From a virus (Duplodnaviria > Caudoviricetes), in IMG/VR virus record IMGVR_UViG_3300009184_000050, positions 1 through 59,329 of that record: a stretch of DNA of 59,329 nt, one strand, 5' to 3'. The notes beneath the pieces are model-generated. The model was not told the origin of the DNA. It did not search any database and saw only the letters and a list, made by a program, of their open reading frames with translations. Made by a program: the position numbers and the translations under genes. Of this stretch, positions 1 to 59,329 are shown piece after piece (position 1 is the first letter of the stretch; each line of letters starts with the position of its first letter).

Positions 1-323
1 GCTACACCTTGCTTGCCGTACATATCAAGCATTTGTCTAATATAGAAAGCATAAAATTGTGGACGTTCATTATATTCCATTTCACCAAGGACTGTTTTTA
101 ATGCTGCTATAGCATCAGCCGGTGTCCCCCCAAGCATTATTCTTAATGCTCTAGTAACAAGTCGGTCAACTCTTTGTGAACTTTCCGCTACCTCTTGTTC
201 GGGTTCAGGTTCTTCACCTTGAGCGGATTTAGCAATAAACTGCTGAGGGGTCATTATTTGAATGCCTTCGGCAGCACCGGGTAATTTTGGAACAGCCCCT
301 TCGTATAACTCTTTGAGGTTCAT
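1..323 (-). CDS. Putative head-internal protein, truncated by window edge
   Basis: Translated by hand: MNLKELYEGAVPKLPGAAEGIQIMTPQQF...EQEVAES...YGKQGVA. Open to position 1, so absent from the ORF track. Confidence 0.7.
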   Translation of the reverse strand, partial: MNLKELYEGAVPKLPGAAEGIQIMTPQQFIAKSAQGEEPEPEQEVAESSQRVDRLVTRALRIMLGGTPADAIAALKTVLGEMEYNERPQFYAFYIRQMLDMYGKQGV

Positions 324-329
324 GATTCT

Positions 330-776
330 TTATTTCCTATTTCTCTGTATAAATTGTTCAGCCAACATAACCAATTCGTGTAGTTCTTCTATGCTCTCAC
401 AATGCCATCTACGCAAACTTTTATTTATATTGCTATTTGGGTCACGGGCTGTTTTGGCACTGGTACGATGTTTCTTCATGCCCTTCATTCTTGCACAGAA
501 ACTCTTTCTGCGCTTGGCATCTTTACTGCCTTTTTTGAGTTTGCTTGGTTTGGTAGTTACCGCTGTTTGAATCTTGCTGCCAGGATGTTCCCTACGATAT
601 ACACTGACGCTTTTCTTACTCATTCCACCAACACGCTTGTGGTTGTGTTTGGCCCAAGTCTCCCCTTCCGCTACACTTTCACTTTTTGGCTTCTTTCCAG
701 CTTTTTTCATGGCAATAGCTATGGCAGCTTGTTGTGCAGGACTACTAGCTTCAGATATGATTTCGGCTAATCTCAT
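330..776 (-). CDS. Basic late protein, DUF6321-like C-terminus
   Basis: KRRKSFCARMKG...SLRRWHC motif and SSPAQQAAIAIAMKK module; TAAATA late box upstream (plus-strand TATTTA at 831-836). Confidence 0.7.
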   Translation of the reverse strand: MRLAEIISEASSPAQQAAIAIAMKKAGKKPKSESVAEGETWAKHNHKRVGGMSKKSVSVYRREHPGSKIQTAVTTKPSKLKKGSKDAKRRKSFCARMKGMKKHRTSAKTARDPNSNINKSLRRWHCESIEELHELVMLAEQFIQRNRK

Positions 777-854
777 GATGTTTCCATAAAATAGTTGACT
801 TTATTGTGTAAACGTGATACACTAATTATGTATTTATCACTTTGGACTTTTAAA

Positions 855-1889
855 TTGACAAATCAATCTATCAAACGTATCGGCTTTGCCTGCAAATTTT
901 CAGAAATCAACAAGAAAGGGGAAATCTCTAGCGTTGAAGGGCTTAACACAGGTGGTACTACACTTACCTTTCTCAAAAAAGTAAAGCGTGAGGTAGCCGA
1001 ACAAAAGATGTGGGATGTAATGGAAAAGAACATTACCAATACCCACAATCTTGTTAAGCGTGTTGCCACACTAGATCCTGCTCTAAAAATGGTCAGGCTA
1101 ACTAGTGATATGATGACTGGGTATACACACGGTGATTGGGAATACTTTTACAAACAAGGTGATGTTCGTAGGCGTATGGAACAACTTTTTGCGCCAATTG
1201 GTGAAACGGCAAGAGCAAATGATGTAAGACTTTCTTTTCATCCAGGACAATTTACAGTTCTCGCAAGTGCTAGTGAAGAAATCATAAATAACTCTATAAA
1301 GGAATTTGAATATCATGTTGACATGGCTAGGTGTATGGGATACGGCAAGGAATTCCAAAACATTAAAATCAACGTACACATCTCGGGTAAACGCGGTCCC
1401 CAAGGTATCAAAGACGTGGTTGGACGTTTATCCCCCGAAGCAAGAAACTCAATTACCATCGAGAATGACGAAATCTCATGGGGTATCGAGGCTAGCCTAG
1501 AGTTGGTAGATACCTGTGCTTTGGTCTTAGACATACATCATCATTGGGTAAAAACAGGCGAGTATATTAACGCAAATGATCCACGTATTCAAAAAATTAT
1601 TGATAGCTGGCGTGGTGTTAGGCCTACTCTTCACTACTCTGTTAGCCGTGAAGACTATCTTATTAATCATGCCCGAGACACCCTACCCAATTATAATGCA
1701 CTAATTGAATCGGGTAGTAATAAACAAAAACTTAGGGCTCATTCCGAATATTATTGGAATGATGCGGTCAATGATTGGGCACTCAGCCACTGGGAATGGG
1801 CGGATGTTCTTTGTGAGGCAAAAGCAAAAAATCTTGCCTCATTTAAGTTATTTGACTATGCTAAAGAAACGATGGGTTCCATTTCTTAA
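855..1889 (+). CDS. uvsE: UV damage endonuclease UvsE
   Basis: RIGFACK, RLSFHPGQF, INVHISG, IENDE, LDIHHHW, LRAHS, EAKAKN motifs. Start moved to TTG 855 because the track start at 795 is a -35 box. Confidence 0.93.
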   Translation: MTNQSIKRIGFACKFSEINKKGEISSVEGLNTGGTTLTFLKKVKREVAEQKMWDVMEKNITNTHNLVKRVATLDPALKMVRLTSDMMTGYTHGDWEYFYKQGDVRRRMEQLFAPIGETARANDVRLSFHPGQFTVLASASEEIINNSIKEFEYHVDMARCMGYGKEFQNIKINVHISGKRGPQGIKDVVGRLSPEARNSITIENDEISWGIEASLELVDTCALVLDIHHHWVKTGEYINANDPRIQKIIDSWRGVRPTLHYSVSREDYLINHARDTLPNYNALIESGSNKQKLRAHSEYYWNDAVNDWALSHWEWADVLCEAKAKNLASFKLFDYAKETMGSIS

Positions 1890-2561
1890 TTTTCGTATAG
1901 TGGCATAATCTATTTTTATTTTAGATTGAATTTCAGTATTGGTAAGACCTTCTCTTATCAATTTGTTTACGCTATCCAATCGTGCATAGTCTGTCAGTAC
2001 ACGAGAATCCCACATTTTATTAGCCTTTTTTCTTGCTCTATCCGGGTCAGATTGATACCATTTTTTTATTGAGTTGGATTGTTTCTTTATGATACTTGAT
2101 CTATCTGGCTTAGAATCAAAATATTTTCTTAGGCCAGCGGCAGTTTTTGGATTAGGTTTTCCTCTTGCTTGTGATGCTATTTTCTCAGTATGCTCAGGCT
2201 TTCTAGGTGGTTTAGGTTTCCCTAACTGTCCATTACGCAATTTTTCTCGGGTTGCCTCAGTTGGCGGTCCTCCTCCCCCAGTTTCAGGAATTATATTTGC
2301 CCATATTCTATTTCCATAATTATCAACAGCAGTTGTTATTTTATAATAAGTAGAATAATATCTACCTTGTTCATTCAATTCTTTTTTTGTCTGACATTTT
2401 GCAAGAATTTCAGTAGTTATATGATACCCAAAATTATTTAAGTGGGCTTTCCAATCTATTCCTGAACCACAGTAGTTATATGGATCTTGTTTTGATGTTT
2501 GGCAAAGATATTTTAACCCTGTAATTTTGTGGGTATTAACCATTAAGTAATAAATAGTCAT
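1848..2561 (-). mobile_element. Free-standing Seg-like GIY-YIG homing endonuclease with NUMOD3-like repeats
   Basis: IYYLMVNTHKITGLKYLCQT..Y.GSG N-terminus; TEATREKLRNGQLGK repeats; inserted antisense, overlapping the uvsE 3' end. Confidence 0.8.
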
Positions 2562-2631
2562 GCTGATTGCTCCTTGTAAGCATTAGAGAGGGTGGGTATT
2601 TCCAGTACCGCGATCCTCACTTTTATTTATC
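2559..2631 (-). promoter_or_regulatory. Late promoter plus structured 5' leader of the homing endonuclease gene
   Basis: Minus strand GATAAATA, then GAGG..GGTA-CTGGAAA-TACC..CCTC stem and TGCT-TACAAGG-AGCA hairpin covering the AAGGAG SD. Confidence 0.55.
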
Positions 2632-2638
2632 ATTTTAG

Positions 2639-2667
2639 TTGACATTGTTAGGTAAACATGATAGTAT
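2639..2667 (+). promoter_or_regulatory. sigma70-like promoter
   Basis: TTGACA-17-TAGTAT. Confidence 0.6.
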
Positions 2668-2687
2668 TGAAAAACAAAAGGTAAGTT

Positions 2688-3119
2688 ATGTTTGATAAAT
2701 TAAAGAAACTGTTTCAGAAAAAACCCGAACCACAAGTCCAAGAACCCCCCAAGAAAGAACCCAAGCCTCGTGCACCTAAGGAAGAAGTTAAACTTAGTCC
2801 CAAAGAGTTAGCAACTAAAAATGGTGAACCATATATTCATGTTGTCAGTATGGACCTTGATCCAAACAATGTGAACAACGGGGCGTTTGAATTGGATTGG
2901 AATGACAAGTTCATTTTGAACCTTATCCGAGCCGGGTATAAGAAAAAGGATGAGGATACCGAAGATGTTATTGTGGATCGGTGGTTTCAAACAGTGTGTA
3001 GGAACATTGCTTTAGAAGTCTATGAACAGCAGCAGGCCGATCCCGACATGAGGGGTATGTCAGACATGCGTAACATTAGAACCAAAGATTTGGGTAACGG
3101 TCGTACTGAGGTAAGTTAA
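2688..3119 (+). CDS. Hypothetical phage protein
   Basis: Clean ORF with promoter and SD; FELDWNDKF..VDRWFQTVCRN core. Confidence 0.8.
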   Translation: MFDKLKKLFQKKPEPQVQEPPKKEPKPRAPKEEVKLSPKELATKNGEPYIHVVSMDLDPNNVNNGAFELDWNDKFILNLIRAGYKKKDEDTEDVIVDRWFQTVCRNIALEVYEQQQADPDMRGMSDMRNIRTKDLGNGRTEVS

Positions 3120-3707
3120 ATGTTTAATAGTATTCAATTATATAACCCTGATTTTATCATTGATTGTTCTAAGCTAAAGTACTGTAGAGATATTTACTCC
3201 TCAATGAGGTCTCATGGCATTGTAAAAGCCTATGTATATGGAATGTGTTTTAAACCTGGACCATTGGTATATGATTTTTCAAAAGTTGGGAAAAGCTGCC
3301 CTAGTCTAGAAGAAAAAAGAGAACATCAGGTGGGTGAGCGTATTACTAGACAATTGAGTTGGGTTCCTGGTTGGGAGGGCGAGCATGTCCGTAGTTCTCA
3401 TGGTGCGGATTTTTGGTTAGGCATTGAGGATTTTTTAATCCCAAAAGGCTTATTGCCAGCATCATTTAATAAAAATGATGTTACCATTGCTGTTTGGGAT
3501 ATTTCTAAGAGAATGCTTACCGCAGATATTCGTGAAGAAGATGAGGAAAAAGCTTGCTCTTGGGCTGAGGGTGAGTTAGCACGACAATACAAGTCATCAT
3601 TTGGGAGACTACCTCATCTTAATATTCAGGACCCTACACGTACCAAGCACTATAAAGGTGGATATACGCCAAAATCAGTTTGGAATAATTTGTTTGAACT
3701 TAGTTGA
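3120..3707 (+). CDS. GIY-YIG-like nuclease
   Basis: YVY...KVGKS...GERITRQ...EGELARQY..FGRLPHLN matches GIY-YIG motif order. Confidence 0.6.
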   Translation: MFNSIQLYNPDFIIDCSKLKYCRDIYSSMRSHGIVKAYVYGMCFKPGPLVYDFSKVGKSCPSLEEKREHQVGERITRQLSWVPGWEGEHVRSSHGADFWLGIEDFLIPKGLLPASFNKNDVTIAVWDISKRMLTADIREEDEEKACSWAEGELARQYKSSFGRLPHLNIQDPTRTKHYKGGYTPKSVWNNLFELS

Positions 3708-3763
3708 TGTTGTAAAAATACGACAAGATAATAATTGACAGTAATACCAAATTAGTCTATTAT
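3708..3763 (+). promoter_or_regulatory. Operator-like palindrome plus sigma70 promoter
   Basis: TGTTG-N8-CGACA (3708-3725), then TTGACA-17-TATTAT (3735-3763). Confidence 0.65.
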
Positions 3764-3795
3764 AGAAGCTTATCAACACTCTTTGGAGTTTTTTC

Positions 3796-5649
3796 ATGGC
3801 CAATATCTTTCAAACTACATATAATCCATTCGTTTCTGATATTGTACTGTCAGTGAACCAACACAAGCATTTGGTTCAACAGGTTGTCAACCAACTTGAC
3901 AAGTTTTATAAACGAACTGATGTTAGGAAAATGGTGCTTAACGCATTTACTGGTTCAGGTAAAACAACAGTTTCAATCAAAGCGTTGATCCCGGAATTCA
4001 TTCGTACATTTTACCCACAAAAACGGGTAATTGGTTTCATGGCACCTCGCAAAGAAGTTGTCAAAGGAGCATACCGAAACGCATATAATGCACTTAACAA
4101 TAAAACAGTTAACGGTGCAAAAATTCGGGTTTATTATCAAAAAGACCTCGATGATGTGCAAGAAAAAATTGCAGAAGGTAAGAATGCTGCTTTGGATGGT
4201 GATGTTATTGTCATCTTTATGACCGCACAATACTTTAACAGTAATCATGCTTTCTTGGCTACAAGCGGTGTAGTAGACTTAATGATTGTAGATGAAGCAC
4301 ATATTATGTTCGGCACAATTAATGAGGAAGATACAAAAGCTGACAAAGGACAGCGTATTAAAGATTTTGTAGCAAAAACTTTAGACAAACTATCATCAAT
4401 GACTAATACCGGAGTATTGTTCTTAACTGCTACTCCCACTAATAGTCAACAAATGAATACTTATTTGGGCGAGACAAATAACATTTATCTTGACCCGATG
4501 CCCCGCGATGTATTGACTACTCCCTTTTATGATATTGTTTCATATTTGGATAATGAAGATACATTGTTCAAGGGTCTTGAGTATTTTAATTTGCAATGTC
4601 AACGAATTGGAGAATTGATTAAGCTAATTACTCCCGATACTTGGAAAGAGGCTAAAGAAAATTTTATCCCAATGTATCCAGCAGTATTAGCACGTATTGG
4701 ACGACGCGGTGCAACCAATGGGCTTGACTTTGACGTTTATATCGACCAAATTCGCACAGTTTGCAAAAACTATGGATTCAAATTGTTTATCTCTACAAGT
4801 GATGGTAAAGAATTTGATGGCGATACTATTAGCGATATGGATGAAGGAGTTCAGCGTGGATCTAAGGAACATGATAAACCCATTGTAATGGTGGTAATTG
4901 ATAGTGGTTACGCAGGGGTTGATTTTGTCAAAATCAATAATATTATCATTGGGCGTGATCCTTCAGGTACTATTCATAATAATTACTCACAAACCGCAGG
5001 ACGTGCGGCACGTATGAAGTTTAATTTTGTTAACCATGGAATCGCAGCAGATACTATTAAGGGTTATTCTTGTTCTAACGAACAAAAGCGTTTTATTGCC
5101 CAATATTATATTGAACATAGCGCCTCTATTGTCCATGTTCCAGTAGATAGCAAACTATTAAATGGTGACGTAAAACAATTTATTGAAACTGATACCTTTC
5201 GCAAAGAAGAAGGTGCTGCATTCATTTTGAAAAAAGTGTTCAATGGAGGACCAGTGCCTGATTTGTATCTTTCACATAGCACCACTGTTCAAAATGACGG
5301 CTACAAGCAATTCAAGAAAGATCACTGTGAAGTTTGCAAAACAGGCAAAGATGGACATACAAATTGTTTTCATTCAGCATGGGAAGGATTTCAGAAAATT
5401 ATGGGATGCAAAATCAGTGAAGCTGAAATGAAAATGCTTTGGCCAATGTGTTTAGATGTTCATCACCGCGACGGTGATCATTTCAACAATGACCCATTGA
5501 ACTTGGTGACGATTTGTCCGAACGTGCATAGGCTTGTAACAATGAAAAATCAGGATTATAATAATCGGTATCCTGAATTGCATGCGGCGTTGAAAAAAAT
5601 TGCAAATAAAAAGGGCGGTCGAGTACCCAATGCTATTGCATTTGTTTAA
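3796..5649 (+). CDS. SF2 (DEAH, ResIII-like) helicase fused to C-terminal HNH nuclease
   Basis: AFTGSGKT, DEAH, TAT, QTAGRAAR; C-terminal CEVC...HHRDGDHFNNDPLNLVTICPNVH. Confidence 0.85.
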   Translation: MANIFQTTYNPFVSDIVLSVNQHKHLVQQVVNQLDKFYKRTDVRKMVLNAFTGSGKTTVSIKALIPEFIRTFYPQKRVIGFMAPRKEVVKGAYRNAYNALNNKTVNGAKIRVYYQKDLDDVQEKIAEGKNAALDGDVIVIFMTAQYFNSNHAFLATSGVVDLMIVDEAHIMFGTINEEDTKADKGQRIKDFVAKTLDKLSSMTNTGVLFLTATPTNSQQMNTYLGETNNIYLDPMPRDVLTTPFYDIVSYLDNEDTLFKGLEYFNLQCQRIGELIKLITPDTWKEAKENFIPMYPAVLARIGRRGATNGLDFDVYIDQIRTVCKNYGFKLFISTSDGKEFDGDTISDMDEGVQRGSKEHDKPIVMVVIDSGYAGVDFVKINNIIIGRDPSGTIHNNYSQTAGRAARMKFNFVNHGIAADTIKGYSCSNEQKRFIAQYYIEHSASIVHVPVDSKLLNGDVKQFIETDTFRKEEGAAFILKKVFNGGPVPDLYLSHSTTVQNDGYKQFKKDHCEVCKTGKDGHTNCFHSAWEGFQKIMGCKISEAEMKMLWPMCLDVHHRDGDHFNNDPLNLVTICPNVHRLVTMKNQDYNNRYPELHAALKKIANKKGGRVPNAIAFV

Positions 5650-5670
5650 ATAGCAGTATATAATACACCC

Positions 5671-6675
5671 ATGAAATACGCACTTATTGATACCGCAAAT
5701 ACCTTCTTTCGTGCTCGGCATATTGCTAGCCGCAACAGTGATGCATGGGAGAAAGTGGGGATGGCCCTTCATCTTACACTTTCAAGCGTAAATCAAGTTG
5801 TACGCAAATTTGGTATTGATCACATTGTATTTTGCTTAGAAGGTAAATCATGGAGAAAAGACTACTATAAACCATATAAAGCAAATCGTAAGTTAGATGA
5901 ATCTGTAATGACCGAAGCGGACATTGAAGAAAACAGGATGTTTTGGGAAACATATGATATGTTTACCAAATTCTTGCGTGAAAAAACTAATGTCAGTGTA
6001 CTCAGGCATGAACGGGCTGAGGCTGATGATTTGATTGCCCGCTTTATTCATTTGCATCCCGATGACACACATTACATTATCTCTTCTGATACTGATTACA
6101 TTCAGCTTATTAGTGAAAATGTCCATCAATACAATGGAATCAGCAACCAGCTTATTACTACAGAGGGTTACCATGATGAAAAGGGTAGATTGGTAATTGA
6201 TAAGAAAACAAAAGAACCTAAATTGTTAGGTGACCCACAATTTCATCTGTTTGAAAAATGTATGCGAGGTGATTCAACTGACAATGTATTCTCTGCTTAT
6301 CCAGGTGTTCGCACTAAAGGCAGTAAGAATAAAATTGGATTGATTGAAGCTTATGCGGATCGTACTAAGCAAGGATTCAATTGGAATAATATCATGCTTC
6401 AACGGTGGGTTGATCATGAGGGTGTAGAACATCGTGTTCGGGATTGTTACGAACGTAATCGTACTCTAATTGACTTGACAGCACAACCCGAAGATATTAA
6501 AACAGAAGTAGACCTTCGTATTAAATCTGAAGTACGCACGGCAACTACTCCACAAGTTGGTGTACATTTTTTACGTTTTTGCTCTAAATATGAATTAACC
6601 AAAATTAGTGAGCAGGCTGAAACATATGCCAAATGGCTCAACAATCCTTATAAAGGAAATATAAATGGAGTTTAA
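5671..6675 (+). CDS. rnh: 5'-3' exonuclease / T4 RNase H-like flap endonuclease
   Basis: LIDTAN, YKANR, EADDLIA, ISSDTDYIQL, GDSTDNV. Confidence 0.9.
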   Translation: MKYALIDTANTFFRARHIASRNSDAWEKVGMALHLTLSSVNQVVRKFGIDHIVFCLEGKSWRKDYYKPYKANRKLDESVMTEADIEENRMFWETYDMFTKFLREKTNVSVLRHERAEADDLIARFIHLHPDDTHYIISSDTDYIQLISENVHQYNGISNQLITTEGYHDEKGRLVIDKKTKEPKLLGDPQFHLFEKCMRGDSTDNVFSAYPGVRTKGSKNKIGLIEAYADRTKQGFNWNNIMLQRWVDHEGVEHRVRDCYERNRTLIDLTAQPEDIKTEVDLRIKSEVRTATTPQVGVHFLRFCSKYELTKISEQAETYAKWLNNPYKGNINGV

Positions 6676-7134
6676 ATGAATAAAACACTAATCGCTAAGA
6701 CAGTGATTAAAAATCAATATTGGGTAATCACTGATGGTGAAAAGAAAGTTGGTAATGTAACGGCTGAAGATTCAGGGTTCAATTTAAAATTAAATGGTAA
6801 CAATCATTTTTTTAAAACTACCAACGATATTAAAAAATATACCCTAATTGAATTTGAATCACTAAAAACTAATGTCAAGTCTGACTTACCTTTTTATAAC
6901 TTTCCAACTCCAGCTAAGTTTTATAATTCTATCTTAGATATTAAACGTAAATTACATTTGTTTACCAAAACTAAAAAAAGCAAATGTTACTATGCGGCTG
7001 GCTGGTTCGTTATCAATCAACTTCAAGAAAACGAAGTAGTATTTTGTCCTAAATACATTTTTGTCCAACGGTATAAATATATAGGACCTTTTTTTACTAA
7101 AGATGAAGCAGAAAACTTGATAAATACCTTATGA
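6676..7134 (+). CDS. Hypothetical protein
   Basis: Contiguous with rnh; GGAG SD. Confidence 0.8.
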   Translation: MNKTLIAKTVIKNQYWVITDGEKKVGNVTAEDSGFNLKLNGNNHFFKTTNDIKKYTLIEFESLKTNVKSDLPFYNFPTPAKFYNSILDIKRKLHLFTKTKKSKCYYAAGWFVINQLQENEVVFCPKYIFVQRYKYIGPFFTKDEAENLINTL

Positions 7135-7334
7135 TTCAAATTAAAAGATTTATTGAAAAAGTTTCATTAGTTGAAAGTAAACAGAGCAGAGATGTTGTGA
7201 TTCCTATCGGGGAAGCTAGGATTCTACGTGATGAACTAGCCAGCATTCTTGTTGATTTGTATAATAAAAACAATGAGAGAAAAGATTCAACAGAAGAAAT
7301 TAAAATAGAGATTAAGGGCGGCAAGTTTAAATGA
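7131..7334 (+). CDS. Hypothetical protein
   Basis: ATGA overlap; TAAATA 4 nt upstream. Confidence 0.75.
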   Translation: MIQIKRFIEKVSLVESKQSRDVVIPIGEARILRDELASILVDLYNKNNERKDSTEEIKIEIKGGKFK

Positions 7335-7630
7335 GTAGGACTAAACCCAAAGTATTAATGGAGATAGTAGATAAAACTACATATAAGTGTGATCAAATTG
7401 TAGAAGCATTTGGTATTTGGGCCGTATTTTACGATAATCAACCTATTAATTTTAAATCACAACATTACTTAGATAATGAAGCCACGCCTAAATACAAAAA
7501 AACAAGTTTCTCTAATCCAGGTCATGCTAGAAATTTATGTCGTAGATTAAATTCACAGTTTAAAACAAATTTGTTTACTGTAGTGTTTATGAATTCAGGG
7601 ACATGTGTTTACCCAGATGACTCCACGTAA
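7331..7630 (+). CDS. Hypothetical phage protein
   Basis: ATGA overlap; PKYKKTSFSNPGHA motif. Confidence 0.8.
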   Translation: MSRTKPKVLMEIVDKTTYKCDQIVEAFGIWAVFYDNQPINFKSQHYLDNEATPKYKKTSFSNPGHARNLCRRLNSQFKTNLFTVVFMNSGTCVYPDDST

Positions 7631-8033
7631 ATCTATTAAACAGTATATTACAGAGGCTGTTCTAGCAGAAATACCTAAACACTTGTTTAATGATAGTGAG
7701 TTGCCAATAGACCAACTTATATTTAAATGGTGGTTAACAGGAAGACAAGAAGGTCTTAGACTAAAAGAAGAGGGTTTAGCCGCATTTTTATTAGCAGAAA
7801 TAGAATATTATGAATATGACTTGCTAGCACCTGCAGGTCGATGGCATGAGTATTTGTTAGAATTAAATAAAAAAATCAAATGTCCGTACTATATTGATGC
7901 AAATAGAAAACATCCAACTAGTGGGCTTAACGATAAACCACGCATTAAATTGTTTGATAGTAAAATTGCAATGATGGTTGGTTTATACGGTAGCATTCCA
8001 AATTACTTAGAATCTATAAAGGTGAAAAGATGA
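7617..8033 (+). CDS. Hypothetical protein
   Basis: Operon-packed ORF; ATG 7617. Confidence 0.75.
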   Translation: MTPRKSIKQYITEAVLAEIPKHLFNDSELPIDQLIFKWWLTGRQEGLRLKEEGLAAFLLAEIEYYEYDLLAPAGRWHEYLLELNKKIKCPYYIDANRKHPTSGLNDKPRIKLFDSKIAMMVGLYGSIPNYLESIKVKR

Positions 8034-8176
8034 CAGAAGAAGATAAAACCAAAAAACCAAAAATTACTATGCCTCCTAAAAAGAATCAGGCATACAATCA
8101 ACCTAAAGTTCCTAAGCCAAATACAAAGGGTTTCGGTGGTGCTAGTGTTGTGCGTAGAACAGGTAGAGGTCGTTAA
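8030..8176 (+). CDS. Small basic protein (48 aa)
   Basis: MTEEDKTKKPK...VVRRTGRGR; ATGA overlap; below track cutoff. Confidence 0.6.
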   Translation: MTEEDKTKKPKITMPPKKNQAYNQPKVPKPNTKGFGGASVVRRTGRGR

Positions 8177-8661
8177 TAATAAACACCTTCATTACGCATT
8201 CTTTTAATAAATGACAAGTATGAGCTACATATACCATAACACCTAACATGTACTGTACTGAATAGTCCTCTATCATTTATTTCAGGAAGGAAAAGAATAC
8301 TAGAAGTACTTATAGGAATAGTTCCTGGAGTAATGATTTGACCACCGCTAGCAGTAGTTGGATTGTTTTCATTGACATTATTAAACCAAAAATAATTTGG
8401 ATATAGTTTGGCTGGTTGAGTAACAATCCATTCTTGCATTTCAGTATTGATAGCATTAATCCAAAATCTTTTACCTTGTAGATATTTTGGAGTTACTTCA
8501 ATTACAGGTTGTCTAGTTCCAATATAGAGTATACCATTGACACGCCATACGTCAACCATGCAAGAATAACCGGCGTTGAATGCATTTGTAATTTGCTGAG
8601 GAGTGTTAGCCTTGTCAAAATTTTGACCATCGAAAACACCTTGATAGGATATGTATAACAT
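8173..8661 (-). CDS. Degenerate GDPD/PLC-like phosphodiesterase fold
   Basis: ISYQG..NT....AF.AGY....DVW resembles ISHRG..EN.......G....E.DVW but lacks the His/Glu residues. Confidence 0.55.
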   Translation of the reverse strand: MLYISYQGVFDGQNFDKANTPQQITNAFNAGYSCMVDVWRVNGILYIGTRQPVIEVTPKYLQGKRFWINAINTEMQEWIVTQPAKLYPNYFWFNNVNENNPTTASGGQIITPGTIPISTSSILFLPEINDRGLFSTVHVRCYGICSSYLSFIKRMRNEGVYY

Positions 8662-8781
8662 CTAGTATTTATGATTATGGGCAAAGAGTTTTTACAAACT
8701 GTCAACGGAATCTGTATCTCGCACGTTAATATATATGTAGATGCAAAAATCTACGTTTCATTTTTTATAAAGGAAAACCAA

Positions 8782-9054
8782 ATGAAAACAATCGCTACTT
8801 TAATCGCTGGTCTTTTTGCTGTTACCGCTTTTGCTTCTGAGCCTGTTAAGGCACCTGCCGCTGCTCCTGCTGCTGCTCCTGCTGCTGCTCCTACTGAGCT
8901 TAAGCTTCCTGCTAAGGCCCCTACTGCTGCACCTGCTAAAGTAGATGCAGTTACCAAGCAAGACGTTGCCAAGCCTGCCAAAAGTGAAGACAAGGCTCCT
9001 GCCAAAGCAGACGCAAAGGCTGTTGCGCCAGCTACCTCGACCACAGCTAAGTAA
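8782..9054 (+). CDS. Secreted Ala/Pro/Lys-rich protein
   Basis: AAGGA SD; signal peptide MKTIATLIAGLFAVTAFA; APAAA repeats. Confidence 0.85.
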   Translation: MKTIATLIAGLFAVTAFASEPVKAPAAAPAAAPAAAPTELKLPAKAPTAAPAKVDAVTKQDVAKPAKSEDKAPAKADAKAVAPATSTTAK

Positions 9055-9238
9055 TCTTTGTTTTGATGATGACGGTGACGGTACCACTGTTGAAGACTTA
9101 GACTTACATGCAGGTTACCGTCGTGACATTATTTCACCAAAAAAGATAGTACAACCTGAGTTTAATGATTATATTAAATCTAGGTTAGTATTATCTAGGT
9201 ACTTAGCACTTAGAAAGTACGACGAAAAATGGGGATAA
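8945..9238 (+). CDS. Possible overlapping ORF, start uncertain
   Basis: Protein-like 3' part (9055-9238) ends at the terminator; its only starts lie inside the upstream gene. Confidence 0.4.
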   Translation: MQLPSKTLPSLPKVKTRLLPKQTQRLLRQLPRPQLSNLCFDDDGDGTTVEDLDLHAGYRRDIISPKKIVQPEFNDYIKSRLVLSRYLALRKYDEKWG

Positions 9239-9253
9239 TTATCCCCATTTTTT
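9225..9253. terminator. Bidirectional intrinsic terminator
   Basis: AAAAATGGGGATAATTATCCCCATTTTTT perfect inverted repeat. Confidence 0.75.
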
Positions 9254-9264
9254 AGCACACAAAA

Positions 9265-9295
9265 TGCTGCATTGCAAAAAATTAGGACTAAATAC
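9265..9295 (+). promoter_or_regulatory. PhaR-like TGC-N3-GCA box upstream of TAAATA promoter
   Basis: TGCTGCATTGCAAAA at 9265-9279; CTAAATAC at 9288-9295. Confidence 0.45.
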
Positions 9296-9341
9296 ATCAG
9301 TAATAATCATAAGTTATTACTAAACAAAAGGAGAACATACA

Positions 9342-9500
9342 ATGTTTATATTATTTGAGAAATTCATGAACTTGCTAAATCGGTTCACTACACATAAAAC
9401 AGACCTAGAAAGATTTATTGCTGCCCACAATCCACAACACGGTGGAGATGTAGATAATCTTATTCGCCAATATACATATGGTAAAAGAGGATTTGTATAA
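9342..9500 (+). CDS. Small protein (52 aa)
   Basis: AAAGGAG SD; MFILFEKF...DLERFIAAHNPQHGGDVDNLIRQY. Confidence 0.75.
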   Translation: MFILFEKFMNLLNRFTTHKTDLERFIAAHNPQHGGDVDNLIRQYTYGKRGFV

Positions 9501-9595
9501 TGAAATATATCCGTAAATTTTATGAATGGCTAGCTGTTTGGAGCGAAGTTGTCTATGAATATCGTAAGCGCAATAATATTCATCATTACTATTAA
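9500..9595 (+). CDS. Small protein (31 aa)
   Basis: TAATG coupling; MKYIRKFYEWLAVWSEVVYEYRKRNNIHHYY. Confidence 0.6.
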   Translation: MKYIRKFYEWLAVWSEVVYEYRKRNNIHHYY

Positions 9596-9596
9596 A

Positions 9597-9674
9597 ATGG
9601 ACATGTTAAACTTCATCATGGCATTGTGTTATTTTTTAAAGTTTGACCCTAAAAACTTTGAGGTCCATCCGTAA
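9597..9674 (+). CDS. Small protein (25 aa)
   Basis: 1-nt gap from previous ORF; MDMLNFIMALCYFLKFDPKNFEVHP. Confidence 0.45.
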   Translation: MDMLNFIMALCYFLKFDPKNFEVHP

Positions 9675-9733
9675 TGTGGCCCGTTACAGATGAAGAATGG
9701 GAAGAATTAAATTTCCCTGAGAAATTTAAATAA
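9674..9733 (+). CDS. Small protein (19 aa)
   Basis: TAATG coupling; MWPVTDEEWEELNFPEKFK. Confidence 0.45.
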   Translation: MWPVTDEEWEELNFPEKFK

Positions 9734-9748
9734 GATAAATATTATAAT

Positions 9749-9994
9749 ATGATTAATCCACTACTTCCATGGTTCAAGCCCACAATGAATGCAGCATTTT
9801 TTATTGATGCATTTCAAGGTGTCAAGCGTGATTTAACTGACAAGATAATTACAGATCCCACACTAAATCGTGCTGCTCATAATTATATCAATAGTCAAAC
9901 AGAATTTGCCAAGATGCTGACTGATAATGCAGTTGATCTTGCCCACTATTCTATGGATTGTATTTCAGAGAGGTACTTTCCAAAGAAAGACTAA
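9749..9994 (+). CDS. Phasin-like amphipathic helical protein
   Basis: FFIDAFQGVKRDLTDKII...YINSQTEFAKML, all-helical amphipathic pattern. Confidence 0.5.
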   Translation: MINPLLPWFKPTMNAAFFIDAFQGVKRDLTDKIITDPTLNRAAHNYINSQTEFAKMLTDNAVDLAHYSMDCISERYFPKKD

Positions 9995-10037
9995 TCCACT
10001 TTACGGATTGACATTACACACACATAGGAGAAATAAA

Positions 10038-10304
10038 ATGTCAGACTACACACCAAAACTTCCCGAAGTTAAATTCAACAAGAACGGATATGAAATCCGC
10101 ACAGAAATCCTCGATATGGCTAAAAGCCTTATGATGGAAGAATACCACGCTAAATTCCATGGTTGGGAAATCTCGGCACAGCGTGATGAAAAATCAGGAC
10201 AGGTTGTTACTACAATTGGTATGCCACAGTTTCCTGGACTTGAGCAAGTACTATCTACAGCAGAAAAAATGTACAGCTTTGTTAACGCAGGTATCAAGAA
10301 GTAA
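10038..10304 (+). CDS. Hypothetical T4-like phage protein
   Basis: AGGAG SD; KNGYEIRTEILDMAK...AEKMYSFV. Confidence 0.8.
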   Translation: MSDYTPKLPEVKFNKNGYEIRTEILDMAKSLMMEEYHAKFHGWEISAQRDEKSGQVVTTIGMPQFPGLEQVLSTAEKMYSFVNAGIKK

Positions 10305-10321
10305 GAGTTCACTGCCCAACG

Positions 10322-10344
10322 CCCCCGAAAGGGGGTATTTTTTT
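10322..10344 (+). terminator. Intrinsic terminator
   Basis: CCCCC-GAAA-GGGGG followed by T-tract. Confidence 0.8.
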
Positions 10345-10406
10345 GGCTTGACAATAATTGAATTTGGGCGTAAAATAGATTCATACACTGAGAAAACGGA
10401 GTTGTC

Positions 10407-10736
10407 ATGAAGATGCTAGAAAAGGAAACCGAGTTCAAAAGCGCGGGTTACTATGCATGGTGTGCTTCTAGGGACGCAAGTATGCGTAGCGCAGTCAACG
10501 CTAGCCGGTTCAATAGTGCTCAAAAACTCAGGGCTGACCGAGTAAAATTAGCCCTAGAGTTGGTCTATACGGCTAAGGAAGTGTCAATTACTAACTGCCA
10601 AAAATGGATCCGAGTTAAGGTGCATGGTGGGACGGTCCGTGACAAAAAAGCCCTCCAACTGTTGGAAAGTGATTGGGCTATGCAAGGAATCCAAAAAAAC
10701 ATCACCCCTCAGGGCGTGATTTATCGTGTTGCTTAA
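10407..10736 (+). CDS. Early hypothetical protein
   Basis: Follows cassette 1. Confidence 0.8.
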   Translation: MKMLEKETEFKSAGYYAWCASRDASMRSAVNASRFNSAQKLRADRVKLALELVYTAKEVSITNCQKWIRVKVHGGTVRDKKALQLLESDWAMQGIQKNITPQGVIYRVA

Positions 10737-10817
10737 AAACAACAGGCCCAAAATTTGACAATAATTAGTCTTGGCTATACAATAGAATCTTAAACAGTTA
10801 AACAACGGAGAGCAGAA

Positions 10818-11102
10818 ATGGTAACAATTCAGGACATCAATTCTACTATTATCGCCGGTTCTTTCACAAACGAACAACTGGATTCCATTGCAATGGCAAT
10901 CAAGTTTGCCCGCAATCAACTAGCCGCAAAGGCAAAGTTTACCTTGGTTAAGGGTACTAATGTCAAGTTTACATCTAGCCGTACCGGTCAAACTGTGCTT
11001 GGTACAGTTGAAAAGGTAAATCGAAAGTTCATAATTGTGCGTGAAAACGGTAAGGCATATGGTACTTGGCGTGTCCCCGCCAATATGCTGGAAGCCGCTT
11101 GA
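10818..11102 (+). CDS. Early protein with SH3/KOW-like C-terminus
   Basis: G..VKF......GTVEKVNRKFIIV...WRVPA; follows cassette 2. Confidence 0.75.
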   Translation: MVTIQDINSTIIAGSFTNEQLDSIAMAIKFARNQLAAKAKFTLVKGTNVKFTSSRTGQTVLGTVEKVNRKFIIVRENGKAYGTWRVPANMLEAA

Positions 11103-11178
11103 TTGTTCAGCCCAAAATTTGACAATAAATCGGTTTATCTGTATAATAGATTCATACACTGAGAAAACGGAGAAACAA

Positions 11179-11592
11179 ATGGCTTATATCAATCAAGACC
11201 GTAAAGCGAAAATGGCCCCCACAATCAAGGCAATCTTGACCAAGTATGGTGTCAAGGGCTCGCTAAGTATTCGTAATCACAGTACACTGGTTCTCACCCT
11301 GAAGTCAGGAAAAATTGATTTCATCGGCAACAGCAACCAAGTTTGTGGTAATGATTTTTACCAAGTTTCTCGTGGTTTTAAACCGAATACTTCGGGCTAC
11401 TGTGATGTTAACCCCTACTGGTACAAGGATCACTATGACGGTCTTGCACTGTCCTTTCTCAAGGAAGTAATCGTGGCAATGAATGATGGCAACCACGACA
11501 ATTCGGATATTCAATCCGACTATTTTGATGTGGGTTGGTACATTGATGTTAACGTAGGTAAGTGGGATAAGCCTTACATTGTTGAAGCCTAA
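11179..11592 (+). CDS. Early hypothetical protein
   Basis: ATG after cassette 3; DNSDIQSDYFDVGWY motif. Confidence 0.85.
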   Translation: MAYINQDRKAKMAPTIKAILTKYGVKGSLSIRNHSTLVLTLKSGKIDFIGNSNQVCGNDFYQVSRGFKPNTSGYCDVNPYWYKDHYDGLALSFLKEVIVAMNDGNHDNSDIQSDYFDVGWYIDVNVGKWDKPYIVEA

Positions 11593-11614
11593 TCAGGCAT
11601 ACAAGGAGATCACC

Positions 11615-11827
11615 GTGGGTTACAAAGTTTTGGCGGATAAGCACCAAATGGACATGATGCGTGAGAAATATAGCCCACGCAAGGGCCTTGAAGGTCCGTT
11701 CAACTTCTCGGGTCGGGTGTTGTATTATGACAACAAAGAGGGTCAGTATTACGATCCCAAGACCGACTTCTACGTGGAACAGGCAGAGATGGATCAGATC
11801 CACAATCAGTTGATTGCCAAACTTTGA
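11615..11827 (+). CDS. Early hypothetical protein
   Basis: AAGGAG SD plus GTG; GLEGPF..GRVLYYD.KEGQYYDP.TDFY. Confidence 0.8.
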   Translation: MGYKVLADKHQMDMMREKYSPRKGLEGPFNFSGRVLYYDNKEGQYYDPKTDFYVEQAEMDQIHNQLIAKL

Positions 11828-11883
11828 CAATAAATGGATTTGGGCGTATACTGTATTCATACGCTGAGAAAACAGGAGCAGAT

Positions 11884-12345
11884 ATGAAAATCGTCATCAA
11901 CACTCAAATCCGTGAAAACTACGGTTCGGCTCTTACCCCTTACTGGAAGTTCAAGGGCGGGGACGTTTATGTTGTCCCTAACCTCACCCCCGCGCAGGTC
12001 CTCAAGGTCAAGGAATCGGGTATCCCTACTCTCACGGCCCTGATTGAAACCCGTAACGCAAGTTTCGAGGAGTACGTGGTTGATTGGTACATCGCCGATG
12101 ACGGTGACAAGGCCTGTCAAGAGTGGGAGGTTCCATTTGAACTTCGTTACACTGGTGGCAAGTGGGTCGCTAGCCGTGTCATTGTCAATGACGGATATAT
12201 GCGCCGTGAGGTTGTTAGCAAAACCGAACAGTATGATATGTTTCCGGGTGGTGAGCGTGAGAACTACACTACAGTGTTTATGATGCGTAACGGTGACATT
12301 GTGCCTGGTAAAATGGTTGACGCTTACTTGACAAAGGCCGCTTAA
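11884..12345 (+). CDS. Early hypothetical protein
   Basis: MKIVINTQIRENYG...YWKFKGG; follows cassette 4. Confidence 0.85.
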   Translation: MKIVINTQIRENYGSALTPYWKFKGGDVYVVPNLTPAQVLKVKESGIPTLTALIETRNASFEEYVVDWYIADDGDKACQEWEVPFELRYTGGKWVASRVIVNDGYMRREVVSKTEQYDMFPGGERENYTTVFMMRNGDIVPGKMVDAYLTKAA

Positions 12346-12362
12346 GTCTACGGAAGTTAAAA

Positions 12363-12554
12363 ATGAACGAACTGATTAAACAATTAGCGCACGAAGCTGG
12401 ACTAACCCTTTCTGTAGACCAACAAATTGCATTTCAACGTGCGGCCGAACTCATTGTAAAAGAATGTATGTTGCAGGTAAAGGAAGTGGTAATTCCTATT
12501 ACGGCAGATGCTATTGAAGATAAAATTAAAGAACATTTTGGAGTTAGCAAATGA
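12363..12554 (+). CDS. Small hypothetical protein (paralog of 28039)
   Basis: MNELIKQLA...AELIVKEC. Confidence 0.7.
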   Translation: MNELIKQLAHEAGLTLSVDQQIAFQRAAELIVKECMLQVKEVVIPITADAIEDKIKEHFGVSK

Positions 12555-12715
12555 GAAATACTTTTTATGTCCATTGCGCCGAATGTCAGGATCGACATTA
12601 TGTAGATAAGGTTGAATTCCTCGATGTTGAGGAAGATTATATGGGCCGAGACATTATGCATTTTGTCTGCCCTAAAACATTGAATGAATCTAAATCTTTA
12701 GTGTATAAAGAATGA
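12551..12715 (+). CDS. Small Cys-containing protein (54 aa)
   Basis: ATGA overlap; HCAECQDRH...FVCP. Confidence 0.65.
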   Translation: MRNTFYVHCAECQDRHYVDKVEFLDVEEDYMGRDIMHFVCPKTLNESKSLVYKE

Positions 12716-12739
12716 CTAAATTAAATTTGGAGTTGAACA

Positions 12740-12856
12740 ATGAGGTTTAGCCTTACTGAACTTTTCTCTTGGATGCCGATTCTGATCGCCGGCTTCTTGG
12801 TATTTTTTGTAGTCTGTGCAGGTGTTGCGAAAATCATACAACTATTCACAGGTTGA
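12740..12856 (+). CDS. Small membrane protein (38 aa)
   Basis: GGAG SD; WMPILIAGFLVFFVVCAGVAKII. Confidence 0.55.
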   Translation: MRFSLTELFSWMPILIAGFLVFFVVCAGVAKIIQLFTG

Positions 12857-12912
12857 CAATAATTGGCTTCCCCTGTATAATGTATTCATACACTGAGAAA
12901 ACGGAGAAACAA

Positions 12913-13599
12913 ATGGCTCGCTATCAACGCCCAGTTCTGAATCTTGACGCTGACACTGTTTGGTCGGCTGCTTGTGCGGCTCAACGCATCAACGGTGAGT
13001 ATGTTAAAATAGTGACCTCATACGCTACCAATGATGAGATTCTGCCCAATTCGTTGGAGCAGGCTGCATCGGCCGAAACTAAGCGTACCAACCGTCAAAT
13101 CATTGACCTGCTCCTCGCTGATACTAGCATGATCACCGACGCCGACCGCGTTCAGGCTGAGGCTGTTCGCAAGTATTACAAAGGGTTCACTTTCAAAATC
13201 CTTCAAGGCAAGATGTTGTCAGAGTTTGACAACAACGCAATGGTTATCGCTAACCGCGATGTTATCGAAGCCACTTATGATGTTGCGGTGATCGCAAGTC
13301 TTCCTGCTTCGTATGAGCGGGCAGTTAAGCGTGACACACTTAACCGTAAGATTGAAAGCGTATCTGGTGGATTTGTCGGTAGCGTTGGTGATAAGGTCAA
13401 ACTCACGGTTGAGGTTGTTCGTAGTGTGTTTAGCCAACAGTGGAATGTGTTCTTTATCACTGGTATTACTAGTGACGATCAGGCAGTGTTCTTCAGCTAC
13501 CGCGAAGCGATCCCAGCTGGTAAGGTGATTGTCGCTCAGGGTACTGTCAAGGCTCACCGTGATAATACTACTCAACTCAACCGTGTGAAGGTGTCATAA
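12913..13599 (+). CDS. Early protein with C-terminal OB-fold-like domain
   Basis: FVGSVGDKVKLTVEV...GTVKAH...TQLNRVK; follows cassette 5. Confidence 0.8.
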   Translation: MARYQRPVLNLDADTVWSAACAAQRINGEYVKIVTSYATNDEILPNSLEQAASAETKRTNRQIIDLLLADTSMITDADRVQAEAVRKYYKGFTFKILQGKMLSEFDNNAMVIANRDVIEATYDVAVIASLPASYERAVKRDTLNRKIESVSGGFVGSVGDKVKLTVEVVRSVFSQQWNVFFITGITSDDQAVFFSYREAIPAGKVIVAQGTVKAHRDNTTQLNRVKVS

Positions 13600-13727
13600 T
13601 GACTAACTTTATTGCAGGAACTATTTTTGGTATTGTGATTGCTACTGTTGGATTTAGCGGTATCAGCAAAATTCTCGACGGTGGAGTAAATAAGGTAAAA
13701 GAGGTTGTGCAAGAAAAGGCGCAATGA
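13599..13727 (+). CDS. Small membrane protein (42 aa)
   Basis: TAATG coupling; FIAGTIFGIVIATVGFSGI. Confidence 0.7.
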   Translation: MTNFIAGTIFGIVIATVGFSGISKILDGGVNKVKEVVQEKAQ

Positions 13728-13756
13728 ATTTTAAACACAGACAACTAGAGAATAAA

Positions 13757-14152
13757 ATGGGTCTTGATATGTATGCTTATGTTGGTAATGAGGGCCAATA
13801 CCGAGATCATTACTATAATTCTGAGGTCGAAGTTCCTAAGCCGCGTGAAATTGCATATTGGCGAAAGCACCCTTCGCTCCATGGTTGGATGGAACAACTT
13901 TGGATTAGTAAAGGTATGCTAGGTAAAGGTCTTACAAATGCCAGTTTCAACGGTATTGAACTTGAACTGACTTGGGAAGATGTTGACAACCTTGAACGAG
14001 CGGTTAGGTACAGTATGCTTCCTTCTACTCAGGGATTTTTCTTTGGAAACCCTGCAGACGAGGTATATTTTGAACAGGATTTGGAATTCTGTGTCAATGC
14101 CAAAGCAGAACTGTTCCTCGGATTGAAAGTTTTTTATAATTCAAGTTGGTAA
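13757..14152 (+). CDS. Hypothetical phage protein
   Basis: MGLDMY...YWRKHPSLHGW...GFFFG...FYNSSW. Confidence 0.85.
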   Translation: MGLDMYAYVGNEGQYRDHYYNSEVEVPKPREIAYWRKHPSLHGWMEQLWISKGMLGKGLTNASFNGIELELTWEDVDNLERAVRYSMLPSTQGFFFGNPADEVYFEQDLEFCVNAKAELFLGLKVFYNSSW

Positions 14153-14154
14153 TC

Positions 14155-14499
14155 ATGGCAGGATACAATGCAATACTAGAACTTCGTAGACTAGAATCGG
14201 AATTGGATAAGATCGGTCTTATGCTTTCCCCACCTAAACATGGTTGGGGCAGTGATATAGGTGATCGGGCAGGTGTTAAGCCCAAAGATGCTGATAGTGT
14301 TCCAATTTACAGCCGTGATGCTGAAGTTATGTGTGGTACTCTAACTGAAATTCGTATTTGGTTAACTGGAGTACAATGGGCACGAAAGTATGATCAAATG
14401 TTGTTTGGTCAGAAACATGATAAGAATCGTGAGCGTAAAGAACAAGATGAACGCAATCGCCAATTGGTGAGCATTATCACTAAAGGAGAAAAAGAATGA
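14155..14499 (+). CDS. Hypothetical protein
   Basis: Operon-packed ORF. Confidence 0.75.
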   Translation: MAGYNAILELRRLESELDKIGLMLSPPKHGWGSDIGDRAGVKPKDADSVPIYSRDAEVMCGTLTEIRIWLTGVQWARKYDQMLFGQKHDKNRERKEQDERNRQLVSIITKGEKE

Positions 14500-15824
14500 G
14501 TGCAAGTTGGATTAACAAACTGAATGAGAGTGATAGCCGACTGTACAAGGAAGATGTCATTCAGCAAGCCCTCGAGGCAAGTGTCCTTGGTAGTACTAAT
14601 GCTGTTAATTTTTTGACATTGACTAAGGTCTGCTACAATCCTTATGTAACATTTGGTGTTCGTCAAATCCCAAGTACAGAAGGTATTACTGGTGCTGAAA
14701 ATCCTTGGGAAGAGTTTAATGACCTTCTACATAATCTTGGTCAACGAGGTCTAACTGGTAATGCTGCTAGGGACGCTATTGAAGATATGAGCCTTAGGTT
14801 TGATAGCGAAGAATGGAATACATTCTGTGCTCCTGTACTTAGGCGAGACCTTCGTGCAGGTGTATCAGAAAAAACGATTAACAAAATCTGTAAGAAAACA
14901 GATTACGAAATCCCTGTTTTTGCTTGCCAATTGGCTGCTAATAGCGAAGGTCGCCCTGAAATGAAGGGTGTCAAACGCCTTGAGCCTAAGTTGGATGGTG
15001 TCAGGGTACTAATGATGGTTATGGTATCTGATACGGGAAATGCAGTATTTTCGTATAGTCGTAATGGTAAACTGTTTGAAAACTTCACCCATATTGAAAA
15101 TCAGATTGGTGAGTACTTACCAAAATTGATTAGGCATAACCGTTCATTGATGAAGGGTTTTGTACTTGACGGTGAGGTTATTGGAAATTCTTTCCAAGAA
15201 TTGATGCGTCAGGCTCGCCGTAAAGAAAATGTACAAGCTACTGATTCAGTATTCAACATTTTTGATATCATTCCGATTGACGATTTTCGTCGAGGATATT
15301 GGAACGCTCAACTTGAAAAGCGTATTGAGATGCTAGAATACATGCGTCCTGTAATTGATGTATTGCCCAACGTAGAGTTGCTTCCGCACATTATGGTAGA
15401 CCTTGATACTGCTGAAGGTAAAGACCAACTTATGCGTTATGCTAAGGATCAAGTTAATGCAGGGTTCGAGGGTATTATGATTAAGGATGTTGGTGCTCCT
15501 TACGAATGCAAGCGTAATACATTTTGGATGAAGTGGAAGCCAACTATTACAGTTGATTTAGAGGTGATCGGTGTTGAAGAGGGTACTGGAAGAAATGCAG
15601 GACGCCTTGGAGCACTGGTTTGCTCAGGCGTGGATGATGGGAAATTTATCACAGTCAATGTGGGTAGTGGTTTTAGCGACGGTGATAGAGATGATTATTG
15701 GACTAATCGCAATTTTATCATTGGTCGAACTTGTGAAATCTTGTGTGATGTAATTACACAAAACCAAGATGGTACATATAGTTTGCGTTTCCCACGCTTT
15801 ATTCGTTTTAGGGATGACAAATGA
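14496..15824 (+). CDS. lig: ATP-dependent DNA ligase
   Basis: EPKLDGVR (motif I), LDGEV, FDII, EGIMIK, WMKWK, SLRFPRF. Confidence 0.95.
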   Translation: MSASWINKLNESDSRLYKEDVIQQALEASVLGSTNAVNFLTLTKVCYNPYVTFGVRQIPSTEGITGAENPWEEFNDLLHNLGQRGLTGNAARDAIEDMSLRFDSEEWNTFCAPVLRRDLRAGVSEKTINKICKKTDYEIPVFACQLAANSEGRPEMKGVKRLEPKLDGVRVLMMVMVSDTGNAVFSYSRNGKLFENFTHIENQIGEYLPKLIRHNRSLMKGFVLDGEVIGNSFQELMRQARRKENVQATDSVFNIFDIIPIDDFRRGYWNAQLEKRIEMLEYMRPVIDVLPNVELLPHIMVDLDTAEGKDQLMRYAKDQVNAGFEGIMIKDVGAPYECKRNTFWMKWKPTITVDLEVIGVEEGTGRNAGRLGALVCSGVDDGKFITVNVGSGFSDGDRDDYWTNRNFIIGRTCEILCDVITQNQDGTYSLRFPRFIRFRDDK

Positions 15825-16060
15825 GTTACATTGTTGATTTTGACGACCATACTAGACCAGAATTATGGAAAGCGTGGTTGAACACAGTTCGTGATTATGA
15901 ACAAAATGTCCTAAAGGGAAAAAGATATCCAAGAAATGAAGTTAAAATAACTAAACAGAAAAAAGAAGCATATAATTTTATATGCCATAAGGTAGGTGTT
16001 AGAACTCTTGAGTTTGAATCAGAAAAAGATTTTGTATTCTTTATGTTAAAATGGGGATGA
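15821..16060 (+). CDS. Hypothetical protein
   Basis: ATGA overlap; FESEKDFVFFMLKWG ending. Confidence 0.7.
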   Translation: MSYIVDFDDHTRPELWKAWLNTVRDYEQNVLKGKRYPRNEVKITKQKKEAYNFICHKVGVRTLEFESEKDFVFFMLKWG

Positions 16061-16063
16061 TAA

Positions 16064-16282
16064 ATGAGTAAAGAAGCCATGCGTGAGGCTCTAGAGGCAT
16101 TAGAGTGGATGCGTGTGGCTTTCAAGCAGAACAGTCAAGGGCGCCAAGTTGCTGATTCGGCAATAGAAGCATTAAAAGAAGCACTTGGTCCTGAGATTAT
16201 GGAATTCGAAATACTTGACAAGTATGATGAAGTGATTTACAATACGGGAAACAATAAAGGAAATTTTACAAATGAAAATTAA
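16064..16282 (+). CDS. Hypothetical protein
   Basis: Operon-packed; contains an internal TTGACA-17-TACAAT promoter (16215-16243). Confidence 0.65.
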   Translation: MSKEAMREALEALEWMRVAFKQNSQGRQVADSAIEALKEALGPEIMEFEILDKYDEVIYNTGNNKGNFTNEN

Positions 16283-16667
16283 AGAACTTAATGAATCAAT
16301 TGACATTAATCAATTGGCCACCATTAGTGATAAAGCACTACATGATAGGTATGGTTATCCACTTAGTACTCCAAGTAAAAGCTTTGGATGGCTCGCTAAC
16401 TTAGAATCAGCAAAGGCAGCCCTTAATATTATTAAACGAGGTGCTACTAATATTGAAATTATCGCTGACGCAATTCATGATGGATGGAATATTACTGCCA
16501 TGGCAGATTATAATGGTGAATTGGATTTAGATACTCCTACACCTGATGAAAAGAAATTGAAACGATATAAGTTGGCACAACAAACTTATGCACAACTTCC
16601 TGAAGAGGAAAAAGAGAAAGACCGAGTAGTTGCTCGGGCATTGTTAAAAGCATTAAAGGAGATTTGA
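16272..16667 (+). CDS. RyR-domain-like protein
   Basis: AIHDGW...YAQLPEEEKEKDRVVA. Confidence 0.65.
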   Translation: MKIKELNESIDINQLATISDKALHDRYGYPLSTPSKSFGWLANLESAKAALNIIKRGATNIEIIADAIHDGWNITAMADYNGELDLDTPTPDEKKLKRYKLAQQTYAQLPEEEKEKDRVVARALLKALKEI

Positions 16668-16668
16668 A

Positions 16669-17961
16669 ATGGTAACACTAGTTAAACACGAATGGCATCA
16701 AGTTGATTCACAATTCGCATTTGATTTGGACTGTGATAAACTAAGCGAAATTTATCCTGAGTTGGAGGAGGAAGAAATTGATGCGATGATGGAACAAATT
16801 AAAGCCGGCGAAGTTGATGTTAATGACATCATCAATGAAGCATGGGACAATGACGTAGAGATTGAATGGGAACGCCAATATGATGATTGGTGGACTGACC
16901 GCAAAGGTGGTTATGAGGTTACCTATGAACTAGGTAATGAAAAAAGTTGGCATACTCCTCCCGAAGAAGCGCCTGATACAACCAAATGTACCAAGTGTCG
17001 TTGGACTGGTAAAAATTATGAAACAGGTACTCAACACTGTCGTGCTGATGGTACGGTAATTGAAAATTATTTAAATAGTGAAGAAAAGTCAGACCATAGT
17101 GTTGATATTTGTCCAATGTGCGACAGTCTAGTTGAGTTGACCGAAGCGGGTGTAGTAGAAGCAGAAAAACGTAAAGCACAAAAAGAAAAATGGGCTAAGG
17201 CTAGGGAAGAGAATCAAGAGGTTGATATTGACGAAGGGCTAAGTGCAGTTAACGAACAGGAAGAAACTGCCGAAGAGGAAGAAGAATTAGTAGCGCCAGC
17301 TTGGCCGTTCCCTGAAGTTGAAGTACTTCCTAACTATCCTGCAGGTGAATATACAATTCGTATTTGGGGCCGTACTCGTGAAATTGGTGTAGGTACTATC
17401 TCCAAAGAACAATATGAACACTGGAGTGATTCAGAGCATGAAGATGACCTTAGTGATGCACTAAATGAAAGTTATGACTATGATGAAAACGAAACTCCTG
17501 AAAATGCTAGGTTTAATCACGCTTACCATGAATACCAAGATGTAAAATCTTTTTGGGGATTTGATGAAGATGATACTCATATGACTATCACCAATGATAA
17601 CGGTGAAGAAATTTATGAGGGTACTCTAGAAGATTTTATTTATGAAGCACACGGTGATCGTGCTTCACGTTGGGAAGCTACCGAAGAAGAGGAAGAATTA
17701 TACCCTGAACATATGGGAACAGGTTACTTAGTAATGTGGACTCAAGGTGGTAAGGGCAGTTGTATTCAAACTACGATTGATACCGAAGGTCAAGAATTTG
17801 ATCCACGTAAGCTAAGTTATAAAACTTGGGATGTTCAAGGAAGCTCGGTAGTACATCGTATGTCGTATGACGGTTATGAACTTGATGATGAGGGTATGGA
17901 CTCAGGCAAAGATAACTGGCGTGGTCAATGGAGTGAATTCTCAATTCATCACAATGAATAA
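16669..17961 (+). CDS. Acidic protein with Zn-ribbon
   Basis: CTKC...CPMC; very D/E-rich; AAGGAG SD. Confidence 0.8.
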   Translation: MVTLVKHEWHQVDSQFAFDLDCDKLSEIYPELEEEEIDAMMEQIKAGEVDVNDIINEAWDNDVEIEWERQYDDWWTDRKGGYEVTYELGNEKSWHTPPEEAPDTTKCTKCRWTGKNYETGTQHCRADGTVIENYLNSEEKSDHSVDICPMCDSLVELTEAGVVEAEKRKAQKEKWAKAREENQEVDIDEGLSAVNEQEETAEEEEELVAPAWPFPEVEVLPNYPAGEYTIRIWGRTREIGVGTISKEQYEHWSDSEHEDDLSDALNESYDYDENETPENARFNHAYHEYQDVKSFWGFDEDDTHMTITNDNGEEIYEGTLEDFIYEAHGDRASRWEATEEEEELYPEHMGTGYLVMWTQGGKGSCIQTTIDTEGQEFDPRKLSYKTWDVQGSSVVHRMSYDGYELDDEGMDSGKDNWRGQWSEFSIHHNE

Positions 17962-18187
17962 CTTGGACAACCTGGTAGGTAAGTCATACATATTTGAAGA
18001 TGGCAATAGCATTACCATAGCGCAAATTAAAAAGCGAGATGGTAATCGCTATTGGGTTACTTATCAAGTACAACAGGGACCAGGAATACCACAACGATTG
18101 GTTATGACAATAGATGAATTCATTGACACATATGGATATCTGTTTGATTTAGATAGTAGTGATATTCCTCCTCCACCGGACGACTAA
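17954..18187 (+). CDS. Hypothetical protein
   Basis: ATG overlaps the previous gene's end. Confidence 0.7.
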   Translation: MNNLDNLVGKSYIFEDGNSITIAQIKKRDGNRYWVTYQVQQGPGIPQRLVMTIDEFIDTYGYLFDLDSSDIPPPPDD

Positions 18188-18195
18188 ATATATCT

Positions 18196-19773
18196 ATGGC
18201 TATAATAAAGTTCTTCACTCTTACCAATTTCACACTATTAACAGCACTAACATTAAGTACAATAGCAGCGTGGTATAGTATTCTAGGATTAACAGCAATC
18301 TTTGCGGCTGCTGTTAATCCCGTTATTATCATGGGCGGTGCATTAGAAATATCCAAAGTTGTTACTACTGTTTGGTTGCACAAATATTGGGCTAAAGTGA
18401 AATGGGCTATGCGAGTTTATCTTGTAGCCGCAGTAGCAGCACTGGCTTTCTTGACCAGTATGGGAATCTTTGGGTTCTTAAGTAAGGCGCACAGTGACCA
18501 AAGCTTAGTTTCAGGTGACGTATCGGCTAAGATTGCAATTTATGATGAGAAAATTAAAACAGCAAGGGAAAACATAGATGTCAACCGCAAGGCGCTTAAA
18601 CAGCTTGATGAGTCAGTGGACCAAGTTATGGGTCGAAGTACGGATGAGAAAGGTGCCGATAAAGCCGTGGCTCTACGTAGGGGTCAACAAAAGGAGCGTG
18701 GGCGTCTCCTTGCTGAAATTGAAGCCGAACAGAAAAAGATTACTAGTCTTAATGAAGAGAGGGCACCCATTGCTGCCGAAGTACGTAAAGTAGAAGCCGA
18801 AGTTGGGCCAATCAAATACATAGCCGCTCTTATATACGGTGATAACCCTGATGCTAATTTACTTGAACGTGCGGTACGTTGGGTGATTATACTTATTGTA
18901 AGTGTGTTTGATCCATTGGCGTTGACTCTTGTATTAGCCGCAAATGGTAGTAGAATGTGGGATAGGGAAGAACCTAAAGTAGAAGATAAGCCCAAAGAAG
19001 AAGAACCTCAGTATGAGCCTGACCATGGTCCGTTAACTGAAGAACAAATAGAACAAATTGAAGAAACAGTAGAGAAACCCAAAATAGATGAATATGCTTA
19101 TTTGAAAAAGCCATGGACGTGGTTCACATCTGGTTCTACAGTAGGACTAGTTTCTAAGCCTGAAGAAAAACCTAAGGAAAAGCCCGAAGATATTCCATGT
19201 TTTAAATGCGGCACAACTTTATTAAATGCTCCTGGTATTGGGTTGTTCTGTCCAAATTTGAAGTGTGACGTTAGAGATGGTCCTTTTGAAGAAGAACCTC
19301 TTGAAATAGAAAAACCAAAAGAAATTAAAGAACTTGTCACTAATTCCCCATACGAAATTATTACAGACAATGTGACTTCATCTCCACCATATACCGATAT
19401 TGGCGGAGGATATGTTTCTTACGAAGGTAAATCTGTGCAAATAGATGCACTTAAACAATTGAATCCAAAATTGTTTATGATCGGAGCGGATGGTCAAAGT
19501 TCAGATAAAAAAGGATTTGGTACAGAATTTCCCAAGATAGCTAAAAAAGGAGAGGTCTTTGTGCGAGTAGATGTTCTACCAAACCGAGTCTATAAGTTTG
19601 ATGGTTCTAGATGGATTGAAATCAGCAAAACACAATCCAATACATATCTGTATGATGAGCAATATATCCAATATCTTATCTCTAAGGTTGACACGGGTGA
19701 GTACGATATTGACCTTCTTTCCGAAAACGAGAAAAGTCAGATAGAAATTTACCTACAAAAACAGCAAGGTTGA
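18196..19773 (+). CDS. Multi-pass membrane protein with coiled coil
   Basis: Three N-terminal TM helices, coiled coil, EVGPIKY...VFDPLA TM helix, CxxC..C...C. Confidence 0.8.
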   Translation: MAIIKFFTLTNFTLLTALTLSTIAAWYSILGLTAIFAAAVNPVIIMGGALEISKVVTTVWLHKYWAKVKWAMRVYLVAAVAALAFLTSMGIFGFLSKAHSDQSLVSGDVSAKIAIYDEKIKTARENIDVNRKALKQLDESVDQVMGRSTDEKGADKAVALRRGQQKERGRLLAEIEAEQKKITSLNEERAPIAAEVRKVEAEVGPIKYIAALIYGDNPDANLLERAVRWVIILIVSVFDPLALTLVLAANGSRMWDREEPKVEDKPKEEEPQYEPDHGPLTEEQIEQIEETVEKPKIDEYAYLKKPWTWFTSGSTVGLVSKPEEKPKEKPEDIPCFKCGTTLLNAPGIGLFCPNLKCDVRDGPFEEEPLEIEKPKEIKELVTNSPYEIITDNVTSSPPYTDIGGGYVSYEGKSVQIDALKQLNPKLFMIGADGQSSDKKGFGTEFPKIAKKGEVFVRVDVLPNRVYKFDGSRWIEISKTQSNTYLYDEQYIQYLISKVDTGEYDIDLLSENEKSQIEIYLQKQQG

Positions 19774-19798
19774 CAAATAATCAGGGCTGTGTTATTAT
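19770..19798 (+). promoter_or_regulatory. sigma70-like promoter
   Basis: TTGACA-17-TATTAT. Confidence 0.7.
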
Positions 19799-19830
19799 AT
19801 ACACATAGTCTTCACTATTTAGGAACTTAA

Positions 19831-20484
19831 ATGAACCAAAAATTTATCGCAGTTGCAATCGCTATGGCATTGTCAGGATGTTCATCATTGGGTGCAGGTA
19901 TCGATGCTGAACCAATTCAAGCTATTTCTTCGCAAAAGCTCAGTTCTTCATTCAAACGCCAAGGTATTAAGATTGAATGGGGTTGCATTTGGGGCACTGG
20001 GATCACACAATATACTTGTATCAAGACCGATGTTAAGGCAATTGAGGTGACTGGATATGCCCCTTCTTTTGGCAACACTGAGGTGATGCGTGAGCAAGCC
20101 TTTAAAGTTGCCCATGATGCTGCACTAGACAAGTTTATTAGGTTCGTAAAACAAGATATTACATCCAATCGTGTTACGGAAACAATGTCTAGGAACGTTG
20201 AAAAGGCAATCGACCAGCGTAAGGCCAAGATTAGTTCACAAGAGGAAGTCACTGCTAGTGATGATGAATTTAAAGATTCAAATCTTGCTTCTAGGTCTAA
20301 TACCAATGAAACAGTACGCACTGTAGTTGATACAGTACGCACTAATGCACAAGGTATTATCCGTGGTGCAAGGGCTGTTGATGAACGCATTGTTGACCGT
20401 CAAACTGTAGCAGTGGTTATTCGTTGGGATACCGACTCGGACCGAGCATCTAAATTTTTCCAAAAACGCTTTTCTACTAATTAA
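19831..20484 (+). CDS. Lipoprotein, LPP20-like
   Basis: Lipobox LSGC; VTGYA...AFKVA..AAL..; IIRGA. Confidence 0.7.
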   Translation: MNQKFIAVAIAMALSGCSSLGAGIDAEPIQAISSQKLSSSFKRQGIKIEWGCIWGTGITQYTCIKTDVKAIEVTGYAPSFGNTEVMREQAFKVAHDAALDKFIRFVKQDITSNRVTETMSRNVEKAIDQRKAKISSQEEVTASDDEFKDSNLASRSNTNETVRTVVDTVRTNAQGIIRGARAVDERIVDRQTVAVVIRWDTDSDRASKFFQKRFSTN

Positions 20485-20486
20485 TC

Positions 20487-21545
20487 ATGATTAGGTTTCT
20501 TGTGGTAGTGGCATGTTTAATGCTAACCGCTTGTGCCAGTGTACCAAATGGTAGTGATAAGTATATCAGGACTACTGGCACAGGTAATTCTTTTGACGAA
20601 GCAAAACAAAAGGCATTTCAACAAGCAATTGAAATTAAAGTAGGGTCATTCATTGACAGTGAGAGACAGTCCTTTAATCAAAAACTAGTCCGCGATGATA
20701 TCTTGGTATACAGTGCAGGCTATGTAGATGATTTCAAGGTTGTCTCTCAAAATACACTGGGCAATAAAGTTGTTGTGACAGTAGATGTTCTAGTTGCATC
20801 AAGCAAACTGTCCAATCGCATTATCTCGCAAGGGAAAAGTGCTGGGGTATTTGAAAATAGGCAGCACGTTACACAGTACCAAACTTATTTGCAAAATAGA
20901 CAAAACGGAGACAAACTATTAGACGCCGTCCTTAATGATTATCCGCAACGGGCATACGATATTGCACAACACTCGTATTACCTTAAAGTTGATGCAGACA
21001 GAAGGCCTTACTTATACATTCCCTATACTATCAAATGGAATTTTAATTACATAGAATCTTTTAGGGCTATGCTTGATGTATTGGCAGATGGTGATACAAG
21101 TTTTCTTGCAAAATCACCAGGCAATGTTTGGATTATGGCAAAAGACCCTAAAGATTTTATTTTAGGAAAAACCACGCATCATAGATTTAACGACATTATT
21201 AAAATGGACAAAATGACAGAAACAATTAGTCATTTAAGGAGAGTAACAATTAGATTAAAAATTTATAATCTACGTGGCGCCGTAGAGGTAGATAAATGCT
21301 ATATTCCAAGGTTTGATGATTCAAAAAGTAAAGCTGGCAATGCTTTCTATTATGCTGACAATGCCAATTACAAATTACCTACGATTGGTATTGAGTTTCA
21401 GGGCAATAGAACGGAAACTTCTAATATTGTGTTGCCCCTTAATCCTCAAATAGGAACAAGGGCAGTTGAGATTATCAAGAACATTGAAGTGTCGGTAGTG
21501 CCTATTGGCGACTGTAAAAATGAACCAGAGAGTTTACTAAGATAA
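20487..21545 (+). CDS. Lipoprotein
   Basis: Lipobox LTAC; TGTGNSFDEAKQKAFQQAIE (FlgT/LPP20 N-like). Confidence 0.7.
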   Translation: MIRFLVVVACLMLTACASVPNGSDKYIRTTGTGNSFDEAKQKAFQQAIEIKVGSFIDSERQSFNQKLVRDDILVYSAGYVDDFKVVSQNTLGNKVVVTVDVLVASSKLSNRIISQGKSAGVFENRQHVTQYQTYLQNRQNGDKLLDAVLNDYPQRAYDIAQHSYYLKVDADRRPYLYIPYTIKWNFNYIESFRAMLDVLADGDTSFLAKSPGNVWIMAKDPKDFILGKTTHHRFNDIIKMDKMTETISHLRRVTIRLKIYNLRGAVEVDKCYIPRFDDSKSKAGNAFYYADNANYKLPTIGIEFQGNRTETSNIVLPLNPQIGTRAVEIIKNIEVSVVPIGDCKNEPESLLR

Positions 21546-21553
21546 GTAAAAAT

Positions 21554-22753
21554 ATGTCAATAGAAAATAAACTAAACCATTGCTCATTTTGTGGTAATCA
21601 CAAAGATGTTGTTAAAAAATTAATTGTAGGAGATTCTTCTGCAATATGTAGCGATTGCATTGAACTATGCAATGAATTAATTATTGGTGAGAATGAAGAG
21701 TCTATCATAGAGTCTGATCCTTCTCGTTACGATGCCCTTTCTATTAAAGATTATGTTGATCAATATGTTATTGGTCAGGATAATGCTAAAATGGTATTGA
21801 GTGTGGCAATCGCTAATCATTTTAAGCGAATTACATATCCACCTAAAAACTTAGAAATACAAAAAGGTAATATTCTCCTTATAGGACCAACTGGTTCAGG
21901 TAAAACACTTTTAGCAAAAACAGTTGCAAAATACTTAAATGTACCTTTTGTAGTTGCTGACGCTACTAGTCTAACAGAAGCCGGTTACGTAGGCGATGAC
22001 GTAGAAAGTATGATTACTATGTTATTGAATGCTGCCGGTGGTGATGTAAAATTAGCAGAACGCGGGATCATCTTTATTGATGAGATTGATAAAATTGCTA
22101 GAAAAAGCGAAAGCACTAGTATTACTAGGGACGTATCAGGTGAGGGTGTACAACAGGCTCTACTTAAATTAGTAGAAGGAACTGTATGCCGAGTCCCTGC
22201 AGGAGGTGGTAGAAAACACCCCGGTGGTGATATGATAGAAGTTAATACCAAAAATATTTTATTCATTGCAGGCGGCGCATATGTTGGGCTAACTGATATT
22301 ATAAAAACCAGACTAAAAGGTACTACTATTGGGTTTGGAGCAGAGATTACTAATAATGATTTTACGGCTGATTTAAATCTAGTAACCCCAGATGATCTTA
22401 CTAAATTTGGAATGATCCCTGAATTTATTGGTAGATTTACTACTTCAGTAAGCTTAACTGATTTGAATAAAGAGCAATTACTACATGTACTGACCGATGT
22501 AAAAAATAATTACATTGACCAGTATAAATACCTGTTCTCAATTGATGAAGTTGAATTGAGTTTTGATAGTTTGGCATTAGAAAAAATTGTTGACAATTGC
22601 TTGAAACTCAAAACAGGTGCTCGTGGTCTACACACTGAAATTGAGCGGGCATTGATTCCTCATATGTTTCAAATTAGTAACTATAAGAAAAATGGCATTA
22701 ATAAGATAAATATTAGTCAGGAGTTAATTGATCGCCCTAAATCTATTCTATGA
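21554..22753 (+). CDS. clpX: ATP-dependent Clp protease ATPase ClpX
   Basis: CSFC Zn finger, GPTGSGKT, DEIDK, RKH, IGF loop, GARGL. Confidence 0.97.
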   Translation: MSIENKLNHCSFCGNHKDVVKKLIVGDSSAICSDCIELCNELIIGENEESIIESDPSRYDALSIKDYVDQYVIGQDNAKMVLSVAIANHFKRITYPPKNLEIQKGNILLIGPTGSGKTLLAKTVAKYLNVPFVVADATSLTEAGYVGDDVESMITMLLNAAGGDVKLAERGIIFIDEIDKIARKSESTSITRDVSGEGVQQALLKLVEGTVCRVPAGGGRKHPGGDMIEVNTKNILFIAGGAYVGLTDIIKTRLKGTTIGFGAEITNNDFTADLNLVTPDDLTKFGMIPEFIGRFTTSVSLTDLNKEQLLHVLTDVKNNYIDQYKYLFSIDEVELSFDSLALEKIVDNCLKLKTGARGLHTEIERALIPHMFQISNYKKNGINKINISQELIDRPKSIL

Positions 22754-22971
22754 GTCAAAAAGGTAATAAAGTTATTGTTCAAGATGACAATGTGGAAAAA
22801 GCACTGCGTAAATTGAAAAAGAAAGTGAGTGATGCCAATTTATTACTAGACCTGCAAAATAAACAATTTTTTACTAAACCTAATATAAAAAGAAAGCTAG
22901 CCAAAAAACAAGCCGTCAAAAGATGGAAAAAATTCTTATCTAGTCAAGAACTTCCCAAACAATATTATTGA
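22750..22971 (+). CDS. rpsU: 30S ribosomal protein bS21
   Basis: VIVQDDNVEKALRKLKKK...FFTKPNIKRK..K.QAVKR. Confidence 0.88.
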   Translation: MSQKGNKVIVQDDNVEKALRKLKKKVSDANLLLDLQNKQFFTKPNIKRKLAKKQAVKRWKKFLSSQELPKQYY

Positions 22972-23018
22972 CCCTAAATAGTATATTTTTTTACGAAATT
23001 TGTGTATACTAAATACAA

Positions 23019-23082
23019 GTGTAGATGCCGATAATCGGGTTTACACTAGTCATCTTGCTTATTTAAAAGGAGAAAACAAATG
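23019..23082 (+). promoter_or_regulatory. ROSE-like RNA thermometer in hsp20 leader
   Basis: 5' hairpin GTGTAGA..TTTACAC; TCTTGCT (23053-59) can pair with AGGAGA (23068-73) with a bulged G. Confidence 0.65.
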
Positions 23083-23529
23083 ACAAATACATTATCACTT
23101 CGTTCCCTCGACATCCCTTCAATTCATAAGTTTGGTATCGGTTTCGATACAATGTTTGATGAACTTATGCGAGCAACTGCTCAACAATCTCAAACTAATT
23201 ATCCGCCTTACAATATTGTAAAGCACAGTGATGATCATTTTAGTATTGAATTGGCAGTAGCTGGATTCAAAGAAGGGGACATTGATGTTCAAGTTGAAAA
23301 AAATCAACTTACCGTTCAAGGTTCAAAATCAATTTCTATTGATAAACCAAACACTGAATATCTACATCGTGGAATTAGTGCTAGGAACTTTGTTCGCAAT
23401 TGGACTTTAGCAGATTATGTAGAGATCACCGGTGCAACTGTTGCCGATGGTATTCTAACAATTGATTTGGAGCGTAAAGTTCCTGAAGAAGAAAAGCCTA
23501 AGAAGATTGCTATTATATATACTAAATAA
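23080..23529 (+). CDS. Small heat shock protein Hsp20 (IbpA-like)
   Basis: YPPYNI, ELAVAGF, YLHRGIS.R.F, GILTI.L..PEE.KP..I.I. Confidence 0.95.
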   Translation: MTNTLSLRSLDIPSIHKFGIGFDTMFDELMRATAQQSQTNYPPYNIVKHSDDHFSIELAVAGFKEGDIDVQVEKNQLTVQGSKSISIDKPNTEYLHRGISARNFVRNWTLADYVEITGATVADGILTIDLERKVPEEEKPKKIAIIYTK

Positions 23530-23544
23530 TATAATATAGCAACG

Positions 23545-23570
23545 TTGTGCGATACCTAAGTATCGCACAA
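23545..23570. terminator. Hairpin between hsp20 and clpS
   Basis: TTGTGCGATAC-CTAA-GTATCGCACAA followed by TTTT. Confidence 0.6.
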
Positions 23571-23597
23571 TTTTATAAACCTTTTAAAAATTTAATT

Positions 23598-23906
23598 ATG
23601 TCAAAAACCGATACCAAAGTTAAGATTAAACCTAATCTATCACTAGCAGAACCTCCACTTTTTAAAATCATTTATATCAATGATAATGTCACTTCAATGG
23701 AATTTGTAGTAACATCATTAGTAGACTATTTTGATTATACCGCTGAAACCGCACATAATATCACACTGGATATTCACGAATCGGGTAGTGCAACCGTAGC
23801 TGTTCTTCCATATGAAATTGCCGAGCAACGCGGTATTGAAGTTACTTTAGACGCTAGGGCACAAGGATTTCCATTACAGGTTAAGATTGAGGCTGATAAG
23901 AATTAA
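23598..23906 (+). CDS. clpS: ClpS N-degron adaptor
   Basis: PPLFKIIYINDNVTSMEFVV...IHESGSA...EIAE...FPL. Confidence 0.92.
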   Translation: MSKTDTKVKIKPNLSLAEPPLFKIIYINDNVTSMEFVVTSLVDYFDYTAETAHNITLDIHESGSATVAVLPYEIAEQRGIEVTLDARAQGFPLQVKIEADKN

Positions 23907-24598
23907 ACTTCTACATCAATCCTTTTAGCCCAATAAGGATTTAATTTTAAATATGGGTTATTAACGTAGTTGATGCTATCAATGGTGGTATCAACTATTT
24001 TTTTATATGTACCAAATACCCAATGAGTTACTTTTAACTCAACATCAACTGATAAAACCATACTAGGTGATATTTCATCTATGTATTCTGGTTCTTCCCC
24101 AAAATAAAACTTTTTGTTTGGGACAGAATTAGTTACTATCATAATTTTTTTTACGTCTAAATGTCTTTGCAGTTTTTCTATACCTTTTTTAAGATACATT
24201 AAATCGTTATACTTTTCAGTAATTAATTCTGTTTCTAAATCAGATTCGTCAGAAATGACATTACCATACCAACCATTACAACCTAATATAGCCACACCGT
24301 CAAGTATTACTATTCGGTTTTGTAAAACTGCTACATTTTTTATTTTATTACAAATATTAACTATTTCTCTAGTCTTTGATTGGATATCCAAAGTGTCTTC
24401 GTATTCAAGGTATCCGGGAATATAAAATATACCCTGATAAAACTGAGATAAATGTGCCAAAGTCTGTACTATAGTTCTTACATCGGAACTAACATTCCCT
24501 GCTATCACACAATATAAACTAGTTGCTTTATTTTCCCAATTAAATGAATCTTCGGGTGATAAGTGTAAGTCACTTATAAGATCAAACCCTATCTTCAT
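23903..24598 (-). CDS. Degenerate calcineurin-like metallophosphoesterase
   Basis: SDLH retained; AGN, GYLEY, TNSVP, FGTY replace AGD, GNHE, THHAP, HGHVH. Confidence 0.75.
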   Translation of the reverse strand: MKIGFDLISDLHLSPEDSFNWENKATSLYCVIAGNVSSDVRTIVQTLAHLSQFYQGIFYIPGYLEYEDTLDIQSKTREIVNICNKIKNVAVLQNRIVILDGVAILGCNGWYGNVISDESDLETELITEKYNDLMYLKKGIEKLQRHLDVKKIMIVTNSVPNKKFYFGEEPEYIDEISPSMVLSVDVELKVTHWVFGTYKKIVDTTIDSINYVNNPYLKLNPYWAKRIDVEV

Positions 24599-25017
24599 TA
24601 TGCTTTGGATTTTCTAGTTCTTTTTGGTTTAGGCGGTGCTTTTGGCTTTTTAGGTGGGGCAACTCCACCTTCCCATGCTTCGTTCTCGGGCGTAGCAGGA
24701 TCATCTTTAACGAATTTACCATTGACTTTAGCACGTTTTGGTTTTGCTTTTGGTTTTGCCACTTCAGGGACAACTTCAGGGACAACTTCAGGAATAACTT
24801 CAGGGACAACAGAAGTTTCTTCTATTGTAAAAGAGATTTCTTCTACCTTTGCCTGCACTGGTTCTTCCTTTACTACAACAGTGGGAACGATCTCTGGTTC
24901 TATAAAGGATTTTGGTTCTATAACGGCTTCTTCTACTTTTGTATTTTTATTATACTTGTACCATACTAATGCAACTAAGCCAGCTAATACAATGCCTATT
25001 AATATAAAAATTTCCAT
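24598..25017 (-). CDS. Membrane-anchored late protein with basic tail
   Basis: N-terminal TM helix; VVPE repeats; GKFVKDDPATPENEAW; TATAAATA at 25038-25045 (minus). Confidence 0.8.
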   Translation of the reverse strand: MEIFILIGIVLAGLVALVWYKYNKNTKVEEAVIEPKSFIEPEIVPTVVVKEEPVQAKVEEISFTIEETSVVPEVIPEVVPEVVPEVAKPKAKPKRAKVNGKFVKDDPATPENEAWEGGVAPPKKPKAPPKPKRTRKSKA

Positions 25018-25095
25018 TTTGATGTTTCCTAAATAAGTATTTATAATGTTTGCCAAATCTAATTTTATTTAACTAAAAAGACTAAATACTGAACT

Positions 25096-26682
25096 ATGCG
25101 TGATTTACTAAACCTAATACAAACCCTATCAGAAGATAGTACCCTTAATCCTTCAATAATTCTAAAGCGAGGCGGTAGATTTGAAAAATTCATATACATG
25201 ATTGCCAATCAACAGCCGTTTTATACTATTGATCAAGAACCTGTTATTGCTGATCCTTCCGAAGCAGCTCGGTTTCAACAATTACATGATGATGGTAAAT
25301 TTTCAGGTACTCTTAAAATTAAATTAGAAGATGGTAGGCAAATTCCATTAAGTCACTTGTTAAAAACTTCTGATTTAGGAGGAGAGGCTAAAACAGGTGA
25401 AGAGGGTGAGACTACAGGTAAAGAATCAGCTTTATTAAAACCTTCTCAAATTAAAATCACTGATAAAGACATTCCTGCTAGTCAATTAGGAGAAACAATT
25501 ATTAATAATAGTGTGCTGCAATCTACTGATTATGGCAGATTAGTCATTGAAATGGCTGAAACTATAATGAATGGAGGCAATCCTGTTATTCCCAAAGATG
25601 TTCCTACTAAGATCAAAGAGAGTATTATTGATTACGCAGGTGAGTATTTAGGTGTACTTGCATTAGTTTCAGGCACCTCACGTTTCCCCAGAAAGAAGGG
25701 TTTTACTGAATGGTTAGGAAGTGATGTATCTGAGTTAACTATTAATTTCCCAGGTAAAGCTAATACTAACATTGCCGATAGCTACGCCAGTATTTCCAAT
25801 GACAAGACAAATCACAAAATTAATATTTCAAGCAAAGGCCAAGGTGGCGGAGCTCCTCCAAGTGTGAGTGGATTAAAAGTTCCTGACGAAATTAGAAATA
25901 ATCCCGATTATCTAGGTGCAGTAGGTTTCATTGATTTATGTGATAATGGTACTAAAAAGGTTGCCGCTAAAATATCTTTGCCTTCACCTAGGACCATTAG
26001 CTCAGTCTTTGCTGCTATGAATTTATTAAATGAAGTAGCACCCGAATCTATACCACAGAAATTTAAATCAATATTGCCTTGGGATGTTAATAAAATTACA
26101 AACGATGTTAAAGAAAGTATAGAGAACTTTAAAAAAAATGTGCAGTCATCTGGACCTAATTCATACCCAGGTAAGATGCCAGGGTATGATATATTTTTTA
26201 ATGACATTAAATTTAAAAAACCAAGTAGCGACGGTGGCAAATTAACCCATGCTGTAAAATTAGCGGTGATGAATGCAGTAAACGAAGGTCAAGCTATTCC
26301 TGAATTCCAAGAAGTGGTATTATCTATTTTAGATATGAACTTCATTCAGCAATATGCAGACTTTGACCCCAAGAGTAGAATTATGAGTTTTGCAACACAA
26401 TGGCCTGCGAAACTTGAAGGTCAAATTACACTTGAATCTAAATCAGGCGGAACTGATCCAACTAAAGGTGGATTTAGTTTTAAACTAGCAAACACCTCAC
26501 CCAAGACCGATTTAGAAGAACCAGACGAGTTAGGTACAGAAGTAGTTCCAAAGGGTGATGTTGTAGGCACTGTATCCGATTTAGCAACCTCATCAATTAA
26601 CATTGTCAATCCAACAAGAAAAGAACCAGAAGAAAAACCTAGACAAGTAGGTGATGTTGGCCGACAAAAACGCAAATCATAA
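25096..26682 (+). CDS. Late protein with targeting-like leader; possible PD-(D/E)xK-like fold
   Basis: MRDLLNLIQTLSE start; GEYLG...IADSY...ISSK. Confidence 0.7.
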   Translation: MRDLLNLIQTLSEDSTLNPSIILKRGGRFEKFIYMIANQQPFYTIDQEPVIADPSEAARFQQLHDDGKFSGTLKIKLEDGRQIPLSHLLKTSDLGGEAKTGEEGETTGKESALLKPSQIKITDKDIPASQLGETIINNSVLQSTDYGRLVIEMAETIMNGGNPVIPKDVPTKIKESIIDYAGEYLGVLALVSGTSRFPRKKGFTEWLGSDVSELTINFPGKANTNIADSYASISNDKTNHKINISSKGQGGGAPPSVSGLKVPDEIRNNPDYLGAVGFIDLCDNGTKKVAAKISLPSPRTISSVFAAMNLLNEVAPESIPQKFKSILPWDVNKITNDVKESIENFKKNVQSSGPNSYPGKMPGYDIFFNDIKFKKPSSDGGKLTHAVKLAVMNAVNEGQAIPEFQEVVLSILDMNFIQQYADFDPKSRIMSFATQWPAKLEGQITLESKSGGTDPTKGGFSFKLANTSPKTDLEEPDELGTEVVPKGDVVGTVSDLATSSINIVNPTRKEPEEKPRQVGDVGRQKRKS

Positions 26683-26695
26683 TTTCCAATAATAC

Positions 26696-26724
26696 TTGAC
26701 TTCATATAATTATAATTGTATAAT
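26696..26724 (+). promoter_or_regulatory. sigma70-like promoter
   Basis: TTGACT-17-TATAAT. Confidence 0.7.
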
Positions 26725-26751
26725 TGTATTTGTTTTTATTAAAGGAAATTT

Positions 26752-27342
26752 ATGAATCTTGTACCAATGGTGTTAGAGCTATCTTCCAAAGGTGAACGAG
26801 CAATGGATATTTATAGCCGACTATTACGTGATCGTGTTATCCTCTTGGAAGGTGAGGTACACGATCAAATGGCTAACCTAATCGTTGCCCAATTGCTTTA
26901 CCTAGAAAGTGAAAGTGACAAGGATATCAGCGTTTACATTAATTCTCCCGGTGGTTCAGTTACCGCTGGTATGGCTATCTATGATACTCTACAGTTTGTA
27001 ACTCCCGATATTGTTACTATTGTTATGGGGCAGGCATGCAGTATGGGTAGCTTGTTAGCACAAGCAGGAACTCCTGAAAAGCGATTCATTCTTCCAAATG
27101 GTCGCCATATGGTTCATCAACCTAGCGGAGGTGCCCGTGGTCAGGCTACTGATATGGAAATTCAAGTCAAGGAAATTCTTGAAATGAAGCGAAACCTTAC
27201 CAATATCTATGTCAAGCATAATTCAAAAGGTAAGACTTTTGATGAGTTGACTAAAGATATGGAACGTGACTACTTCATGTCCGCTGAGGAAGCTGTGGAA
27301 TATGGCCTAGCCGACAAAGTGTTGCATAAACGCAACAGTTGA
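26752..27342 (+). CDS. clpP: Clp protease proteolytic subunit
   Basis: DIYSRLL, INSPGG, ACSMG (catalytic Ser), HQP, RD. Confidence 0.97.
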
Positions 27343-27367
27343 CAAATATTCGTTCCTGTGCTATAAT
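27339..27367 (+). promoter_or_regulatory. Consensus sigma70 promoter
   Basis: TTGACA-17-TATAAT. Confidence 0.85.
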
Positions 27368-27398
27368 AGTTCTTTAAGTCAGACTCTAGGATAGAAAA

Positions 27399-27656
27399 AT
27401 GACTGAAGTTCTGTGCAAAGACTGCAAACACTCTAAGGCCAACTTACTAGATCGATTACTACAATCTAGTTACGCCTTTAAATGCACCATTGAAGAATCT
27501 TGGCATGCCCCAAAACCTGATAGGGTTACGGGTAAGCTTGGTACAGGATATTATGAATCATGTTCTGTAATGCGAGTTGGTAACGAATGTGGGCCTGATG
27601 CTAAGCGTTGGGTACCTAAAGATTCCAAAATGGTTTTCATGTATCTTCAGCGGTAA
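27399..27656 (+). CDS. Cys-rich hypothetical protein
   Basis: CKDCKH...C...C...CGP. Confidence 0.75.
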   Translation: MTEVLCKDCKHSKANLLDRLLQSSYAFKCTIEESWHAPKPDRVTGKLGTGYYESCSVMRVGNECGPDAKRWVPKDSKMVFMYLQR

Positions 27657-27661
27657 TCAAA

Positions 27662-28042
27662 ATGAAAGTTCCAGTGATTGGCAGTGTTGTTAAAATCAAT
27701 GTTCGTAATGAACAAGGATCAGCAATGATTCCCCCTCAACCCACTTCACTGGCATATGAGGGTAAAATTTTACCCTCATACTCTTGGTTAACTGATAGAC
27801 AATTTTGTTTGTCTGGTAATAAAGATTGGCCTATTCGTGTTCTCAATATAGATTGTATTGAAAACATTGAATTATTGTCAGGTTCATTTAAAGAAGTAAA
27901 TACTGATACAAAAGTATATGAGATTGCAAGTAGCAAGGGTGGAAAATACATTGTTACTAGTAATACAAAAGGGTGGACATGTACATGTCCTGGCTTTCAA
28001 TTTAGAAAGCAATGTAGACATGTATCAGAATTAAGTAAATGA
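27662..28042 (+). CDS. SWIM zinc-finger protein
   Basis: WTCTCPGFQFRKQCRH. Confidence 0.85.
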   Translation: MKVPVIGSVVKINVRNEQGSAMIPPQPTSLAYEGKILPSYSWLTDRQFCLSGNKDWPIRVLNIDCIENIELLSGSFKEVNTDTKVYEIASSKGGKYIVTSNTKGWTCTCPGFQFRKQCRHVSELSK

Positions 28043-28257
28043 ATAATAAACTTTTAGAGTTAGCCAAAAAAGTCAATATTAATTGGGATGATAACGATTC
28101 ATGTCATATTAGTAAACTAGACCTTGAAAAGTTTGGTGAACAAATTATAACAGAATGTATTAATATTGCAAATACAAAAATAACAGGTCGCGGTACGGCT
28201 ATGCAAATAGAAGCAGACTTTTACAAAGATACCAATGAAAATAGAACTAGCAAGTGA
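28039..28257 (+). CDS. Hypothetical protein (paralog of 12363)
   Basis: MNNKLLELA...FGEQIITEC. Confidence 0.7.
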   Translation: MNNKLLELAKKVNINWDDNDSCHISKLDLEKFGEQIITECINIANTKITGRGTAMQIEADFYKDTNENRTSK

Positions 28258-29011
28258 TCTACATTTAGAATTTGGTCCATTAGAATTACCAGGTGGTGAA
28301 GTACTAATCTTGGCCGGTGATATTTGCGAATACCGAACATTTAAAAAAAGAAAACCAAATGCTACTGAATTCTTTGAAAATCAGTGTGCTAAATATGACC
28401 GTGTGTTTATGGTAAGTGGTAACCATGAATCTTATCATCATAGACTAGATAAAACCCACGAAGATTTTAAAGCAATATTGCCCAACAATGTTACAATATT
28501 AGAAAATGAAACAGTAGACTATAATGGTATAGTATTTATGGGCGCTACTATGTGGACTGACCTTAATCAGAATGATCCTGTTACTGAGATGACAGTTAAG
28601 GACGGAATGAATGATTATAGGGCCATACAAAACTATTATGCTGACAAAGACCTATACTACAAACTAACACCTGACCATACCTATAGTTTACATAAAAATA
28701 CACTAGATTATTTTAAAACTAGTTTGGCTGAATATCCGGATCGTGAAGTAGTAGTTATTACTCATCATGCTCCATCATATCAAAGTATCCATGAAAGATA
28801 TAGGAATAATCATCATATGAGCGGTGCTTATGCAAGTGACCTAAGTGAATTTATATTAGATCATCCGCAGATTAAGGTTTGGTGTCATGGGCATGTCCAT
28901 GACTTTTTTGAATATCGTATTGGTTCTACTAGAGTGGTTTGCAATCCTCGTGGTTATGTTGGATATGAAAATGGCCCACATGATTTTCAATTATATGATT
29001 TGGATATCTGA
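28235..29011 (+). CDS. Calcineurin-like metallophosphoesterase
   Basis: SDLH, AGD, GNHE, THHAP, HGHVH, NPRGY. Confidence 0.92.
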   Translation: MKIELASDLHLEFGPLELPGGEVLILAGDICEYRTFKKRKPNATEFFENQCAKYDRVFMVSGNHESYHHRLDKTHEDFKAILPNNVTILENETVDYNGIVFMGATMWTDLNQNDPVTEMTVKDGMNDYRAIQNYYADKDLYYKLTPDHTYSLHKNTLDYFKTSLAEYPDREVVVITHHAPSYQSIHERYRNNHHMSGAYASDLSEFILDHPQIKVWCHGHVHDFFEYRIGSTRVVCNPRGYVGYENGPHDFQLYDLDI

Positions 29012-29108
29012 GTAATCAATTTATCCAAAACATATTGCATTATTATACACAGTATTGTATAATATCTTCAAGTTGTGAAAAACAACTTTTTACTAAAGGA
29101 AATTTAAA

Positions 29109-29372
29109 ATGAATGTAACTAAACAAGAACAATTGCTTGAAGCACTTCAGGCTGGTGAACAACTTACCACAAAGCAAATTGCTGATCGTTTTGGTATTGC
29201 TAACCCAACTGCTACAGTAAGCAATCTTCGTTTGAATGAAGGTTTTGCTATCTACGCAAACAAGCGTACCGATACTAATGGCAAAACCTTTACTAAATAT
29301 CGTTTGGGTCGCCCAAGTCGTGCAGTAGTTGCCGCAGGCTATCGTGCAATTGCAGCCGGATTTGTTTCTTAA
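29109..29372 (+). CDS. Winged-helix DNA-binding protein
   Basis: LTTKQIADRFGIANPTATVSNLR..GFAIY. Confidence 0.75.
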   Translation: MNVTKQEQLLEALQAGEQLTTKQIADRFGIANPTATVSNLRLNEGFAIYANKRTDTNGKTFTKYRLGRPSRAVVAAGYRAIAAGFVS

Positions 29373-29390
29373 TTTTTTAGGAAACTAAAC

Positions 29391-29424
29391 AGAAAGGTAA
29401 AGGGAATAAAAACCCTTTACCTTT
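29391..29424. terminator. Hairpin terminator
   Basis: GAAAGGTAAAGGG...CCCTTTACCTTTC. Confidence 0.7.
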
Positions 29425-29445
29425 CCTTACGTTCTAAGGTGTAAA

Positions 29446-29724
29446 ATGGATGATAATGTTAAAGAAATTCTTTTGATTATGCAAGAAGAATGTGCTGAAG
29501 TAACTCAGGCTATTAGCAAATGTTTTAGGTTTGGTCTAGACAATCACAAACCGAGTAAGCCCAAAACTAATAAAGAACACCTAGAAGAAGAGTTAGGCGA
29601 TTTAGTAGCAATGATTACTCTATTAGAGATACATGGAGTTGTCAGTCAATATAATATAGAAAAAGCTAAACTAGCTAAATTTGAAAAGCTAAAGACTTGG
29701 TCTAACATTACAATTAATAAATAA
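29446..29724 (+). CDS. MazG-like NTP pyrophosphohydrolase
   Basis: QEECAEVTQAISK..RFG...LEEELGDL. Confidence 0.85.
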   Translation: MDDNVKEILLIMQEECAEVTQAISKCFRFGLDNHKPSKPKTNKEHLEEELGDLVAMITLLEIHGVVSQYNIEKAKLAKFEKLKTWSNITINK

Positions 29725-29728
29725 GATT

Positions 29729-30079
29729 ATGGATAATATTTGGGATTTCATATTGATTTTTTTATTGGGCTGGACTGTTGGAGTAAAGTTCTATATGTAT
29801 AGATTAGAAAAAGGCCTAAAAGAGTATGCAAAAGATAATGGTATTAAAATAGAAGAGGTAGATGGTAAACCATCTATTGTCCCTACACTAATAGTAGAAA
29901 TTCAAGAAGGTGTTTTATATCTTTATGACAAAAAAAGTAAAAATTTTGTATGCCAAGGTAAAACCTTAGATGAAGTTGCAAACCTATTAGAAAATTATAA
30001 TAAAATTCCTCAAGCAAGAATAGAGTATCTTAACCGCATTCTTTTGATTGAAAAAGGCAAAGTATATTATGAAAGTTAA
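29729..30079 (+). CDS. Membrane-anchored hypothetical protein
   Basis: N-terminal TM helix; LYLYD....FVCQG. Confidence 0.75.
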   Translation: MDNIWDFILIFLLGWTVGVKFYMYRLEKGLKEYAKDNGIKIEEVDGKPSIVPTLIVEIQEGVLYLYDKKSKNFVCQGKTLDEVANLLENYNKIPQARIEYLNRILLIEKGKVYYES

Positions 30080-30485
30080 TATTGGGCCTTTTAACCCAAA
30101 TCATAATCGTAGAAAAATTAAAGTTCATGTTGATTATTTTGACACTTTAAGTTTAGACCACACCCTATCACTTATAATCTTACCTTGTTTGATTCAGTTA
30201 AAGAATTCTCAACCGGGTAGTCCTATGATTATTACATCAGACTCGGATCCAAATCAGATTACATTTGATTACTTTGAAGATGATTTGGAAAGCTTATACT
30301 TTGAAAAAAACGACGAAGCGTGGGATGAAATATTAGATAAAATGATTTGGTCTTTTCAACAGCTAGCGTTTGACCGTGAAAATAATATTTTCAAACTTGA
30401 TGCAGGTGCCCGAGTATTATACGACGACCGTATACAAGAAGGGTTAAATTTGTTTAGTAAATATTACAAGGCCTTGTGGGATTAA
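30069..30485 (+). CDS. Hypothetical phage protein
   Basis: DHTLS.II.P.L.QLK...WDEILDKMIWSF...GL.LF.KYY.ALWD. Confidence 0.8.
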   Translation: MKVNIGPFNPNHNRRKIKVHVDYFDTLSLDHTLSLIILPCLIQLKNSQPGSPMIITSDSDPNQITFDYFEDDLESLYFEKNDEAWDEILDKMIWSFQQLAFDRENNIFKLDAGARVLYDDRIQEGLNLFSKYYKALWD

Positions 30486-30486
30486 A

Positions 30487-30720
30487 ATGAATTTTATTAA
30501 TATATTATCAGGTCTAGAACAATTAACTGGCAACAGTAGTAAACACATAAGTAAAAAGCAATATGAATTGTTTTGCAAAGAGTTTGTTTTTGAAAAACTT
30601 AAGGGTACCAGTTTTGCAGAATCTTTTTGCAAAAAGTTTAAGTTCAATGATACCTTCTTAAAAAATTTAAGTGACGAAACAGCCAAATATCATATTGAAA
30701 TGTTGGGATATATCAAATGA
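30487..30720 (+). CDS. Hypothetical protein
   Basis: Operon-packed ORF. Confidence 0.7.
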   Translation: MNFINILSGLEQLTGNSSKHISKKQYELFCKEFVFEKLKGTSFAESFCKKFKFNDTFLKNLSDETAKYHIEMLGYIK

Positions 30721-30726
30721 CTCAGA

Positions 30727-30933
30727 ATGTTAACCGTTACTGAATACAGTTACAGAACCGACATTAGTGTTCCATATGGTTCATTGAACTCTCTATTAGA
30801 ATGGTGCAAAACAAATTGTAAGGACAATTGGGGATGGCATATGATATCACCGTCTGGTGAAAAACCCGGATTATATAAATTTCATTTTATGAGCGAAGCT
30901 GACCAAATAAACTTTATTCTGTGGCAAAAATGA
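30727..30933 (+). CDS. Hypothetical protein
   Basis: Operon-packed ORF. Confidence 0.7.
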   Translation: MLTVTEYSYRTDISVPYGSLNSLLEWCKTNCKDNWGWHMISPSGEKPGLYKFHFMSEADQINFILWQK

Positions 30934-31166
30934 TTCATTACACTTTTAAACGTGAGTCAAATGACTTTACCGATATCCTAAAAGATTCTTCTCTTAAAAA
31001 AGAAATTGATTTCCAATTATCATGGAATAAACATATTCTATTGGGCTTTAGAGATGATGTACCCCAAAAAATATTAGGGTACATTGTAATTAAATATGGT
31101 GAAGAAATTGTGAATCCATTTGAATTTGATTATATTCCAAACGGTATCCACATCCAAACACCTTGA
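30930..31166 (+). CDS. Hypothetical protein
   Basis: ATG 30930 overlaps the previous gene's end. Confidence 0.65.
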   Translation: MIHYTFKRESNDFTDILKDSSLKKEIDFQLSWNKHILLGFRDDVPQKILGYIVIKYGEEIVNPFEFDYIPNGIHIQTP

Positions 31167-31675
31167 CTCATCAATAGACCTGCTATTGATCCTACAACAA
31201 GACTAGCCCAAAACAATGACATACTAACTGCTAGTATACTTGCGGTTAGTAATACTATAGCTATTTGAAACGCAGAACCAGCAAAAGTCAACCAAGGACT
31301 TCTTTTGCGAATTTCATCACGCTCGGCTTCTAAAGCACGGGCTTTAGCCATTAGTTCCTTTTTACCTTCTCCCTTTTCAGGATCGCTTTCATAACGATCT
31401 ATTTTGGCTTGTAATTTCGCAGCCTTTTCAGGTTGTTTTTTATATTCTGCGTCATCTTTGGCCATTTCGGCTAGAGTTTGTTTTATGCTTTTTGCTTGAT
31501 AAAATGCCCAAGTGTCATTAGCCTTTATAGTATTGTTTAATACCTTACTAGAATTATTACCTGCAATATAAGTGTTTATAGCAAGTAGTGCAGCTAGTAC
31601 TGTGATTACCCAACCTGCTTTATCTTTTATGTGTGCTTCACGTTCCGAACGTGATTCTTTTTTAATCTCAGTCAT
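31130..31675 (-). CDS. DUF4337-like membrane protein
   Basis: TM, ANDTWAFYQAKSIKQ, coiled coil, FQIAIVL.TASIL, TM. Confidence 0.8.
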   Translation of the reverse strand: MTEIKKESRSEREAHIKDKAGWVITVLAALLAINTYIAGNNSSKVLNNTIKANDTWAFYQAKSIKQTLAEMAKDDAEYKKQPEKAAKLQAKIDRYESDPEKGEGKKELMAKARALEAERDEIRKRSPWLTFAGSAFQIAIVLLTASILAVSMSLFWASLVVGSIAGLLMSQGVWMWIPFGI

Positions 31676-31686
31676 TATTATTTCTT

Positions 31687-32595
31687 TTACTGGTTAATTG
31701 TGGTTGGGGCCGCGTTTCCTCTTGTTGTGGTTGAGGTTGAGGTTGAGGTTGAGGTTGATGGTCCTCTTGTTGTGGTTGTGGTTGATGGTCCTCTTGTTGT
31801 GGTTGTGATGGTTGGAGTAGGAGGTATTGGACCTACAGGCTGGTTAATTTGAGTTTTGCTGATAACCCAATAGTCAGCAGAGATTGCAGGGTTTTCTATA
31901 ACTTGATAGGGCATGTAGAAATAGCCATAGTCTCCCCAACCCGGACCCCATGAATTTCTAACTATAAACCTAGAATCTATATCACGGTAACCAACAATAC
32001 ACACTGCATGTGCACCTAATAATCTTTCTCTCCCCAAATCGGGATAAGGCATCAGCCCCGTGCTATTAATATTAAAAAAACTACCATATACATTGAATCC
32101 AACTATTACCGGATTACCTGCTGCTACAGCAGCTTTTACGGAGTTAAAGTCTACACATCTTTGATATCCTGTTACTTTACGTCTTGCAGCATCTGCATAG
32201 GCTCCTAAATTAGGTTTAATTTTAAATTTACTAATATCATGTGGCCAATAATATTCAAGTGGAGCGCCCTTTTTATTTACTACTTTTAGTCCATCACGTA
32301 TCCAAGCACCTGAATCACGATTAACTGTACCTAGTAATACACGTTCTTCATAATATATAAACAGTCTGCTTATTTCAAAATTCTTATTATAAAGTTTACG
32401 ATCAATTAATTCTATAGCACCTGCTATAGCCTGACCAGTACATGATCCTAAACTACCTTGATCTTCAATAGAACTAGCCCATCTACGTAAATCAACTAGT
32501 GGGGGTTGATTTGATATAGTTATAGAAGGGGTGTATATGTAGTCTCTAGCATCATATTTGTCACGCATTAAATGTAAACTTTGATATTTGAACAT
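31687..32595 (-). CDS. Papain-like cysteine peptidase (C1) with Thr-rich tail
   Basis: QGSLGSC, HAVCIVGY, RNSWG catalytic motifs; TTTTRGPST repeats. Confidence 0.92.
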   Translation of the reverse strand: MFKYQSLHLMRDKYDARDYIYTPSITISNQPPLVDLRRWASSIEDQGSLGSCTGQAIAGAIELIDRKLYNKNFEISRLFIYYEERVLLGTVNRDSGAWIRDGLKVVNKKGAPLEYYWPHDISKFKIKPNLGAYADAARRKVTGYQRCVDFNSVKAAVAAGNPVIVGFNVYGSFFNINSTGLMPYPDLGRERLLGAHAVCIVGYRDIDSRFIVRNSWGPGWGDYGYFYMPYQVIENPAISADYWVISKTQINQPVGPIPPTPTITTTTRGPSTTTTTRGPSTSTSTSTSTTTRGNAAPTTINQ

Positions 32596-32684
32596 TATTG
32601 TGGGCTCCTATATCATTATTTATGAAAAAATTTTCAAATAGATAGTGTTACGATTAAATATTATAAAATTAGTAAGGCGATTAA

Positions 32685-32858
32685 ATGATATATGATTTTA
32701 TTGAAATAGGTACTAGTAATATAGAAACTCTCATTGAACACGCTGATGATAATACCATTGGTTTGATTATGAAGAGTTCAAGGCACTGGCTCGCAGCCAA
32801 AGATTCTCCTTACCGATTAGAATTGAGCCTGATAATTAAATATATAAATAAAAGATGA
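32685..32858 (+). pseudogene. Truncated FkbM-like methyltransferase fragment
   Basis: MIYDFIEIGTSNIETLIEHADDNTIGL matches the 35680 N-terminus, then similarity is lost. Confidence 0.75.
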
Positions 32859-33451
32859 GCACTCTAAGAGAACAGTTTACCCTAGAAGAAATGCTTGAAA
32901 AGACTTTTTCGAGTCACCGCAATCGCAGAGATTCATTTGCAAAAATGATTGCACATCTCAAAACTATTAACAATCCGTTAATCATAGAAACAGGATGTAG
33001 TCGGGAAACAAATAATTGGGCAGGTGACGGAATGAGCACAATTATTTTTGACAAATATATCAATGATTACAATGGTGTGCTACACTCTGTTGATATAGAT
33101 GAAAACAATGTTAGAACAGCCGCTGCACTAGTTAGTGATAAAACAACTGTGCATTGTTCCGACAGTGTGGCATGGTTATGGAATTTTAATCAACGTAATA
33201 CAAAAATTGATCTGCTGTATCTTGACAGTTTTGATTATCATGATGATAGTAGACTTAGTAGTATGCAGCATCATATGTATGAATTAGCTGCTATATTACC
33301 TAGTCTTAAAAATGGCACTATGATTGCAGTAGATGACCACTTTGGTGATCACGGTAAGGGCGAATTAGTAAAACAATTTATGGAACAGATTGGTGTTCCT
33401 ATGATACATAACGATTACCAACTAATTTGGCAATGGACTAAAGATGTTTAA
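32855..33451 (+). CDS. Class I SAM methyltransferase (Methyltransf_24-like)
   Basis: IIETG, SVDID, SDSV, DLLYLDS, AVDD. Confidence 0.85.
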   Translation: MSTLREQFTLEEMLEKTFSSHRNRRDSFAKMIAHLKTINNPLIIETGCSRETNNWAGDGMSTIIFDKYINDYNGVLHSVDIDENNVRTAAALVSDKTTVHCSDSVAWLWNFNQRNTKIDLLYLDSFDYHDDSRLSSMQHHMYELAAILPSLKNGTMIAVDDHFGDHGKGELVKQFMEQIGVPMIHNDYQLIWQWTKDV

Positions 33452-33459
33452 CTAATCAC

Positions 33460-34221
33460 ATGACTAATTATTTAAACAAACCTATAAAAATTCTAAATCT
33501 CAATCATACTCATGTCGGTAATTTGAGAATGGGTGATTTAGTGTATGTGCTATATCGTTTAGAAGATGAGAGAAGGAAACACCCAACGCATTATTTAAAA
33601 TTTTACCTACCAGACGAAATCTTAGCTCTTCGGGAATCTTGGGGTACGGTAACGTCAGATTTTCGTTTGCATTTTAAATGGTGGTTGGAAGAGAGAACGG
33701 ATTATTTTAGCAAAACACCGGGCGAAGAAGACTTCCCCGGTATGGCATTAGCTGTGTGGGGTATGCAGCCAATACTAAACGATTTAGTTAAAATACACAA
33801 TCCTGAGCCCATGAAAAAGAAAATAGCCATATTTCCTTTGATTGATGCTACTTATGATATAGAGCGCAATTGGCCTCGTAGGGTACTAGATGATATATTA
33901 AGAGAATATAGTCAGTACGAAGATTATGAACGTGTTATCTGTTGTGCTAACAAAATTGATTCAATTGATCCTTACAATTTTACCTTCAGTACTGATTTTC
34001 ATGCTAATTTACAGCATTTATTAGAATGTGAAATTTTTGTAGGTGGATCAACGGGTTTTACTGCATTAGCCGGAGCTTTATATAAACCCGAGCGTAAAAT
34101 GGAATATTATTATGCAGAAGGGAAGCACGGTTGGTGGGACTCTACTGTAGCATTACCGTTTACCAAACAGGGTACGCCAATATTTTACCAAAGACTTCCA
34201 ACAGATAGTTGGGATTACTAA
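33460..34221 (+). CDS. Putative GT-B glycosyltransferase (GT9-like)
   Basis: RMGDLV; CEIFVGGSTGFTALA. Confidence 0.55.
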   Translation: MTNYLNKPIKILNLNHTHVGNLRMGDLVYVLYRLEDERRKHPTHYLKFYLPDEILALRESWGTVTSDFRLHFKWWLEERTDYFSKTPGEEDFPGMALAVWGMQPILNDLVKIHNPEPMKKKIAIFPLIDATYDIERNWPRRVLDDILREYSQYEDYERVICCANKIDSIDPYNFTFSTDFHANLQHLLECEIFVGGSTGFTALAGALYKPERKMEYYYAEGKHGWWDSTVALPFTKQGTPIFYQRLPTDSWDY

Positions 34222-34266
34222 TTTGAATCTGATCGATACCTTCTTGTTATTGTTAGGCAAACCCCT

Positions 34267-34758
34267 ATGGATTTAATAGAATATAAAAATAAAAAATATC
34301 CACATTTCCAAACAATAGGTAACGCAAGTCAATTTGCTATCCCTTATGCAAAATATTTTTGTAATGGTGACGGGTTTGATATCGGCTGCAATAGAATTGA
34401 ATGGGCCTTTCCAAGTGCACAACCTATTGACTTGAACCTTGATGACGAATGGCACGCCTTGCATTTGCCTAATAGACAAGTAGACTATATATTCTCCAGC
34501 CATTGTCTTGAACACTTACCAAATTGGGTAGATGCCTTAGATTATTGGGGAACTAAACTTAAAACAAATGGCGTTTTGTTTTTATATCTCCCGGACTATA
34601 GTCAAGAATATTGGCGACCTTGGAACAATAGAAAACACATCCATATATTAAATGTTAATATAATCCAGGATTATTTAGAAGATAAAAAATACATCAATGT
34701 CTTTTATACTGGCACGGATCTGAATAATAGTTTCATGATCGTAGCTGAAAAAGTTTGA
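34267..34758 (+). CDS. SAM methyltransferase (type 11-like)
   Basis: DIGC; DYIFSSHCLEH; LK.NGVLFLYLP. Confidence 0.85.
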   Translation: MDLIEYKNKKYPHFQTIGNASQFAIPYAKYFCNGDGFDIGCNRIEWAFPSAQPIDLNLDDEWHALHLPNRQVDYIFSSHCLEHLPNWVDALDYWGTKLKTNGVLFLYLPDYSQEYWRPWNNRKHIHILNVNIIQDYLEDKKYINVFYTGTDLNNSFMIVAEKV

Positions 34759-34819
34759 CTGATGAGATTGAGCGTAAATACTTGTAAATAATATTTACAA
34801 TTTAATTAGGAATCTAAAA

Positions 34820-35032
34820 ATGTTTTTCCCACCGTATAAAGGTTTAGAATGTCAGCAACAGGAGCACTTCCTTACAGTCTTTGAAAAATTTTTTAAAGAA
34901 GTTAATCCAACAACAATCGTGGAAATTGGCACTGGATCTGGCGGAACCAGTCTAGCATTAGTTGATTTATTGCACAACTTAGGGCAGTCACCCACTTTCA
35001 TAAGTTATGAAACACATCCTAGAAATTCATGA
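34820..35032 (+). pseudogene. Truncated SAM methyltransferase
   Basis: IVEIGTGSGGT...ISYE; stops exactly at repeat copy 2. Confidence 0.75.
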
Positions 35033-35086
35033 AAAAATTTTCAAATGGATGGTGTTGTGATTAAATATTGTATACTTAGAGATATT

Positions 35087-35680
35087 ATGATTGACGAACT
35101 TTTTAAAAACAAACCCAATTCTATTCACGATGTAATACCCAGTACCTTCTTTACAAAATACGACTCTTACGACTATATATGGAGTGGAACCTGTTATGAA
35201 TGGTATTGGGCAGTAGCGAAAACCATTAAGCCAAAAACCTTTATGGAAATTGGAGTAAAACTCGGTTTCAGTTTTTTATCAACTTTAGCAGCAACCGATA
35301 CTATAGAATATGCACTTGGTTGGGATTTACAGACATATGGCAGCGATCATAATGAAATTTCTAGGGCTAACATTACTGAATATTATAAAGGTACTAGCCG
35401 TTGGGAAATTCTACACATGGACAGCCAAGCTCAATCCGAATTACCTCAATTTTTTGATCTTGTTTCAATTGACGGATGCCATGACTATAACTGTAAAATC
35501 CACGATTTAAACATTGCTGCTAAAAACTGTAGATATATCATATTAGATGATTATGATTATCTGCCAAATGTTAGGAATAGTGTTAGTCAATGGATGCGAG
35601 ATAACGTAAAAATAATTGATTGGGCTTTATACATTCCTACCTTTAGAGGCAGTCAATTAATTAAAATTAAGGAACATTGA
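35087..35680 (+). CDS. SAM methyltransferase (Methyltransf_24-like)
   Basis: MEIGVKLGFS; DLVSIDGCHDY; ILDDY. Confidence 0.85.
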   Translation: MIDELFKNKPNSIHDVIPSTFFTKYDSYDYIWSGTCYEWYWAVAKTIKPKTFMEIGVKLGFSFLSTLAATDTIEYALGWDLQTYGSDHNEISRANITEYYKGTSRWEILHMDSQAQSELPQFFDLVSIDGCHDYNCKIHDLNIAAKNCRYIILDDYDYLPNVRNSVSQWMRDNVKIIDWALYIPTFRGSQLIKIKEH

Positions 35681-36930
35681 TGCATTATGATTTTATAGAA
35701 ATTGGAACTAGTAAGTTTTCAACTCTGATCGAGGATGCCGATGACTCTATAGTGGGACTGTCGGTAGAACCTCTAAGTCACTATCTTGACAAACTACCTA
35801 GTCCTAAAAATGTAAAAAAACTTGCTATTGGTATAAGTTTCAACAATATAGAAGAAGATATTGAAATCTATCATTTACCTGATCAATATGACGATGGTAA
35901 AACCTATGCATTTTGGATGTTTGGTTGCAATAGTACGAACGAATATCATCCCGAGCACATAAAGCATAACATCACACATCTTATAGAACGCACCAAAGTA
36001 CGAGCCATACCAATAGGCAAACTATTTGAAGATTATGATGTTACAAGTCTAACCCATCTTAAAATCGATACCGAAGGTGGTGATTCATCTATCATGATAC
36101 ATTTAGCGCAGTGGTTTGCGGACAATCCTGGGCGCTGTCATTGGCCAGAAAAAATACAATACGAAACTAATCATACTACACCCGGCAACATAATAGAACA
36201 ATCTAGAGTTATTTGGCAACAGCTGGGTTACAAGATGATGTGGGAAGGAGCAGATACTTGGATGTATAGAGATGAACTACCACCAGATCCAGTGATTCAA
36301 AGGATAAAAAGTTGGGATCCCAACAATCTAGATGCTTGGGCTCAAGAATTTAGGGATTTTAATCATTACTGGCATCATTGGCATTGCCATCACTATGCAG
36401 GGAAAAATATCTCAGACAAAGGCTGCGCTCACGATTATCTAGATGGTTACTATGGCAAAGAATTCGCCAATCGTGACCGTGATATTACCTTAGTTGAAAT
36501 TGGCATAGGTGATGGTTATAGCTTGGTACTATGGCGAGAATGGTTTAGGCGAGCTAAAATATATGCTATTGAATTGAATCCTCATGGTTATTTTCACAAA
36601 GAACCTTGGACTATTCCTGGAGCCACAAGTATTTTTGCCGATGCTTATCTACCTGAAACAGCTAACTTGTTTGAAAACAATAGTATAGACTATCTGATTG
36701 ATGATGGCAATCACACCATTGAAAATCAGACCCTATGTATTCAACTGTATTTTAGCAAAATTAAACCCGGCGGTAAGATCATCATAGAAGACGTTCGGCA
36801 ACTTGAGTATTGTTATGAATTTGAAAATTATTTACGTTCAAATAATTTTGCTGCCCATACTCAAATACTAGATTTGAGAGATAGAAAAGGACGAGATGAT
36901 GACATTATATTTGAAATAACAAAACTATGA
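35680..36930 (+). CDS. Tandem methyltransferase (FkbM-like plus Methyltransf_24-like)
   Basis: FIEIGTS..VEP..LKIDTEG; second domain VEIGIGDGYS..IDDGNH..KPGG.IIIEDV. Confidence 0.85.
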   Translation: MHYDFIEIGTSKFSTLIEDADDSIVGLSVEPLSHYLDKLPSPKNVKKLAIGISFNNIEEDIEIYHLPDQYDDGKTYAFWMFGCNSTNEYHPEHIKHNITHLIERTKVRAIPIGKLFEDYDVTSLTHLKIDTEGGDSSIMIHLAQWFADNPGRCHWPEKIQYETNHTTPGNIIEQSRVIWQQLGYKMMWEGADTWMYRDELPPDPVIQRIKSWDPNNLDAWAQEFRDFNHYWHHWHCHHYAGKNISDKGCAHDYLDGYYGKEFANRDRDITLVEIGIGDGYSLVLWREWFRRAKIYAIELNPHGYFHKEPWTIPGATSIFADAYLPETANLFENNSIDYLIDDGNHTIENQTLCIQLYFSKIKPGGKIIIEDVRQLEYCYEFENYLRSNNFAAHTQILDLRDRKGRDDDIIFEITKL

Positions 36931-37610
36931 TAGATAAAAAAATACACCAAATTTGGGTTGGTCACTATGATATACCAGCTAGGGAAAAGCGTATAGCAGA
37001 AGAAGTTGCTAATCAACATCCAAACTATGAATATAAGTTATGGACAGACAATAACTTACCAGTGATACCTGCACATTTGCAGCCCGTGTATGATAAAATG
37101 TATTCTCAACGTGATTATGTTTATTGTGCTGATATGCTGCGTTGGTTAGTAGTTTATCAATATGGTGGATGGTATCTTGATATTGATTGGGAATACATAT
37201 CAAATTTAGATGATATGAACATTGATCATAGATCAGGAATTGTGTTTGGACATTGGGGAGTAGGATGGCAACATTGCGACTATACTTTTACTAATAATGT
37301 TTTTGGATTTGAAAAAAATCACCCAATGGTACAAACGGTTATTAATAACATGGCACCAGATTTAAGTTACTGTTCTACACCATATGGTCCAGGTTGGACT
37401 GGTATTGCAGTTAAAAATCATTTAGGTCTAGAAAACGAATTTAGTAATGAAATATGGGAATACCATCGTATAGTTCGTGAACATCTTGAACAACATAATA
37501 TTGAATATGGCGATTATAATACTTTTCAAAATACAGTATTAAAACATCATGCACTTTATAGTTGGTGTGCAGAGAACAAATTAAAATTTGAGCAAGGTTT
37601 AATAAAGTGA
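36927..37610 (+). CDS. GT32-like glycosyltransferase (DxD)
   Basis: KKIHQIWVG; ADMLRW.VVYQYGGWYLDID. Confidence 0.9.
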   Translation: MIDKKIHQIWVGHYDIPAREKRIAEEVANQHPNYEYKLWTDNNLPVIPAHLQPVYDKMYSQRDYVYCADMLRWLVVYQYGGWYLDIDWEYISNLDDMNIDHRSGIVFGHWGVGWQHCDYTFTNNVFGFEKNHPMVQTVINNMAPDLSYCSTPYGPGWTGIAVKNHLGLENEFSNEIWEYHRIVREHLEQHNIEYGDYNTFQNTVLKHHALYSWCAENKLKFEQGLIK

Positions 37611-38404
37611 ATATATTAGTAATGACCAGTTGTAATAGAATCAAACAAGTACTATTAAGCCTGTCGTTAAACGCACAACTAATTCGTGAACCATTTAGTG
37701 TGGTTATAGTAGATAGCTCAACTCCTGAGATGCTAGCAGATAATCAATGTGTGCAGCATCAAAACGAAGATCCCTACAATGTAGTAAAACCCCATAATTA
37801 TTGCAGTGACGTAAACTTATTATATAGTGCCCATCATTATTTTCCAAATATTGAAGAATTTAAAGTTATACATACTAGACCAAGACTAGTGAAACAACGC
37901 GGAGATTCTACCTCTCTAGCATTGGGTTTTATGCAAGCGGCACTTATGGGTAATAGACATTCGCCCAAACAAAATTATGCACTAAAATTAACAGGTACAA
38001 GTATTCTCAAATATGATGTATTGGGAGAACTACCCACTCTATTAGCCAATCATGATGTAGTGACATGGCATAGAGCTAATATAGGGGGTGAAGAAAGATC
38101 TACTAGAATTATAGGATGTAAACCTGAAATCTTAGTTGGTATATTTGCTCGTGAGGGATGGCTTGAATATGTAGATGATAGTACTGGGATATTAGAACAA
38201 AGATATGCTAGAATAATAAATCGTAATATACCTGACAGAATTAATTATACGGGAAATGATGAAAATAGCTTGCTACTAGAAGGAGGCATGGCTATGCAAC
38301 AAGAATATGGTAGATCAAGGATTACACAATTTATCCAAGAACATAATATAGATACTAGTAAAACACCTTGGTTACAAGAATTCGTTAATGGGGGCATTTG
38401 GTGA
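37607..38404 (+). CDS. Putative GT-A-like protein
   Basis: ILVMTSCNR..VVIVDSS; LKLTG. Confidence 0.55.
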   Translation: MNILVMTSCNRIKQVLLSLSLNAQLIREPFSVVIVDSSTPEMLADNQCVQHQNEDPYNVVKPHNYCSDVNLLYSAHHYFPNIEEFKVIHTRPRLVKQRGDSTSLALGFMQAALMGNRHSPKQNYALKLTGTSILKYDVLGELPTLLANHDVVTWHRANIGGEERSTRIIGCKPEILVGIFAREGWLEYVDDSTGILEQRYARIINRNIPDRINYTGNDENSLLLEGGMAMQQEYGRSRITQFIQEHNIDTSKTPWLQEFVNGGIW

Positions 38405-39207
38405 GCGACAAGATAAGTTTTGTATGTACTTCTTTTAGAAGATTTACTTGTGTAGAAAGAATAGTAGCACAATACCATGCTCAAACACATGACAATAAAG
38501 AATTAATAATTTTTAACACAGATGAAGAACATCCATATTCACTGGGATTTGAGGATCCTTCTATTCATATTATTAATAATGGAATAGACTATCAAACAAA
38601 TCTTCCCTACGAAAATAGAGGACAAATTTGTCGGGATGCAGTCACTCATACCACCGGCGACTATTTTATGTTAGCAGATGATGATGACATATATCTACCT
38701 TGGCACATGCAACAAGCTTATGAAGGTATAATTGAAAATGGTAAGGATGCTTGGAAACCTGAACAAAGTTTCTTTTCTATGCCTGACCGTGTAGAATTAT
38801 GCATGAATACACTAGAAGCTAGTGTAATAGTTAAAATGCCTAGGATTAGAGAAATAGGGTTTAGAGTTGATATTACAGGCTATGAAGGATTGAGTTGGTA
38901 TACCAAGTTACGTGATGAAGGTCAATTAAACGAACATAATATAAATTATGTACCATCCTATTGTTTTAATTGGAGCGATCCACACGAAGTTGCAGGACAT
39001 AAACAAAGTGGTAATATAGGTCATCCAAATAATTTTGAAGACCATAAACAAGCCAGCAGAGATTATGCGTCTAGACCTCTTGAAAAGTTGTCAAAAGATC
39101 AATTAGATGAAGTATATAAAAAATACTATGATTGGTTTAAGAACAATAAAGACAAAGTTAATATTGAATACTATGATAGATACGCTAAAAACTTTGTAGA
39201 ATTATAA
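38401..39207 (+). CDS. GT2-family glycosyltransferase
   Basis: ISFVCTSFRR; KELIIFN; GDYFMLADDDDIYLPWH. Confidence 0.85.
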   Translation: MSDKISFVCTSFRRFTCVERIVAQYHAQTHDNKELIIFNTDEEHPYSLGFEDPSIHIINNGIDYQTNLPYENRGQICRDAVTHTTGDYFMLADDDDIYLPWHMQQAYEGIIENGKDAWKPEQSFFSMPDRVELCMNTLEASVIVKMPRIREIGFRVDITGYEGLSWYTKLRDEGQLNEHNINYVPSYCFNWSDPHEVAGHKQSGNIGHPNNFEDHKQASRDYASRPLEKLSKDQLDEVYKKYYDWFKNNKDKVNIEYYDRYAKNFVEL

Positions 39208-39210
39208 TTC

Positions 39211-39489
39211 TCAAGGATTATTTATTTTACGTTCTGCTTCAATTCTTTCTGTTTCAAGAACTTTCCCACGTAGTTGAAGCACAGTATCTATCTTTTCATT
39301 TAATCTGATTAAATCATTATCTAACATTCTAATTCTGTCAATTAACTCTATTAGAGTCTGATTGGCTTGCGATATAACTGGTTTTACTTCTAGCGTCACC
39401 CATTTCCATGTATAATGTACAAAATATCCTAAGCCAAATGCAGCTATGATGGGAAAACCGTATTTGTTGATTAATTCTACTGCGTACAT
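39211..39489 (-). CDS. Small single-TM coiled-coil protein (holin-like)
   Basis: INKYGFPIIAAFGLGYFV then coiled coil. Confidence 0.65.
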   Translation of the reverse strand: MYAVELINKYGFPIIAAFGLGYFVHYTWKWVTLEVKPVISQANQTLIELIDRIRMLDNDLIRLNEKIDTVLQLRGKVLETERIEAERKINNP

Positions 39490-39490
39490 A

Positions 39491-39772
39491 TTAGTCTTTT
39501 CTGATATCGCTAAAATCCGCTCTAGAGATTCTGTTAAAATTAGGTTGTAAACCTAATGCGTGTGATATTTTGATATCAATTCTTTCAACTTCGCTATTCA
39601 TTATATCTATACGCTTATCTAAACTTTTTATAATAGATTCCATAGATTTAACTGACGAGGTTACACCAGCTAGTATGAATTTAAGTGCAAGAAAAACAAA
39701 ATAGCCGGCTGATATCGCGGCTGCAATCGGAAATCCAACATCTGATACTAGTTGTATAAAATCTATTTCCAT
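39491..39772 (-). CDS. Small single-TM coiled-coil protein, paralog of 39211
   Basis: VSDVGFPIAAAISAGYFV then coiled coil. Confidence 0.65.
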   Translation of the reverse strand: MEIDFIQLVSDVGFPIAAAISAGYFVFLALKFILAGVTSSVKSMESIIKSLDKRIDIMNSEVERIDIKISHALGLQPNFNRISRADFSDIRKD

Positions 39773-39839
39773 AATTAGATTCCCCCATAAATATTATTTA
39801 TGAAAACAACTAAATAATAAAGTAACAACATATATCAAA

Positions 39840-40460
39840 ATGAAAGTCACTGAAATTCTAAAAGAATACCGAGACGATTTGTCAAAATTAGTTATTTTTG
39901 ACATTGACGATACCCTCGTGCATACCCAAACAAAGGTGCATGTAATTAAAGACGGTCAAGTAGTTCGTAGTTTAAACAGCCATGAGTTTACACATTATAA
40001 ATTAAAAGATGGTGAACAGTTTGATTTTGGTGATTTCACTAATGCCAAAGAATTCTTTGAAAATGCTAAGCCAATCATACCTATGATGAATCAACTTAAA
40101 AGAGATATTTCTACGGGTAATAAAGTTGTCATGGTAACTGCTAGATCCGACTTTGATGACAAAGAATTGTTTTTAGATACATTTAGAAAATATGGGGTAG
40201 ACATGAGTAAAGTTCATGTTTATCGTGCAGGAAATATCAAAGACAATATTAAGATTGACGAAAAGAAAAAATTAATTATTAGAAAGTTATTAGATCAGGG
40301 AAATTATCGTAAAGCCATAATGTATGACGATTCTATTCCAAATTTAGATAGTTTTGTTACTCTTAAAAAAGAATATCCAAATACTAAGTTTTATGCTTGG
40401 AGTGTAAGCCTAGACGGTAAAGCAGGTGAGTACCAAAGAACCAACGAGCAGGTAAATTAA
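39840..40460 (+). CDS. HAD-superfamily phosphatase
   Basis: FDIDDTL, VTAR, K, YDDS..NL. Confidence 0.85.
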   Translation: MKVTEILKEYRDDLSKLVIFDIDDTLVHTQTKVHVIKDGQVVRSLNSHEFTHYKLKDGEQFDFGDFTNAKEFFENAKPIIPMMNQLKRDISTGNKVVMVTARSDFDDKELFLDTFRKYGVDMSKVHVYRAGNIKDNIKIDEKKKLIIRKLLDQGNYRKAIMYDDSIPNLDSFVTLKKEYPNTKFYAWSVSLDGKAGEYQRTNEQVN

Positions 40461-40525
40461 TTATTTTGGGCATCTTTGTTCTTAATAAATATTGACATAC
40501 TAAATTCATTGTGCTAACATAACGT

Positions 40526-40717
40526 ATGTCAAAAAAATTACCATCTGATATTTTAACTCGGTACGAAGTTATCACTCAAGAAGACCCTGAAACCGGGGAT
40601 ATTATACTACCTATTCCACAACCAGTGCTAGATTCTTTGGGTTGGAAAGAAGGGGATGAAGTAGAGTTTGGTGTTAATGACGATGGCACGGTTTTTATCA
40701 AAAAGTCCTTTAAATGA
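40526..40717 (+). CDS. AbrB/MazE/SpoVT-like DNA-binding protein
   Basis: LPIPQPVLDSLGWKEGDEVEF...G.VFIKK. Confidence 0.85.
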   Translation: MSKKLPSDILTRYEVITQEDPETGDIILPIPQPVLDSLGWKEGDEVEFGVNDDGTVFIKKSFK

Positions 40718-41079
40718 TAGTAACTAATAATTCTACCTCAATACCAAATATTGTTACCATTACCTCTCCAAACACCGTACCAAATTACGGGTATTATACA
40801 GTCCCCTCAACTACTACACCTACTTGGACTATTAATCCAAACACTACTAATAACCAGTTAACAGTTAAAGGTGATGCTGAATTTGAAGGTGATATCAAAA
40901 TCAAGGGCAAAAGTTTAAATGATGTACTAGAGAAAATTGAAGAACGATTGGCTATCCTTCGCCTAAATGAAGAACTAGAAAAAAGATGGGAAGAGTTACG
41001 AACCTTAGGTAACGCTTACAAGGAACTAGAAGCCGAAATTATAGAAAAAGAAAAAGCATGGGATATTCTCAAACGATAA
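40714..41079 (+). CDS. Hypothetical protein, coiled coil
   Basis: ATGA overlap. Confidence 0.75.
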   Translation: MIVTNNSTSIPNIVTITSPNTVPNYGYYTVPSTTTPTWTINPNTTNNQLTVKGDAEFEGDIKIKGKSLNDVLEKIEERLAILRLNEELEKRWEELRTLGNAYKELEAEIIEKEKAWDILKR

Positions 41080-41082
41080 TGG

Positions 41083-41111
41083 TTGACAGATATTCTTCGG
41101 CATGCTATAAT
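41083..41111 (+). promoter_or_regulatory. Consensus sigma70 promoter
   Basis: TTGACA-17-TATAAT. Confidence 0.85.
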
Positions 41112-41140
41112 ACTAGAATCGTAACTTGCATTTAATCAAC

Positions 41141-41530
41141 ATGTCCATGCATTTGCATCATCCCTCTCTTACCCTCAATGGTAAACGTAAGGGTAAACAA
41201 AAATTTGCCAGTTCAGAAGCTAAACAAAAGCAATTAGCACTACAAAATGAATGGGAAGCTAACCAACAAAAATGGGCTTCAATGTCTAAGCCTATAGCTA
41301 AAAGAATTGCCAATAAGGGATTACAACTGTCTCCTGCTATCCCAACAAATAGGGTTGCAAATAATCGTATTCCTAGTTTAGATACTAAAATCACAGGGCC
41401 AGTTACAGTAAAACAAAATCAAAAATATACAGGAGATCAAGTATTGGGTATAACGATTGTCCATAAAAGTTGTCTGCAACCTGTATTCAATCAACAAGCG
41501 GCTGTTGATGCAGCTAATATGCGTAGATAA
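41141..41530 (+). CDS. Hypothetical phage protein
   Basis: YTG...GI..VHKS...PVF...A...A.MRR. Confidence 0.8.
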
Positions 41531-41531
41531 T

Positions 41532-41747
41532 ATGGCAAAAGACGATACAATTAAAGTAGAAGGAGAAGTAGTAGACGTACTTCCAAATGCAATGTTTAGA
41601 GTACAGTTAACTACAGGTAATAAAATACTCGGATATATTTCAGGCCGAATGCGACAAAATGAAATTCGTATTTTGTTAGGTGATGAAGTTGAATTAGAGC
41701 TATCACCCTATGATCTAACCAAAGGTCGTATAACAAGACGTAAGTAG
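41532..41747 (+). CDS. infA: Translation initiation factor IF-1
   Basis: [24 protein letters not shown]...SGRMR...[12 protein letters not shown]. Confidence 0.96.
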
Positions 41748-41782
41748 AAACTTACCAATCACGCATTAAGAATAAATACTTA

Positions 41783-42337
41783 ATGCGTGACATAATAAAT
41801 CTACTTGAGGCAAAAGCTAAACCTCAAGATATAGGAATAATTCCCCTCAACTTCACTCCCAGTGAAGTTGCACCCGTTATGAGTAAAGAAACCATTGATT
41901 TACACTTTGGTAAACTTGCCCACGGCTATGCCGAGCGTTATAATAAAGGCGAAGGTGATCCTGAATTCAATTATGCAGGGGCTTTTCTTCACAATACATA
42001 CTTTCCTCAATTTAGAGAAGTAAGAAATAATAACGAGCCCAACGGGCCTATTGCAGGATTTATCAAAAAGCATTTTGGAAACTATGAAGCTTTCCAAAAA
42101 GAATTACAAACCGAAGCAATGAAGATTCAAGGTTCAGGTTGGATTTATTTGGCATATGATGGTAAACTAAAAACTATACCAAATCATCAAGTAAGAGATG
42201 ACATACTATTACTAATAGACTGGTGGGAACATGCATTTTTATTAGATTATGGTGCAGACAAAAAAAAGTATTTAGAAAACACTTGGAAAATTATTAATTG
42301 GAACGTTATTAACACTAGATGGGGCCACTCATTATGA
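41783..42337 (+). CDS. sod: Fe/Mn superoxide dismutase
   Basis: LHFGK, LHN, GSGW, DWWEHA metal ligands. Confidence 0.9.
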
Positions 42338-42657
42338 TTACAGTTACAAAAGAAGCAACTGCAAAGATATCCGACATAATACTAGAAGAAAATAATTCAA
42401 ACTTAAAACTACGATTATATGTTCAGGGCGGTGGTTGCTCTGGTTTTCAATATGGTTTTATATTAGAGGAAGAGGTTAATGAAGACGATCTGGAATTTAA
42501 ATCAGATTCTATTAAATTAATAGTAGATCACATGAGTTATCAATACTTAGAAGGGTCTACAGTAGATTACAAAGACGAATTATATGGCTCTAGCTTTACA
42601 ATAAAAAATCCCAATGCCGAAACTACATGTGGATGTGGGAGTTCTTTTAGTGCTTAG
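42334..42657 (+). CDS. erpA: A-type Fe-S carrier (ErpA/IscA)
   Basis: [11 protein letters not shown]; [12 protein letters not shown]. Confidence 0.93.
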
Positions 42658-42709
42658 GGCCGTATTTATTTAATTTATTGATAAATAACGATATAAAGAG
42701 AGAAATAAT

Positions 42710-45646
42710 ATGGCATTTAAACCTAAACAACCTAAAATTGGACTTTCTGACCCCGGCGTTGTACGTTCTGTTCAAAATACTTTAAATACACAAAGGCTTA
42801 TAGCAGCCGGAAACCCTACTATTGAAGAAGGTAATAAAGTAGTATTGCCGAATTCAACTCTGAGAACAACTGCTACGACCGTAGGGGTACTTACTAGTGC
42901 TAATAATCAAGCAGGAGATACTGTCACAATTTATACGGGTGCAAATAGTATATATGTAAGTGCTATTGATCAAACTGTAAAAAGCTTTATTATTAATGGG
43001 GTAACACAAATTATTCCCGGGGACAATATATACATTGACCCGGCTGAAGGGACTGGTGTTGTCACAATAAGTGCTTCTTCTTCTATAGCTCCTACCAAAA
43101 TTCAAAATGGTGAGAGTTATGCTAATATAGAAGAGGCTGATGGCAATTTAGTTATTAGTGCAAATGGTAAATTATGGACATTTGGAACCGATGGAAATAT
43201 AACATTACCCGCTGGTAATGACATTTCAATCAACTATTCAAACGGAACACCATATGGTGGTAGTGGATCAGGAAATGGCTTCAGCAATGGTACTAGTAAT
43301 GGCTCCATACCAGAAGCAAATGGCAATATTAATTTTAGTGTTAATGACAATCCTAATGTAGTGGTTATAACCGAATTCGGTGTAAATGTCGCAGGTACAG
43401 CAAATATCACAGGTCTAGCTAATGTTGGTGGTAATTTAACAGTAACAGGTACTAGTAATTTAGGTGTTGCGAGTAATGTTATTATCACTGGTGGAAGTAA
43501 TGGTCAAGTGTTAACTACCAATGGTAATGGTAATTTAAGTTGGACATCGGTCAATGTATCTGGTTTTAGCAATGGTACTAGTAGTGGATCTATTCCAGCA
43601 GCAAATGGCAATATTAACTTTAGTGTAGGTGGCAATGCCAATGTAGTGGTTGTAACAGGTACTGGTGCTAATATTACAGGTACTTTAGCAGTAACAGGTA
43701 CAAGTAATTTAAATGCAGTTGGTAATGTTATTATCACTGGTGGAAGTAATGGTCAAGTGTTAACTACTAATGGTGCTGGTAATTTAAGTTGGACTACTGT
43801 AATTGGTTCTGGAAATAGTTTCAGCAATGGCACTAGCAACGGCTCTATTCCAACAGCAAATGGCAATATTAATTTTAGTGTAGGTGGCAATGCTAATATA
43901 TTAGTTGTAACCGGTACTGGTGCAAATATTACAGGTACTTTAGCAGTAACAGGTACAAGTAATTTAAATGCAGTTGGTAATGTAACTATCACTGGTGGAA
44001 GTAATGGTCAAGTGTTAACTACTAATGGCAATGGTAATTTAAGTTGGTCTTCGGTAGTTGCTTCTGCTACAGGTAACGGTACTAGTGGAATAACTATTCC
44101 AACAGCAAATGGCAACGTTCTAATAGGTTCAGGCGGCAATACGGTAGTAGTAATTACTCCTACTGGCGCTAATGTTACTGGTAATTTAGGCGTTTCAGGA
44201 AATGGTAACATTGGGGGAAATCTAGGAGTCGGCGGTAGTATTACTGCAAACGGTAATATTACCGGTAATTATATATTAGGTAATGGTGCGTTCTTAACGG
44301 GAATAGCAACTCTTTCTAATGGCAATTCAAATGTCAGAATAGCAGAAAATGGTAATATAGCTCTTAGTGTGTCTGGTAATGCAAATATCTTTACATTCAC
44401 TGGAAATAGTGCAAACTTTAGTAAACCTGTAGGACTAGATAGTACTCTAACAGTAGCAGGTAATACACTATTCAATAGTAATGTTAACATGGGCGGGCGT
44501 AACATCAATAATCTTGCTGAGCCTAACGTAGGCACTGACGCTGCTACCAAATTCTATGTTGATACATTTGCGTCGGGTCTTTCAGTTAAGCAGTCTGCAA
44601 ATGCGGCTACCACCGCAAACCTAGATGTTATAACAGGGGGCACAGCGGCATATAATAACGGCACAAGTGGTGTAGGTGCAAATCTAACAATTACAGGTGG
44701 AACATTAACTGCGATAGATGGTGTTTCACTGACTGCTAATATGCGTTTGCTTATTAAAAACGAAGCAAATCAAGCTTGGAATGGTATCTATGTTTACAAC
44801 AATAATACGGTAATAACAAGATCCACCGATTTTGATGTTAATGCCGAAGTACTGAGCGGTTCTTTCTTATTCGTTACAACAGGCTCAACACTAGCAGACA
44901 CCGCTTGGGTACAAACAACGGATAGTGTAGTTGTAGGAACTAGCAATGTTGTCTTCAGTCAGTTCTCAGGTGCAGGTTCATTCCAAGCAGCTAATGGTAT
45001 TAACTTAGTAGGTTCAACATTCTCAGCTAATACAGATGGCGTTACTACAGCAATTTCTGGTGGTAATATTGTAGTTAAAGCGAGTGCTAATTTAACTACA
45101 CCAAACATCGGTAATGCAACAGGCAATAGTCTAACACTTACTGGAAATGGTTTAGTAAGTGCAGCTAATGTTAATGTTTCTGCAAATATCACTGCTGTTA
45201 ATTTAGCAATAACAGGTGTGACTAATTTAAATGCAGTTGGTAATGTTAAAATTACAGGCGGTACTTCAGGTCAATTTATTAAAACAGATGGTAACGGTAA
45301 CTTATCTTTTGGTGATCCAGGAGCAACAGGTGGATCTCTTACAAGATTCATAACAGCAAACTCTATTTTGGTAGCCCCCACTACTCTTGATACATTCTCT
45401 TCAGATGCCTATAGGTCTGTTACATATCAAATTCAAATTAGTAGCGGAACTGATTATGAAGCTACAATGATAAGTTTGTTACAAAATAACACCAATGTGT
45501 ACATTTCACAATACTCTGATGTTACTTCAAATGTTCCTTTAGCAACCTTTGATGCATCACTAGCAGCCAATGTAGTTACAGTTACATTTACCCCGGTTAA
45601 TGCAGTAACAACAGTTACAGGAATAGCCACATTGCTAGCAGTGTAA
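42710..45646 (+). CDS. Tail fibre / structural protein with G/N/T-rich repeats
   Basis: Three ~80-aa internal repeats (SNGTS.GSIP.ANGNI...ITGGSNGQVLTTNG.GNLSW); DAATKFYVD motif. Confidence 0.85.
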   Translation: MAFKPKQPKIGLSDPGVVRSVQNTLNTQRLIAAGNPTIEEGNKVVLPNSTLRTTATTVGVLTSANNQAGDTVTIYTGANSIYVSAIDQTVKSFIINGVTQIIPGDNIYIDPAEGTGVVTISASSSIAPTKIQNGESYANIEEADGNLVISANGKLWTFGTDGNITLPAGNDISINYSNGTPYGGSGSGNGFSNGTSNGSIPEANGNINFSVNDNPNVVVITEFGVNVAGTANITGLANVGGNLTVTGTSNLGVASNVIITGGSNGQVLTTNGNGNLSWTSVNVSGFSNGTSSGSIPAANGNINFSVGGNANVVVVTGTGANITGTLAVTGTSNLNAVGNVIITGGSNGQVLTTNGAGNLSWTTVIGSGNSFSNGTSNGSIPTANGNINFSVGGNANILVVTGTGANITGTLAVTGTSNLNAVGNVTITGGSNGQVLTTNGNGNLSWSSVVASATGNGTSGITIPTANGNVLIGSGGNTVVVITPTGANVTGNLGVSGNGNIGGNLGVGGSITANGNITGNYILGNGAFLTGIATLSNGNSNVRIAENGNIALSVSGNANIFTFTGNSANFSKPVGLDSTLTVAGNTLFNSNVNMGGRNINNLAEPNVGTDAATKFYVDTFASGLSVKQSANAATTANLDVITGGTAAYNNGTSGVGANLTITGGTLTAIDGVSLTANMRLLIKNEANQAWNGIYVYNNNTVITRSTDFDVNAEVLSGSFLFVTTGSTLADTAWVQTTDSVVVGTSNVVFSQFSGAGSFQAANGINLVGSTFSANTDGVTTAISGGNIVVKASANLTTPNIGNATGNSLTLTGNGLVSAANVNVSANITAVNLAITGVTNLNAVGNVKITGGTSGQFIKTDGNGNLSFGDPGATGGSLTRFITANSILVAPTTLDTFSSDAYRSVTYQIQISSGTDYEATMISLLQNNTNVYISQYSDVTSNVPLATFDASLAANVVTVTFTPVNAVTTVTGIATLLAV

Positions 45647-45676
45647 TGTTTAAAAAATTAACGAGGATAGTGAATC

Positions 45677-46474
45677 GTGGCAATAATTAAACCTTTTATA
45701 ATTAATAATGGTCTTTCAATTGGTACCCCAACAGGGGCGACTGCACTGATTGACTCTTCAGGAAACTGGATTGGACCTAGTACTAATTTAGTTGGACCAC
45801 AAGGACCACAGGGGCCTCAAGGACCACAGGGGCCTCAAGGACCGCAAGGATCTAGTGGCCCTCAAGGACCCACCGGTCCTCAAGGAACACCGGGCGCATC
45901 AGGACCACAAGGCCCACAAGGCGCATCAGGACCACAAGGACCACAAGGCCCACAAGGCGCATCAGGACCAACTGGTCCACAAGGGCCTCAAGGATCGGTG
46001 GGACCTCAAGGACCTCAAGGACCACAAGGACCACAGGGCGTTGCAGGAACTGGTGATGTAACATTAAGCGCATTAGGCGTAGGCACACCAGCTGGCCCCG
46101 CAGGTTATATATTAGCTACAAATAATATTACATCTCTGTACTCAGATAAAAGACTAAAAGAAAATATCAAAAATATTGATAATTGTATAGAAAAAATACA
46201 AAGTATGACTGGGGTATACTTTACACAAAATAAGTTAGCTGAAAAATTTGGTTACAATGATTATAAAAAACAAATAGGACTTATCGCTCAGCAGATAAGT
46301 GCTGTTTTCCCTGAAGCGGTATCTACAGCTCCATTTGATGCAGATGACACTGGAAATAGCAAGTCCGGTGAAAATTATCTTACTATCAACTATGATAAGT
46401 TAGTACCTTTATTGGTAGAAGCTGTTAAAGAACAGCAAAAAGAGATAAAACAATTGTTGCAAAAAATAGGATAA
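45677..46474 (+). CDS. Collagen-like fibre with peptidase S74 intramolecular chaperone
   Basis: (GPQ)n repeats; [10 protein letters not shown]; [14 protein letters not shown]. Confidence 0.9.
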
Positions 46475-46479
46475 AAATT

Positions 46480-47271
46480 GTGGCTACAAATAAAAATTTT
46501 GTAATAAAAAATGGGTTGACAGTAGGAACTACTGCTGATATTAATTCATCGGGCGTGTGGATTGGGCCTACAACAGGTTTGATAGGCCCGCAAGGTGCTG
46601 TTGGTTCTGCGGGAGCTGCAGGTCCACAAGGCCCACAAGGTCCAGCTGCACCAGGAGGGTCGGGAACAGCAGGTCCACAAGGTCCTAGAGGTCCGCAAGG
46701 CGCAACCGGTGCGCCGGGATCATCAGCGCCGGGGCCCAATGGTCCTCAAGGAGCTCAGGGACCAGCAGGAGCGATCGGTCCTACCGGGCCACAAGGCCCC
46801 GGAGGATCAACGGGGGGAACAGGTCCACAAGGGCCTACTTCACAATTACAAACATCAGTTACTTCATTAGGAGTAGGGACTGCTGCCAGCGGTACTACAG
46901 GTGAGATAAGAGCCAGTGGTAATATAACAGGTTTTTATTCAGATGTAAGATTAAAAGATAATATATCCAATATAACCGAGTCTCAACAAATTTTACAAAA
47001 ATTGCGAGGTGTATATTTTAATCAAAATGAATTTGCTGAAAAATTTGGATATCATGACCATAGTAAACAAATTGGCGTAATAGCACAAGAAGTACAAGAG
47101 GTTGTACCTGAAGCAGTTACTATAGCACCATTTGATTTAATATCTGATGTAAGTAGATCAGGTGAAAATTACCTAACAGTAAATTATTTTAAATTGATAC
47201 CTGTGATAATAGAAAGCATCAAGCTACACCAACGTGAAATAAATATGATCAAAGGACAGGTAAAATCATGA
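46480..47271 (+). CDS. Collagen-like fibre with S74 domain
   Basis: GXY repeats; [10 protein letters not shown]. Confidence 0.9.
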
Positions 47272-49166
47272 CTACTAAAGCTATATTTGGATTTGGATAT
47301 ATTACAGGCGGCAGTCCAGTATCAATAACTAATCTAGTGTCTAGTTTTGGTGTGGTTGCTGCTGATCAAACCGAATTAACTGGTACGGCAAGATTTTGGC
47401 TTGCAGCAGCTAGCTTTGGTGGCGATCAAGCTATATTTGGATTTGGGAATGATGGCATTTCTCCAGTAGCAATTACCAATCTAGTATCTAATCTTGGGGT
47501 TGTTGCTGCTAATCAAGGCGCATTAACTGGTACGGCAAGGCAACGTCTAGCAGCAGCAGGATATGGAGGTGATAAAGCTATATTTGGATATGGTAGTAAT
47601 GATAGTAGTACTTATTATACAACAACCAATAGAGTGTCTAATCTCGGTGTTGTTGTTGCTAATGGCCAGACCGCGGGTACTGCAAGATATGGACTAGCCG
47701 CAACAGGATACGGCACTGATAAAGCTATATTTGGATTTGGGGCTACCAGCAGCTATTTCAACGTGACCAATCTAGTATCTAATCTTGGTGTTGTTGCTGC
47801 TAATCAATCCGCATTAACTGGTACTGCAAGAAGTGGTCTTGCAGCAGCAGGATACGGCACCGATACAGCTATATTTGGATTTGGGACTACCGGTAGTGTT
47901 ACCAACGTAACCAATCTAGTATCTAATCTCGGTGTAGTTGCTGCCGATACTCCAGGGGTTGGTACTGCAAGGTCATTTTTAGCAGCAGCAGGATATGGTA
48001 GTGATAAAGCTATATTTGGATATGGCCAAATAGCTAGTCTTCAGACAATAACTACTTTAGTATCTAATACTGGTGTTGTTGTTTCTGAATCTTCTGGTGT
48101 TGGTACTGCAAGGACTGGACTAGCGGCATCCGGGTATAGCACCGAAACATCAGTAACTACCACAACTACAACTACAGCAGGACCAGAAACTACCACAACC
48201 ACAACAACAGAAGCACCAACTACTACTACAACAACTACATCAGGACCAACTACTACCACAACAACTACATCAGGACCAACTACTACAACTACAACAGAAT
48301 CACCCACAACAACTACAACTACATCAGGACCAACTACTACCACTACAACAACAGCAGCACCAGGTACTACTACAACTACAACAGCAGCACCAGTACCTGC
48401 AATATTTACTCCATTTACAGTTAAAAGCGGTCTTACTGTAGGAACCATTCCAGTGATCAATTCTTCAGGAATATGGATTGGACCACGTTCAAATTTTGCA
48501 GGACCACGGGGACCACAAGGGATTCAAGGTCCACCAGGAGTAACTGGACCACAAGGTACAGGAGGGACAGGGCCTCAAGGACCACAGGGCGCTCAAGGAC
48601 CACAAGGACCACAAGGTTCAACACAGCCTTCCCCACCGGGGTCTACTGGCCCGCAAGGACCACAGGGATCACAGGGTCCACAAGGCTCTACAGGTCCGCA
48701 AGGACCACAGGGTCCAGCAGGGCAGCCTGGTCCCACTGGACCGCTAGTTAATCAAGTAAATAGTTTGGGTGTAGGGACTCCTGCTAGTGGCACTACCGGT
48801 GAAATTAGAGCTACCGGTGACGTAACTGCTTATTATTCAGATAAAAGATTAAAAGAAAATATAGTAACTATAGAAAATGCACTAGAAAAACTTAATAGAC
48901 TAAACGGTGCGTACTACTATTCAAATAAATTAGCCGAACAGTTCGGGTACATAAATAAAAAAAGACAAGTAGGATTAATAGCGCAAGAAGTTGAAGAAGT
49001 AGTACCCGAAGCTATAGCAATTGCACCGTTTGATGCTAATTTACACGGGCATAGTAAATCAGGTGATAGATATTTAACTGTAAGATACGAAAAAATAGTC
49101 CCACTTTTAATTCAAGCTTTGAAAGAGCAAGAACAACAGATTGAATATCTTAAATCTAAACTATAA
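47268..49166 (+). CDS. Fibre: repeat (propeller-like) head, Thr-rich linker, collagen, S74
   Basis: Six AIFG(F/Y)G..SN.GVV..GTAR..LAA.GY repeats; TTTTSGP runs; GPQ repeats; [10 protein letters not shown]. Confidence 0.9.
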
Positions 49167-49175
49167 AGGGAAACG

Positions 49176-49748
49176 ATGAACGGTGAATGGTGTTTTTTTA
49201 AATCATATTTAAGTAAAGAAAAGTGTAAGAAAATTATTGAACTATCCAAAGATATACCTGAACAAGAAGCCAGAGTTGGAATAAATGATTCGTCTAGATT
49301 AAGTGATACTAGACGTAGTAAAATAAAGTTTATTGAAACATATAACTATGATTATGAATTTTTGTTTGACTTGCTTTGGAAAACTGCTAGGCAAGCCAAT
49401 AACGATTTTTTTAATTTTCATATCTCTAGATTAAATTATATACAATTAGCTGAATACCATTCTAACTATAAGGGTGAATATAAAGATCACCATGATGTTT
49501 TTTGGATGAATGGCGATCCAATGTATCATAGAAAACTTTCATGTATTATTCAACTAACAGATCCTAATGAATATGAAGGTGGAGAATTTGAATTAATTGA
49601 CACAGATAATAAACCTGCTCAAAGTGATATAAAGCAGCAAGGCACTATTATATTTTTCCCTTCTTTTTATCTTCATAGAGCTAAACCAGTTACAGCAGGG
49701 GTTAGACATAGCATAGCTGCATGGTTTGATGGCCCTAAATGGAGGTAA
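49176..49748 (+). CDS. 2OG-Fe(II) oxygenase (prolyl 4-hydroxylase-like)
   Basis: HHD, RKLS, YEGG, FPS..LH..PVT.G.R.S...W. Confidence 0.9.
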   Translation: MNGEWCFFKSYLSKEKCKKIIELSKDIPEQEARVGINDSSRLSDTRRSKIKFIETYNYDYEFLFDLLWKTARQANNDFFNFHISRLNYIQLAEYHSNYKGEYKDHHDVFWMNGDPMYHRKLSCIIQLTDPNEYEGGEFELIDTDNKPAQSDIKQQGTIIFFPSFYLHRAKPVTAGVRHSIAAWFDGPKWR

Positions 49749-49749
49749 C

Positions 49750-50304
49750 GTGAGAACCAATGTAGTTATAACAGAAGATTTTTATCTCAATCCTGATGAA
49801 GTTAGAAATTTTGCACTATCTCAAGAATTCAGTCAGAAAGGAAATTATCCTGGATTACGCACAAACAGTTTTTTAAATGATAGTATAAAAGAAATTATTC
49901 AAAATATGTTAAGGCCATTTAGTGGCAATGTTACAAATTGGAATGACCGAGCTGGTTTAACAGGCTCTTTTGAACTTGCAACAGCTACAAATAGAAGTTG
50001 GATGCACACCGATGAATACAATTCTTGGGCAGGAGTGTGTTACCTTACCCCTGATGCTCCTTTATCAGGTGGTACAGGATTGTTTATGTATAAGAAAACC
50101 AGAAGTATTTATGAAGACGGCACTGACTATTCTTGTGATACCCAAGACATGACTAAATGGGAGTTGGTAGATAGAATAGCCAATAGATATAATAGATTGG
50201 TATTATATAGAAGCAATATGTATCATACTTCACTAGATTATTTTGGAAAAAATTTACAGGATGGAAGGCTATTTCAGTTATTTTTTATAAACACCGAGTA
50301 CTAA
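49750..50304 (+). CDS. 2OG-Fe(II) oxygenase-like (DUF6445-like)
   Basis: DFY.NPD.VR, YPGLR, WMHTD, GVCYLTP, NRLVLY...H, R.FQ.FF. Confidence 0.8.
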   Translation: MRTNVVITEDFYLNPDEVRNFALSQEFSQKGNYPGLRTNSFLNDSIKEIIQNMLRPFSGNVTNWNDRAGLTGSFELATATNRSWMHTDEYNSWAGVCYLTPDAPLSGGTGLFMYKKTRSIYEDGTDYSCDTQDMTKWELVDRIANRYNRLVLYRSNMYHTSLDYFGKNLQDGRLFQLFFINTEY

Positions 50305-50305
50305 A

Positions 50306-51061
50306 ATGAAAATTTGTAGAGTTATTTTTTCTGCTAATCGGTTTGAATTTTTAATTCCAACTTTACAATCTCATGAACAGTTTGTTAATTTCGGCGATCA
50401 TGAAGTTCACAGTATTTTCATAGATGATTATCCTATGAGAAGATATGATAATGCTATAATAGATACAGCTAAAAAATATGGATTTAACGAAGTGGTATTA
50501 CATCCTAATAATAAGGGTATAACTCTAACTTGGTCAGAACTATGGGAATACTTGAGTACCCAAGATTTTGATTTTATTTGGCATCATGAAGATGATGTGG
50601 TTTTTACTCAGCCAATAAATATACAATTATTAATTGATTTTTTACAAAATAATCCAAAAGTATGTCAGATATGTTTACAAAGAAATCCGTGGTATGATTA
50701 TGAATTAAATCAGCCTTTAATTGAAGAAAGTGATATTATATTAAATGACAACTTTAGATACAATCTTAAAGACGAACATTTTTGGACTCTAGCATCTCTA
50801 TATCCACATTGGCTAACTAAAGAACCTATTAAAGAAACATTAGGTTGTAATTTAGGCGAGTATCCCGTAATGAAATATTTTAGAGACAGATACAATATGA
50901 AAATGGCTATTTTAAAAAATCATGACGGGACACCAATAGTGGAGCATATTGGTGTATGGTCACAAGGAACACGAGTTTTAGAAAACGAACCAGGATGGGA
51001 CAAATTTAAATATTTTGATTCTATGAAAAGATATGATTCTAAAACTGGTAATCTTTATTGA
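50306..51061 (+). CDS. GT-A/GT2-like glycosyltransferase
   Basis: FIDD; DFIWHHEDDV; QICLQR.PW; VEHIG. Confidence 0.8.
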   Translation: MKICRVIFSANRFEFLIPTLQSHEQFVNFGDHEVHSIFIDDYPMRRYDNAIIDTAKKYGFNEVVLHPNNKGITLTWSELWEYLSTQDFDFIWHHEDDVVFTQPINIQLLIDFLQNNPKVCQICLQRNPWYDYELNQPLIEESDIILNDNFRYNLKDEHFWTLASLYPHWLTKEPIKETLGCNLGEYPVMKYFRDRYNMKMAILKNHDGTPIVEHIGVWSQGTRVLENEPGWDKFKYFDSMKRYDSKTGNLY

Positions 51062-51071
51062 AGAGTTTTAA

Positions 51072-52124
51072 GTGATCACTTATACATGGGAAGTTTTATC
51101 TTTATACACTAAACCGTCACTAAACGGATTAGACAATGTGGTAAGAAGAGTCACTTGGAGATTTCAAGTTACCGACGGCGGTAACTACGGAGAGATATAT
51201 CAGGATACGCATTTACCTGACCCAATTGACAGTAATACTTATATTGCATATCCTAATTTATCTGAAGAAATCATCTTAGGTTGGGTACAAAATATAGAAA
51301 ATGTGCCTGCATTAGAAGCTGAACTACAATCAAGATTAGAAAAATCAAAAAATCCAGACATCGTTGAGAATAAATTACCTTGGAGGTTAGAACATAGATA
51401 TAACCCTAGAGAAGATTTGTATGTAGTTGTTTTTAATGATGAACCTGTATATGGCCCGATTCATTGGAATTCAGATGAAATGAATGCATCTTTGGAAGCA
51501 TGCGGTCATCCTAGATCTATACCTGAAAATATTTTAGCATTTAGAAAGGGTATCGTGCCATATGATAAGCCTCTAATAGTAAGTAATACTCTTAGAATTT
51601 ATAAAGCTAATTTATTGAATAATCAGCCACTAAAAAACCCATTCTTTGATAACGGACATATAGAATGGGACTTTTCAGGAGACATTGCAGTTGGAACTTA
51701 TCAATCTGTAGAAAAAGATGTCAGTTTCGGTCAAAATCACCTTAGAGATTTAATTAGAAATTGGTGTACACAAATGGCTGATACATTTATAAAAATAAAT
51801 ATAAACAATGAAGATCATTATTTCCATAGTCAGTTGCTGTATAGACTAGAATTAGGTCATAAAATTAACACAATGGATGACACTAGCACATGTTTTTGGA
51901 AAAGCTGTGAGATGCCTTTTGGAAACTGGTTCTCAGCATCTAAAGCTAATTTAATAGAAATTTTAACAATATTAGAAGATAGAAATACTTTTATAATAAA
52001 TTGGGAAAGAGAGAAAAACATGTTACTTACACAGTGTACTAGTATAACTGAAGTAATAAATTTGTCTGAAACCTTACATGGTGAAATGAATGCTTGGTTA
52101 AATGCTAACACTATAATTCTATAA
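51072..52124 (+). CDS. Tail-fibre-associated (assembly-like) protein
   Basis: ITYTW.V..L......DNVV..V.W N-domain, typical next to fibre genes. Confidence 0.6.
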   Translation: MITYTWEVLSLYTKPSLNGLDNVVRRVTWRFQVTDGGNYGEIYQDTHLPDPIDSNTYIAYPNLSEEIILGWVQNIENVPALEAELQSRLEKSKNPDIVENKLPWRLEHRYNPREDLYVVVFNDEPVYGPIHWNSDEMNASLEACGHPRSIPENILAFRKGIVPYDKPLIVSNTLRIYKANLLNNQPLKNPFFDNGHIEWDFSGDIAVGTYQSVEKDVSFGQNHLRDLIRNWCTQMADTFIKININNEDHYFHSQLLYRLELGHKINTMDDTSTCFWKSCEMPFGNWFSASKANLIEILTILEDRNTFIINWEREKNMLLTQCTSITEVINLSETLHGEMNAWLNANTIIL

Positions 52125-52158
52125 ACAAGATAAATAACAAAATAAAGGTGTACATATT

Positions 52159-53091
52159 ATGACTCTCCCAACATCAGGTCCAATTTCATTTAATGATATT
52201 AGTTTTGAAATATATCAAAATATTGCAACCTATAACTTAAATAATCCAGATGGTAGAACCTTGGCTGGCGTGCCAACTCCTAATTCTCAAATTTCATTAA
52301 GCGATTTTTATGGTAAAACTTATCCTCGGGTAGTAACTGGAATACGTGTTACATTAATAGGAGGTGGTGGAGGAGGTGGTGGTGGACCTCGAGGTGGTGG
52401 CGGTGCAAGTGGTCAACTTTCAACAAATACGCCGGTAACACTTGATAAGAATAATTCATATACATATAGCATAGGATCTGCTGGAGTAGGTGGAAGTGCC
52501 AACAGTACAGGCGGTTCTGGCGGAAGTACATCACTGACTGGTATAGCAACTGTTGGCGGTGGTGGCGGTGGCACAGTTGGTATATCAGGTGGCAGAGGTG
52601 GTAATGGTGGCAATAATACTAATTATTTTGGTGGTACTGGTTGGCCGACTGCTGGTTCTAGTGGTGCAGGAGGTGGTGGTGCTGGTCAAGGTAGCAATGG
52701 TAACAATGCATCGAGCACTAACGTTGGCGGTAATGGTGCAGCTGGAACTACTATATCTGGCATACTCTTAGGATATGGTGGAGGCGGGGGAACTGCGACT
52801 GGTAGTACTAGCGGAACAGGTAGTCCAGGAGGCGGAGGAAAGGGTGGTGCAGGTACCCCGGCGACTGGAAATGCGGCAACTGTACTAGGAAGTGGCGGTG
52901 GTGGTGGTGGCGGTGGCAGTAGTATAGGTGGTGCTGGGCGCGTCGGCACAATAATTTTAGATTTCACCGCAGCCACTGGATCAGGAACATTAACTGTTTA
53001 TAACGGCCCAACTGTAGTTGGTTCTCCTCAATCAATAGCCGGATCTATTATTAGTTTACCCACCAATGGTGCGTACTTTATTATATCATAA
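52159..53091 (+). CDS. Glycine-rich adhesin-like tail protein
   Basis: MTLPTSGPISFNDI...ISLSDFYGK cap followed by many polyglycine runs (polyglycine-II type). Confidence 0.8.
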   Translation: MTLPTSGPISFNDISFEIYQNIATYNLNNPDGRTLAGVPTPNSQISLSDFYGKTYPRVVTGIRVTLIGGGGGGGGGPRGGGGASGQLSTNTPVTLDKNNSYTYSIGSAGVGGSANSTGGSGGSTSLTGIATVGGGGGGTVGISGGRGGNGGNNTNYFGGTGWPTAGSSGAGGGGAGQGSNGNNASSTNVGGNGAAGTTISGILLGYGGGGGTATGSTSGTGSPGGGGKGGAGTPATGNAATVLGSGGGGGGGGSSIGGAGRVGTIILDFTAATGSGTLTVYNGPTVVGSPQSIAGSIISLPTNGAYFIIS

Positions 53092-53115
53092 CCAACAAAA
53101 ACACCATAGTAGAAT

Positions 53116-53209
53116 TTAACTGTTAGTTATGAGAAATTAGTACCATTAAATGGTCGAAGCTATCAAAGAACTTATAGCAGAGGTTGAGGAACTTAAGAAA
53201 TCTCTATAG
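53116..53209 (+). pseudogene. Orphan S74 chaperone C-terminus remnant
   Basis: LTVSYEKLVPL / frameshift / MVEAIKELIAEVEELKKSL*; matches the ends of the three fibre proteins. Confidence 0.75.
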
Positions 53210-53260
53210 GAACAAATTAATTGATTATCATAAATATATATGACATAGGGAATATATAAT

Positions 53261-56200
53261 ATGGTTCAAGCAGTTAAAATCACCTCGCTTAATGATATCG
53301 GTACTAGTATCATGTATACTACATTGGTGCCTGTAGTAAACATGACCGGTACCCCTACTACTGAAAAAGCTAACCTACAAATCGTAGGAAATTTAATATT
53401 ATCAGGAGCAGGAGGTTCTTATTTTCCTCCTGCTGCTCAAGCAACTATATCGCAGTTTGTAGCATATGCTGCTCAACCCAATATTACATCAGTTGGTACA
53501 CTAACATCTTTAGCAGTATTAGGCAATATAACTAGTGGCAATGCTAATTTAGGCAATCTAGCAATAGCAAATGTATTTTCAGGTACATTAAATGGTAGTG
53601 CTGCTAGCGCAAATACTGCAAATACTGCCAACACTGTTACATTAAATGCTCAACCAAACATTACTTCTCTTGGTACACTAACATCTTTAAATGTTACAGG
53701 TTTAGCTAATCTAGGTGCTGTAACTAATATAACTATAACCGGTGGTAGTCCAAACTACGTACTACAAACAGATGGTAATGGTACGTTAAGTTGGGCAGCA
53801 CAAACTGGTGGCGGTGGTAATATCGGTAATTGGACTTTTGACAATGTTACAGCAACCACTCCAGAAAATATTATCGTACAAGCTGGACCTGCAACTAATT
53901 CTTGGGCAAGTTTACTAAGTAATGACGGCAACAATAGTTTATGGGTTGACAATTACGGAGCACATGTTACCACCGATTTTGCCGGAGCACAAAATTATTG
54001 GACTTTTGGCACAGACGGTAATCTAACGATACCGGGTAATCAAGGAAGTATTGGAACTGTATATGCAGATGGTATTGACATTATAGCTCCAATTGGTGGT
54101 TATGCTGAACTAGCTTCTGGTAACTTAAACAACTTCATATATGTACAGGATGAAGGTGCATATGTGAATACAGATAGAAACGGTGTTGACCATCAATGGT
54201 TGTTTGATACAAGTGGTAGACTAACATTCCCTGATACTACTCTTGCAGGACGTGACCTAGAAGGTACAGGTGATTTTGGATTTGAAATGCCGGCTAATGT
54301 TGGTTTCACTATTTTAGCTGATCTTGGAAATAGTCAATGGACATTTGGCGCAGATGGTAACTTAACCACACCGGGTAATATTATCTTAGATAATATCGGT
54401 GATGCTAATATCAGTTCTGATGCAAATATTAATATTAATGCAGCAGGTAATATTTGGCAATTTGGCGCAGATGGTAACTTAACCACACCGGGTAATATTA
54501 TTCTTGATGTTGCAGGTGATGCTAATATCAGTTCTGATGCAAATATTAATATTAATGCAGCAGGTAATATTTGGCAATTTGGCGCAGATGGCTCCTTACA
54601 AGTGCCAGCAAATTTTGCTGATCCTATCCCAGGCACTATTGCCGCAGCAAACGGTTATCCAACATTGCTGGCATACGGCAGCGGAAGCGGAGGAGGCTTT
54701 GGAGTCCACGGCGGTCCTGAACTGGATTGGATGAACGCCGACGACCCTGCTAATAATTTTGGTAATAGTAGTGTATTACGCCACACCGCGTTTCTAAATG
54801 CCACTGGTTTTTACATCGGAATGAATGAAAACCACGTGGTAGGAAATACAACCGCAAATTGGCTTTTCACCCCTAGTGGCAATTTAAGATTACCTTATTC
54901 TAGTACTACAGCAAATTTATCTTTCACAATGACCAATATAGGCAGTGTTGCCTATAATAGTGCCTCTCCATTAAGTAGTGGTGGTAGTTTAGAATTTGTA
55001 GGTGACGAGTCAAATCATTTCTTAGTAGTACCTAATGAAGCAAGATTTGCTCCTGGCACGGGTGACTTTACTATTGAATGGTATCAATATGTAACTAGCG
55101 ATGGTCATGCATGGCCAAGACCATTCAGTCTTGGTGTTTGCTGTAGTAACATCAACAGTTTGTTAGTGGGGTTATTTGAAGGTGGCTCTAACATTATGGC
55201 AATACAGACACAATCTGGTTATAATCCCTTCTCTGGTTGGAATAATACATTAAATGTTTGGCAACATATTGCTGTGGTGCGCTCGTCAGGTACAGTAACT
55301 ATCTATCAAAACGGTGTAGCATTTAATTCTGTTTCCATACCAGATGATATTGCTTACAATCCTACAAACGGTTATTTCCTAAGCATCGGTAGCCCAACAG
55401 CAGATGGTACAACAGGTAATGAAAGTATTAATTCGCAGTACGTTGGTTTAATAACAAATATGCGTTATGTTGTTGGTACAGCAGTTTACACCGGCAACTT
55501 TACACCAAGTACTGATCCACTAACTTTAATTTCGGGCACAGAGTTGTTGCTACAAGTTGCAAATTCAGGTACACTTGCTGAAGCACTTTATATCGGAACC
55601 ATAGTAAACAATTCATCTATTATTTCAAACGGCAATGCTTGGACATTTGGCGGTGACGGCAATCTAACATTACCAGGTAATACATCAGGTATCAACTCTA
55701 CTGGTAACGTTCAAATCAATTCTAATGCTCAGTCCTGGAACTTTGGTGCAGATGGTTCTACAATATTCCCTACATTAACTACACAGCGTGGTGACAATCC
55801 TAGTGGCACAATCACCGGTCAAACATTGTTGTTTGGTGATGTTAATCAAGAAGCAATCATTTCAACACCTAACGGTATTGATAGTATTCCTGACAGTCAA
55901 CGTTTAGTAATCAATCCTGGTCAAGGGTACGACGACGGAGAAGGCGGAGACATTTATCTATGGGCTGGTCGCGGTGGTAATGGTTCAGGATCAGGCGGTG
56001 ACATTAAGATTCGCGGTGGTCAAGGTGGTGCTAACACTAGTGGTGGCACAGGTGGCGCGGGTGGTTACATTCGTATCGAAGCCGGTGATGCAGCCAGTGC
56101 AGGATTCCCCGGATATGTTGATATTAACGGTGGTAATAGTTCTATCGCACAAGGCGGATATGTTGAAATCTTAGGTGGACAAGGTGCAACAATTGGTGGC

Positions 56201-59200
56201 GATGCAAATCTTAAAGGTGGTTATGGTACTGCAACAGGCGGTAATGTTAATATTTGGGGAGGCGCATCAGGTAACGGTCAGGTCAATGAAGGGGATGTAA
56301 ATATTCAAACCGGTGGTAACACTTGGACATTTGATCCTTCAGGTAACTTACAATTACCAGACACCACAAGCGTTATTGCTAACGTAAGCATAACACTTGA
56401 AGCAAACGACACAGGGAATATCACGGGATTAAGTCTAACCGGCGATGCCCACGCAAATCTATATGCTCATGGTAATGTGAATATAGTTAGCGATAGTAGT
56501 AACACTACTGCGACTTGGACATTTGGCACAGATGGTACTACAACATTCCCTAATCCACTACCAAATGCCCGCAGTCAAATCTATACTACAAACGGTGGAT
56601 ACCAAACAGTATTTGAAGCATTTAGTGTCAAAGGCAACGGACAGAAACTTACATTAGACTATGATGCCGCTGAAGTAAAAATACAAACACAGGTTGGCAC
56701 AGAATGGACATTTGGACAATATGGTAACACAATATTTCCTAATGGTACTACTATCAGCAATAAAGAAACTAATTTAACTAAGGGTCCAGCATTAAATTCA
56801 TTTGGCAGCGATAGTTATACAGGAATCTTCACTACTTTGAACTATACTGGGCTTGATACAACTTGGATTGTCAACGGTCCTAACGTTGCCAATGGTGTGA
56901 TACAGAGCATTGATGCGGCTGGTCAAACTATAATTTTAGATAGAAACTCAGGCGGTCCACAATTCCAAAATGGTCAAAGCTACACATTTACCGGCCCATT
57001 AGTCAGTATTGGCACTGACATCACAGTTAATAGCAATAGCTGGACCTTTGGTGCGGATGGTAACTTAACACTACCTGCGAATGCGTTTGCTATCAATTAC
57101 GCTAATGGTACCCAAGTGTCCTTAGGTGGCGGCAACATTACTTGGGCACAGTTAGACGATAAAAATGGTAACAGTGGACCTACTACAATAGCCCTAGGTC
57201 AGAATGCCGGACTTGACGGTCAAGGCAATGCCGCAATAGCAATTGGTAAAAATGCTGGACAAGGCGGTCAAGGTGCGTCATCAATAACAATCGGAGAAGA
57301 TGCCGGTGGTAACACTACTCAAGGCGCCAATTCAGTAGCAATTGGTAGATCGGCTGGTTTTGATGCACAAGGTATAGGTGCTGTTGCTATTGGATCTGGT
57401 GCAGGGTCAAATAGTCAAGGTAATCAAAGTGTTGCAATCGGAGAAAATGCAGGTGTAATCCAAGGATCAACCGCAGTAGCAATTGGAAAAAATTCCGGTG
57501 GCAGTGAGGCTTTACAAGGTGATGACGCAGTGGCTATTGGTCACAGTGCAGGTGAAAGTACTCAAGGCACACAATCAGTTGCTATTGGCTTATATGCTGG
57601 ACAGACCACTCAAGGCGTTAACGCAGTAGCGATTGGTGCTAATGCAGGTATTACAAGTCAAGGTAACAACTCAATCATATTGAATGCTACTGGTGCTAAC
57701 TTAAATCAAACCACAGCAAATACATTCACAGTGAAACCAGTAAGACAAGCCAATACAGCAAATGCCATGTATTATGATGCATCTACTGGTGAGATCACAT
57801 ATGACACTGCCGGCGGTGGTAACGCTAATACAGGCAATGTTACATTTAATAATATCAATGTCATTGGTACAGGAAACTTAAAACTACAACCCGATTCTGC
57901 TAACGCTAATGCTTATTTGGATGTCTATTTAACTGGAGGTCCAGACATTCATATTGCTGGCAACGGTGAAACTGTTATTCTCGGGACTGATAACTTTGCT
58001 AATGTCGCTGTCAATGTTAATGGTAATGTGTCTATACAAGCCGGTGATGCCAATGGCACACATACTTGGAACTTTGATACTGCTGGTAACTTAACACTAC
58101 CCGAAGGTGGTATCATCTATGAAACTAACATTCCAGGTGGGGTATTAACTGGCAATACCATTGTTCTAAAGCCACAGGGCGGAACCAATGCTGACCAACA
58201 GTTACTTGTTTATCCAACAGCAATTGGTGCTGACTTCAATCACCTGCACATGACCTCAGGTAATTTATACAATACTGAATTATTCTTAGGTAATGATGAC
58301 TTCTATGTAAAATTAGCCAACACTGGTAACGTTATTATCAACAGCAATGATGACAATGGTAATACTGCTATGTGGACATTTGGCACAGATGGTAATTTAA
58401 CATTACCGCAACTTACTACAATCAATGATGTAAGCGACAATGGTACTAGATTAACAGTGGGTGTTCCACCGACTGTAATAGCTATCAGTGGTGCAGATTT
58501 TAGTCCAGTGAATACTACTTACAATAGAGACTTTGGTCAAGCAACTCCAACTTGGTACCCAGCTGGTTATACGCCAGGTGTTGATCCTTATATAATGTTT
58601 ACAGGTGGTCAATATGGGATTTATAATCCTGGATTTGTCCCACCGCTTTATGTCAACACTGGTACATTGAATACACCATTAATACAATGGAATACTAATC
58701 CTCCATTAGGCAGCGTTCCCCCTACAGCAGTATATACATATGGTGTTACTGGGCCTGCTTGGAACTTTGGTACAGATGGTAATCTAACATTGCCGGGCAA
58801 TCTAGTAATCAATGGTCTTGCAAATGTATTTGGATCAAATGTTGCATTATTACAATCAAATCCTGATCTACCATTACTATCAGTATCAAGTGGTAGCAAT
58901 GGTGCTGTATCAAGTCTTTGGGTAGAAGACATTGGCAACGTCGGCACTAGTAATATAGCGGCAGTATATGCTAATCCTACTTCAGGATCAAAGATTGTTA
59001 GAATAGCAGTAGGACAAAATGGTGGTAACGCTGGTCCTAATCTATGGGACTTTAATGCTAATGGTACTACAACATTCCCGGGTAACTTGATTAGTAGTGG
59101 TGCAAGCCCTGCCCCAAGTATTAGTGGTTTCTCTAGTGTAAGCGCATCAACATTTACTAACGGTAACTCAAATGTAACTATCAATTCTAACTCAAAGTCA

Positions 59201-59329
59201 TGGTTATTTGATAGTACCGGCAACGCAACATTCCCGGCAAACGGAACAACAGCTTTACATAATATCACAGGCAACGGTTTAGCATTGTTTGGTCAAGTTC
59301 ATATTGGTGGTAACTTAAATTATGCAGAA
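53261..59329 (+). CDS. Giant modular tail fibre/adhesin (>2023 aa, truncated by window end)
   Basis: ATG 53261 after TAAATA; same frame at spot checks (53999, 59282) and no stop-terminated ORF in the track. AQPNITS.GTL repeats, many W.FG.DG.L..P motifs, LamG/ConA-like domain (~55030-55560), YadA-head-like QG..A.AIG..AG repeats (~57180-57700). Confidence 0.88.
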   Translation, partial: MVQAVKITSLNDIGTSIMYTTLVPVVNMTGTPTTEKANLQIVGNLILSGAGGSYFPPAAQATISQFVAYAAQPNITSVGTLTSLAVLGNITSGNANLGNLAIANVFSGTLNGSAASANTANTANTVTLNAQPNITSLGTLTSLNVTGLANLGAVTNITITGGSPNYVLQTDGNGTLSWAAQTGGGGNIGNWTFDNVTATTPENIIVQAGPATNSWASLLSNDGNNSLWVDNYGAHVTTDFAGAQNYWTFGTDGNLTIPGNQGSIGTVYADGIDIIAPIGGYAELASGNLNNFIYVQDEGAYVNTDRNGVDHQWLFDTSGRLTFPDTTLAGRDLEGTGDFGFEMPANVGFTILADLGNSQWTFGADGNLTTPGNIILDNIGDANISSDANININAAGNIWQFGADGNLTTPGNIILDVAGDANISSDANININAAGNIWQFGADGSLQVPANFADPIPGTIAAANGYPTLLAYGSGSGGGFGVHGGPELDWMNADDPANNFGNSSVLRHTAFLNATGFYIGMNENHVVGNTTANWLFTPSGNLRLPYSSTTANLSFTMTNIGSVAYNSASPLSSGGSLEFVGDESNHFLVVPNEARFAPGTGDFTIEWYQYVTSDGHAWPRPFSLGVCCSNINSLLVGLFEGGSNIMAIQTQSGYNPFSGWNNTLNVWQHIAVVRSSGTVTIYQNGVAFNSVSIPDDIAYNPTNGYFLSIGSPTADGTTGNESINSQYVGLITNMRYVVGTAVYTGNFTPSTDPLTLISGTELLLQVANSGTLAEALYIGTIVNNSSIISNGNAWTFGGDGNLTLPGNTSGINSTGNVQINSNAQSWNFGADGSTIFPTLTTQRGDNPSGTITGQTLLFGDVNQEAIISTPNGIDSIPDSQRLVINPGQGYDDGEGGDIYLWAGRGGNGSGSGGDIKIRGGQGGANTSGGTGGAGGYIRIEAGDAASAGFPGYVDINGGNSSIAQGGYVEILGGQGATIGGDANLKGGYGTATGGNVNIWGGASGNGQVNEGDVNIQTGGNTWTFDPSGNLQLPDTTSVIANVSITLEANDTGNITGLSLTGDAHANLYAHGNVNIVSDSSNTTATWTFGTDGTTTFPNPLPNARSQIYTTNGGYQTVFEAFSVKGNGQKLTLDYDAAEVKIQTQVGTEWTFGQYGNTIFPNGTTISNKETNLTKGPALNSFGSDSYTGIFTTLNYTGLDTTWIVNGPNVANGVIQSIDAAGQTIILDRNSGGPQFQNGQSYTFTGPLVSIGTDITVNSNSWTFGADGNLTLPANAFAINYANGTQVSLGGGNITWAQLDDKNGNSGPTTIALGQNAGLDGQGNAAIAIGKNAGQGGQGASSITIGEDAGGNTTQGANSVAIGRSAGFDAQGIGAVAIGSGAGSNSQGNQSVAIGENAGVIQGSTAVAIGKNSGGSEALQGDDAVAIGHSAGESTQGTQSVAIGLYAGQTTQGVNAVAIGANAGITSQGNNSIILNATGANLNQTTANTFTVKPVRQANTANAMYYDASTGEITYDTAGGGNANTGNVTFNNINVIGTGNLKLQPDSANANAYLDVYLTGGPDIHIAGNGETVILGTDNFANVAVNVNGNVSIQAGDANGTHTWNFDTAGNLTLPEGGIIYETNIPGGVLTGNTIVLKPQGGTNADQQLLVYPTAIGADFNHLHMTSGNLYNTELFLGNDDFYVKLANTGNVIINSNDDNGNTAMWTFGTDGNLTLPQLTTINDVSDNGTRLTVGVPPTVIAISGADFSPVNTTYNRDFGQATPTWYPAGYTPGVDPYIMFTGGQYGIYNPGFVPPLYVNTGTLNTPLIQWNTNPPLGSVPPTAVYTYGVTGPAWNFGTDGNLTLPGNLVINGLANVFGSNVALLQSNPDLPLLSVSSGSNGAVSSLWVEDIGNVGTSNIAAVYANPTSGSKIVRIAVGQNGGNAGPNLWDFNANGTTTFPGNLISSGASPAPSISGFSSVSASTFTNGNSNVTINSNSKSWLFDSTGNATFPANGTTALHNITGNGLALFGQVHIGGNLNYAE
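54344..54591 (+). repeat. Tandem 117-bp duplication inside the fibre gene
   Basis: TTTGGCGCAGATGGTAACTTAACCACACCGGGTAATATTAT at 54344 and 54461. Confidence 0.9.

What the first reader, a model, noticed from the sequence alone, without database searches (positions are those of the whole stretch)
9265..10304. PhaR-like operator, micro-ORF chain and phasin-like gene: possible sensing or hijacking of host PHA stores
Seen: TGCTGCATTGCA just upstream of a TAAATA promoter, then four tightly coupled 19-52 aa ORFs missed by the track, and an amphipathic phasin-like ORF. Known: PhaR binds TGC-N3-GCA-type sites at phasin promoters and releases DNA when PHA is present. Inference: the operon is switched on in PHA-rich hosts and coats or mobilises granules.
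Basis: partly seen in the sequence, partly recalled or inferred. Interest (0 to 1): 0.7.

Follow-up and report, generated by a model that had tools for sequence, protein, structure and literature searches.

The report
Phage operon behind phasin-type PhaR operator
An uncultured freshwater giant phage carries a small-gene operon whose promoter holds the same DNA site that bacteria place in front of their phasin genes, so the phage may read its host's carbon-store status through the host repressor PhaR.

Summary
Between two terminators (9224-9253 and 10321-10346) lie a palindromic site (core TGCTGCATTGCAA, 9265-9277), a TAAATA box, four translationally coupled micro-ORFs (52, 31, 25 and 19 aa), an 81-aa two-helix protein and an 88-aa protein.

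All six ORFs are conserved and under purifying selection (pN/pS 0.09-0.30).

The operator reading is supported in silico:
- The site fits four published PhaR/PhbF consensus motifs.
- With a weight matrix built from 52 sites in Legionellales phaR-phasin spacers it scores 22.6 bits. Host sites score 13.1-29.9, the next-best window position scores 6.3, and 0 of 200 random windows reach 22.6.
- The same matrix finds a site beside the phasin gene in 31 of 32 loci from mixed Pseudomonadota.
- In 36 of 99 distinct related phage loci a host-grade site lies upstream of the operon. Only 1 lies in the other 367 kb.
- No PhaR gene was found in the phage records, so the binder would be the host's.

The phasin reading is not supported by homology (HMMs, profile-profile comparison, fold search). 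The 81-aa protein is only amphipathic and helical.

Sister phages carry a cupin and an alpha/beta-hydrolase in its place. The host, PhaR binding and any action on granules are untested.

The parts
9224..9253 (+). Intrinsic terminator of the upstream gene. It is a symmetric hairpin (AAAAATGGGGATAATTATCCCCATTTTTT), so it could act in both directions.
   Evidence: RNA fold -16.5 kcal/mol, z -6.5, 0 of 200 shuffles as good. Conserved in near relatives.
9262..9282 (.). PhaR-type operator, a 21-nt palindromic site. Core TGCTGCATTGCAA is 9265-9277 and TGC-N3-GCA is 9268-9276.
   Evidence: Scores 22.6 bits on a matrix built from 52 Legionellales phaR-phasin spacer sites. Next-best window position 6.3; 0 of 200 random windows reach 22.6. 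The minus strand reads TGCAATGCAGCA, a perfect TGCRNYGCASMA. Fits TG[N]TGC[N]3GCAA. Conserved in relatives.
9288..9295 (+). CTAAATAC box, the presumed -10-like promoter element (TATAAATA in several relatives).
   Evidence: Invariant or near-invariant columns in the alignment of 22 leader sequences. TAAATA recurs upstream of many other genes of the window. Promoter activity not shown.
9299..9321 (+). Leader stem-loop / conserved leader word (AGTAGAAACCATRAGT in relatives).
   Evidence: Fold -6.0 kcal/mol, z -3.1. Primary sequence conserved. RNAalifold finds no consensus structure. The word is not enriched elsewhere in the window.
9342..9500 (+). Micro-ORF 1, 52 aa, preceded by SD GGAG at 9330-9333.
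   Evidence: tblastn relatives in 42 of 56 loci, down to about 30% identity. pN/pS 0.30. No Pfam or PHROG family.
9500..9595 (+). Micro-ORF 2, 31 aa. Its start overlaps the stop of ORF 1 (TAATG).
   Evidence: 25 of 56 loci. 24 full-length ungapped homologues, giving 17 distinct nucleotide sequences with the window's own; all 17 have start and stop in place; pN/pS 0.13.
9597..9674 (+). Micro-ORF 3, 25 aa, with a hydrophobic N-terminus (MDMLNFIMALCYFLKF...).
   Evidence: 24 of 56 loci, 20 of them aligning only residues 17-41 of the 41-aa TTG form. pN/pS 0.15.
9674..9733 (+). Micro-ORF 4, 19 aa, acidic (MWPVTDEEWEELNFPEKFK). Its start overlaps the stop of ORF 3 (TAATG).
   Evidence: 13 full-length ungapped homologues, pN/pS 0.29. 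Distant relatives keep WWPVSNEEWEQLNYPERFK, fused to a hydrophobic N-terminus in L042.
9749..9994 (+). 81-aa amphipathic two-helix protein.
   Evidence: AlphaFold2 pLDDT 83.5, helices 15-33 and 37-76. 56 viral loci. 85 representative clusters at E<=0.001. pN/pS 0.09. No phasin homology.
10038..10304 (+). 88-aa protein, the conserved last gene (anchor) of the operon.
   Evidence: 3731 homologous 90% clusters, on contigs up to 359 kb, none with a name other than 'hypothetical protein'. At least 600 viral stretches. pN/pS 0.15. AlphaFold2 model poor, pLDDT 55.8.
10321..10346 (+). Intrinsic terminator closing the operon (GCCCCCGAAAGGGGGT plus a T run).
   Evidence: Terminator scan. Fold -14.5 kcal/mol. 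Followed at 10348 by a consensus TTGACA-17-TAAAAT promoter of the next unit.

Best explanation
The stretch is one transcription unit of an uncultured freshwater jumbo phage. The window is 59 kb, about 16% of the genome by CheckV.

The unit runs: terminator, a single palindromic operator of the type that Pseudomonadota place at phasin promoters for the PHB-sensing repressor PhaR, a TAAATA promoter box 12 nt downstream, a conserved leader, six small genes (52, 31, 25, 19, 81 and 88 aa), terminator.

Most likely mechanism:
- The host's own PhaR dimer binds the operator, which covers roughly -17 to -37 of the promoter.
- This keeps the operon off in cells without free granule surface.
- When PHB granules titrate PhaR away, as they do for phaP, the operon is transcribed.
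- The operon is therefore regulated like a phasin gene.

Shown:
- the anatomy;
- coding constraint on all six ORFs;
- the statistical match and the conservation of the site;
- no PhaR-family gene detected in the five phage records searched.

Inferred:
- that PhaR binds the site;
- that the host makes PHB;
- that the products act on granules or PHB metabolism.

The products are an amphipathic hairpin here, and a cupin plus a small esterase-like hydrolase at the same slot in sister phages.
For: Site against published motifs:
- The window site TGCTGCATTGCAA fits H. seropedicae PhbF TG[N]TGC[N]3GCAA. It fits R. sphaeroides CTGC[N]3GCAG with one mismatch (passages of PMC3206438).
- On the minus strand it fits B. 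diazoefficiens TGCRNYGCASMA perfectly (passages of PMC6201568).
- By my own reading it fits the S. meliloti 21-nt palindrome. That paper's manX site is AATTGCTGCATTGCGATATCT (passages of PMC12542648).

Site against host sites:
- 27 of the 29 Legionellales phaR loci fetched show two TGC-N3-GCA sites in the phaR-phasin spacer, flanking a TTGACA/-10 promoter.
- A matrix of those 52 sites gives the window site 22.6 bits. Host sites score 13.1-29.9 (median 25.4), the next-best window position scores 6.3, and 0 of 200 Markov windows reach 22.6.
- The same matrix finds a site of at least 13.1 bits in 31 of 32 phasin loci of mixed Pseudomonadota.

Conservation in phage relatives:
- 14 of 29 distinct upstream regions match TGCRNYGCASMA perfectly and 20 of 29 match with at most 1 mismatch. 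Changes fall on the degenerate R, N and Y positions.
- 36 of 99 distinct loci carrying the 88-aa gene have a host-grade site within 1.8 kb upstream (167 kb scanned). Only 1 site lies in the other 367 kb.
- The site stays next to the TAAATA/TATAAATA box even where the genes behind it differ.
- Of 16 TGNTGCNNNGCAR matches in five phage records, 2 are this operon's sites. All 11 others examined lie inside ORFs; 3 were not examined.

Other points:
- No PHB_acc_N or PHB_acc match in 0 of 5 phage records, one of them 95% complete.
- pN/pS is 0.09-0.30 for the six ORFs.
- Contigs of four lake RNA libraries lie on 8827-9686, 9762-10103, 9767-10245 and 10038-10312. Such libraries can hold DNA.
Against: - No binding assay exists, and the host is unknown.
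- 7 of 29 distinct upstream regions have the half-sites 4 nt apart instead of 3 (for example TGCGGTTGCAGCA). One group (L048) has no site.
- 63 of 99 loci have no site of at least 13.1 bits. Some of these loci are truncated upstream.
- Taken alone, a perfect consensus match in a window this size is not rare: 37 of 100 shuffles have one. An 18-mer shared with host loci also occurs at one unrelated place.
- The related phage sequences are not independent, so the counts partly reflect descent.
- None of the six proteins is homologous to a known PHA protein.
- No PHB depolymerase family was found in 0 of 5 phage records.
- If TAAATA is a phage-specific late-type promoter, repression by a host factor late in infection needs PhaR to survive infection.
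Confidence: 0.55

Rival explanations
1. The palindrome is the operator of a phage-encoded or other host dimeric regulator, for example autoregulation by one of the operon's own small proteins. It only resembles PhaR sites.
For: - There is one promoter-proximal site per phage genome, at the head of an operon of tiny proteins of unknown function.
- N4-spaced variants occur in 7 of 29 distinct upstream regions, and the site is lost in the L048 group. This suggests a co-evolving private binder.
- The 52-aa and 31-aa families always accompany the promoter.
Against: - The site scores inside the range of real phasin-promoter sites, flanks included. No such resemblance is required of a private operator.
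- In L076, L115 and L124 the site lies downstream of the two small genes and in front of the cupin gene. It therefore follows the promoter, not those genes.
- No DNA-binding family was found in any of the six proteins.
Confidence: 0.2
2. The site works as a decoy. Hundreds of replicating phage genomes titrate host PhaR and so derepress the host's own PhaR regulon (phasins, PHB depolymerases, central carbon genes). Control of the phage operon is secondary.
For: - PhaR represses phaZ depolymerases and many carbon-metabolism genes in B. diazoefficiens and S. meliloti (passages of PMC6201568 and PMC12542648).
- The phage keeps a high-scoring site but no recognisable depolymerase of its own.
Against: - There is only one site per genome.
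- Its fixed place beside the TAAATA box points to promoter control.
- Nothing here measures titration.
Confidence: 0.1
3. The resemblance is chance. The palindrome is just a promoter or UP-like element, or a leftover of a captured host promoter with no present regulation.
For: - TGC-N3-GCA is not enriched in the window.
- A perfect 12-mer consensus match occurs in 37 of 100 shuffles.
- In four relatives (L034, L035, L044, L045) TTGCAT inside the site is spaced 17 nt from a TATAAT or TACAAT. The site could therefore double as a -35.
Against: - 0 of 200 random windows reach the 21-nt matrix score.
- The core is kept while flanks and spacer diverge, and substitutions follow the consensus degeneracy.
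- 36 upstream sites against 1 elsewhere.
Confidence: 0.12

Closest known systems
phaP (phasin) promoters with PhaR/PhbF/AniA operators in Pseudomonadota
   Same: - Same palindrome (TG-N-TGC-N3-GCA-N-CA with A/T-rich flanks).
- Same placement on or next to the core promoter.
- Scores in the same range as sites beside phasin genes in 31 of 32 loci of mixed Pseudomonadota and in 27 Legionellales spacers.
- Motif published for four species.
   Different: - It sits on a lytic-type jumbo-phage genome, not a bacterial chromosome.
- There is one site instead of the usual two.
- The -10-like box is TAAATA rather than a sigma-70 TATAAT in most relatives.
- The genes behind it are not homologous to phasins.
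- Binding is not tested.
Phasins (Pfam Phasin_2 PF09361, NCBIfam TIGR01841)
   Same: - Small, helical and amphipathic.
- Placed behind a PhaR-type operator.
- A protein-language-model search lists a viral cluster auto-named 'Phasin family protein' (score 0.91). It also lists three PHA-related Pfam-bearing clusters as neighbours (0.86, 0.83, 0.80). These are leads only.
   Different: - No HMM match above cut-off.
- The profile-profile score is no better than reversed controls.
- No similarity to Legionellales phasins, which themselves match Phasin_2 at E 2.5e-18.
- 81 aa with two helices, against about 96-200 aa.
Phage genes gated by host nutrient or stress regulators (cyanophage pho-box/PhoB and NtcA sites, LexA boxes of prophages). 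Recalled from memory; no paper was read here.
   Same: A virus places a host transcription-factor site in front of accessory genes, so that expression follows host physiology.
   Different: The sensor would be PhaR and the signal carbon-storage granules. My searches found no description of this for a phage: no paper held phasin + bacteriophage + auxiliary metabolic; one review held polyhydroxyalkanoate + phage genome + phasin; 10 of 21 papers holding PhaR + bacteriophage + polyhydroxybutyrate were listed, none by title or abstract start on a phage.
T4-type late promoters (TATAAATA). Recalled from memory.
   Same: CTAAATAC here, and TATAAATAC in relatives such as L036, L038 and L057. TAAATA recurs upstream of many genes of the window, while other genes carry consensus TTGACA-17-TATAAT.
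   Different: No gp55/gp33-type factor was sought or found. Timing of expression is unknown.

Membership tests
PhaR/PhbF operator (DNA site) | Sequence fits the experimentally derived consensus (TGCRNYGCASMA; TG[N]TGC[N]3GCAA; CTGC[N]3GCAG; YGC-RNY-GCR palindrome with W-rich flanks). | tested here: met
   Perfect TGCRNYGCASMA on the minus strand at 9265-9276. TGNTGCNNNGCAR match at 9265-9277. Motifs taken from passages read.
PhaR/PhbF operator (DNA site) | Scores like sites found at real phasin promoters, and better than chance. | tested here: met
   22.6 bits against a host range of 13.1-29.9. 0 of 200 random windows reach it. The matrix finds sites in 31 of 32 phasin loci.
PhaR/PhbF operator (DNA site) | Lies on or next to the core promoter of the regulated gene. 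| tested here: inconclusive
   It ends 12 nt before the TAAATA box (7-19 nt in relatives). In L034, L035, L044 and L045 it contains the -35 of a TTGCAT-17-TATAAT/TACAAT promoter. No transcription start has been mapped.
PhaR/PhbF operator (DNA site) | Conserved in relatives. | tested here: met
   20 of 29 distinct upstream regions have at most 1 mismatch. 36 of 99 loci have a site upstream, against 1 elsewhere. 7 of 29 have N4 spacing and 1 group lacks the site.
PhaR/PhbF operator (DNA site) | PhaR protein binds it and releases it in the presence of PHB. | not testable with these tools
   Needs EMSA or footprinting and reporter assays.
PhaR/PhbF operator (DNA site) | A PhaR is present in the cell (host- or phage-encoded). 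| tested here: inconclusive
   No PHB_acc_N or PHB_acc in 0 of 5 phage records. The host is unknown. PhaR is present in 29 of 40 Legionellales genomes sampled. This clade is a candidate only because it holds the nearest UvdE relatives at 52% and 50% identity and because of its G+C content.
Phasin (Phasin_2 PF09361 / TIGR01841) | Matches the family HMM above its cut-off. | tested here: not met
   No hit for the window protein. Six-frame search of the window finds none at E<=10. 1 of 78 relatives hits at E 0.01 (Pfam) and 1 of 78 at E 0.0021 (NCBIfam); the output lists no bit scores, so the comparison with the curated cut-offs is my inference.
Phasin (Phasin_2 PF09361 / TIGR01841) | Profile-profile or fold similarity to phasins. 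| tested here: not met
   hhalign score 20.2 (P 0.004), against 18.0 and 18.1 for reversed controls. P 0.43 against 27 Legionellales phasins. 0 of 120 Foldseek PDB matches at E<=0.001.
Phasin (Phasin_2 PF09361 / TIGR01841) | Amphipathic helical protein. | tested here: met
   Two helices at pLDDT 83.5. Mean muH 0.37-0.39 in the helices, against 0.37 for Legionellales phasins. This property is generic.
Phasin (Phasin_2 PF09361 / TIGR01841) | Binds PHA granules. | not testable with these tools
   Needs localisation or binding assays.

The most novel reading that the evidence does not exclude
A widespread clade of uncultured freshwater jumbo phages uses the host's PHB-granule sensor PhaR as a switch. 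A copy of the phasin-promoter operator gates a swappable cargo slot. That slot holds a non-homologous phasin analogue in this phage, and a cupin plus a small esterase in sister phages. Accessory proteins that coat, protect or mobilise the host's carbon store would then be made only in cells that hold granules. This would be the first virus shown to read a host storage-polymer state. It would also tie the clade to PhaR-bearing Pseudomonadota as hosts.
Probability: 0.3. Interest if true: 0.85.

Novelty: new variant of a known kind. Interest (0 to 1): 0.7.

Why it matters
- Phages are known to wire accessory genes to host nutrient regulators. A link to carbon-storage granules through PhaR did not turn up in my literature searches.
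- If true, it gives a directly testable case of a virus sensing host energy reserves.
- It offers a functional handle on six orphan small proteins. One of them has 3731 homologue clusters in metagenomes.
- It gives a host clue for an abundant uncultured jumbo-phage group.
- It provides a regulatory 'guilt by operator' route to new granule-associated proteins.
- It shows that micro-ORFs of 19-31 aa missed by gene callers are conserved coding genes.

Tried and rejected
Searches that found nothing:
- DNA and protein searches of isolated phages (INPHARED): no match for the region, the 81-aa protein or the 88-aa protein.
- Rfam on 8600-13200: no family.
- Relatives of the 81-aa family in 185,579 species genomes: 77 pattern matches, none confirmed.
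- PHB depolymerase families PF10503 and PF06850: 0 of 5 phage records.

Models and structures that led nowhere:
- The 88-aa protein's AlphaFold2 model is too poor (pLDDT 55.8) to search by fold. Its profile has no PDB or phasin similarity.
- RNAalifold finds no consensus leader structure.
- The leader word AGTAGAAAC is not enriched: 13 matches against 16.5 expected.

Patterns and identities that proved uninformative:
- The strict palindrome TGYTGC-N3/4-GCARCA in five relatives' records gave 5 distinct palindromic sites (each matched on both strands; 3 in G001, 1 each in G002 and G005). None is at the operon, because the relatives' sites are half-degenerate.
- Exact 18-mer identity with three Legionellales site-A copies is real but not special. 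Another window region shares a 19-mer.

Host inference:
- The site alone cannot name the host clade. Equally good sites occur beside phasin genes of genomes with 43-68% G+C.

RNA libraries:
- Stretches without contig cover (for example 10463-10705) are not used as evidence.

The hydrolase of sister phages:
- The 191-aa hydrolase is only a generic Abhydrolase_6 with weak lipase hits (E 0.006-0.02). It cannot be called a PHB depolymerase.

- In one search the 19-aa ORF was entered one base out of frame, so its count there (16 loci) is void. replace it.
- Supplements of the three PhaR papers (site tables and promoter variants) could not be read and may hold further sites.
Full report
**What the window is.** The window is a whole IMG/VR virus record of 59,329 bp. 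CheckV rates it 16% complete, which implies a genome of roughly 350 kb. G+C is 32-43%. It encodes UvdE, a DEAD-type helicase, a 5'-3' exonuclease, an ATP-dependent ligase and collagen/S74 tail fibres. No isolated phage in INPHARED matches the region as DNA, or matches the two larger proteins.

**Anatomy.** The upstream gene ends in a strong symmetric hairpin with a T run at 9224-9253 (-16.5 kcal/mol, z -6.5).

The elements then run in this order:
- the palindromic site (21-mer 9262-9282; core TGCTGCATTGCAA 9265-9277);
- CTAAATAC (9288-9295);
- a leader with a 9-bp stem (9299-9321, -6.0 kcal/mol);
- SD GGAG (9330-9333);
- six ORFs: 9342-9500 (52 aa), 9500-9595 (31 aa), 9597-9674 (25 aa), 9674-9733 (19 aa), 9749-9994 (81 aa), 10038-10304 (88 aa);
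- a terminator (10321-10346).

The first four ORFs are joined by TAATG, TAAAATG and TAATG. Directly after the terminator a different promoter class begins. It is TTGACA-17-TAtAAT with a repeated leader, at 10348, 11119, 11824 and 12853, with a TTGACA-17-TACAAT promoter lacking that leader at 10755.

**The ORFs are genes.**
- Relatives of the 81-aa protein lie on 56 viral contigs.
- Relatives of the 88-aa protein lie on at least 600 viral stretches and form 3731 clusters at 90% identity, on contigs up to 359 kb.
- Within the 56 loci, tblastn finds the 52-aa ORF in 42, the 31-aa ORF in 25 and the third ORF in 24. In 20 of those 24 only its last 25 residues align.
- The 19-aa ORF was mis-framed. 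With the right frame it has 13 full-length ungapped homologues. It also survives as WWPVSNEEWEQLNYPERFK in distant relatives.
- Against the window, pN/pS is 0.30, 0.13, 0.15, 0.29, 0.09 and 0.15 for the six ORFs. Start and stop are kept in every distinct full-length copy.
- Contigs of four lake RNA libraries lie on 8827-9686, 9762-10103, 9767-10245 and 10038-10312. Such libraries may hold DNA, so this shows presence, not transcription.

**The site, taken alone.** The loose pattern TGC-N3-GCA is not enriched: 5 in the window against 11.2 +/- 3.2 in shuffles.

I then read what PhaR is known to bind:
- B. diazoefficiens footprints give TGCRNYGCASMA, with listed sites such as TGCAACGCACAA (phaP1) and TGCATTGCAACA (passages of PMC6201568).
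- S. meliloti gives the palindrome WNWD2NYGCRNYGCRNH2WNW, with the manX site AATTGCTGCATTGCGATATCT (passages of PMC12542648).
- H. seropedicae PhbF gives TG[N]TGC[N]3GCAA. The same paper quotes CTGC[N]3GCAG for R. sphaeroides (passages of PMC3206438).

The window site fits the first three motifs, and the R. sphaeroides motif with one mismatch. On the minus strand it is TGCAATGCAGCA, the only perfect TGCRNYGCASMA in the window. However, 37 of 100 shuffled windows also hold a perfect match.

**The site against real phasin promoters.** To obtain host sites I used bacterial genomes reached through the window's UvdE. Its nearest relatives are a Legionella MAG (52% identity) and a Tatlockia MAG (50%), against 44% or less for the rest.

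The Tatlockia genome has phaR directly followed by a Phasin_2 gene. The spacer holds two TGC-N3-GCA sites around a TTGACT promoter.

Of 40 Legionellales genomes scored, 29 have PhaR; one further genome was limited and not scored. In 27 of the 29 loci fetched the phaR-phasin spacer has the same plan:
- site A, (T)ATGCTGCAyTGCAAAAAAA, about 20 nt before TTGACA;
- site B, AAATTGTGCArTGCAACATA, after the -10.

A symmetrised matrix of these 52 sites gives the following:

| Item scored | Score (bits) |
|---|---|
| Window site 9262-9282 | 22.6 |
| Host sites (range; median) | 13.1-29.9; 25.4 |
| Next-best window position | 6.3 |
| Best of 200 first-order Markov windows | 20.3 |

As a check that the matrix marks phasin promoters in general, it finds a site of at least 13.1 bits in 31 of 32 phasin loci. 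These were drawn from an even sample of 61 Pseudomonadota genomes with G+C 43-68%.

The 18-mer ATGCTGCATTGCAAAAAA (9264-9281) is identical in three Legionellales spacers. A second, unrelated window region also shares 18-mers with those loci, so I give that identity no weight.

**Conservation in phage relatives.**
- Among 29 distinct upstream regions of the 52-aa gene, 14 hold a perfect TGCRNYGCASMA and 20 hold one with at most one mismatch. Shuffles give means of 0.00 and 0.20. The sequences are related, so these counts are not independent.
- The TGC and GCA triplets stay fixed while the N3 (ATT, AAT, ACT, ACC, AAC, GGT) and the flanks change.
- Near relatives keep the perfect half on the left (TGCTGC). 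Distant ones keep it on the right (GCAGCA). This is as expected for a two-fold site.
- Seven regions have the halves 4 nt apart, and the L048 group has none.
- Over 99 distinct loci with the 88-aa gene, 36 have a site of at least 13.1 bits within 1.8 kb upstream (167 kb). One site lies in the remaining 367 kb.
- In L076, L115 and L124 the site lies after the two small genes, directly before a TAAATA-type box (TATAAATA in L076) and the next gene. It therefore travels with the promoter.
- Of 16 TGNTGCNNNGCAR matches in five phage records, two are the operon sites. All 11 others examined are inside ORFs of at least 50 aa; three were not examined.
- No PHB_acc_N or PHB_acc domain is encoded in the five records, one of them 95% complete.

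**The 81-aa protein is not a recognisable phasin.**
- Pfam, PHROGs and NCBIfam give nothing for it.
- Among 24 close relatives no phasin family appears. Among 78 wider relatives one hits Phasin_2 at E 0.01 and one hits TIGR01841 at E 0.0021.
- Six-frame searches of the window with both models find nothing at E<=10.
- A profile search of 1.84 billion representatives finds 85 short relatives.
- A second search finds 251 proteins at E<=0.1. None of the 120 listed carries a Pfam domain or any name other than 'hypothetical protein'.
- AlphaFold2 gives a two-helix hairpin (pLDDT 83.5). None of 120 Foldseek PDB matches reaches E 0.001.
- hhalign against 33 real Phasin_2 proteins scores 20.2 (P 0.004). 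Reversed controls score 18.0 and 18.1, and column shuffles reach at most 15.3.
- Against 27 Legionellales phasins P is 0.43. Those phasins match Phasin_2 at E 2.5e-18.
- A language-model search does list a viral cluster auto-named 'Phasin family protein' (0.91), plus Phasin_2, PHB_acc and PhaE-bearing clusters (0.86-0.80). These are leads only.
- The helices are amphipathic.

Phasins are several unrelated families defined by function. The failed membership test therefore lowers 'it is a phasin', not 'it acts like one'.

**Cargo slot.** In sister phages the place of the 81-aa gene is taken by a Cupin_2 protein (137-138 aa) and a 191-aa Abhydrolase_6 protein with an AHSLGG nucleophile elbow. The latter has weak lipase hits in the PDB. 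One relative has an unrelated 203-aa insert. No known PHB depolymerase family is present.

**Reading.** The best-supported explanation is a phage operon regulated like a phasin gene. Host PhaR would sit on a single operator over the promoter and be released when granules appear. The binder, the host and the action of the products are inferred.

Rivals are a private regulator with a look-alike site, a PhaR decoy, and chance. The host cannot be named from the site. Legionellales are only a candidate, on the UvdE relatives and G+C.

**Novelty.** I found no paper describing a phage promoter under PhaR or a phage phasin. One search returned no paper. One returned a single review on polyphosphate. 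One returned 21 papers, of which 10 were listed; none of these is about phages by title or abstract start. Supplements of the PhaR papers were closed.

Noticed in passing
window 10348-12905: A run of consensus sigma-70 promoters (TTGACA-17-TAtAAT at 10348, 10755, 11119, 11824, 12853). At four of them (10348, 11119, 11824, 12853) an 81-86% identical leader follows (GATTCATACACTGAGAAAACGGAG) in front of small genes. This looks like an early-gene array with a repeated 5' leader.
   Followed up: partly
window 8779-9238: Two overlapping frames are both conserved in relatives. One is a signal-peptide plus Ala/Pro/Lys-rich ORF (8779-9054). The other is a +1-frame ORF (8945-9238) whose conserved C-terminal domain has no ATG start in some relatives. 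Possible frameshift or overlapping genes.
   Followed up: partly
window, upstream of 18196, 22750, 23080, 23547, 25096, 29729, 32855, 34820, 39840, 41783, 42710, 47268, 52159, 53261: TAAATA boxes sit 4-70 nt before many start codons, including the tail-fibre gene at 47268, while other genes carry TTGACA/TATAAT. This suggests a second, T4-late-like promoter class. Enrichment was not tested.
   Followed up: no
L071:1927-2915, L076:1917-2912, L101:2318-2893: Sister phages carry a Cupin_2 gene and a 191-aa alpha/beta-hydrolase (AHSLGG) in the slot of the 81-aa gene, behind the same operator and promoter.
   Followed up: partly
L270-L298 (Legionellales phaR loci), about 1900-2030 in phaR orientation: The phaR-phasin spacer of 27 Legionellales genomes has a fixed plan: site A, then TTGACA, 17 nt and the -10, then site B, then the SD and a 95-105-aa phasin. 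I know of no description of PhaR operators in this order. This rests on memory, not on a search.
   Followed up: partly
window 795-1889: The UvdE-type UV endonuclease gene has its nearest bacterial relatives in Legionella and Tatlockia MAGs (52% and 50% identity), against 44% or less in Enterobacterales. This is a weak host or donor hint.
   Followed up: partly
window 53261-59329: An open frame of more than 2023 aa runs off the window end, with no PHROG match at E<=1e-5.
   Followed up: no
L016:2355-2966: One close relative has a 203-aa gene with no Pfam match inserted between the 19-aa and 81-aa genes. This shows the operon accepts insertions.
   Followed up: no
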